The notes under the pieces are model-generated. The model was not told the DNA's origin, made no database searches, and saw nothing but the letters and a program-made list of their open reading frames with translations. A stretch of 63,526 nucleotides of DNA, filler included, from Lenisia limosa (lineage: Eukaryota > Protista > Breviatea): assembly GCA_001655205.1 (NCBI GenBank). It is 19 parts of 19 records of this genome, joined end to end, with 100 filler letters (N's around TTAATTAATTAA, not from the genome) between each part and the next. Parts side by side here need not be neighbours in the genome. Positions count along the whole stretch, not along the records: positions 1 to 3,083 come from LPNZ01006501.1; 18 more parts are not named here. One strand, 5' to 3'. The position numbers were made by a program, and so were the translations under genes. Below, piece by piece: positions 1 through 63,526 of the stretch. Position 1 is the stretch's first letter. Each line of letters opens with the position of its first letter.

Positions 1-2887
1 CCCCGAGGGCTACACTGGGAACAGTGGGGGGGGGGGTGAAGTTGAGTAAGTTAATTAGGTTGGCTTGGCAAGTCTGTGTTTTCAATTTTCGAAATAAAAT
101 CATCATAAATGTCTCCTGCTCATTTATTACAGCCTTCTAATACAGACACCCCGAGGATTAATAATTTTCCTGCCATTATTCTTTATCAAATTTTCCTTCA
201 TTAACATCATTTACTCCAGTTTTACACCTAGTTGATTTGGGCTTTTTTGTTTCATAATTTTTTACTCCCCCCAGGCGACCTTGCCGTCAGCGTAATTGGC
301 TGCACAAACGTTAACGAATGCCTCACTAACAACGGCGGATGCGACCCCGTGGTAAGCAGAGCTTCTCTTCGGTTCAAAATAAGAATAATGTTTTCGATTA
401 ACCGTCGGTTCAAAAAAAAAGACTGAAATTCTCGATAATCCTCGGAGTGAAACCAAGTGGGGTATCATTATATTACTATTTATTCTTTTAATCTATTGTG
501 AATTAATAGTATTCGATAATTCAATATCTCTTATTAATAGAGTAGGCGGCTTCGGCCAGATACAACCTCGTTGTTTTTTTTTTCTCATTGCGGTATATTA
601 GTATATTTCAGATGTATCTAGATGTGTGTAGTATACTTATTGTTTTTATATTCAAAAATTGTGAAACACGAACAATTGAAAGCAATAACATTTATATTGT
701 GATCCCCTCCCCCCCACCGTGCTGCAGAAAATACTGGCCTGGGCTTTGTTTTTGTTTTTGTTTTGTTTTTATTATTACCCTCTTGTGTTATCAGCCAACA
801 GAGTTGTTGTTTGTGCTTTTTTGTTTCATAAATTGTCTAATTTTACCCCCCCTCTCCAGGTAGCTTGCCACGATACAATCGGGTCATTTACCTGCGATAA
901 TTGTCCTGGGGGCTACTCCGGCAACTCCTATACTGCCTCATGGTATGAGGGGTACCTATGTATGATTACTGCTTCCATGAGTTCCCAAAATAAGACAATT
1001 TCCCGATAAATTCTCGATAAATATCGATATTGTGACGGTCTTTCTGTTCGTAGGGAAGCCCTATGTAGCATCCACAATAAAATGCTGGGTCACAAGAGAG
1101 AAATATAAAATTCAAATATAAATTAACAACTTATAAAATAAAAAACAACAACTCGGTGGAGGGGGGGGGGGCAANNNNNNNNNNNNNNNNNNNNNNNNNN
1201 NNNNNNNNNNNNNNNNNNNNNNNNNNNNNNNNNNNNNNNNNNNNNNNNNNNNNNNNNNNNNNNNNNNNNNNNNNNTGGTCAATTATGGTAAAACCAAACA
1301 TAGAGGTATAAGGACTCTCTATCATATTATGGCATTAGAGTTTGGGGGCCTCATGCTATGGGGGGTAAGGGGCAATAGCTTTATATGTAAAAAGACTGAC
1401 AATTTATGAAACAAAATAGGCCAAAATCAACCCATTGGAGGGCTCCTTTTATCCCCCCACCCCTACAGTTTCATAAATTTCCGGTCCCCCGCACCATTTT
1501 ACTATATTGTCTTGGTTTTTTCATAAGTTGCTGATTGACACTCGAATGTTCTCCCGCCACCCATCCAGCAGCATTTTACCGTGTAGTTTTATACTCCAAT
1601 TTACCTCCCACACACTCACTCACTCACTCACACACGCACGCACAATAATAATCCGTTCACACTTACACCTAGTGTTGACAACAATGAATGCGCTCTCAAT
1701 GACGCCGGAAATAACGTCTGCTTCTTCCCTGAGCTCTGGTAGGCAAGAGTAAGGATTGGGTGGAAGGAGTGGGTGAAAGTTAATATACCTGGAACCCCTC
1801 CAGCCATGAGTGAAAAAAAAATATCATCTGTACAGTAACCTGATAAGTCTTGTGAACCTTTACGCCAATATTCTTCATCAAAATTTTCCTTCGTATTTCC
1901 CTCCCAACAGAATTGATTTTGGGCTTTTTGTTCCATAAATTTCCCATATTACTCCCTCAGTGACAACTTTGCCGGAGGTTACAACTGCAGCTGCCGAGAC
2001 GGTTGGAGCCTTGATGAGGATGGAGTTACATGCTTGGTGAGATTGATGGTTGATTTTGGCCTTTTTTCTGTTTCATATATGTCTGGTGTGATGCGGTGTG
2101 GCAGAAGCGACTGGCCAGGGCTTTGTTTGTCTTGTTGTTATCAACCCTCGTGTGCTGTCAGCCAACAAACTTGATTTGGGCAAATGTTTTTGTTTTATAA
2201 ATATCCCATTTTACCCCCCCCCCNNNNNNNNNNNNNNNNNNNNNNNNNNNNNNNNNNNNNNNNNNNNNNNNNNNNNNNNNNNNGGCTGTACCGGCATTTC
2301 AGCGTCATGCCACGACACCGTCGGCTCTTATTCATGCTCGTGGGGGGGGGGGAGATCCTGGGGTGGCGTATATGATCCTGGGGTGGCATTTAAATGGTCG
2401 TTTGGAGGGAACGCTTGCTATTATAAGTAGGGCTCTCGGATACTATGCTCCAATATTGCATATAAGCATAAGGCGTGAACAGCTTCGGCCAGATACAACC
2501 TTTTGGTATTCCTCATCTCTCTCATAACATTTAATTTGTCTTTTAACGCAGTTGTTCCCCTATATGCTCTTCTATAAAGTTCATTTAATCTGTTGTTGCC
2601 CTGCAACACCAAATTTGTCTTACAACGCATTAGATGCCCGGACAACTATCGCCTTGAGGGGAACCACACATGCACCAAAATCGACTATTGCGCAGAGGAC
2701 ACGTCGCTATGCGATCCCCTGTTTGTGGTGAAATTTTATTGTGTGTCTGCTTAGAGTCGTAATTTTTACCTTCCCCTCAGGGCCGGGTGTATAACGCTGG
2801 AGTGCGGCGAGAGCTATTTGGACCAGTACTACAAATGTGGCAACTGTCCGGAGGGCTACTCGGGAGCAGACGGCTCCGTTTGTACCA
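1..2887 (+). CDS. Calcium-binding EGF-repeat protein (partial, multi-exon)
   Basis: Exons 1-24, 275-351, 860-942, 1673-1738, 1961-2036, 2284-2339, 2634-2720 and 2781-2887 join in phase (one junction spans an N gap): PEGYTGNSDLAVSVIGCTNVNECLTNNGGCDPVVACHDTIGSFTCDNCPGGYSGN...CVDNNECALND...CDNFAGGYNCSCRDGW. Typical cbEGF D/N-x-D/N-E-C pattern. Confidence 0.92.
228..274 (+). repeat. Module B (3' part)
   Basis: GTTGATTTGGGCTTTTTTGTTTCATAATTTTTTACTCCCCCCAG, at the acceptor. Confidence 0.85.
357..456. mobile_element. hAT-type MITE-A, rearranged
   Basis: CAGAGCTTCTCTTCGGTTC...GAGTGAAACCAA, 5 nt inside the donor at 352. Confidence 0.7.
485..620 (+). repeat. Dispersed repeat D/E
   Basis: AATTCAATATCTCTTA...CTTCGGCCAGATACAACC...TTTCTCATTGC; related pieces at 2482, 3616, 10985, 23424, 29594, 33490, 42515(-), 55690(-) and 62270(-). 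Confidence 0.8.
717..859 (+). repeat. Intron 3'-end module B
   Basis: GTGCTGCAGAA..CTGGCCTGGGCTTTG...CAGCCAACAGAGTTG...TTTCATAAATT..ATTTTACCCCCC..CAG, ending at the acceptor. Confidence 0.9.
967..1063. mobile_element. hAT-type MITE-A (A2 subfamily)
   Basis: Ends CGTAGGGAAGCCCTA; flanks TGTATGAT / TGTAGCAT (6/8). Confidence 0.75.
1856..1960 (+). repeat. Module C (3' part) fused to module B (3' part)
   Basis: ACCTTTACGCCAATATTCTTCATCAAAATTTTCCTTCG then AACAGAATTGATTTTGGGC...CTCAG acceptor. Confidence 0.85.
2093..2223 (+). repeat. Module B
   Basis: Full copy running into a C-run and an N gap before the exon. Confidence 0.9.
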
Positions 2888-3199
2888 GTGGGAGAGAGGG
2901 GGGTTCATCCAGTTACCAGGAGAAGTCTTAGTCGATTTGCTATGTGATTTCCTAAGGATAGTCGGTCAACACTTATCCCGGTCACTGTATATTGGTTTTT
3001 ATCAGAGCAACAGTTGGGTTTTGTTCAACATTAAAACCATGATATAGTACGCTGGAGTGATGGTATGCGGTGCTGCAGAAGCGNNNNNNNNNNNNNNNNN
3101 NNNNNNNNNNNNNNNNNNNNNNNNNNNTTAATTAATTAANNNNNNNNNNNNNNNNNNNNNNNNNNNNNNNNNNNNNNNNNNNNGTAAAAATAAGACTGA

Positions 3200-5117
3200 A
3201 TTTCTGGTGTGATCCAACTGATGCTGCAGTGAAATTGAGCCAATAACGATAAGCCCTGATACAGTTGACTGAGAAAAAGCTCAATAACCAGTGTAAACAG
3301 AGTAGGGAAAAGTCTACTTTTTTATCCCTCAGAAAGCAGAAACGAAAAGAAGACTCAAGCGAAAAGAAGGCTTAAAAACACCAAACAAAAAACTACCGAA
3401 ATTGGTTTGTCCGCTTCTGGAATTCTTCTGTGAGACAAGAAAACAAAAGAAAACAAAAACAAAAACAAAAATAAAAAGAAAAGAAAAAACAAAGAAAAAA
3501 AAACAAAAAAAAACAGCATTTACAGCTCGAAAATCAGAGACAGAAGTAAATAGCCTTTTTTAATGAAATATTATCCTTAAATCCAACATCTCTTATAAGT
3601 GTGATGGTGTGGACGACTTCGGCCAGATACAACCTTGTTTTTTATTTTTCATTGCTATATTGTAGATATGAGAAGTTGATTTTTAGGTACAGCAGGAAGG
3701 TCATTGTCAATGTGGTGACTCTTTTTGCCCTCGGACTTCCGCTGCCAGTGACAGTGCAAACACAGCAGTGGATAGTTTCACGTAATGTCACTGCCCAATA
3801 ACACTAATTTTCACCTTGTTTTCTCATTTAACGAAGAGGTTTTTCCAATGTTCATTTTACCAGTCTCTATGTGGCATTACCTCTCAACTCAAACCCCTTA
3901 CCACAAAAAGGCTCCAAGGCCTCACAACCACCATGCCAGGCCTCGGCTGCGGAGTGGAAGGTTGGTGATTGGGGTTTTGAAATAATACATATTTCTACAG
4001 TATTTACAAAGAAGAGTCTTATGGACAAAACTCTGTTGGTCTGTGATATCCGATTTATGTACAATCCTTATTCCGGTGGACATGGTTTTTTGTCGTGAAA
4101 TGAGATTCGATGTAATAAGAAGCGGACAGACTGTTCGTGATAACGGATGTGAGACGATAGTTACGGCGGCTGGAAATGAGACACACACACCAAAANNNNN
4201 NNNNNNNNNNNNNNNNNNNNNNNNNNNNNNNNNNNNNNNNNNNNNNNNNNNNNNNNNNNNNNNNNNNNNNNNNNNNNNNNNNNNNNNNNNNNNNNNNNNN
4301 NNNNNNNNNNNNNNNNNNNNNNNNNNNNNNNNNNNNNNNNNNNNNNNNNNNNNNNNNNNNNNNNNNNNNNNNNNNNNNNNNNNNNNNNNNNNNNNNNNNN
4401 NNNNNNNNNNGAATAATATAGTAGCTAATTAGAAATCTTAAATACATAGTGATACCATTAACAAATTACCATAATTAATTGATGACACCCCTACCCACAT
4501 ATATACATCATCTATTTAAGCATATAATATATATACATAATGTATAACTAACACATAACATCAAGACTTATTACTAGGGCTTCACTTCAGTTCAAAAAAA
4601 AAGACTGAATTTTTCAATAAATCCTCAAAACTATCGATATTTTATCGGGGTTTTTCAAACCGAAGTGGAGCCCAACTTATAACCCTGCACCCCCTGCACC
4701 CCCCACCCTTTCACTAAATTGCTGCACTAATTCGACCATCAGCGGCCTCTGACGCAATTCCGACTGACACCACTCCTTATCCGCCTGGGGTGGGGGGAGT
4801 AAACGAAGGAAATTTCGTTGAAGAATAAAGATTCTAGTTCTCTCTTTCATTTCTTCTCTTTCTCTCTCTCTCACCCTCTCTCTCTCTCTCTCTCCCTGCT
4901 ACCTTCGTGGATAGGGCAGTTCCATGGCCCTTTATAGTGGCATGGATGGTTTCCCTCTCTCGTTCGTACGACGACGACTCCAACTGCGAGGGGGGGAGGG
5001 TGAAACTAATAAGCCCAAAATCATCTATATTGGCTAGAGGAAATACATTAGGGTTAAACAACAACAAAACAAAGCTCAGGCCAGACGCAAGTAAAAAGAA
5101 GGGAATAGCTGAAGATA
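3200..5117 (-). CDS. Hypothetical multi-exon protein (partial)
   Basis: GT-AG-bounded minus-strand exons, e.g. LESSSYERERETIHATIKGHGTALSTK (~4907-4987) and ADKEWCQSELRQRPLMVELVQQFSER (~4707-4784). No family recognised. Confidence 0.55.
4575..4675. mobile_element. hAT-type MITE-A
   Basis: TAGGGCTTCACTTC...GAAGTGGAGCCCAA; flanks CTTATTAC / CTTATAAC (7/8). Confidence 0.9.
4840..4895. repeat. (CT)n microsatellite
   Basis: Directly visible in an intron. Confidence 0.9.
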
Positions 5118-5262
5118 CTGGTGTCAGGGGAGGAGGGGTAAAATGAGAAAACTTATGAAGCAAAAAGAACCCAAATCAACTCTGTTGGCTGATAACATAC
5201 TAGGGTTGATAACAGCAAAACAAACAAAGCTCAGACCGGTCGCTACTGCAGCACCGCATCCC
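5118..5262 (-). repeat. Module B
   Basis: Full copy, sense to the minus-strand host. Confidence 0.88.
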
Positions 5263-5376
5263 NNNNNNNNNNNNNNNNNNNNNNNNNNNNNNNNNNNNNN
5301 NNNNNNTTAATTAATTAANNNNNNNNNNNNNNNNNNNNNNNNNNNNNNNNNNNNNNNNNNNNCCCCCCCCCCCCAG

Positions 5377-6590
5377 ATTATGGCAGCAAGCTCCCCTTCC
5401 GATCGACTCAGAAGCCAGCCTAGCCAAGTGGACCCTTGAAATGTACCTCCGAGCTGCTAAAATGGTCGGTATGGTCTAGAAATACAATAAACCTCACTTG
5501 TTTTTGCAATTAATTGCCAACTAATTACAGCTATTAATTAATTGCACGCAACCAAACTGACGTTCCAGGGCTCGGCATCCAGCCTGGTGCGGGTTGGTGA
5601 TATTCTGTACTACGGCTGGACCGGCAGTGTCGACAAACAGGCCGCGNNNNNNNNNNNNNNNNNNNNNNNNNNNNNNNNNNNNNNNNNNNNNNNNNNNNNN
5701 NNNNNNNNNNNNNNNNNNNNNNNNNNNNNNNNNNNNNNNNNNNNNNNNNNNNNNNNNNNNNNNNNNNNNNNNNNNNNNNNNNNNNNNGTACTATGAAGGC
5801 ATCACAATCTCAGAGGTACACTTCTGAGAATAATCGTTTGAAGCTCACTTTCGATTCCAAAAACTGAATTCTCGATCAATCCCCGATTAATAGCGATATT
5901 TTATCTTCAGCAATGGCTTCCTCCCCTCTTGAGACTTCTGACCCCCCACCCAGAACATGAAAATGGTGTACTTCTACCTAGAGAAGGCGGAACAGCAGAG
6001 CAGTTTGGCCGTCTTCCCTGTCACCCTACTCAGATCCTATGTATGTCAACAATAAACTCACTATCAAATGAGTACTTTAATCCTCTTTTGTCCATCCTAA
6101 CCCTGACAGCTTCTGTTTGCCGACTTCCACCTCATTCCTCTCCTGTCCGACACCACTTCGTCGATCCTCTCACTCACAACCTCGTCTTGGCCAGTCAAAG
6201 GTGAGAGAAACGCTGCAGGGATATCATATTTTGGGAGGTACTGTATTATATTGGCTCCAAAAAAGAGCCGCCATCTCTAACTTTTTTGGAGCCAATATAA
6301 TACAGTATTAATCTGTTATTGTTATTGTTATTGTCNNNNNNNNNNNNNNNNNNNNNNNNNNNNNNNNNNNNNNNNNNNNNNNNNNNNNNNNNNNNNNNNN
6401 NNNNNNNNNNNNNNNNNNNNNNNNNNNNNNNNNNNNNNNNNNNNNNNNNNNNNNNNNNNNNNNNNNNNNNNNNNNNNNNNNNNNNNNNNNNNCGGCCCGT
6501 ACGCAAACTTGCGCATTACTTCACGCAAGATATTGACACGTGCGGCATCTTTGTGTCGCTTTTTGCGCTACTGATGTTGCTAGCCTATAG
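5377..6590 (+). CDS. SEL1-like repeat protein with C-terminal TM helix (SEL1L/Hrd3-like, partial)
   Basis: Exons give KWTLEMYLRAAKM|GSASSLVRVGDILYYGWTGSVDKQAA (SEL1 pattern A..G..A...lG..yy.G.G...D...A) and a late hydrophobic exon TCGIFVSLFALLMLLAYR. Confidence 0.65.
5840..5910. mobile_element. MITE-A, degenerate
   Basis: GAAGCTCACTTTCGATTCCAAAAACTGAATTCTCGAT core. Confidence 0.5.
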
Positions 6591-7321
6591 GTGAGGGGTT
6601 GAGTGATATAATTGCAGTTTCAATGGATTGGAATTATGGTCCNNNNNNNNNNNNNNNNNNNNNNNNNNNNNNNNNNNNNNNNNNNNNNNNNNNNNNNNNN
6701 NNNNNNNNNNNNNNNNNNNNNNNNNNNNNNNNNNNNNNNNNNNNNNNNNNNNNNNNNNNNNNNNNNNNNNNNNNNNNNNNNNNNNNNNNNNNNNNNNNNN
6801 NNNNNNNNNNNNNNNNNNNNNNNNNNNNNNNNNNNNNNNNNNNNNNNNNNNNNNNNNNNNNNNNNNTCTTCGTTTCTGATTGGGTTCTTGTGATCTAGTT
6901 CTAAGTGTCTATGGTGTTTGTTTCTATATATCCCCTTTCCAGCCCTCCCACTGCTGGGTTCCTGAAATATATTAACGTCAGTTTGCCATCAGTCCCCTGT
7001 ATCAGTTATCACCAAATTATCACATCACCCCAGGCGGCCGCATACTCATGCTCAGTGCTCATTTTATATCATATATTACTATTCAATTTGGACAATCAAA
7101 CATCAATCATCAGACATATTTTTGTTATGGTTCTCTTTGACCCTTAGGCCTCATGCGTTAAACAAGTCAATGGCACACCCCAGTTTATCATATCAAGCAT
7201 TTATATTCAACCATTTGTTCAATTGGTCAATAAATATCATGTACTCCAGTAAATAAACAACACGTGCCGTATCAAACATATTTCCAAAAGGAAAGTTCTG
7301 GAATATTCCAGATTTAGTATT

Positions 7322-7720
7322 TCACTTGCCGAATTTTCGAATGCTGTTCTTTCTGTTCCCACTTTTCCACTCAGTTTTGTGCTCAGATTCCATTTTGAAG
7401 TGTGCCGTAGCCCTCTCAACAACTTCCTTCTCTTGCCGAAACAATGTCTTGCTCTGGAGACTGTAAATCTTGCGCTTCTCGCCCTTTGGAGTTCCCTTCA
7501 GTGCCCCAAGGTGAGTATAATTAAGGACTAAGATCAAAAACTCGTCTACCCCCTTTCTTCCCAATTTGTGACTTGCTGATCTTGTTCCCTGCTTGTGCTG
7601 TTGCTCTTCTTGGGTGTTCTTATTTTTTAAAAAGACTTACTCAGTGAATTGTTGCCTTTTCTTGTGTCATTTTGCTGCTCCGTTCTTTTCTTTTTGCTCC
7701 TCCTAAATACAGCAATTCAA
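7322..7720 (-). CDS. 3' end of a Lys/Glu-rich hypothetical protein
   Basis: Open frame ending ...EHKTEWKSGNRKNSIRKFGK* at 7322, convergent with the SEL1 gene. Confidence 0.45.
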
Positions 7721-7902
7721 TTCAGTTCTGACAACCAACTTACTTCATTCAGATTATTCCATCTTCATGATAAAGCATTTGGTTTTCTTTTGTACTGCAT
7801 TANNNNNNNNNNNNNNNNNNNNNNNNNNNNNNNNNNNNNNNNNNNNTTAATTAATTAANNNNNNNNNNNNNNNNNNNNNNNNNNNNNNNNNNNNNNNNNN
7901 NN

Positions 7903-7984
7903 CATCATCCATTCCACTCACGCAGCCATCCATTCCACTCACGCAGCCATCCATTCCACTCACGCAGCCATCCATTCCACTCAC
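7903..7984 (-). repeat. 21-nt tandem repeat x4, each unit starting with the donor GTGAGT
   Basis: Minus-strand unit GTGAGTGGAATGGATGGCTGC, beginning exactly at the exon end. Confidence 0.9.
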
Positions 7985-8086
7985 CGTTGTTAGAGCTTCC
8001 GGAGGCATTTGACCCTTACGCTGAGGTCCCGAAAGAGGCGCCAGGTATCGAGTTCGCCGCCCACTTGCAGGCTTCAAATCCGTCAT
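7985..8086 (-). CDS. First exon of a hypothetical protein
   Basis: MTDLKPASGRRTRYLAPLSGPQRKGQMPPEALTT followed by a GTGAGT donor; divergent from the WD40 gene. Confidence 0.5.
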
Positions 8087-8166
8087 GTTGCATCCTTGTA
8101 GGCTACTAAGAAATCACTGGTAAAGAAAGCACTCTTTTCTGAGGCAGTTAGCTGATTTTTTGGCAG

Positions 8167-11100
8167 ATGATTTATTTTTGAGTTGTCATGCCCGTATTGT
8201 AATACTTCAGATCAATGCCACACGGGATTTTGGAGTTGGGGCTTTATCTAGACCAAGTACCGCACCGCATGAGGTAAGATTACTGAAGGTTATAGTTCGA
8301 CTAGTTCAATAGGTCTCTCTTCTTAATAATATGGGATGTTGAATCACTCATGAGTTACGATAACCACATACCTTCTTAGATATCCACCTTCATTGCTTAG
8401 TTTCATAAGAATTTCCGAAACACCAATCGAGGTGACACGGATCCCGTAGAAACACAAATGGTTGGTGATACAATTTTGTTTTGCTTGTGCCTTCCAATTG
8501 TCAGGAATGTCCATTCATCAAAACAGGGAGACGAGATTCTTGTTTTGGCCAATCCCGACGGAGTTCTTCTCTTCTGGAACCTCAACCGCGGGTCCTGCAT
8601 TGTAAACGGGTGGTATACACCAAGGGTTAAAACTAAAGGGCTGTAGTTGAGTTCCGCCCTCGGGGTTATCATGGCTGCGAAATCATAAATCTAACGCATG
8701 AGTAACAGATGAATTGTCAATAATCCTGGGTAAACAATTTCCTTGACTGTTTAGCCTGCTCTTCGAATTGCTGCTCACAAAGATCCTATTTTGGAGCTCA
8801 AGAAAACACCAGTATGTTAGTTGCTCAGCTATTTCCGTTTCTTTTTTGGTGTAATATGTTTCAGCGTTTTAACCCTTAATTGTCTCCAAAAGTACTAATT
8901 TGTATTTCACATCAATTTTAAATAAGCTTTCTTTAGAATGAGGAGATTCTCCTCCTCCGCGTTCGAGAACTTGTGAGGGGAGATAACTTCACAATAATGT
9001 TTTATAATATCTGAGACATCTATGTGGGGGGTGAGGGTGGGAGTAAGCTGTTGGTATTTGTTCCTTTTTTACAATTGTTTATCCTCCAAATCACTTTGGT
9101 TAGTCTTAAATGATACTTTCCCCTCATTTCCATGACCCCAGTTCTGTGATTCGTTCTACCTCTGGTCTCTGCACTCCCTCTCTGCAACCACCAAAATCGA
9201 ACTGTCGCCGTCCCTCACAAGCACGTGCTTCACCAACACCATGGCCTGGCTCGGCCACGCGGTGAGCACTGTTCTGAGTATTACGTTATGTTCGTAAGAA
9301 ATCCTTGGATTTTTTTTAAAAAAAAAACATGACTTTGATATATTTTGCATTTCGTTATAACCCTTTCCGCTTGAGGAGCACTTGGTGTGACCAAATACAC
9401 TGTGTATTCACATATAATGCTTGTTTTGGTAATTTATATTCCTTGTGTTTTCTCTGCTGGATGCCCTATGTCATTTCACGATGTAGGACGGTCACATTGA
9501 GATTGTGGAGTATAGCAACATCAACGTCCGGAACTGTCAATCGCAGTCAGCAATTGACCATTCCTCTAATGGTGAGTAATGTGAGATAGTCTGCACACGC
9601 ATATCCTCTAATGGTGAGTAATGTGAGATATCTGCATATAGATACCCTCGTTGAAGCCAACTTATCACTGTGTAAAGGAAAGTTTTCATTATGTGATCTA
9701 GAAACCTACAAACCAACTATATTCATCCCTTCCTCTTACCTGTAGTGACAAGCATTGTGCATAACGACCATTTGGGACTCTTCACCTCTACTTCTGATGT
9801 AGGTTCCTTCTTGTCTTGTTTCCTTCTTGGCTTTCTTGGCTCGTTTCCTTCGTACTTTACTGCGTTTCCAATAATGTCGGTAGTTCCTGTAAATCCCGCT
9901 ATATTATTGATGTTTTTTATTTGATGCACCAGGATGGAACAGTGAAAGTCTGGGACGCTCGTAAGGCTCTTGTTCGAGACCTTCAGCTCGCAGGACCCGT
10001 CATCACCGCAGCCTACATCTCCAAACAGGGCGACATTGTCATCGGCTACGGGTCACAGATCCATGTTGTCCGGGCCAAGGTGGGAGGGGGGCTTCGGTTA
10101 GGGCTTCACTTTGGTTCGAAAAAAGACTGAATTTCTCGATAAATCTTCGAAAATTATCGATATTTCACCGAAATTTTTTTGAACCTAGGTGAAGCCCTAA
10201 CTTCGGTGTAAACGGAATCGCTTAGGGACCTGTTGTGAACCCGTACATACTCTGGGTTAATAGGCTGATTTCACTCTGATCTTCAGTCATATAATTTTAG
10301 AGTTTATTTGACGTGCAGTAGAGGTATGATGTCATATTTATGATATTAAGACTATTTACCAAAATGAGAGTAGTAGTGCAGTTGTGTTGTTATAATGCCT
10401 GAATTTGTTGTAGTTATACATGTAAAAGTATGTGTATGAGATAAAGTGGATTTTTTAAGGGTTGAAATCGTTCTTTGCTAACCGCATTACCTTACACTGT
10501 AGACCTACTTGAAAGGCACGGCATATGAGCCACTTTCACGGGTGGCAGCTCCGCCTGAAAGTCGTGGGGGGTGGGGGGTACTGTGTCAAGAAAATACCTG
10601 ACTTTTCGAAACCTGGACCTTTGAAGAGTTTACATGATCTTTTTTAAACCTTCAAAATGCATTTTGGGCATTTTTGCACAGCCCTCAGATAAAAAGCGCT
10701 GGTTTTATTTTTCATGTTGTCCTCTTCTCGAATCAATGCGTATTGTTCGAATACGATAACAGTGTTCAGTTCGTAGCCCCACGCCCACGCCTCAAATCAC
10801 CGCTTCGCTCAAGCCCCTTCCGCAGGTTTGATGTCACCTTGTCAATTTCCTGAAAAATACGTATCCTCCAATTCTCATGACATCCATAGGTCCACCCCCT
10901 GGCCAAAACCATGGGTCGCAACCATTCGGTAGGGACTGCCAGAGGGTTTCATGTTAGCAAGAGCAGATTAATGGACATATTAGTGGGGAGGCACGCAGAA
11001 AGCTGTGTGCACAGAGTTGTAAGGCAAATGATTGGGTGAATTANNNNNNNNNNNNNNNNNNNNNNNNNNNNNNNNNNNNNNNNNNNNNNNNNNNNNNNNN

Positions 11101-11523
11101 NNNNNNNNNNNNNNNNNNNNNNNGTTTAACAAGGGAGACTCCATCGCACCAGTGTTTAGAGGGGGTCTTTATTGTCTGTGATTGGATTGGCATTAGGTAT
11201 TCTCACGAAATTTGGCATTCTCACGAAAAAGGCTGTCATACCATTGTTAATGTGGCTTATTTTGTAGCCCGTCCCTCGAAATCGGTCCGACAGTATTGCC
11301 AATGCCTCCCATTCTGAAAGGTATATCATTGACTCTTGTTTCTTTGAAATACAAGTGAACTGGTCTGACCATGTAGTTCAAGTTTTCTATTAACCTTTTT
11401 TTTGTATTGAAATGAAGCCCTCTTCACGTTACTACTACTTCACCTCACACAGACGATCTCACACGGATAAGGCTTACGCCGCTCTTGTGAGTGCAGCTAG
11501 TCGATATGCTAGGTCTCCTTCTC
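8167..11523 (+). CDS. WD40-repeat protein (WDR97/WDR87-like, partial)
   Basis: Spliced DHSSNVTSIVHNDHLGLFTSTSDDGTVKVWDARKALVRDLQLAGPVITAAYISKQGDIVIGYGSQIHVVRAK|TYL; also ANPDGVLLFWNL and DSFYLWSL. Start and end positions are approximate. Confidence 0.75.
10099..10199. mobile_element. hAT-type MITE-A
   Basis: 101 bp; flanks GCTTCGGT / ACTTCGGT (7/8); 19 nt after the donor at 10080. Confidence 0.92.
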
Positions 11524-11719
11524 CTTCTTCGAGGATTGTCGCTNNNNNNNNNNNNNNNNNNNNNNNNNNNNNNNNNNNNNNNNNNNNTTAATTAATTAAN
11601 NNNNNNNNNNNNNNNNNNNNNNNNNNNNNNNNNNNNNNNNNNNTGATGGTGGGTTCCCTTTCTCTTTTTGGTCCTGGTTTCAGAATAAAAAAAACTATCA
11701 TACGGAGTTGTCTTCTCAT

Positions 11720-14700
11720 CACTCCAGCCCTTTTTGATGGGGTTAATCTTCACCATGAGGTCCCGGGTACTCTCTCTAAAGTTGCTTCCTCTTTTGTGAT
11801 TACCGCTATTGCAACGGTCTGTGCTTTGTTTTCTTTTTTATTATTAAGTTCACTATTTGTTTTTCAATACCCTCCCCTGGTATATTTTCAGGATAACATA
11901 GCTATTGTGGATCATATTGTAATATAATATACTTACAAACAAGACCAAATTTTGAATATTTTTCGGGTTGCTCCAAATTGGTTACATTATTCAATATAAT
12001 TTCTCTTGACTGGATGGATAATATTCCGCCAGGTGTGTCAAGTTTCTGTGACCCCTGCTGTCATTGACCTTGCCGGCGAGCTTTTGACATCTTTTTGTTA
12101 CAATCGTGGAGTTTACCTCTCAAACTCATCGGAAGCGGACGTCAGCTTCTCATGGCTCGGCCTTGAACATCCGGATTGTCAAGTGTCTATTATTCCCCAA
12201 ACCGGTTGGCCATCTCCTTGTCAGATACAATTTTGTTTATCTTGGTTTCATACCTATGTCATTGTTTTAGGAGTGCTACCGCCTCACTCGGATGTTTCTC
12301 TTGATGTTAGTATCCAAAGCTCAGTTCCAGGCTCCCTTTCACTTCCGCTGGTCTGCACGTTTGATTCAGCACCCCCGCTCTCTCTTCGTGTTTCTGCGTT
12401 TATTTCAGGTTGGGGGTGGTGGTAGAACGAGAAATAATTGTTTTGAAAGATATGCTACAATACATCAATTTTTTGTGGGAAGCTGGATCAATAGTATGTC
12501 CTTCTTACTCTTTAGGACCCAAGCTCAGAATTGAAGAGACAACTGTTGATTTCAATCTCTTCCCTGTTAACTCTACAAGTTATGGGTATTTCACCCTCTC
12601 GAATATCAGTAAAATCCAGTCTTCATTCCATTTGGACCATATGCATGGTTTTTTTCCCCCCCTAATTCAAGATGATCAAGTTGAAATTGAGTTCAACCCA
12701 AGATCTGGGACTTTGCTTCCTGGTGACTCTGTAACCATTGATGTTTCTTGTCAGTGTTCCATTGTTGGACAATTGGATACCTCCATCATATGCCACAGTT
12801 TGTTCAAAACATGGTCATTCACCCTGTAGTTCAACATGGTGATGATCTCTACCTGGCCGCTAAGGGTGTTGTCGAGTCAATCACCGCCAAGGTTAATCCC
12901 ATTGCACCGCCAGTGTACCACGGAGGAGTAGGAGTTGACCACACCTTTGACTTGGTTCTCAAATCAACGTCACGCCTCTCGTCAACAGTTTGTTCATAGT
13001 CATGCTTTTCAACATCTAGTTTCACTGGAGTTCAGCAGATGACAGCGTGTCATTTGAGCCATCCGAAGGTTTGCTGCTACTTGGGCTTTATTCTGTTCTC
13101 AGATAGTAAATTCGGAGCTGAGCCTCTAACCAGGCTAATATCTCACTTACCTAGGAACACTTTCAGCACGAGAATCTATCCCTGTCAAGGTTACAGTACT
13201 TCCTAGGATAGTTGGTAATTATGACATCATGGCAGTCTGCAAAGTAGAAGGTTGGCTGGAAATGTTTCTTGTGTTCTTAATATGTTTAATTGGGAAATGT
13301 CATCACGTTTCATCTGTTCAGGATGCACAGAACTCTTAGGAAGCCGTCTTCGTGGCGTAGCTGCAGGTCTGGTAGTGGAGTTCCAAATGTCCTCCTTCAA
13401 CAAAAATCCCGAATTCTCGTTTCTGTCTACTGCGCTTGGCGATGAGGTTTGTCATTTTTATTGCTTTTCGAAGTAATTTGAATTCTTACAGTACTACAAC
13501 ATACTAACCGCATTCACATTTCATGTTATTGTGTTCCTTTTGTCTTATGTTGTAGCCTAAAACACTGGCACTACCTCAAGATAATGATGAGGCGTCCCCT
13601 ATTATCAGCCCAGATCTCCCTGATCTCCAAGTCCCCCAAATCCTCCCCCTTCCCCGCAATCACTTTTGCTTTTCCACAACTCCCAACACAGTTCCATTTG
13701 ACATGGGCTCTCTCTGCATGAACTCCATTGCCAAACGCCAGTTCAAACTGAAAAATCAAAGCGCAGTCCCGGCAACAGTCCGTCTTTCAACTTCAACGTT
13801 CCCACTCTTTGACAGCGACGCAGACATTCTTTCAGAATTCACCAAGGAAACTACACAACATAACAGCTCTCTACTTGCTGCCAGACGTGAAGATAGCCTT
13901 GGTCTTTATTTTTCGGTCTCTCCAAGCAAGGAGTTCTTTTTGCCTCCCCATGATAGCCAAGTTATTGAAGTATTTGTCCTTGGTGATGCCCCAGGTCTCT
14001 ACTCTGAACTTCTCCAACTCCAGTAAGCTGTTTTGTGCGTTATTAATGAATACAATTGAAGGTTTTATCACACATGTACATATAATGCTTTACTTCGGTA
14101 AGAATTATTTAACTTAAACAATTGTCTTTGAGAAATATTTTACATGATTCTTTTACATAATGAGGATAATGACAATCTTTTTCTTGGGAGTTCTTTGGAT
14201 TCTCATTTGACTTTTAGAATGGATGGTGTTGAACCTCAGTTTTTCGCGATTGAAGCACTTGTGACGGGTCCCCTCCTACAACTTGATCCTAATTCCAAGG
14301 GATTATACTCTAGTCTTGCAACCAACCCTACCCCAAGCCTCCCAATCACTGTATGTAAGGGTAATTAATGGGTTTTTCTAGCACAAAGACCGGCCTAATT
14401 AGCTGGGAGCTCGGAATTTTCCAAGCCAAAAAATGCCTGATTTAGCCTGTATCTCTAGCCATAATGAGAAGTTGCAGGGGTTTAAAACAGTATTCATACA
14501 CTACTATATTGTATAGAACGCCAACTAGCGGCGTATACAACTGATTTTTTTGAAGAAATCAGAACCTTCCACATTCCGATCTCCCAAGATTTCAAAAAGT
14601 ACCGTCTGTTAACCCTTGCCCTAGCAGAACCCAATATCCACTGTGGTAAATCCCCCATTCCATAATTATGATATCCCTCAACAATAAGTGACATTGTACT

Positions 14701-17040
14701 GCCCCTTATTTTCCCCAGGATGACGGTTCGAATGTTTTGAAATGGCTGCCGAAGACAATTTGCCCTCCTCTCTCCCGGGATGTTTTGGCGGATGTCACTG
14801 GTATGAAGCGTTTCCACTTCGCCATCGTTTCAGAAAATAATCATATTTTTAGACATAGTAAACTAATACATATACTATATCGATATATTTCCTATGCGGT
14901 ACACATGATGTATATGTAGTAGCTACATGATAAACTGATGTTGTCAGCGTCGTTTAAACTAGTTATGCTAAATGGGTTTGAGTTATTTTGTCATAAATAT
15001 GATTTTTATTTCTTCTGTATTGCCAGGCTGATAGATTCCAGGCTCAAAACACTCCAGAATTGAATGGAGAGGAGTGACCCCAAACACTCTTGCTGAAACT
15101 AAAGAAATCCAAGTCTACAATCCCACACCATTCCCTGTAGAGGCTTCAGTCGCTGTCGTTGCAATCCCATCCCCACTCCCAGAATACACGCCAAGCTCTC
15201 CTCCACAGCTCCCCACTCTCGACGACATTGAAGTTGAAAGTCCCGTTGTACCCGAAGAGGATATGACTCAGGTAACTGGAAGGCGCAAACCGATGACAGC
15301 GAAGGACAAGGAGAAGGAAGCCAGGTTAAAGTTAGAGCAGGAGCAGCGTCTTGAGGAGATGCAAAACCAGATGATGGAAACCAAAAAAGAGAAATTGGAA
15401 GAACTTATCAGAGCGCTCACAGAGGAACATCAGCAAAAAGAAGCTGAGGCTCTCAAAGAGCATAGAATGAACTGCTTCATTGCAACCAATCCCCTACAGT
15501 TCCAGAAATCCCCCAATAAAGTCTGGACGTTATCCCATCAGTCTATAACTGTCCAGCCATTTTCGTTCCAAAGGCTAGAAGTCCAGTGTAACACTTTGAA
15601 CCTTTCTGGAGAACAGTCTACCAGACAAGATGCAGTCTCTCGTTTCTTCGAAAGTCGACTCGTTATCCTCCCCCGTTATCTCCCTACCCCATGCCAACAA
15701 GGTCCACAAGATTACGCAGAAGCCTTGAGCGTCTTGGCTGAAATCCCATCCGTTTTAGCGAACCCGTTAGGTGACGACGTGATCCAAAAGCGAGCATGGC
15801 ACCCCACGGCCGTCCGACTGGTCTCACCACCAACCATCGACGTGGCCATGTCGGTTCGGGTCGTTGAAGGTGGACTTGAGTTCCAGCCAACTCGTTTGCA
15901 TTTCATTAGCAATGCAGCTCAGCCTACTGCCCAACAACTCAGCCTTACTGTGAGTAATCGATCTCCTGCCATCCTCTCTTCCAGCTTCAGCATTCACCCC
16001 GAGGCTTCCTACCCCCACGCATTCTCCATTTTATCATATCGTCTTATCACCGAGCACTCTAACGGGAATTTCTCTGCCCGGAAACAGAGTATTTACAACA
16101 ACCTCCATCACAACATTACGCGGGTGACGAAGCAAGGCTCCAAGAGCCTCACAACAACCAGTATGCTGTCTTTCATTTCATTTACTTTGCTTTAATATTC
16201 AATCATGAGACTTTGTCTCGTTCTCGTGTATCATTCTCTTTTAGGAAAAAGTGACACGGCTCTCTTCGGTCATTCTGTGCGTATCAAATCAGGCGAAAAC
16301 CTCCCACCAGTCCCCCTTGAGCCGTCATCGTCTCTTGAAATCACAAGTTTGTTGAGAAAAATATCGTTTCTTTTCCTTATTTTCATGCCCATTAACCATT
16401 TAGTTCAATTCATCCCGCCCTCCCTTCCTCCTCCAATCTCAAGCTCAGTTGACTTGTCAAACTCACTCGTGACAACGCTACCTTCAGGAGAAGAAATGGT
16501 CAGAAACAATAAACATGTATAAGCCAGTGTGGACGCTCTACTCAATATAAAAGAAACCAGACATTAACTGTCTAGGCCATTCCCATTTCCGCGACAGTTC
16601 AGTTCCCTAAAGTAGTCCTCTCAACAAATGTCATTGACTTTGGTACCGTACACTGCACCCAGAGCAAAACCATGGTGGTCACCCTCTGCAATCCCACCAA
16701 TATTCATGCGGAGTGGGCTGTAGCCCCGTCCGTTCCACGACCGTTGTCAGCGTCAATAAGGTTTTCCTGCTTTATGTCTTATTCTCCAGGTCAAACGAGA
16801 ACTCATGGAAGTCCTTTAATTTCTCCCCGAACTGCGGTGTTCTCCCTTCGTCAAATGGCAAAATCCCTGTGGTTTGCTGACCAGTTCCGTTTACTGTTTT
16901 AGAAGCATGCCGTGAAAGTGACACTAACCCCGGGGCCCGCAGGCCCAGTTGAGGCTGAATTTCTTTTGGATGTTGTTGCCGGTATCAGATCAAGTTTGAC
17001 AGTGAAAGCCGAACGCTCTATGCAAGAGGACCTCCTTTAG
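11720..17040 (+). CDS. DLEC1: DLEC1/CFAP81-like ciliary protein with ASH/Ig-like repeats (5' partial)
   Basis: Repeated ASH-type motifs (GPKLRIEETTVDFNLFPVN...FTLSNISK; EFNPRSGTLLPGDSVTIDV; LSTNVIDFGTVHCTQSKTMVVTLCNPTN), short GT-AG introns, and C-terminus ...AERSMQEDLL* (TAG ending 17040). The order of motifs fits DLEC1 best; HYDIN/CFAP65-type alternatives are not excluded. Confidence 0.68.
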
Positions 17041-17149
17041 TACCAATACATGTTTCATTCTGTACCACTAATCCTATTTGTTTTTGCAATGATCAGTTTA
17101 GTTTCATTTAGGCGATATAATATCTTCACATCAAAAAAAGAAAACGTTT

Positions 17150-18962
17150 TTACAATTGTTGTTCACGGCTAAGGTAGTCTAGAACAGTGGCTTGAAGGCT
17201 TGGTTTTGCTCCTTGAAGGATACGATGAACCTGTAGGCAGTAAGTCTGTGATTGTAATATCTAATTGAAACCACATGACTATTATGAACGTGCCAAAGAT
17301 TTTTCATGATCTAACCCATTCATTGTTAATGTCAACCACAGAGTGGTTTTGAAGAAGTAGTAGGGTCACGTCAGTGTGACCGTTTTCACACGCTCGATCA
17401 ATAGCAGTGTTACCCTAAAGGATTAATAATTACAAATGGTTGTGAAATATGTTGACTCCAAATCAAATTCCACCACCAACAAGATTATCCCTTGACGTGA
17501 CATCCGCACCAAACTGAACCAAAATGAGTACCACCTCTGTGTGTCCAGTCAAACTTGCCCTGTGGAGAGCAGTTCGACCCTGTCAATTTTAGAGCACTCT
17601 TGGTTGAACGTCAAATTCAGTATGGAAAAAAAAGTTAATCTAAAACAACGTGTAGATAAATAGTTTGCTTCCTTTAGTAAGCTAATATGAAATACCCAGG
17701 TGTCACATTTGATCATTTCAATGATATCTGGAGATCAATTATAAAAGGTATTCGTCATGTTTAAACATTTGGGAGATTCTTACTGACATGAATAGTTTTG
17801 GCGTCAACGTCAGCACCCTGTTCAAGGAGATATTTAACCAGTTCAACATATCCCCTTTCAGAAGCATTGTGAAGAGAAGAATCGCCCTAATACACATTAA
17901 TCCACTGAAGTTCTCTATTCTAAGTCCATCTTTTACTCTTATTCATACCGTTTCATTCTGAGAGTTTACTGAGGCACCATGTGCCAGAAGAAGTTTAACT
18001 ACTTCAATTTGATTCTGTGCACACGCATAATGTAAAACACGATCACCCTGATAGTTAGGCATATCATGTGAAAATGGTAAGTAATAATATCATTATCTTA
18101 ACATAGTGGAAGTTACTTTCTTGTGGAATTGATGGGAGGAGATATACAAGGGTTTATTCAGAGTGTATCAGAGTTTTGTTGATAATTGAGGCTTTTAGGT
18201 TAATTATTTTATCATAGGTAGATGGTATGATGAGGTATTAGTTACACTAGCATGAAGGGAATAGTTAAAACAAATGAAGATGTTCTCTTTCACCATCGCC
18301 TACAAAGTCGTTTTCAGCATCCACGTCAAAGCCAGTCTTGAGTAAAAGTTCAACAATTTCGACGTGGTTGTTCAGAGCGGCCAAATGTAATGGAGTTGCC
18401 CCCTATAAAGAAGATGTTACAAAAAAGAGTTCCTTTTCCTAGTAATGTTATGTTGTAAACATAAAACTCAACGAAGATACAGAGTAACAAAAAGATCTAT
18501 GTTACCATATAATCTGTCCATATGCTTTCGGGGGTGAAGCGTTTCATGAAGTGTTCCACGACTTCAACTCGTCCATATTCAGCAGCAACGTGCACTGGTG
18601 ATCCACCCTGGTAAAGGTATAACAAAGTAGGGTGGTGTAATAACTGGTTTTTAAACTACAATGACGCAAGGCGTTGCTTGTATAGACATGATGCCACAGC
18701 TGATGATGGGGAAATGAATTACAACTGTTTTGAACTGAATGGAAAAATTGATTGTTTAACAATAATATATAGAGCACTACTCATATAAAACCAACGCTTA
18801 CGTTTCTGCTAATAAGGCCACCTTGAACGTCACCTTCGCAAATTTCTTTGGCTGCAGCAAGATCCCCTTCTGAAATTCGTTTGAGAAGCCCATCCTTGAT
18901 GAATTATTTTCCACTCGGCCAATCCATATCGCACTTACCTTATCAAATTCAAAACCAGGCAT
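17150..18962 (-). CDS. Ankyrin-repeat protein (apparently complete)
   Basis: ATG at 18962 (MPGFEFDK). Exons include [38 protein letters not shown] (18304-18402), [13 protein letters not shown] (17949-18047), [12 protein letters not shown] (17788-17886) and [12 protein letters not shown] (17481-17579); stop TAA at 17150-17152. Not visible in the supplied ORF track. Confidence 0.93.
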
Positions 18963-19948
18963 TATTCTTCACGCGAGATTAAACCAAACAAATGTAGACT
19001 GCAAAATGTTTGATGCTGTACTACAATTAGCTTCAAAAATCGAAATGTGACTATTATTGCATTATGACACTGACACGTTGTCGTACACGCTGTCATTTAT
19101 CACCTGTAGTGACGGAGGTAATGATGATAAGAAATCATGGAAACCACAAAAAAACACATTCAAGTTAGTTGTGTAGTTAGTCAAGCCACCCAGTATTATC
19201 ACAACATCAATACACGAGAACATGCACCACATGTACATCATGACCCCCCCCCCCCNNNNNNNNNNNNNNNNNNNNNNNNNNNNNNNNNNNNNNNNNNNNN
19301 NNNNNNNNNNNNNNNNNNNNNNNNNNNNNNNNNNNNNNNNNNNNNNNNNNNNNNNNNNNNNNNNNNNNNNNNNNNNNNNNNNNNNNNNNNNNNNNNNNNN
19401 NNNNNNNNNNNNNNNNNNNNNNNNNNNNNNNNNNNNNNNNNNNNNNNNNNNNNNNGTGGGGGTATAAACCCCATGAAATAAATAATATGATTTGGCAAGC
19501 ACATACCTGTGGAGGTGGGGGGTTGGTGGGGGGCTTCCAGGCTTGTTGTAAGGATCGTGATCGTTGAACATTGTTTTGATATATATATGTTTACATTTCC
19601 TCAAACTCTTTTGTTCTTTTGCAACTCAGTTATGCCTTTATTTGGTGTGAGTAGTGGTGATCTCTTTTTCAAACGCACAATTGGATTAATAAAGAATTAC
19701 TATCATAGAGCGAAAGATGCCCCTTATTGAGCTGCCCAGCGTCATGGAAAATCCTCAGCTAAATAGAAACAAGAAACAATTAAAGACAATAATAAGAAAA
19801 CACAACACATCAGTGTCTGATGTGGCTCCGCAATAAATGAACCCATAANNNNNNNNNNNNNNNNNNNNNNNNNNNNNNNNNNNNNNNNNNNNTTAATTAA
19901 TTAANNNNNNNNNNNNNNNNNNNNNNNNNNNNNNNNNNNNNNNNNNNN

Positions 19949-43870: not shown

Positions 43871-44024
43871 AATAAAACCAAAAGACAATAATAAGCCCAA
43901 GATCAAAATTGCCGTAGGGAGGTGNNNNNNNNNNNNNNNNNNNNNNNNNNNNNNNNNNNNNNNNNNNNTTAATTAATTAANNNNNNNNNNNNNNNNNNNN
44001 NNNNNNNNNNNNNNNNNNNNNNNN

Positions 44025-44501
44025 TTAGCTACAGGCTTGGGTGCAGGAGCTGGGGCTGGTTTAGGTGCAGGTTTGGGTGTAGGCTTAGGTGCGGGCTTAG
44101 GTGTACCTTTAGGGGAGTCGCCTTCCTGGAAGGAATGAATTAGGGCAGTGACACAAGAGGAAAACTAAAGGAAGGAAGCAAAACGCCGATAAACCGCATC
44201 CATACCTCTTCATTTTCACTCTTACGGCTCTTGCCTGGGGGAAGGTGAGGGGAGAGTTGAAAGAGAAGGGTTGCTCCGAAAAAAGTCATAATAACCAACC
44301 TTGCTTCGCAATGTAGTGTCTATTTTCCTTGAGTTTAGCGAAAATTCCATCACTGCTGGCAAACTTTACAATTTCAGATTCTCTATCCACAAGAAAAGCA
44401 TTATCGATATCGAAGACTTGCTCGACCTTCTCCTTCTCACAGTCATCAAACTCAAACTTATAGGTGATTGAGCCGTCTTCAGAATGTAAAGTTACGGCCA
44501 T
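44025..44501 (-). CDS. Hypothetical protein with a Pro/Lys/Ala-rich linker (3' partial)
   Basis: ATG at 44501: MAVTLHSEDGSITYKFEF...|GKSRKSENEE|EGDSPKGTPKPAPKPTPKPAPKPAPAPAPKP. Confidence 0.75.
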
Positions 44502-45505
44502 TTTAGCCTCACTGTTGAGTAATACACCTCTTTAAGTAAAAACGAACAACCAAACACCGTTCACGGAATTCGCTTTCTTGATTCACAAAAATAAAGAAAG
44601 ATCATCGGATCATGCTCTTGTTGACTGGCCTTGGAGGACAGATCAACAACCCCCTCTCCCTCAGCTTTTTATAGTATTATTATAATATAATTTCGATATA
44701 ATTTCATTACATTAAAAAAGCGATGTGAATGAGTCCTCAAGCTGTTATGTTTGACTATTGAGCCATTTTCCGATTGTTTAGTTTTGTGAAGCCAACCACG
44801 CCGGCATCTTCCTGTGGCTTCTGCACGATTAAGCCTGGTATGGAAAACTATTTTCAATGGAAGATTTAAGATGCAAAATGATACGGGTGATCCGCTTTGC
44901 AACTTGGGACCACTTTTCTTTGTTGTTATGATCTAGCACAAAGATATATTTTATTTTATTTTATATACAAGGCCCCACTTCACCCCAGCTCATCTCTTAG
45001 ACGTAAGTTGCAATGTCCTTCCAGAACTTCATTAATGGAGGCTTCTTCTCCTCGGTATCAGCCGTGTTTCTTCTGTGGGGGTGGTGACTTCTATTTCGAT
45101 GAAGGACACTCTGGTTTTTACTGTTCGACCCAATAAGATTGTTTGTCATTTAGAGGGATGGCTTGGGTTTCGGTTAAACTTCGAATAGAGCATGCTGGCG
45201 GGAACAATGCGGTTTAGGAAATAACATGACTCCTGATCTAATGAATTATTAGAATCACCGCTCCGGTTATGACAGTGTGATTCCTGAGTTTCTACTTAAT
45301 CTTGATAGTTCTGATAACTTCGGCGAAATATAGTGTAATATTATCATTCATCCATCTTTTTCGGAAGTGCATCCATCCGTATGAAACATAAAAAAAACAA
45401 TCAAATCTGTTCAAAAAATTGCTAATTATCTAAACTTATATAATTATGTCCATCAAGCCAGTAAAATGTCGTTCCTCCTGTCACTCCATTCTTATTTTCA
45501 TTTAG

Positions 45506-48500
45506 ATGGGCGGTGGCAGCCCCCGATGTCCAAGCGGGGTGGCTTGACAAAGAAGTTGACTTCAGTGGGGGTGGTGGCGTCGGGAGGTTGNNNNNNNNNN
45601 NNNNNNNNNNNNNNNNNNNNNNNNNNNNNNNNNNNNNNNNNNNNNNNNNNNNNNNNNNNNNNNNNNNNNNNNNNNNNNNNNNNNNNNNNNNNNNNNGTAT
45701 GCTGATTGTCTTTGTTTTCTTTGTCTTCGAAATGGTGTCGCGTCTGGCAATCAAGGAGGAAGGTTACTTCTCATTCTACTTCTGGCTGGACATCTTTGCT
45801 TTGGTTGGGGGTTCAACCCAGCACCTTTCCCTATTGTTTTTACAGTTTTTCAATTATTAGTCACAGAAATACTTAATATAGACTACGTGGTAGAGTTTAC
45901 GGATTCAGCCTACATAACAACATAATACACAAAAACGTGTTTGATAGATCATGCTTCTTTTTTTTACGTTGAATACTGTTAGCTTGTTGAAAGAATAGTG
46001 TCATAATCTCTGGCTCTGTGTTTCATACCCCCCCCTCCAGATTGCCCTTCTCCCTTCTGTCCTGGTGGTATTTGGGGTGGACGTTTTCCCCAGTAGCGCA
46101 CGAACCCTGATTATTGCCAGGATATCAAGAGCCGCGAGGTAGGCAATAGGCGGCTAAGGCAGGGGCTCAGGGGGGTAATAAATATTTTGGGGGTTTTAAT
46201 GATTAAGTGAAGTATGGCTGAGATGTTGCCTTTTTTTTAGATTCACTTTTTCTCACCCCCAAATTATTTATTGACATCACTTTCTGCGTTCTGGCACCCT
46301 ACACGATATTGATGCTGTCGTTTTTGTTTTGTCATCTGGTTTTTGTCTAGTTTTAGCGTTGGTTGCTCGTGTTTGTTATTGCTTGTNNNNNNNNNNNNNN
46401 NNNNNNNNNNNNNNNNNNNNNNNNNNNNNNNNNNNNNNNNNNNNNNNNNNNNNNNNNNNNNNNNNNNNNNNNNCCTCTCGTTCTGCAAAAGAGAAAACGA
46501 CGTAAGCGCCAATGCGTATATTGCTTTTGGCTTGTGTTGTCTGATTTTTGTTTGTCTTTGAATGACAGGTGTGGATAATCCACAACCCCTATCAAGAGAA
46601 AATCAAACAAAAATGGGAATTAGAGTGAATAACGTTGCTGCTTCCTTCGGTATTAGCATCACATAACCAACAGGAATAAACTAACGTTGATGCTTCCTTC
46701 GGCAATAGCATCACACAACAAACAACATTTTCCCTTTACCCCCCAGGCCATGGACTTTGACAGTGATGAGGAAGAAAGAATCAAGAAGAGTCGGGCAGGA
46801 CGCCGCTTGATTGAACGCACCTCCCGCAACCTTGTTCTTTTGGTCATCATTGTGGCGCTGTGCTACTCCTTAGCTGGTGACATTAACGAGAGGGTCGAAC
46901 CCCAGTGTATGAGGATTTTTTTCTTTTTTTATTATTGTCGGCAATTGATTTCTCATTATCTTTCTTGATCCTCTCTTTTTTTGACCTTCATAATTAGTTG
47001 GGGTGGACCTTCTTGCTCTCCAGCCCGATAACAACGAATTAATCAGCATGTTCCTGTCTGAGCATTCTGTCGGTATGCTGCGGTATCGTTATTCGCATAT
47101 GGCGCTTGTAATCAATATCCTCTTATACTCTAGTCATAGCGCCCTTTTTCTTTTCCATATTTTTATTATTTTCTTTTATCATCATTATTCCCTCTTAAAT
47201 ATAACCCATTTGCTCAACGCTACTCACATTTTAGTTTCTCTTCAAATCGGTTCAACCTTTATCATCAATGATGAAGATAGAATTTGTGACCTCAGAGACA
47301 CAGAGCTATTCTCATATAGCGCCGAAGGAAACGTTGATGTGTCAGCCCAGTTGGGGGGGGGGGGGNNNNNNNNNNNNNNNNNNNNNTGCAGAGTAGACTA
47401 CAAGTCAAGTATTGCCGAAGCCTCTCGGGTCAACTTATGGGTCTCTTTGTCGGTTATGATTGCACTTCTCTTCGTAAATTTGCTCTTTGTCAAGGACTCG
47501 AACTTGCTCTTCATCTTCCCAGTGGTAGGAAAAAACCAAGGTGTTTCAGACTGTTTTTTTTTGTTTATTGTTGGGGGGGGGGGGGNNNNNNNNNNNNNNN
47601 NNNNNNNNNNNNNNNNNNNNNNNNNNNNNNNNNNNNNNNNNNNNNNNNCGCGTTGGAGATATAATTCATAGCAACCTTTTACCCCCGCCCCCCAGGAGAG
47701 AATGAACAGCATTGTGCTCCGGGTTAGTCGTGAGCCACAAACCACTTTGTTCACTGTGTCGTCGGCGGCACCCCTAAGTGAAACAGGCGCTTTACTGGTA
47801 GGTTACATTTGACCTTGGTGAAGCCTATTGAACTTTTTCGAGACAGAATGAATCATGCTTCTCTCCATCATAATGAAATCTTCAAGCTGATTTGTGTAGG
47901 GCTCTCTCAAAAAATTGATCACAGTTCTTCAAGTGTCCTTAGGCGAAGCAGGTAGGCTGTGTTTCTTTGTCCCCCGACCTACACTCTTTTTTAAAATAGA
48001 ATGTTTTCTGTACCAAGTCCTTCTCTGGTAGCCTATGCCAAATGTTACCATTAAAAGGTAAAACCCAGGCAGAGCGCAATGTTTCCAACTAATTTCCTTA
48101 ATTTTTCAACACAATAATACTCATCTTTCATAAGTCTTTGGGAAGTCTAACGTTAACATTTTAGGATCATATGTACTAAGTCGCAACCTAAGTGACCAGG
48201 GTGATCTTGACATAATGCTACCTGGTCAAAAAGTTAGAGTGTCCTGACTGCTAGTTTCCACAAAATACTATCCAATCACTGGTTTTATTTCAGAAAGACG
48301 GACAGACATTAAGAGATAGTACAATTAACCAATGTAGGTATGGGCAGTCTACGGCTTTTGTGACATTCGAAACTTCACAACCATTACTGAGGAACTTCAA
48401 GGAGACGTCAATGTATGGGGGGTGGGGGGTGTATCATCCAGAGTACCGGCCATGTCTCCACGAGTCCTTTCAGTACGTATGAACTGTTGTCTCAAGTGAC

Positions 48501-49516
48501 TATATAGGTGTTTGTCAACGAGGTGGGCAGAGTCGTACACGAGTGTTGTGCGGCACATGGCGGGTTGGCCAATGGTGAGCAGTGCGTGATTCTTTTATTG
48601 AATTTCTGTATCCATGATTGGTCTTTTGGAACAAAGGGAAGCCCTTCTTATCGTTATTCTTCCTTCATATTTCTCAATCCCCAGGTGTGGAAAGTCAACA
48701 ACCCTGAAGATATGTAAGAGGCGACTTGAAAAATGCACAGTTGTTGTGTTAAATAGTATATTTTACGGCCATATCACTTTTGGTGGCCTTTTATCCTTTT
48801 CATTGATCCTTGAAATGAAAGAAATTTCCCCTAACTAGTCAGGGAGGAAGTGGAGAAAGCTGTAAGCTGTGCTCTACTTGGATTCCTTCAAACTACAAAG
48901 ACGCTCAAAATGCTCCATCCCCCCTTCAAGTCCTCTCCTGAACTCTCAAGAGCTATAAAAGTAAGAATGGTAAAGAGATCTTCTTTTTTTTTTTCTATCA
49001 TATGATATGATGATTTTATTGTTTTCAACCCTGTACAATGTTTAGTCAACTGAGTTGATTTTGAGGTTTTCTGTTACAAAACTTTCCATTTTGATCCCTC
49101 CCCAAGGAAGTACGCATGGGCTTCGGTCTTCACTACGGATGGTCCATTGAGGGTGTCGTGGGTTCAATGTACAAGGTATGCTAAGCGTTTACCTAGATTG
49201 GCTTCTTATGTACAAGACAGTATGAATTATAATCAAGGGTTCAACAATATATTCGGGGTTGGGAACTGTTTTACTGGAATCTGCTTTGGTTATCAATAAA
49301 TTGGATACCTTGTGGGGCGTTATCATTAACGCTTTCTGACTTCACCCCCCTTTATTGTTGATGTTTTGGGCATTATTTTAATCCCTCCAGGTGGAAGCAA
49401 CCTACCTCTCCCCCCATGTCAACATGTCTGCGCGACTCGAAAGCATGACAACCATATACTCCACTCCCATACTGCTTTCAGGGGACGTGTATGACAATTT
49501 GTCCTTGCAACTTCAG
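45506..49516 (+). CDS. Class III adenylyl cyclase with N-terminal ion-channel-like domain (Paramecium/Plasmodium AC-alpha type, partial)
   Basis: TM part FVFFVFEMVSRLAIKEEGYFSFYFWLDIFAL...TLIIARISRAAR; linker LKKLITVLQVSLGEAGSYVLSRNL; catalytic PGQKVWAVYGFCDIRNFTTITEELQGDVNVFVNEVGRVVH...VRMGFGLHYGWSIEGVVGSMYKVEATYLSPHVNMSARLES. Confidence 0.88.
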
Positions 49517-49731
49517 GTTTGTGCATAGACGCGTGACTATTGAAAGCTGGCTAATATCACTGGTTCTCTTTGCAAAGNNNNNNNNNNNNNNNNNNNNNNN
49601 NNNNNNNNNNNNNNNNNNNNNTTAATTAATTAANNNNNNNNNNNNNNNNNNNNNNNNNNNNNNNNNNNNNNNNNNNNCAAAAGCGGGTTACTGTAGTTGG
49701 TACCGATGTTAAGCTGTGGAACGTCGCAGAC

Positions 49732-51700
49732 CTAAGCGGTCAATAGGGCTGCGATAAAGGCCAAAAAGAGAGCCAATCCATGAACGCCCACTGATTCATC
49801 CAGACTGTCATCTCCAGAGCACACGGACACGGATTTGCTCAGAGGCTCCTGCGGTGGCAAACCAACAAGGTCGGTAGCGGACCGACTGCGGATGTTGCGC
49901 GGCGGCTGGGGGTGGGGAGTAAGGGAACATTTATGAAACAAAAAGCCCAAAATCAGTTCTGTTGGCTGACAACACACGAAGTTTGATAACAAACAAAACA
50001 AACATCACGGCTGGGGGGTAAATTGAAGGAAATTTTGATGAAGATTACTAGAAAAAAGGTACTGGAGGGAGTCAACACATTTAGTTATTCGGGGGTATTG
50101 TTGGAGGGCAGAGGTGCTAAAGGTGAGAGGTAGGGCTTCACTTCATTTAGAAAAAAAGACTGAAGCTCTCGATAAATCCTTGAAAACTATCGATATTTTG
50201 CCGGTCTTTTTCGAACCGAAGTGAAGCCCGAGCGAAAGGCGATTGAGGATTGGGGGGTGAGGGTAAGTTTCGTTAAAAAGCAAAGAAAATTCAGAGGGAC
50301 TCCATCTTCATTTTTTCACTCTCCCCCCATCAAATTAATAACATGCTTTGTGAATATTCTCATCTCCTATATACATATATAACCCCCCCCCCACCTCTCT
50401 CTGATATGACAGCTGTGACGACCGGGGAGACGGGACGCCCCTATGCGTGTTCGGGTGATTGCTGCTGGGAATCGGGGGGAACGTCAGCAGGTTTAACGTG
50501 TTCGGATGCTGTTTTTCCTCCGGTACTGTGTGAGACATAGGGCTGACCGGCCTGGGGCTTGCAGTGGGCAGTTGGGGCGAGAAAGGCGCTTGGAGAGACG
50601 TTGAAGGCGACATAATTGAAAGTGTCGATGGAGAAGTGCTGTGATAGTTTCTTGGACCTTGGTCTGTCCAGAATTAGTTCAGTTTGGTTTGATTCAGTTC
50701 ATTTCAGTTCATTTCATTTCAGTATATTTGAACTGAACTTCAAGTTTTAAATAGGATACATACTACATATTGCAGCAAAGTCTCTATTGAAACTAGCATC
50801 ATAGAGATCTGGCGGTTGACTGTACAAAAAGAAAAATACCCACGTTGAAAAAAAAATGATGAAATTATGACATAATATATTACTATATTCCGCATCCCAA
50901 AACACACGAGTACACCCACCTGGGTCAGGGGAGCGGGGGATCAGGAGATCAGGGGGAATCTGGGATGTGAGGGGAGCAATATGGAATAATTTTCAACCAA
51001 AAAAAACCAAGAATCAACTCTGTCTGCTTAGCATTTGGGAAACAAACAAGTCGCTTCTGCAACACCGCATCCCATCACTCCAGTGTACGTGAATAGTAAT
51101 AAATCTTAACTATCAAACACCCTGTACAAAGCCTGCACTGGGTGTTACAACCAGGAACCCAAAACAAACCTGTTTGATCACAATTGTGCGTTCATTGAGG
51201 TACTTATCCAGAAGCCTTGACGACACAAGCACGCGACTTGGGAGGGACGCTGACCTCAGGGCTTTACTACCCTGTACCGCCTTCCCCCACTGAACCGTTA
51301 ATTGAACTTCATGACCCATTTCTATGTGCCTAGGGCTTCCCTACGGTCCCGAAAAAGAGTGAATTTCTCGATAAATCCTCGATAAATATCGATATTTGAC
51401 CGGTCTTTTTCGGATGGCAGCGAAGCCCATCTATCCCCTATGTTTACCAGGTTTGAATTGGTCATAAATAATCCAAATGGGCGGGTTTTCTATTTTCGTT
51501 AAAGAATTCAGTCTCACCAATCCCCCATAATGTCATGAAAAAAACCTAACATATCATAATAAAAAAACCCATCATCATAAAAAACCCATAATAGCCCACC
51601 ATAAGGTATCTTGGACGAACGGTACCGAAGACCGAGGCAGACGAGGGGGCATAGTCCACTCCAACTCGGAAAAACATCGGCTCGGGCAGGCTCAGAATCT
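49732..51700 (-). CDS. Hypothetical Ser/Pro-rich protein (partial)
   Basis: GT-AG exons ILSLPEPMFFRVGVDY..., SPSTSLQAPFSPQLPTASPRP...YQRE, PPRNIRSRSATDL. Confidence 0.55.
49906..50055 (-). repeat. Module C (3' part) plus module B
   Basis: Ends at the acceptor CCCCCAG|CCG. Confidence 0.87.
50131..50231. mobile_element. hAT-type MITE-A
   Basis: Flanks GTGAGAGG / GCGAAAGG (6/8). Confidence 0.9.
50958..51090 (-). repeat. Module B, internally deleted
   Basis: GTACACTGGAGTGATGGGATGCGGTGTTGCAGAAGCGAC...CAGAGTTGATT...CCCAG. Confidence 0.8.
51331..51430. mobile_element. hAT-type MITE-A (A2 subfamily)
   Basis: TAGGGCTTCCCTACGGTCCCGAAAAAG terminus. Confidence 0.85.
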
Positions 51701-51850
51701 GGTGGTGAGGGGAGGAAAACAAAGGAAATTTCGATGAATATTGGCGTAAAGTATCACGAACCGAATAATCTGGAACTCCAAACAAACAAGAAACTAGCAA
51801 TAACAAACACGAGCAACCAACGGTCAAAGTTAAACGCAGGAAATTTCGAT
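51700..51850 (-). repeat. Module C
   Basis: Ends at the acceptor CACCAG|ATT. Confidence 0.88.
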
Positions 51851-51865
51851 GAAGAATAGAACAAT

Positions 51866-51989
51866 TAGGGCTCCGTGCAATAAATTGAAATATAAATTTC
51901 AAAATTTGAATCCGGACATATTGTAACCAGAACCCAATTTCAGACACTTTAATTTCTAATTTTGTCTATTAATTTCTTCAAAAAAAAAA
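51866..51989. mobile_element. hAT-type MITE-F, truncated by scaffold end
   Basis: TAGGGCTCCGTGCAA terminus and CAATTTCAGAC core. Confidence 0.75.
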
Positions 51990-52089
51990 NNNNNNNNNNN
52001 NNNNNNNNNNNNNNNNNNNNNNNNNNNNNNNNNTTAATTAATTAANNNNNNNNNNNNNNNNNNNNNNNNNNNNNNNNNNNNNNNNNNNN

Positions 52090-53316
52090 TTTGAGAACGT
52101 CAATAGAGAAGGTATTGGACTAGTTGATAGAAATGATCTTATTTGTGTAATGGCCTCAGCACTCAGTGTATCACGAATGAACGCCGAATATGTTCCTGCA
52201 TCTATCATTATTGGTGGTAGTGATCCCGTGAAAGCTGCTGAATCACGTGGTGGTGACATGGTTCCCCCAATCTCAGTGAACACACCTCTTTGTGGCGACA
52301 AACATAATGATGCCATCGCAAAGTGGTACCGAGAGCACCCCGATGCCATTTCCCCTAACCTGCTGAAACCATCTCATGAAATGAAGGACATCTGTGACGT
52401 GAACAACTGCTTTTTTCTTGGAGTTAATAAGAGTTCCTTCTACTCAACAATGTCCATCATTTGGCATCTGGTATTACTGGCGGACTATGTGAATGCATCT
52501 GTTGCGAGTCCAAAAATTGTCGTGATGGACGGAGCCAGAGTTCACCTTTCTGCTGAGGTAAGCATTTCATATTTTGATTGTTTTTCCAATTACCAATTAC
52601 TTCAAAGAAACTGTTCATGTACTCAGATCTAACTCATTTGTAGATGCTGAGCCTTGTTTATTACCTACTTGGCCTAATTGTTGTGATTGAGCCCGCATTC
52701 ACCTCCCATATGCTTCAGGTAAGGTTTATTCATATGTATTCATTTTCATTCAGTCACATTTTGTATTTATATTTCAGGTTGGTGATCAGCACCATCATGC
52801 TATCGTCAATAGAAATCTACGAGCTTCAGTTTCGCAATTCTTTAGAGACTCACCAAACAAATTTGTATTGTTTGTTTATCTCTATCTTTTTTTAAAGTTT
52901 ACCACGCCCTGTTCTCTTCTTGTGGTCTTGACCTTCTAGGATTCTTCGTGACCACATTGTTCAGACGCTCTCCATAATATCTCACCATCAGTGTTCAAGG
53001 CCTCAATGACAGCTGTGGGGTTCAAGACCGACGGTACACATGATCCTTTTCTCATTCCAATCTCTCAATACACCCCTGGGGCAACATTTCGTTCCAATGA
53101 CGTCACTCACCCCTTACTAGCGCATTAACTCATCCCATGGCCTGATGTGTGGTCCTAAAGTAGGTCTTCTTTGAATTATGATTTTCTTTATCTTGAAATA
53201 ACCTGTATTAGGAGATCTTTGTCACTGCCAATATGAAACGTCGCATCGCAGAAGCCAAGAAGCTCGACTCTCAGCAGAAGGCCACTGCCCCGAAAAAGAA
53301 GCCCTGGAAGAAATAA
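52090..53316 (+). CDS. Intron-containing DDE_1 (pogo-like, DD36D) endonuclease; possibly a pseudogene
   Basis: EYVPASIIIGG...PKIVVMDGARVHLSAE|MLSLVYYLLGLIVVIEPAFTSHMLQ|VGDQHHHAIV, with introns 52558-52643 and 52719-52777; ends ...KKKPWKK* at 53316. The frame near 52960 is unresolved. Confidence 0.7.
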
Positions 53317-53664
53317 TCTGCTTCTGCATTTTTGAATTTTCAATTGAATTTAAGCTGTGTTTTCATTATCAATTATATTTTTCGTGTTTTGATGTGTTAA
53401 TTTTCTCGAAAAACTTGTTTGTCATATGAGCTACAGTATTTACTTTTTCTTACCAAAAAATACGTTTAAGTGAAGGTTTGTCTAAAATAAGGATAAGAGA
53501 TTAAAAGAAAAAGAAGAATAATTAAAAAAAAATTAAGACATTTGGGGTGGAAAAAAAATTATCGGGTTTTATCGGGTTTACCCGTCCAGGCATATATATA
53601 ATATTATTCGATACTCTTAGATGTATACATCAAGGAGATACAATGCTCACCCCCCCCCCCCAAG

Positions 53665-54203
53665 GTCAGAGCAGCGGAACGAGCGGCCCTACAATCTGCA
53701 GGAATCGAACCGAATGACTACATCAAACTCTATCAACTGGCCTGTCGCAGTGATGGTGAAAGTGATGATGAGGCGGTGAGAGAGGGTGGTATCATGCAGA
53801 ATCGCTTCTCCTGATTTTTCTATTTGTATTATACGATCACACCCTTCCTCCCATCTCACCGCACTCCAGCCACCTGGTGTGCCAGCCGGAGTGAACATGA
53901 AGAGACGGCACGACCAGATTGTGGACAACATTGTGGCTCTCCAGTCCACCATTGACGCCAATTATCCACCAAGACTCTCGTGAGAGGGAGGCATCAATGA
54001 ATATTCAAAAAGTAAAACTGACCCAAGTTCTAAATCTCCACCACTCGGCTTTTTATTTGGCAACTAATTATTCATGTGATTTTGTAAACTTGACCGTAAG
54101 TCAATATTCATCCCTGCTTACTTCCAAGATCTGTGGACATGAACATGCAGCCTTCCATGATTCCTGCCACCCCCACCCCCATTCATCAAGACGCGTTTGA
54201 TAA
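53665..54203 (+). CDS. Hypothetical protein fragment
   Basis: Exons VRAAERAALQSAGIEPNDYIKLYQLACRSD and GVNMKRRHDQIVDNIVALQSTIDANYPPRL. Confidence 0.5.
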
Positions 54204-54483
54204 GTATGAAAAGGCAGTTTTTTTTTGTGTGTGTGTGTTTTGTTTTTTGTTTTTTGTTTTTGTTTTTGAAGGTGGGAGGTGAAATTACCCAAAATTCATT
54301 TTAAGGATCACAAAGAATGCTTTGTATATGCTGCTGCACGGAAACCGTGTCATTTATGAGAAACCGTGTCATTTATGATTTTNNNNNNNNNNNNNNNNNN
54401 NNNNNNNNNNNNNNNNNNNNNNNNNNTTAATTAATTAANNNNNNNNNNNNNNNNNNNNNNNNNNNNNNNNNNNNNNNNNNNNC

Positions 54484-57400
54484 GTGTTATTGAGACGTGT
54501 GGTCCTCCAACAAAACCTTCTTGATGACACTGTTGGGGGAGTATTCAGTACACTACAGCGCATGACTTGGGAGTCTTGTGAAAACGTTTGGATTTCCCTT
54601 ATTTTACATGGGAATCCCATGGAATTTTTTGGAATTCCAAGTTGATGCGCGTTGTGTACCATTTCAACAAGAGCCAGATACACCTCTATTTTTGTCTACT
54701 TCATCTAGGGCTTCACTTGGGTTCGAAAAAAGGCTGAATTGTCGATAAATCCTCGAAAATTATCGATGTTTTACCAGTATTGTTCGAGCCGAATTGAAGC
54801 CCTAACTTCAACATTGTTCCTCAATTCCTCACTGTTTCAGCACATACTGACAATAGTATGTATTTATTTAATGAACTCTTTTGCGGACATACATGTACCT
54901 TATAAGTTTGTATCTGACAGAAGCGCATATCATACCATACATGTATTATATGTATATAAATTATTTCATTTTACAGATCATATATTTCACCCCCTCACCA
55001 TTTCAGCACACTCTGTCCAAAGCTTACTCCTCCGGGGACCTCTCATCATTCTTCTTCCATCACCCCACACCAGCTGACTCTAATCTTAATTTGAGTTTTA
55101 AAGTGGGTTAGACTTTTGGTTCCCCGGGAGTCATAATTCTAAAATTTGGGAAGAGTAATAGTACCAAAATGCAAGCATATTGCCCCCCCTCCCCTGGTCA
55201 ACAACACTGAGGTTTTTTTTTTTTGTTNNNNNNNNNNNNNNNNNNNNNNNNNNNNNNNNNNNNNNNNNNNNNNNNNNNNNNNNNNNNNNNNNNNNNNNNN
55301 NNNNNNNNNNNNNNNNNNNNNNNNGTGTGTTATTAGCCAACATGGGCTTCTTTTTTTGTTTGTTTTGTTTCCTCCTCCCCCCCTCCCATCATCCAAATAG
55401 CCTCGGGAGGAGAAGCAGCAGCTTTCCGTTTCCAACCGCATCAGCCCTATACCTTGTGTGGTTCCCTACGGTATGGGGCATTTGTGATGTTGAGAATATT
55501 CATAGCTATATATAATACACTATATCATATAATATAATATATATATACTATATTTCCAGTTCCGGTGTTACGAAGACCGGACCTAAAAGTCGGATTCTTA
55601 GAGAACTGAAAATTCCTGTTCCGAACCGGTAGTGAAGCTTTCATATAAACAACATTGCGTATAGCAATGAGAAATATAAAAAAACAAGGTTGTATTTGGC
55701 GGAAGTAGTCATTCTATAAGTAAAATCATTCTTTTCCCCACCCCTTCCATTAGCTATTCTCGTCTTTCATTTGATAATCACATATTTCACCCTTTTCCCG
55801 ACACATCATAGGAATGAATTGGGATGAAGTTACCCTACCCTGTCATTTGATTATCACTCTTCCCCTCTCTCCTCCCCACCCTTCATTTTCTTATAGGCAT
55901 GAGATGGGATGAAATTATTGACGTCATCATGAGGCTTGACAACTTGTCGGAAACGTGGGGGGAGGGTTACTTTGTATGGTGACTAAGGCTTCCCTGCGGT
56001 CCGAAAAAGTCCCTTTAAATATCGATATTTATCGTGGATTATCTAGAAATTTAGTCTTTTTTTGGGACCATAGGGAATCCCTAATAATGATATTTAGGGA
56101 TTGGGGAGGGGAGGTGGTCGATTCTATGTTTACTTGATTTTATTATTTTACTGCTCTCTCTCTAACCCAACCCAGCAAATCCCAGCAAATCCTCCAAAAT
56201 AATGACGTGTTCACCCGGAACCAAGCCAACATTATCATGGCCTTCATTGACCAGCCGTCCGATAGTCTAGCCGAGTTCTGCCGACAATTGATCCGAATTC
56301 AGTCCGATGATGTGGCAAAGTGGATTGAATTCGCAGCCAGGCCTCACATACAACGTGGGTTTGTAATTTATTTCTATTTATTATTCCTATTTTATTATTT
56401 GTGTTGCTGTTTTGTTTTATTTATTTCTTGTTATGGATTACTTTATGTTTTTTTTTTTTTTTCTGAGTTTGTTTTGATAACAGAACAGGCGAGCTTNNNN
56501 NNNNNNNNNNNNNNNNNNNNNNNNNNNNNNNNNNNNNNNNNNNNNNNNNNNNNNNNNNNNNNNNNNNNNNNNNNNNNNNNNNNNNNNNNNNNNNNNNNNN
56601 NNNNNNNNNNNNNNNNNNNNNNNNNNTCTCTGATATCATTCTTTGAGGCGATTGGTCTTTGGAGGGTTGAGGGTAGCTGGTACTCGACGGAAGCATAAGG
56701 ACCTTTGTACGGTAGCGAAACGACTTGGGCTACAAGGGAATGCTTTTGTTTGGGTACAGAAGCTTTTAGCCTTTTTAACTGGTCTCAGCCCAGTGCGTGA
56801 ATTTGAAATAAGCCTTGTTGTCATGCAGGCAATCGAGGGTCTATGTCCTCATATAGCGGTGCAGGCTCTGGTTGCCATGCATCTAAAAATTGCAGATGAA
56901 ATGCTAACAAATAGTTAAAGTACCACGTAGCTTACTGCGTAGGCGAACGTCCTGAAGAGGTAAGACTCATCCGGATCACAGCGGACCCGGACCAACCCCT
57001 TTTCGGCCAGATTGTATAATAAGTAATTTGCTTGAAATAAGCCTAATTCGCACGCAGGCAATCGAGGGCCAAAGTCCTCATATAACCGTGCAGGCTTTGG
57101 TTGCCATGCATCTAAAAATAAAAACTGCAGAAAAAAAGCTTCCAAATAATTACAGGGCCACACAGCGTATTGCGTAGGCGAACGCACTGAAGAGGCAAAC
57201 CCCATCTGAAAATGGAGGCTGCGGTCTCTGGTTGTCCTTGCCAACATGATAAGGCAGAAGACGCCTAATGAATACGTTGCAGTCCTTTTCGCTTGTAATG
57301 TACCCGGGGCAGGCACAAGAAAATAACTAAATTGCGAAATTGCGAAATAAAAGTATAATCCGGCTTCTGATTTTCAGGTAAAGTGGGGTGAGGGGATCAA

Positions 57401-58846
57401 GCAAGATTATTGCACATACAGGGTCCGTCGTGGGATGACCAATATTCTTCATCGAAATTTCCTTCTTTTTACCCCCCAATTTATGGCCTGGGCTTTGGTT
57501 ATCAACCNNNNNNNNNNNNNNNNNNNNNNNNNNNNNNNNNNNNNNNNNNNNNNNNNNNNNNNNNNNNNNNNNNNNNNNNNNNNNNNNNNNNNNNNNNNNN
57601 NNNNNNNNNTCTCCCTGTTAGCCCGGATGTAACGGTTGTCAGTTTTGCAGTCATTTCCTCAATTATCGCCAATGCCACAATGGGAGTGAGTGGGTTTTCG
57701 TTTTAGAACAAAAAAAAGACATGCGCAACATAGCGCTAAATATGTGTTATATTTAGGATATAAACGTGCAATTAAGTGAAAAAAGGATTGCAATGATTGC
57801 AAAATTTGAAATGCGATATATTGTAATGTAAACTCAATTTCAGACAATTTAATTTCAAATTTCAATTAATTTCTTCAAAAATCAATTGTACAGAGCTTTA
57901 GTTATATTCAACAAAAATTTTATGCTTCTCAAATTCAAGCACACAGAGTGTTTTGGGCTTCTTTTTTTTTTTCTCACAAATATTTCCTCCCCAGATATCA
58001 GAACTCCTCACAATGACTGTTTGCGATCCCTCTCTGTTTCTTCTCTTAACAGAAACAGTCAATTTACTAGGAGTAAATAATGTAGGGGGTTGCCGTTTGG
58101 GCTTCATTTCTTTTAGAAAAAAACTGCTAAACTATTGATTGAGAAACTCAGTCTTTTGTTCAAACCGAAGTGAAGCCCTTGTTGCTATTTCATTCTTAAA
58201 CAGATATTGCCCACACCCTTGGTGTAAACACAAAAAGCTTGTTCAGCCCCTAATCCTCTTCCCCTTTTAGACACTTGCCGACTCAATCTCCAAGGTCAGT
58301 GCTGCATTCAAGTTCGAAAACAGATTGTAGGGGGGGGGGGNNNNNNNNNNNNNNNNNNNNNNNNNNNNNNNNNNNNNNNNNNNNNNNNNNNNNNNNNNNN
58401 NNNNNNNNNNNNNNNNNNNNNNNNNNNNNNNCACTCAAATTTCAACTTACCTAAATAGGCAAGTTTATTCCATGATCCCTGAACTCCAATACGCACTCAC
58501 CCTAATTCGCTGTGAACTTACAGGACAAACAGAGTCATCATCACAGGTAATGGGTTTTTTTTTGATAGCATTAAATATGAACTTAAAATACCACAGTCTA
58601 TATTAGCGGGATTCCTGACGAGCCTTAACTGTTGAAAGAAAAAAAACCGAACATATATATGTACTCCTTCAGGTACCTTAAACAAATTCCAANNNNNNNN
58701 NNNNNNNNNNNNNNNNNNNNNNNNNNNNNNNNNNNNNNNNNNNNNNNNNNNNNNNNNNNNNNNNNTTTGACAAATTACCTGATCTTTTTCCAAAAGAATT
58801 CGCTCAGGCCTCCCGCACCTTCTTAGATGAACCAGGTTGGGCATCT
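54484..58846 (+). CDS. Hypothetical multi-exon protein (partial)
   Basis: Exons HTLSKAYSSGDLSSFFFHHP..., GMRWDEIIDVIMRLDNLSET, DVFTRNQANIIMAFIDQPSDSLAEFCRQLIRIQ..., KLPDLFPKEFAQASRTFLDEP. Confidence 0.55.
54706..54804. mobile_element. hAT-type MITE-A
   Basis: Flanks ACTTCATC / ACTTCAAC (7/8). Confidence 0.92.
55984..56083. mobile_element. hAT-type MITE-A (A2 subfamily)
   Basis: TAAGGCTTCCCTGCGGTCCG...TAGGGAATCCCTA; flanks ATGGTGAC / ATAATGAT (5/8). Confidence 0.82.
56800..57190. repeat. ~230-bp-period direct repeat (two diverged copies)
   Basis: GCAGGCAATCGAGGG..GTCCTCATATA..GTGCAGGCT..GGTTGCCATGCATCTAAAAAT...TGCGTAGGCGAACG..CTGAAGAGG at ~56825 and ~57055. Confidence 0.85.
57754..57900. 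mobile_element. hAT-type MITE-F
   Basis: Degenerate termini but a perfect 8-bp TSD, GTTATATT; shares the AAACTCAATTTCAGAC core. Confidence 0.78.
58097..58180. mobile_element. hAT-type MITE-A
   Basis: Flanks GTTGCCGT / GTTGCTAT (6/8). Confidence 0.82.
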
Positions 58847-59125
58847 TTTGGAATTTGGAGGGGGTGGTGGTATATGCATATATCATATACACACTACACT
58901 TATTTTGATTAATTACACTGGNNNNNNNNNNNNNNNNNNNNNNNNNNNNNNNNNNNNNNNNNNNNTTAATTAATTAANNNNNNNNNNNNNNNNNNNNNNN
59001 NNNNNNNNNNNNNNNNNNNNNGGTATAACTGTACCCCCACACCCCTCCCTAAGCAAGGTATAACTGTACCCCCCACACCATCACAAAATACATCAATATT
59101 CCCCCACACACACATGCACATATAA

Positions 59126-59700
59126 AACACCCCTCCCCCAACAGTGAAGTTTTGTCTTTTGCTATTGAGCTTCAGAACTTTCATGGCTGCAGAAGCTACG
59201 TCAACTTCTAGTACCTGGGGAGGGAGGGAGTAAGATTGGAAAATTTATGAAACAAAAAAGCCCAAAATCAACTCTGTTGGCTGATAACACACGAGGGTTG
59301 ATAACAACAAACAAACAAAGCGCAGGTAATATTGATGTAGTTTACTGTGGTAGTGTGTGTGGGAGGGTACAATTATGACTTCACTTCTTCGGGAAAATAT
59401 CGATGGTTTTCGAGAATTTATCGAGAAATTCAGTCTTGTTTCAAACCGAAGTGAAGCCTTAATGTACTTACACTGTGTGTAGGAGAGGGAGAGGGAGTTA
59501 TTAGAATATATAGCCAGGATTCACAGTGGGATGGGGGAGGTAATATGTGGCGGTTATACATTGGGCTCTATTTTGAAGAGGAGAAGGGATCTTGCGTATC
59601 TTACATAAATCACGCCAACCTTGAGAATGCGTTTGCTCTTGGCACATAATGCTGTGGTTTGATAGAGGTCCGTATTCAGCTCCTGAATCCTTCCCATTGC
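59126..59700 (-). CDS. Hypothetical protein fragment
   Basis: Exon VLEVDVASAAMKVLKLNSKRQNFT bounded by CCCAG and GTTGGGG; the upstream exon frame is uncertain. Confidence 0.4.
59216..59325 (-). repeat. Module B
   Basis: Near-consensus copy ending at the acceptor CCCAG|GTA. Confidence 0.9.
59374..59461. mobile_element. MITE-A
   Basis: Reversed core; ends CCGAAGTGAAGCCTTA. Confidence 0.8.
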
Positions 59701-59761
59701 CCCAACTAGGATGTAACAAAAAAAAACGAAAAAAGATAAATCTTATCAGAATTCTCATAGC

Positions 59762-59861
59762 AAGAGCTTCACTTTCGGTTCCAAAAGACCGACAAAATTT
59801 CGATTTTTCTCAAGGATTCATTGATAATTCAGTCTTTTTTGGAACCGAAAGTGAAGCTCTA
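59762..59861. mobile_element. MITE-A
   Basis: AGAGCTTCACTTTCGGTTCC...GGAACCGAAAGTGAAGCTCT. Confidence 0.85.
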
Positions 59862-60437
59862 ATAAATATCGACATCACGGCGGTTGGGAACCAAAGTCCC
59901 GATTTTGACTATCCTCAAAATAATGTATTATTAAATATGCTATCTCAGGGATGAGAGCAGCTTGAAGAGTACTCAAATAAGGACGGTCGTTTTAGGCTAC
60001 GATCGATTTTTCAACAGTAGTCTACATTGATTTCTTCTTGGAGCTCGCCTTAGCCGCCAAAATACACGTTAACATGAAACAAATATTCAAAGAATAGCCA
60101 AGAAGGATATTATCACTTGCTTTTCGAGAACACTTTGAAATTTGTAGTTCTACATGCTTCCTTCATCTCTCTTCAGGAAAAATATGATTAAAGTTGTTCA
60201 CACAGATTAACATTCAATCGTGTGTTCCAATTATGGTTGAAAAGCGGAAAAACTTATTCTCAAATCCGAGCCTAAAATATTACCGATTTCGAGACTTAGG
60301 TTCCCATCCCCTTGATCGACATATCCTCCATTAATTCATATTATGTACCTTTGCCGCTCAGCTACTAACAATACGAAAAATAGCAAATAGCGATAAATCC
60401 TCACGAAGCCCTCGAAAAAATATTGATATATGATATG

Positions 60438-60538
60438 TAGGGCTGGCTTCCCTACTCCAAAAAAGACTTAATTTTTCGATAAATTCCCGATAAATATCGA
60501 TATTTTGACGGTCTTTTTCAGACCGCAGGAAAGCCCTC
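60438..60538. mobile_element. hAT-type MITE-A (A2 subfamily)
   Basis: 101 bp with a perfect 8-bp TSD, ATGATATG (60430-60437 and 60539-60546). Confidence 0.92.
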
Positions 60539-61029
60539 ATGATATGTAATAAATCCATTGCAAATGTTGAAAAACCAATGAATAGATATGATATTCTTCA
60601 TTCCCCTATCCCTAGCTCACCAAGGTGGCCCAAGACGTCATTATAAGAGCCCGTAATGTTATTGTGCTTTATTCCCCCATCCCTAGACTCAAGAAAGCCC
60701 AAGACGTCCCACCAAGGTCATTATAGGAGCCCATAATATTGTTGTGAAGCCTCGAGGCGACGACATGCAGTTGTTGAGCGTAAAGATCAGCAGAAGCCTC
60801 NNNNNNNNNNNNNNNNNNNNNNNNNNNNNNNNNNNNNNNNNNNNTTAATTAATTAANNNNNNNNNNNNNNNNNNNNNNNNNNNNNNNNNNNNNNNNNNNN
60901 CTCCCTACACACACTTTACTCCCGACACTCTGGAAAGACCGGTGAAACATCAATAGTTATCGAGGTTTTCTCGAAAAATCGGGGTTTTTTGTAAATGATG
61001 TGAAACAGTCCATCAACAAACACCCTTCC

Positions 61030-62222
61030 CCACTTTACTACCACCACTCCATGGGCGTTCGCTTTCGCCGTCATAAACAAGCCAGCTGCCCTCGTCAAAG
61101 CTTGCTGGATGGGCAATGCTTGGTTCATCTCGAACCGGCGCTCCCGTTCTGGGGGGGGGGGGAGNNNNNNNNNNNNNNNNNNNNNNNNNNNNNNNNNNNN
61201 NNNNNNNNNNNNNNNNNNNNNNNNNNNNNNNNNNNNNNNNNNNNNNNNNNNNNNNNNNNNNNNNNNNNNNNNNNNNNNNNNNNNNNNNNNNNNNNNNNNN
61301 NNNNNNNNNNNNNNNNNNNNNNNNNNNNNNNNNNNNNNNNNNNNNNNNNNNNNNNNNNNNNNNNNNNNNNNNNNNNNNNNNNNNNNNNNNNNNNNNNNNN
61401 NNNNNNNNNNNNNNNNNNGAACCGAATAATCTGAAACTCCAAATAAACAAACAAAAGCAATAACAAAAGAGGGGGTGAGGGGAATAAAAAAATTGGAGAA
61501 ACGAGGTAATGGATAAAAATGCTGGGATATGAAAGGGTAGAGCTTCACTTCGGTTCGAATACCGTTTAAATATCGATAATTTTCGAAGATTAATCGAGAA
61601 ATTCAGTCTTTTTTTGAACCTAAGTGAGGCCCTAGTCTTACATTCAAGGAAAGGTCTATGATGCTTCTTGCTATTGATGATGTTTGCTCAAGGTTGAAGT
61701 TGTGCTCCTGGGGGGGGGGGGGNNNNNNNNNNNNNNNNNNNNNNNNNNNNNNNNNNNNNNNNNNNNNNNNNNNNNNNNNNNNNNNNNNNNNNNNNNNNNN
61801 NNNNNNNNNNNNNNNNNNNNNNNNNNNNNNNNNNNNNNNNNNTCGTTGAACCAACCTTTCAATAATTTTTTTTGTTTCACCTCTCTCTTACAATATCATA
61901 CAACATACCCCACCTCCTCTTGGCGTCTACGCACTAACTCCAATTGCGCCAACTGCTGTGCGGCAACTAAATCGTCAGTTCGCACCCCCGCGGCTCTGAT
62001 GGCTCTTTAAATGTGTCTATCTTATCGGAATAACGAGCCAATCTGATTGTATCAATGTGCCAATCTTAGTTTTTTAATGATCAGGGAATACAGACTATAT
62101 CCTACAATATTTATTATCATTGTAATATGATGTCAATAAACCAGCGTACTAATCCCATCATGTTCTTTACGAGTAGTAGCCTTGAGCATTTCCTCTCTTC
62201 GTGTTTGCTCCTCCTCATCCTG
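61030..62222 (-). CDS. Hypothetical coiled-coil-like protein fragment
   Basis: Exons DEEEQTRREEMLKATT, AIRAAGVRTDDLVAAQQLAQLELVRRRQEE, EHNFNLEQTSSIARSIIDLSLN, ERERRFEMNQALPIQQAL. Confidence 0.55.
61538..61634. mobile_element. hAT-type MITE-A
   Basis: 7 nt inside the minus-strand donor at 61641. Confidence 0.88.
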
Positions 62223-62449
62223 AGGCGTAAAAAGAATGTGTGCACAAATGAGAAATAAAAATAAGGTTGCATCTGGCCGAAGCCGTNNNNNNNNNNNNNN
62301 NNNNNNNNNNNNNNNNNNNNNNNNNNNNNNTTAATTAATTAANNNNNNNNNNNNNNNNNNNNNNNNNNNNNNNNNNNNNNNNNNNNGGGGGGGGGGTGTA
62401 ATAGGGTGAAATAGATTGGTAGTTGAGGTGAGTAGATGGGTTGGGTCTT

Positions 62450-63042
62450 ACCTTTTGGCTGAGGCTGGTCGACTCTGCAAAGAGGCTTTTGACGCTTGCT
62501 GGAAAATAAACAGTTGAAAAAACAAAGCAAAAAAATATAATTAAATAAGTTGCTTAATGGTATCCCAATGTATTTATTTGTTTCCCCAAATACTCCTTTG
62601 TTTTCAATAACAAATCTATACAGACTGGGATAAGTATTGACCGATTTTCCTTGGGAAATCACATAACAAATCAGTCAAGACTTATCGTCGACGACTAACC
62701 ATAACATTGTATTATTATAAAATTAGTCTCCACACCTGGGTAAATTCGGTATCTCCCTCGTCATTGTCAATTTCAACATCACTTTCAGCCTCAATGAAAT
62801 CCGTGACGCATCTACGGGGGTAAGCATCTAATAGATGTTTGGGGGGGGGGGGGANNNNNNNNNNNNNNNNNNNNNNNNNNNNNNNNNNNNNNNNNNNNNN
62901 NNNNNNNNNNNNNNNNNNNNNNNNNNNNNNNNNNNNNNNNNNNNNNNNNNNNNNNNNNNNNNTGCCAACTTACCTGGTAAACACAAGGCTGTCCTTGACG
63001 ATGTCCCAATCCTAAAAATGGTGAAACAAAAACAAAAAGAAA

Positions 63043-63118
<76 letters not shown>

Positions 63119-63526
63119 AAGGTTCTTGTTGATGAATATGATGGTGCGCCCCTCATCCTAACCAGAGTTTGGTTGATCACTCTACTTGGTTTTATTAAAG
63201 CATAACAATATCGTCCATATTCATGGAGGATTTATCGGCGTTTTTACGCATTCTCCTCGATCTATGCCGACTTAATTATTGCATAACAAAGATAAATCTA
63301 TGAAGCCTTAATCATTCCAAAACAAAGAGAAATCTAAAAAGCCTTAATCATTCCATAACAAAGAAAAATTTTCGAAAAAAAATAAATATATTCTGTTTAG
63401 TTCGTACATTCTTTTATTGTCCAATTCTCATCTTATCCCCTCACCCAGCTCCTCCCAGGGCTGGCTTGTTGTGTAGCCCATTGTACTAATACGGTCCATG
63501 AAGCGGGCATAACGGCAACCAATATG
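62450..63526 (-). CDS. Hypothetical protein fragment
   Basis: Exons DWDIVKDSLVFTR|CVTDFIEAESDVEIDNDEGDTEFTQ and SVKSLFAESTSLSQK. Confidence 0.5.
63036..63120. repeat. (GAAA)n/(GA)n microsatellite, a polypyrimidine tract on the minus strand
   Basis: Directly visible. Confidence 0.95.

What the first reader, a model, noticed from the sequence alone, without database searches (positions are those of the whole stretch)
25..274. Long introns are bracketed by a 5' G-run and a 3' C-run, giving self-complementary intron ends
Seen: most longer introns start GT plus a G-run (e.g. donors at 25, 10080, 42850, 45564, 48415, 55955, 58327; minus-strand donors near 4706, 23625, 24170, 27330, 50395, 59125) and end TTTTAC-C-run-CAG. 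In intron 25-274 the 5' end GTGGGGGGGGGGGGTGAAGTTG resembles the reverse complement of the typical 3' end (CTGGGGGG-GTAAAATTG). The short 30-90-nt introns (DLEC1, DDE_1 genes) lack these runs. Established: G-runs downstream of donors are hnRNP F/H enhancers in vertebrates, and intron end-pairing assists splicing in some protists. Inference: end-to-end G:C pairing could fold long introns so that a spliceosome tuned to short introns can recognise them, or the runs could be eroded TIRs of an intron-forming transposon.
Basis: partly seen in the sequence, partly recalled or inferred. Interest (0 to 1): 0.8.

Follow-up and report, generated by a model that had tools for sequence, protein, structure and literature searches.

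The report
Repeat-built introns with G/C-run ends
The G-run and C-run at the ends of this intron are real, but they belong to very abundant short repeats that make up most introns of this gene and carry their own splice signals; the evidence does not support them as a pairing device that folds long introns for splicing.

Summary
Intron 24-274 does start GT+G11 and end TTTTTTAC-T-C6-AG, and its ends are predicted to pair (9 bp). G/C runs are far above chance (three runs of G>=10 against 0.01 expected). They cluster at intron ends (P about 0.003 and 0.002), and G-runs always precede C-runs.

A gap-free 5.5-kb copy of the locus holds 13 complete GT-AG introns in an EGF_CA-repeat gene (10.6 introns per kb of CDS). 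It shows no bracketing rule: 5 introns have a 5' G-run, 4 have a 3' C-run, and only this one has both (Fisher P=1). Own-end duplexes are no better than permuted ones (P=0.92).

The introns are mosaics of high-copy repeats (summed read depth 10^3-10^5 against about 28 for exons). A module of about 55 nt ending TTTTAC-C-run-AG lies in sense orientation about 12:1 and forms the 3' splice site of 8 of 14 introns. TTAC 8-16 nt before AG (10/13 introns) is the likely branch site, and the C-run the pyrimidine tract. G-runs head heterogeneous repeat units.

Best reading: introner-like, transposon-derived intron cassettes. Caveats: no target-site duplications, no RNA evidence, one gene only.

The parts
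24..274 (+). Intron I1 (251 nt, GT..AG, phase 1). It is the only intron of 13 with both a 5' G-run and a 3' C-run.
   Evidence: Sequence; ORF continuity; fold with terminal 9-bp stem.
26..36 (+). G11 run directly after the donor GT.
   Evidence: G>=10 runs occur 3 times against 0.01 expected.
229..274 (+). Copy of the 'M-tail' 3' cassette (TTGATTTGGGC-T6-GTTTCATAA..TTTTTTAC-T-C6-AG). It contains the likely branch site TTAC (A at -11), a C-run pyrimidine tract (267-272) and the acceptor AG.
   Evidence: Repeat families D1-D3, D5; nhmmer hit; summed read depth 20,847 in bin 207-309 against about 28 for unique sequence.
275..351 (+). Exon 2, part of an EGF_CA repeat. The other exons in the window are 1-23, 860-942, 1673-1738, 1961-2036, (gap)-2339, 2634-2720 and 2781-2887.
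   Evidence: Stop-free 407-aa spliced ORF; EGF_CA hits; unique read depth.
719..859 (+). 'U' module plus M-tail cassette forming the 3' end of intron I2 (352-859). It ends TTTTAC-C7-TCTCCAG (C7 at 846-852).
   Evidence: 72% identity over 138 nt to 2096-2220; depth 11,000-34,000; best nhmmer hit.
709..715 (+). Internal C7 run inside I2, directly upstream of the U module and not at a splice site.
966..1064 (+). Degenerate copy of a hairpin MITE ('P' family) inside intron I3 (943-1672).
   Evidence: Aligns to two copies in L074 that have 35-nt and 29-nt terminal inverted repeats; the I10 copy sits between TA dinucleotides; depth 29,544 in bin 928-1030.
1161..1171 (+). Internal G11 run in I3, 218 nt from the donor, next to the assembly gap 1175-1275 (really 46 nt).
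1398..1433 (-). The one clear antisense copy of the M module, preceded by G6 (1360-1365) and followed by C6 (1453-1458), inside I3.
   Evidence: Inverted repeats I2, I4, I9; nhmmer minus-strand hit E=1.7e-5.
1910..1960 (+). M-tail cassette forming the 3' end of intron I4 (1739-1960). The C-run has decayed to CTCCCTC.
   Evidence: depth 22,834.
2084..2223 (+). U module plus M-tail cassette forming the 3' end of intron I5 (from 2037). The window shows C10 and then N; the gap-free contig shows TTTTAC-C12-AG followed by the exon.
   Evidence: depth 219,261 in bin 2061-2163, the highest in the window.
2340..2633 (+). Intron I6: GT+G11 (2342-2352) at the 5' end, no C-run at the 3' end (CTTACAACGCATTAG). 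The G-run flank is single-copy.
   Evidence: depth 24-29 in bins 2267-2472.
2721..2780 (+). Short intron I7 (60 nt). It ends with a truncated tail, TTTTTAC-CTTCCCCTC-AG, like the long introns.
   Evidence: D5.
2888..3083 (+). 5' part of intron I8 (263 nt in full): GTGGGAGAGAG+G6. The left arm of a 14-nt inverted repeat lies at 2897-2910; its partner, ...GGATGCACCCCCCT, lies 22 nt before the 3' end, outside the window. A U-module start is at 3048-3083.
   Evidence: pair I18, 93% complementary; depth 12,000-48,000.

Best explanation
The G-runs and C-runs are parts of short, non-coding, very high-copy repeat units that make up almost all of the long introns of this unusually intron-dense EGF-repeat gene.

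The best-defined unit is a directional '3' splice cassette' of about 55 nt, often preceded by a 'U' module of about 90 nt. It ends in TTTTAC (a branch-site-like motif), a C-run of variable length (3 to 12 C, acting as the pyrimidine tract) and AG. It is almost always in sense orientation, and its last base is the last base of the intron in 8 of 14 cases.

The 5' G-runs sit directly after GT (GTGGGG keeps the G at +5 and a purine at +3, so it can still serve as a donor). They head several unrelated repeat units. In a few units a G-run and a C-run are the two arms of a terminal inverted repeat.

I infer that these are introner-like elements: mobile or formerly mobile sequences that bring splice signals with them. 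On that view, many of these introns were created or rebuilt by their insertion. Run length then drifts by slippage, as in any mononucleotide tract.

Shown: the repeat nature, the orientation bias, the coincidence with 3' splice sites, and the absence of within-intron G/C pairing.
Inferred: mobility, intron creation, and the branch-site and pyrimidine-tract roles.
For: (1) Copy number. 5,491 contigs of the DNA run lie on the 3-kb window. Summed depth is 1,500-219,000 over 207-309, 413-618, 722-1133, 1340-1442, 1855-1957, 2061-2266, 2473-2575 and 2885-3083, against 18-63 in bins that are mainly exonic or unique intronic.

(2) Shared module. The 3' ends of I1, I2, I4 and I5 are mutually similar (P<=0.005 each). 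A profile built from them finds sense copies at the 3' ends of I0, I1, I2, I4, I5, I9, I11 and I13. The tally is 7 sense to 1 antisense at E<0.01, and 12 to 1 at E<1.5.

(3) Branch-site motif. TTAC with its A 8-16 nt before the AG occurs in 10 of 13 introns, against a background window frequency of 0.058 (P=1e-10).

(4) Intron density and phase. There are 10.6 introns per kb of CDS and a median exon of about 85 nt. Phases are mixed (6 phase 0, 3 phase 1, 4 phase 2) and many introns lie inside EGF modules.

(5) Polarity. In all 6 introns that contain both kinds of run, every G-run lies 5' of every C-run (chance about 1/960, from positions).

(6) Inverted repeats beyond the runs. These are seen in the I8 unit (14 nt, 93%) and in a nested GT-G10...C11-AG unit in I10 (16 nt, 94%).

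(7) Other transposons are present. A hairpin MITE with 35-nt TIRs and flanking TA dinucleotides lies in I10, and related copies lie in I14 and I3.

(8) Precedent. Introners with TIRs, TSDs and their own splice signals are documented in many aquatic eukaryotes (PMC9860276, PMC11282704).
Against: No target-site duplication flanks whole introns: the boundary direct repeat is 0-1 nt in 11 of 13, with 2 nt in I12 and 4 nt in I2. The 5' ends are heterogeneous, and most G-run flanks are not the reverse complement of C-run flanks, so a single TIR family is not shown. The flanks of the G11 runs of I1 and I6 are low- or single-copy. Summed contig depth is only a rough proxy for copy number and says nothing about where the other copies lie. 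All data come from one gene on one 5.5-kb contig. No other piece of this genome could be fetched. There is no RNA evidence for the splice sites. No presence/absence comparison with a relative exists to show that any intron is new.
Confidence: 0.5

Rival explanations
1. Pre-existing introns were passively colonised by transposable elements. On this view the runs are element ends or slippage-prone tracts, the elements did not create introns, and the cassette merely replaced or reinforced older 3' splice sites.
For: Repeat mosaics with nested insertions: I3 holds a MITE, an antisense M copy and several runs, and I10 holds a MITE inside a G...C unit. There is no whole-intron TSD. Many copies are fragments.
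Against: Passive colonisation usually favours antisense or random orientation and random position. Here the cassette is sense-oriented about 12:1 and ends exactly at the acceptor in 8 of 14 introns. A sense cassette with branch site, tract and AG in mid-intron should be harmful. Intron density is about twice that of intron-rich animals (compared from general knowledge).
Confidence: 0.25
2. The runs are independently selected splicing signals. G-runs next to the donor act as intronic enhancers or as part of an unusual donor recognised by a matching U1. C-runs act as the pyrimidine tract. Repeat origin is incidental.
For: Runs are enriched within 16 nt of the matching splice site (P 0.003 and 0.002). 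The C-run always lies between the TTAC motif and AG. G-rich 5' splice sites with a C-rich alternative U1 have been reported in a diplonemid (PMC12621601). G-run enhancers are established in vertebrates (general knowledge).
Against: Eight of 13 donors and 9 of 13 acceptors work without a run of 5 or more. About half of all runs are deep inside introns, 60-500 nt from any splice site. Run lengths of 10-14 exceed what protein-binding motifs need. This reading does not explain the conserved 40 nt upstream of TTAC or the copy number.
Confidence: 0.12
3. One reading: the 5' G-run pairs with the 3' C-run of the same intron, bringing the splice sites together so that long introns can be spliced.
For: In intron 24-274 the terminal stem is predicted in the MFE and centroid structures (-23.5 kcal/mol). 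End pairing through inverted repeats is described for Amoebophrya introners, euglenid introns and diplonemid non-canonical introns with G- and C-rich ends (PMC7789003, PMC11282704, PMC12621601).
Against: Only 1 of 13 introns has both runs (Fisher P=1, rho -0.51). Own-end duplexes are no stronger than permuted ones (P=0.92). The G-run of I1 pairs better with the C-runs of I2 and I5 (-34.3, -33.3) than with its own. The whole-intron fold is not more stable than shuffles (z=-0.5). All introns are canonical GT-AG with a branch-like motif, so no special mechanism is required.
Confidence: 0.05
4. The runs are an artefact: poly-G/poly-C produced by sequencing or assembly.
For: Both N gaps of the window abut a run (1161-1171 and 2214-2223), so runs do disturb assembly and their exact lengths are uncertain. 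The window, the Logan contigs and the ENA contig may all derive from the same reads.
Against: Runs are internal, flanked by unique sequence on both sides, and identical in length in the window and in the SPAdes contig (100% identity). They sit in register with GT/AG and the reading frame at many junctions. Dark-cycle poly-G artefacts occur at read ends, not inside contigs (general knowledge).
Confidence: 0.03

Closest known systems
Introner elements (Micromonas, Aureococcus, dinoflagellates and others; PMC9860276, PMC11282704, PMC12130899)
   Same: Short non-coding multi-copy elements that constitute introns, carry or recruit canonical GT-AG splice signals, and occur in genomes with bursts of intron gain. 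Some families have TIRs.
   Different: No TSD at the intron boundaries here. Only the 3' part is a conserved family, and the 5' parts are heterogeneous. The homopolymer G/C-run ends were not mentioned in the two introner papers I text-searched. Insertion into unrelated genes and recent gain were not shown.
Amoebophrya introner elements with inverted and direct repeats (PMC7789003)
   Same: 8-20-nt inverted repeats between the 5' and 3' ends of the same intron can form a hairpin that joins the exon ends, as predicted for intron 24-274. A MITE-like origin was proposed.
   Different: Those introns are mostly non-canonical and have 3-5-nt direct repeats at the boundaries. Here all 13 introns are GT-AG, direct repeats are absent, and end complementarity is the exception (1/13).
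Non-canonical introns of hemistasiid diplonemids with inverted G- and C-rich ends (PMC12621601)
   Same: G-rich 5' ends and C-rich 3' ends; a MITE-like origin is suggested; a C-rich alternative U1 for G-rich donors is reported in one species.
   Different: Those lack GT-AG and pair over the terminal nine nucleotides as a rule. Here the boundaries are canonical and pairing is not the rule.
Fungal introner-like elements (PMC3609843)
   Same: Multi-copy introns without TIR or TSD, longer than regular introns, degenerating with age into ordinary-looking introns.
   Different: Fungal elements are whole-intron copies with stable predicted folds. Here the introns are mosaics of modules, and the fold of I1 is not unusually stable (z=-0.5).
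Poly-G/poly-C tracts of Caenorhabditis (PMC2211496)
   Same: Long homopolymer G/C tracts that are over-represented in a genome. The abstract says they are maintained by DOG-1. That such tracts are prone to break-and-repair scars is my general knowledge.
   Different: I read only the abstract of that paper. It does not describe tracts tied to splice sites or to a repeat family.

Membership tests
Introner (transposon-derived spliceosomal intron) | The same sequence family makes up many introns, in many copies in the genome | tested here: met
   The module is shared by the 3' ends of 8 of 14 introns of this gene. Summed depth is 10^3-10^5 against about 28. Whether the other copies lie in introns of other genes could not be tested.
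Introner (transposon-derived spliceosomal intron) | Element ends coincide with the splice sites, and the element supplies splice signals | tested here: inconclusive
   3' side met: the cassette ends at the acceptor in 8 of 14 introns and contains TTAC plus a pyrimidine tract. 5' side: no conserved element end at the donors.
Introner (transposon-derived spliceosomal intron) | Target-site duplication at the exon-intron junctions (DNA-transposon type) | tested here: not met
   The boundary direct repeat is 0-1 nt in 11 of 13 introns, 2 nt in I12 and 4 nt (GGTA) in I2. Many described families also lack TSDs (PMC9860276).
Introner (transposon-derived spliceosomal intron) | Terminal inverted repeats | tested here: inconclusive
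   Beyond the runs, inverted repeats are seen only in the I8 unit and the unit nested in I10. For I1 they are not significant.
Introner (transposon-derived spliceosomal intron) | Intron positions are lineage-specific or polymorphic (recent gain) | not testable with these tools
   No relative's genome or second individual was available. High intron density and mixed phases are only suggestive.
MITE (for the 'P' hairpin element only) | Short, non-coding, with long TIRs, a TSD, and high copy number | tested here: met
   35-nt TIR at 89% (I10 copy, which sits between TA dinucleotides) and 29-nt TIR at 83% (I14 copy). Three copies align. Depth is 29,544 over the window copy.
End-pairing introns (Amoebophrya IE, euglenid and diplonemid non-conventional introns) | Complementary 5' and 3' ends within the same intron as a rule | tested here: not met
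   1 of 13 introns. Own-versus-permuted duplex test P=0.92; Fisher P=1.
End-pairing introns (Amoebophrya IE, euglenid and diplonemid non-conventional introns) | Non-canonical splice boundaries | tested here: not met
   All 13 inferred introns are GT-AG.
G-run intronic splicing enhancer (hnRNP F/H type) | G triplets or runs just downstream of the donor that raise splicing efficiency | not testable with these tools
   The sequence feature is present at 5 of 13 donors. Function needs RNA data or a minigene.

The most novel reading that the evidence does not exclude
A directional intron cassette without target-site duplication (GT-Gn ... TTTTAC-Cn-AG) multiplies in sense orientation only. It might spread by reverse splicing with reverse transcription, or by a transposition mode that leaves no duplication. 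It may have roughly doubled intron density in an organism with animal-type EGF genes. In addition, its G-runs may be break-prone tracts whose repair copies the exon end into the intron. Such duplications of 13-22 nt are seen beside three G-runs and could regenerate or shift donor sites.
Probability: 0.15. Interest if true: 0.8.

Novelty: new variant of a known kind. Interest (0 to 1): 0.5.

Why it matters
If the cassette reading holds genome-wide, this genome would be a clear case of transposon-like elements building introns with canonical signals at very high density. It would show a visible division of labour: a conserved 3' branch/tract/acceptor module and variable 5' parts. Introners are reported as rare in animals (two groups in the 2022 survey, PMC9860276). 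An EGF_CA-repeat gene with 10.6 introns per kb would be notable if the organism proves to be an animal. The negative result also matters: the attractive 'G:C clamp' model should not be carried forward without genome-wide support.

Tried and rejected
(1) Collection scans. A metagenome scan for the U-module motif gave 73 single hits, all chance (no extended similarity). Genome and viral collection scans for a 22-nt U motif gave nothing.

(2) Protein word searches. I used repeat-derived ORFs to fish other copies of the repeats. Each returned nothing or only the query's own contig.

(3) HMMER search. The longest exon, searched against 1.8 billion representatives, gave only five distant EGF hits (best 47% identity over 21 aa). 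There was no paralogue or orthologue to compare intron positions with.

(4) RNA evidence. The only RNA run of the study has no coverage of the exons, so splicing could not be observed.

(5) Structured RNA. Rfam and tRNA scans gave nothing at threshold, only sub-threshold hairpin matches on the MITE, so the U module shows no recognisable tRNA or snRNA origin.

(6) A single TIR family. I considered that G-run 5' ends might be simply antisense copies of the 3' cassette. This holds only for the internal copy at 1360-1433, and loosely (by eye) for the starts of I10 and I12. It does not hold for I1, I6 or I8.

(7) Exon bracketing. I considered a C-run upstream and a G-run downstream of an exon as the real unit. 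Two exons (E1 and E6) show it, but 5x5/14 = 1.8 such exons are expected by chance, so I rejected it.

(8) Alternative donor. A GTAAGT at 46-51 would put the G-run of I1 in the exon. It breaks the frame at the stated run length. It cannot be fully excluded, because homopolymer length is uncertain.

The organism was not identified.
Full report
WHAT IS IN THE WINDOW. The piece (1-3083) is part of a multi-exon gene on the + strand. I placed the exons by reading-frame continuity and GT-AG boundaries: 1-23, 275-351, 860-942, 1673-1738, 1961-2036, (gap)-2339, 2634-2720 and 2781-2887. Joining exons 1673-1738 and 1961-2036 gives a complete calcium-binding EGF domain (Pfam EGF_CA, 31 bits, cut-off 27, profile 1-43 of 43). 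The finding's intron is 24-274: GT, then 11 G (26-36), and at the other end TTTTTTAC-T-C6-AG.

A LONGER, GAP-FREE COPY. An exact look-up of a window ORF returned a 5,505-nt contig from an ENA metagenome assembly (L074). Its reverse complement contains the window at 100% identity. It fills both N gaps (46 and 52 nt) and adds 164 nt upstream and 2.3 kb downstream. On it I annotated 14 exons and 13 complete introns, all GT-AG. They splice into a 407-residue ORF without a stop, made of EGF_CA-like repeats (EGF_CA 34 bits for the first exon). Intron density is 10.6 per kb of coding sequence, the median exon is about 85 nt and the median intron 263 nt. Exon GC is 52% and intron GC 39%. Intron phases are mixed (my count: six phase 0, three phase 1, four phase 2), and many introns lie inside EGF modules. 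No RNA evidence was available: the only RNA run of the same study has zero depth on the exons.

THE OBSERVATION
- The runs are real and non-random. In the window there are three G-runs of 10 or more (0.01 expected from dinucleotide shuffles; 0 of 500 shuffles reach this). There are also three C-runs of 7 or more (0.28 expected; 0 of 500).
- The runs are concentrated at the matching intron ends. Three of six intronic G-runs start within 16 nt of a donor (P=0.003), three of six C-runs end within 16 nt of an acceptor (P=0.002), and none is at the wrong end.
- On the 5.5-kb contig, six introns contain both kinds of run. In all six, every G-run lies 5' of every C-run. From the positions I calculate a chance of about 1/960.
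- For intron 24-274 the MFE and centroid folds both contain a 9-bp stem between the two ends. The whole fold is no more stable than shuffles (z=-0.5).

THE BRACKETING CLAIM FAILS
- Among the 13 complete introns, five have G>=5 in the first 20 nt (I1, I6, I8, I11, I12) and four have C>=5 in the last 20 nt (I1, I2, I5, I13). Only I1 has both: odds ratio 0.42, Fisher P=1.0, Spearman rho of run lengths -0.51.
- The mean duplex energy between an intron's own first and last 25 nt is -10.6 kcal/mol, against -12.3 for permuted partners (P=0.92).
- The G-run of I1 would pair more strongly with the C-runs of I2 or I5 (-34.3, -33.3) than with its own (-23.5).

WHAT THE 3' MOTIF IS
First, TTAC with its A 8-16 nt upstream of the AG is present in 10 of 13 introns, including introns with no repeat and no C-run. 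The background window frequency is 0.058, giving P=1e-10. This fits a branch-site motif of the yUnAy type, with a short branch-to-acceptor distance. The C-run fills that spacer, where a pyrimidine tract belongs. Both roles are inferred, not shown.
- Second, the motif is the end of a conserved module of about 55 nt (TTGATTTGGGC, T-run, GTTTCATAAAT, spacer, TTTTAC, C-run, AG). The module is often preceded by a 'U' module of about 90 nt (for example 719-799 and 2084-2172).
- A profile of the module finds sense copies ending at the acceptor of I0, I1, I2, I4, I5, I9, I11 and I13, further sense copies inside I3, I5, I10 and I14, and one clear antisense copy (window 1398-1433). The tally is 7:1 at E<0.01 and 12:1 at E<1.5. 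The seeds were themselves sense copies, but the both-strand repeat searches give the same picture.
- C-run length varies from 3 to 12 among copies, as expected for a slippage-prone tract. Even the 60-nt intron (2721-2780) ends in a truncated tail.

THE INTRONS ARE HIGH-COPY REPEATS
- Laying the contigs of the DNA run on the window placed 5,491 contigs on 3 kb. Bins that are mainly exonic or unique intronic have depth 18-63.
- The module-bearing bins have summed depths of 20,847 (207-309), 11,402-33,866 (722-927), 29,544 (928-1030), 22,834 (1855-1957), 219,261 (2061-2163) and 12,095-47,897 (2885-3083).
- Summed depth is only a rough proxy, but it implies hundreds to thousands of related copies.
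- About half of the window lies in such bins. In contrast, the flank of the G11 run of I6 is single-copy and that of I1 nearly so (depth 24-29 and 79.5).

WHAT THE G-RUNS ARE
- The sequences just inside the G-runs are heterogeneous: TGAAG.. (I1), AGATCC.. (I6), TTCATCC.. (I8), TCAGAGG.. (I12), CTGTT.. (I11).
- With the runs held as blocks, the 5' end of I1 is not significantly similar to the reverse complement of any 3' cassette (P 0.19-0.72).
- Two units do have inverted repeats that continue beyond the runs. One is the I8 unit: left arm at window 2897-2910, partner outside the window, 14 nt, 93% (pair I18). The other is a unit nested in I10 that reads ..TAATGT-G10 ... C10-AGATTA.. (16 nt, 94%; pair I11). 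That nested unit looks like a complete small intron, with GT, CTAAC, a C-run and AG, and it holds a MITE insertion.
- So G...C can be the two arms of an inverted-repeat unit, but this is not general. GTGGGG retains a purine at +3 and G at +5, so from general knowledge of U1 pairing a G-run preceded by GT is a usable donor.

OTHER MOBILE DNA IN THE SAME INTRONS. A hairpin MITE lies in I10 (L074 1658-1761; 35-nt TIRs, 89% complementary, between TA dinucleotides). A second copy lies in I14, where it abuts the donor (L074 117-218; 29-nt arms, 83%). A degenerate third copy lies in I3 (window about 966-1064). Rfam gives only sub-threshold hairpin matches on it.

MECHANISM, AS FAR AS IT CAN BE COMMITTED TO
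- The most economical reading is that these are introner-like elements: mobile or once-mobile non-coding units that carry their own splice signals. Only sense insertions survive in genes, and the element end becomes the splice site. This accounts for four things: the sense bias, the coincidence with acceptors, the copy number and the extreme intron density.
- It matches the general description of introners (PMC9860276, PMC11282704).
- The weak points are these. No whole-intron target-site duplication was found: the boundary repeat is 0-1 nt in 11 of 13 introns, 2 nt in I12 and 4 nt in I2. The 5' parts are not conserved. Only one gene was seen. No comparison shows that any intron is new.
- The main rival, old introns later colonised by the same repeats, cannot be excluded. 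It fits the orientation and end-coincidence data less well.
- A purely functional reading (independent enhancer and tract) does not explain the conserved 40 nt upstream of TTAC, the copy number, or the many runs deep inside introns.

COMPARISON WITH KNOWN SYSTEMS
- Closest in kind are introners. Closest in appearance are the Amoebophrya introners with end-pairing inverted repeats (PMC7789003) and the hemistasiid diplonemid introns with inverted G- and C-rich ends (PMC12621601). Both of those are largely non-canonical and pair as a rule. Here the boundaries are canonical and pairing is the exception.
- Text searches of two large introner surveys found no mention of homopolymer or G-rich ends. 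This is weak evidence of novelty, because the organism is unknown to me.

LIMITS. Everything rests on 5.5 kb of one gene plus a depth profile. Homopolymer lengths are uncertain. The window, the Logan contigs and the ENA contig may all come from the same reads.

Noticed in passing
window 935-954 and 1348-1367; L074 1842-1854/1784-1796; L074 1501-1521/1463-1483: In three introns the last bases of the upstream exon, together with the start of the G-run, are repeated inside the intron. I3: 20 nt at 90% identity, 413 nt apart. I10: 13 nt, perfect, 58 nt apart. I11: 21 nt, perfect, 38 nt apart, flanking a 17-nt insert that carries the donor GT and a G6 run. These could be long variable target-site duplications. 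They could also be templated-insertion scars of break repair at G-tracts. They are unexplained.
   Followed up: partly
window 966-1064; L074 1658-1761 and 117-218: A hairpin MITE family. The I10 copy has 35-nt terminal inverted repeats and lies between TA dinucleotides; the I14 copy has 29-nt arms. In I14 its inverted repeat starts right after the donor GT. Depth is about 29,500 over the window copy.
   Followed up: partly
window 1175-1275 and 2224-2283: Both N gaps of the window abut a homopolymer run (G11 and C10). The gap-free contig shows that they are really 46 and 52 nt. The second hides the true 3' end of intron I5 (TTTTAC-C12-AG) and 47 nt of exon.
   Followed up: yes
whole gene (L074 215-5424, minus strand): Very high intron density: 13 introns in 1,222 nt of coding sequence, exons of 56-117 nt, mixed phases, many inside EGF modules. 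The last exon ends in D-V-D-G-D-G-V-G-D, reminiscent of a thrombospondin type-3 repeat, but Pfam gave no hit.
   Followed up: partly
L074 1560-1617 (intron I10): A C11-AG lies 45 nt upstream of the inferred acceptor of I10. It would be an in-frame, stop-free alternative 3' splice site that adds 15 codons.
   Followed up: no
window 2354-2392: A tandem duplication of a 20-nt unit (GATCCTGGGGTGGC..) lies immediately after the G11 run of intron I6.
   Followed up: no
L074 3053-3074/3162-3183 and 5298-5316/5427-5445: Inverted repeats also span exons: an upstream C12-AG and a downstream GT-G11 flank exons 1 and 6 (19-22 nt, 82-84% complementary, mostly the runs). The count matches chance expectation.
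   Followed up: partly
window 547-591, 998-1035, 2090-2167: Short contigs of the poly(A) RNA run match the repeat modules at 90-95% identity but not the exons. Copies of the repeats therefore occur in that RNA library; the tool notes that DNA may be present in such a library.
   Followed up: no
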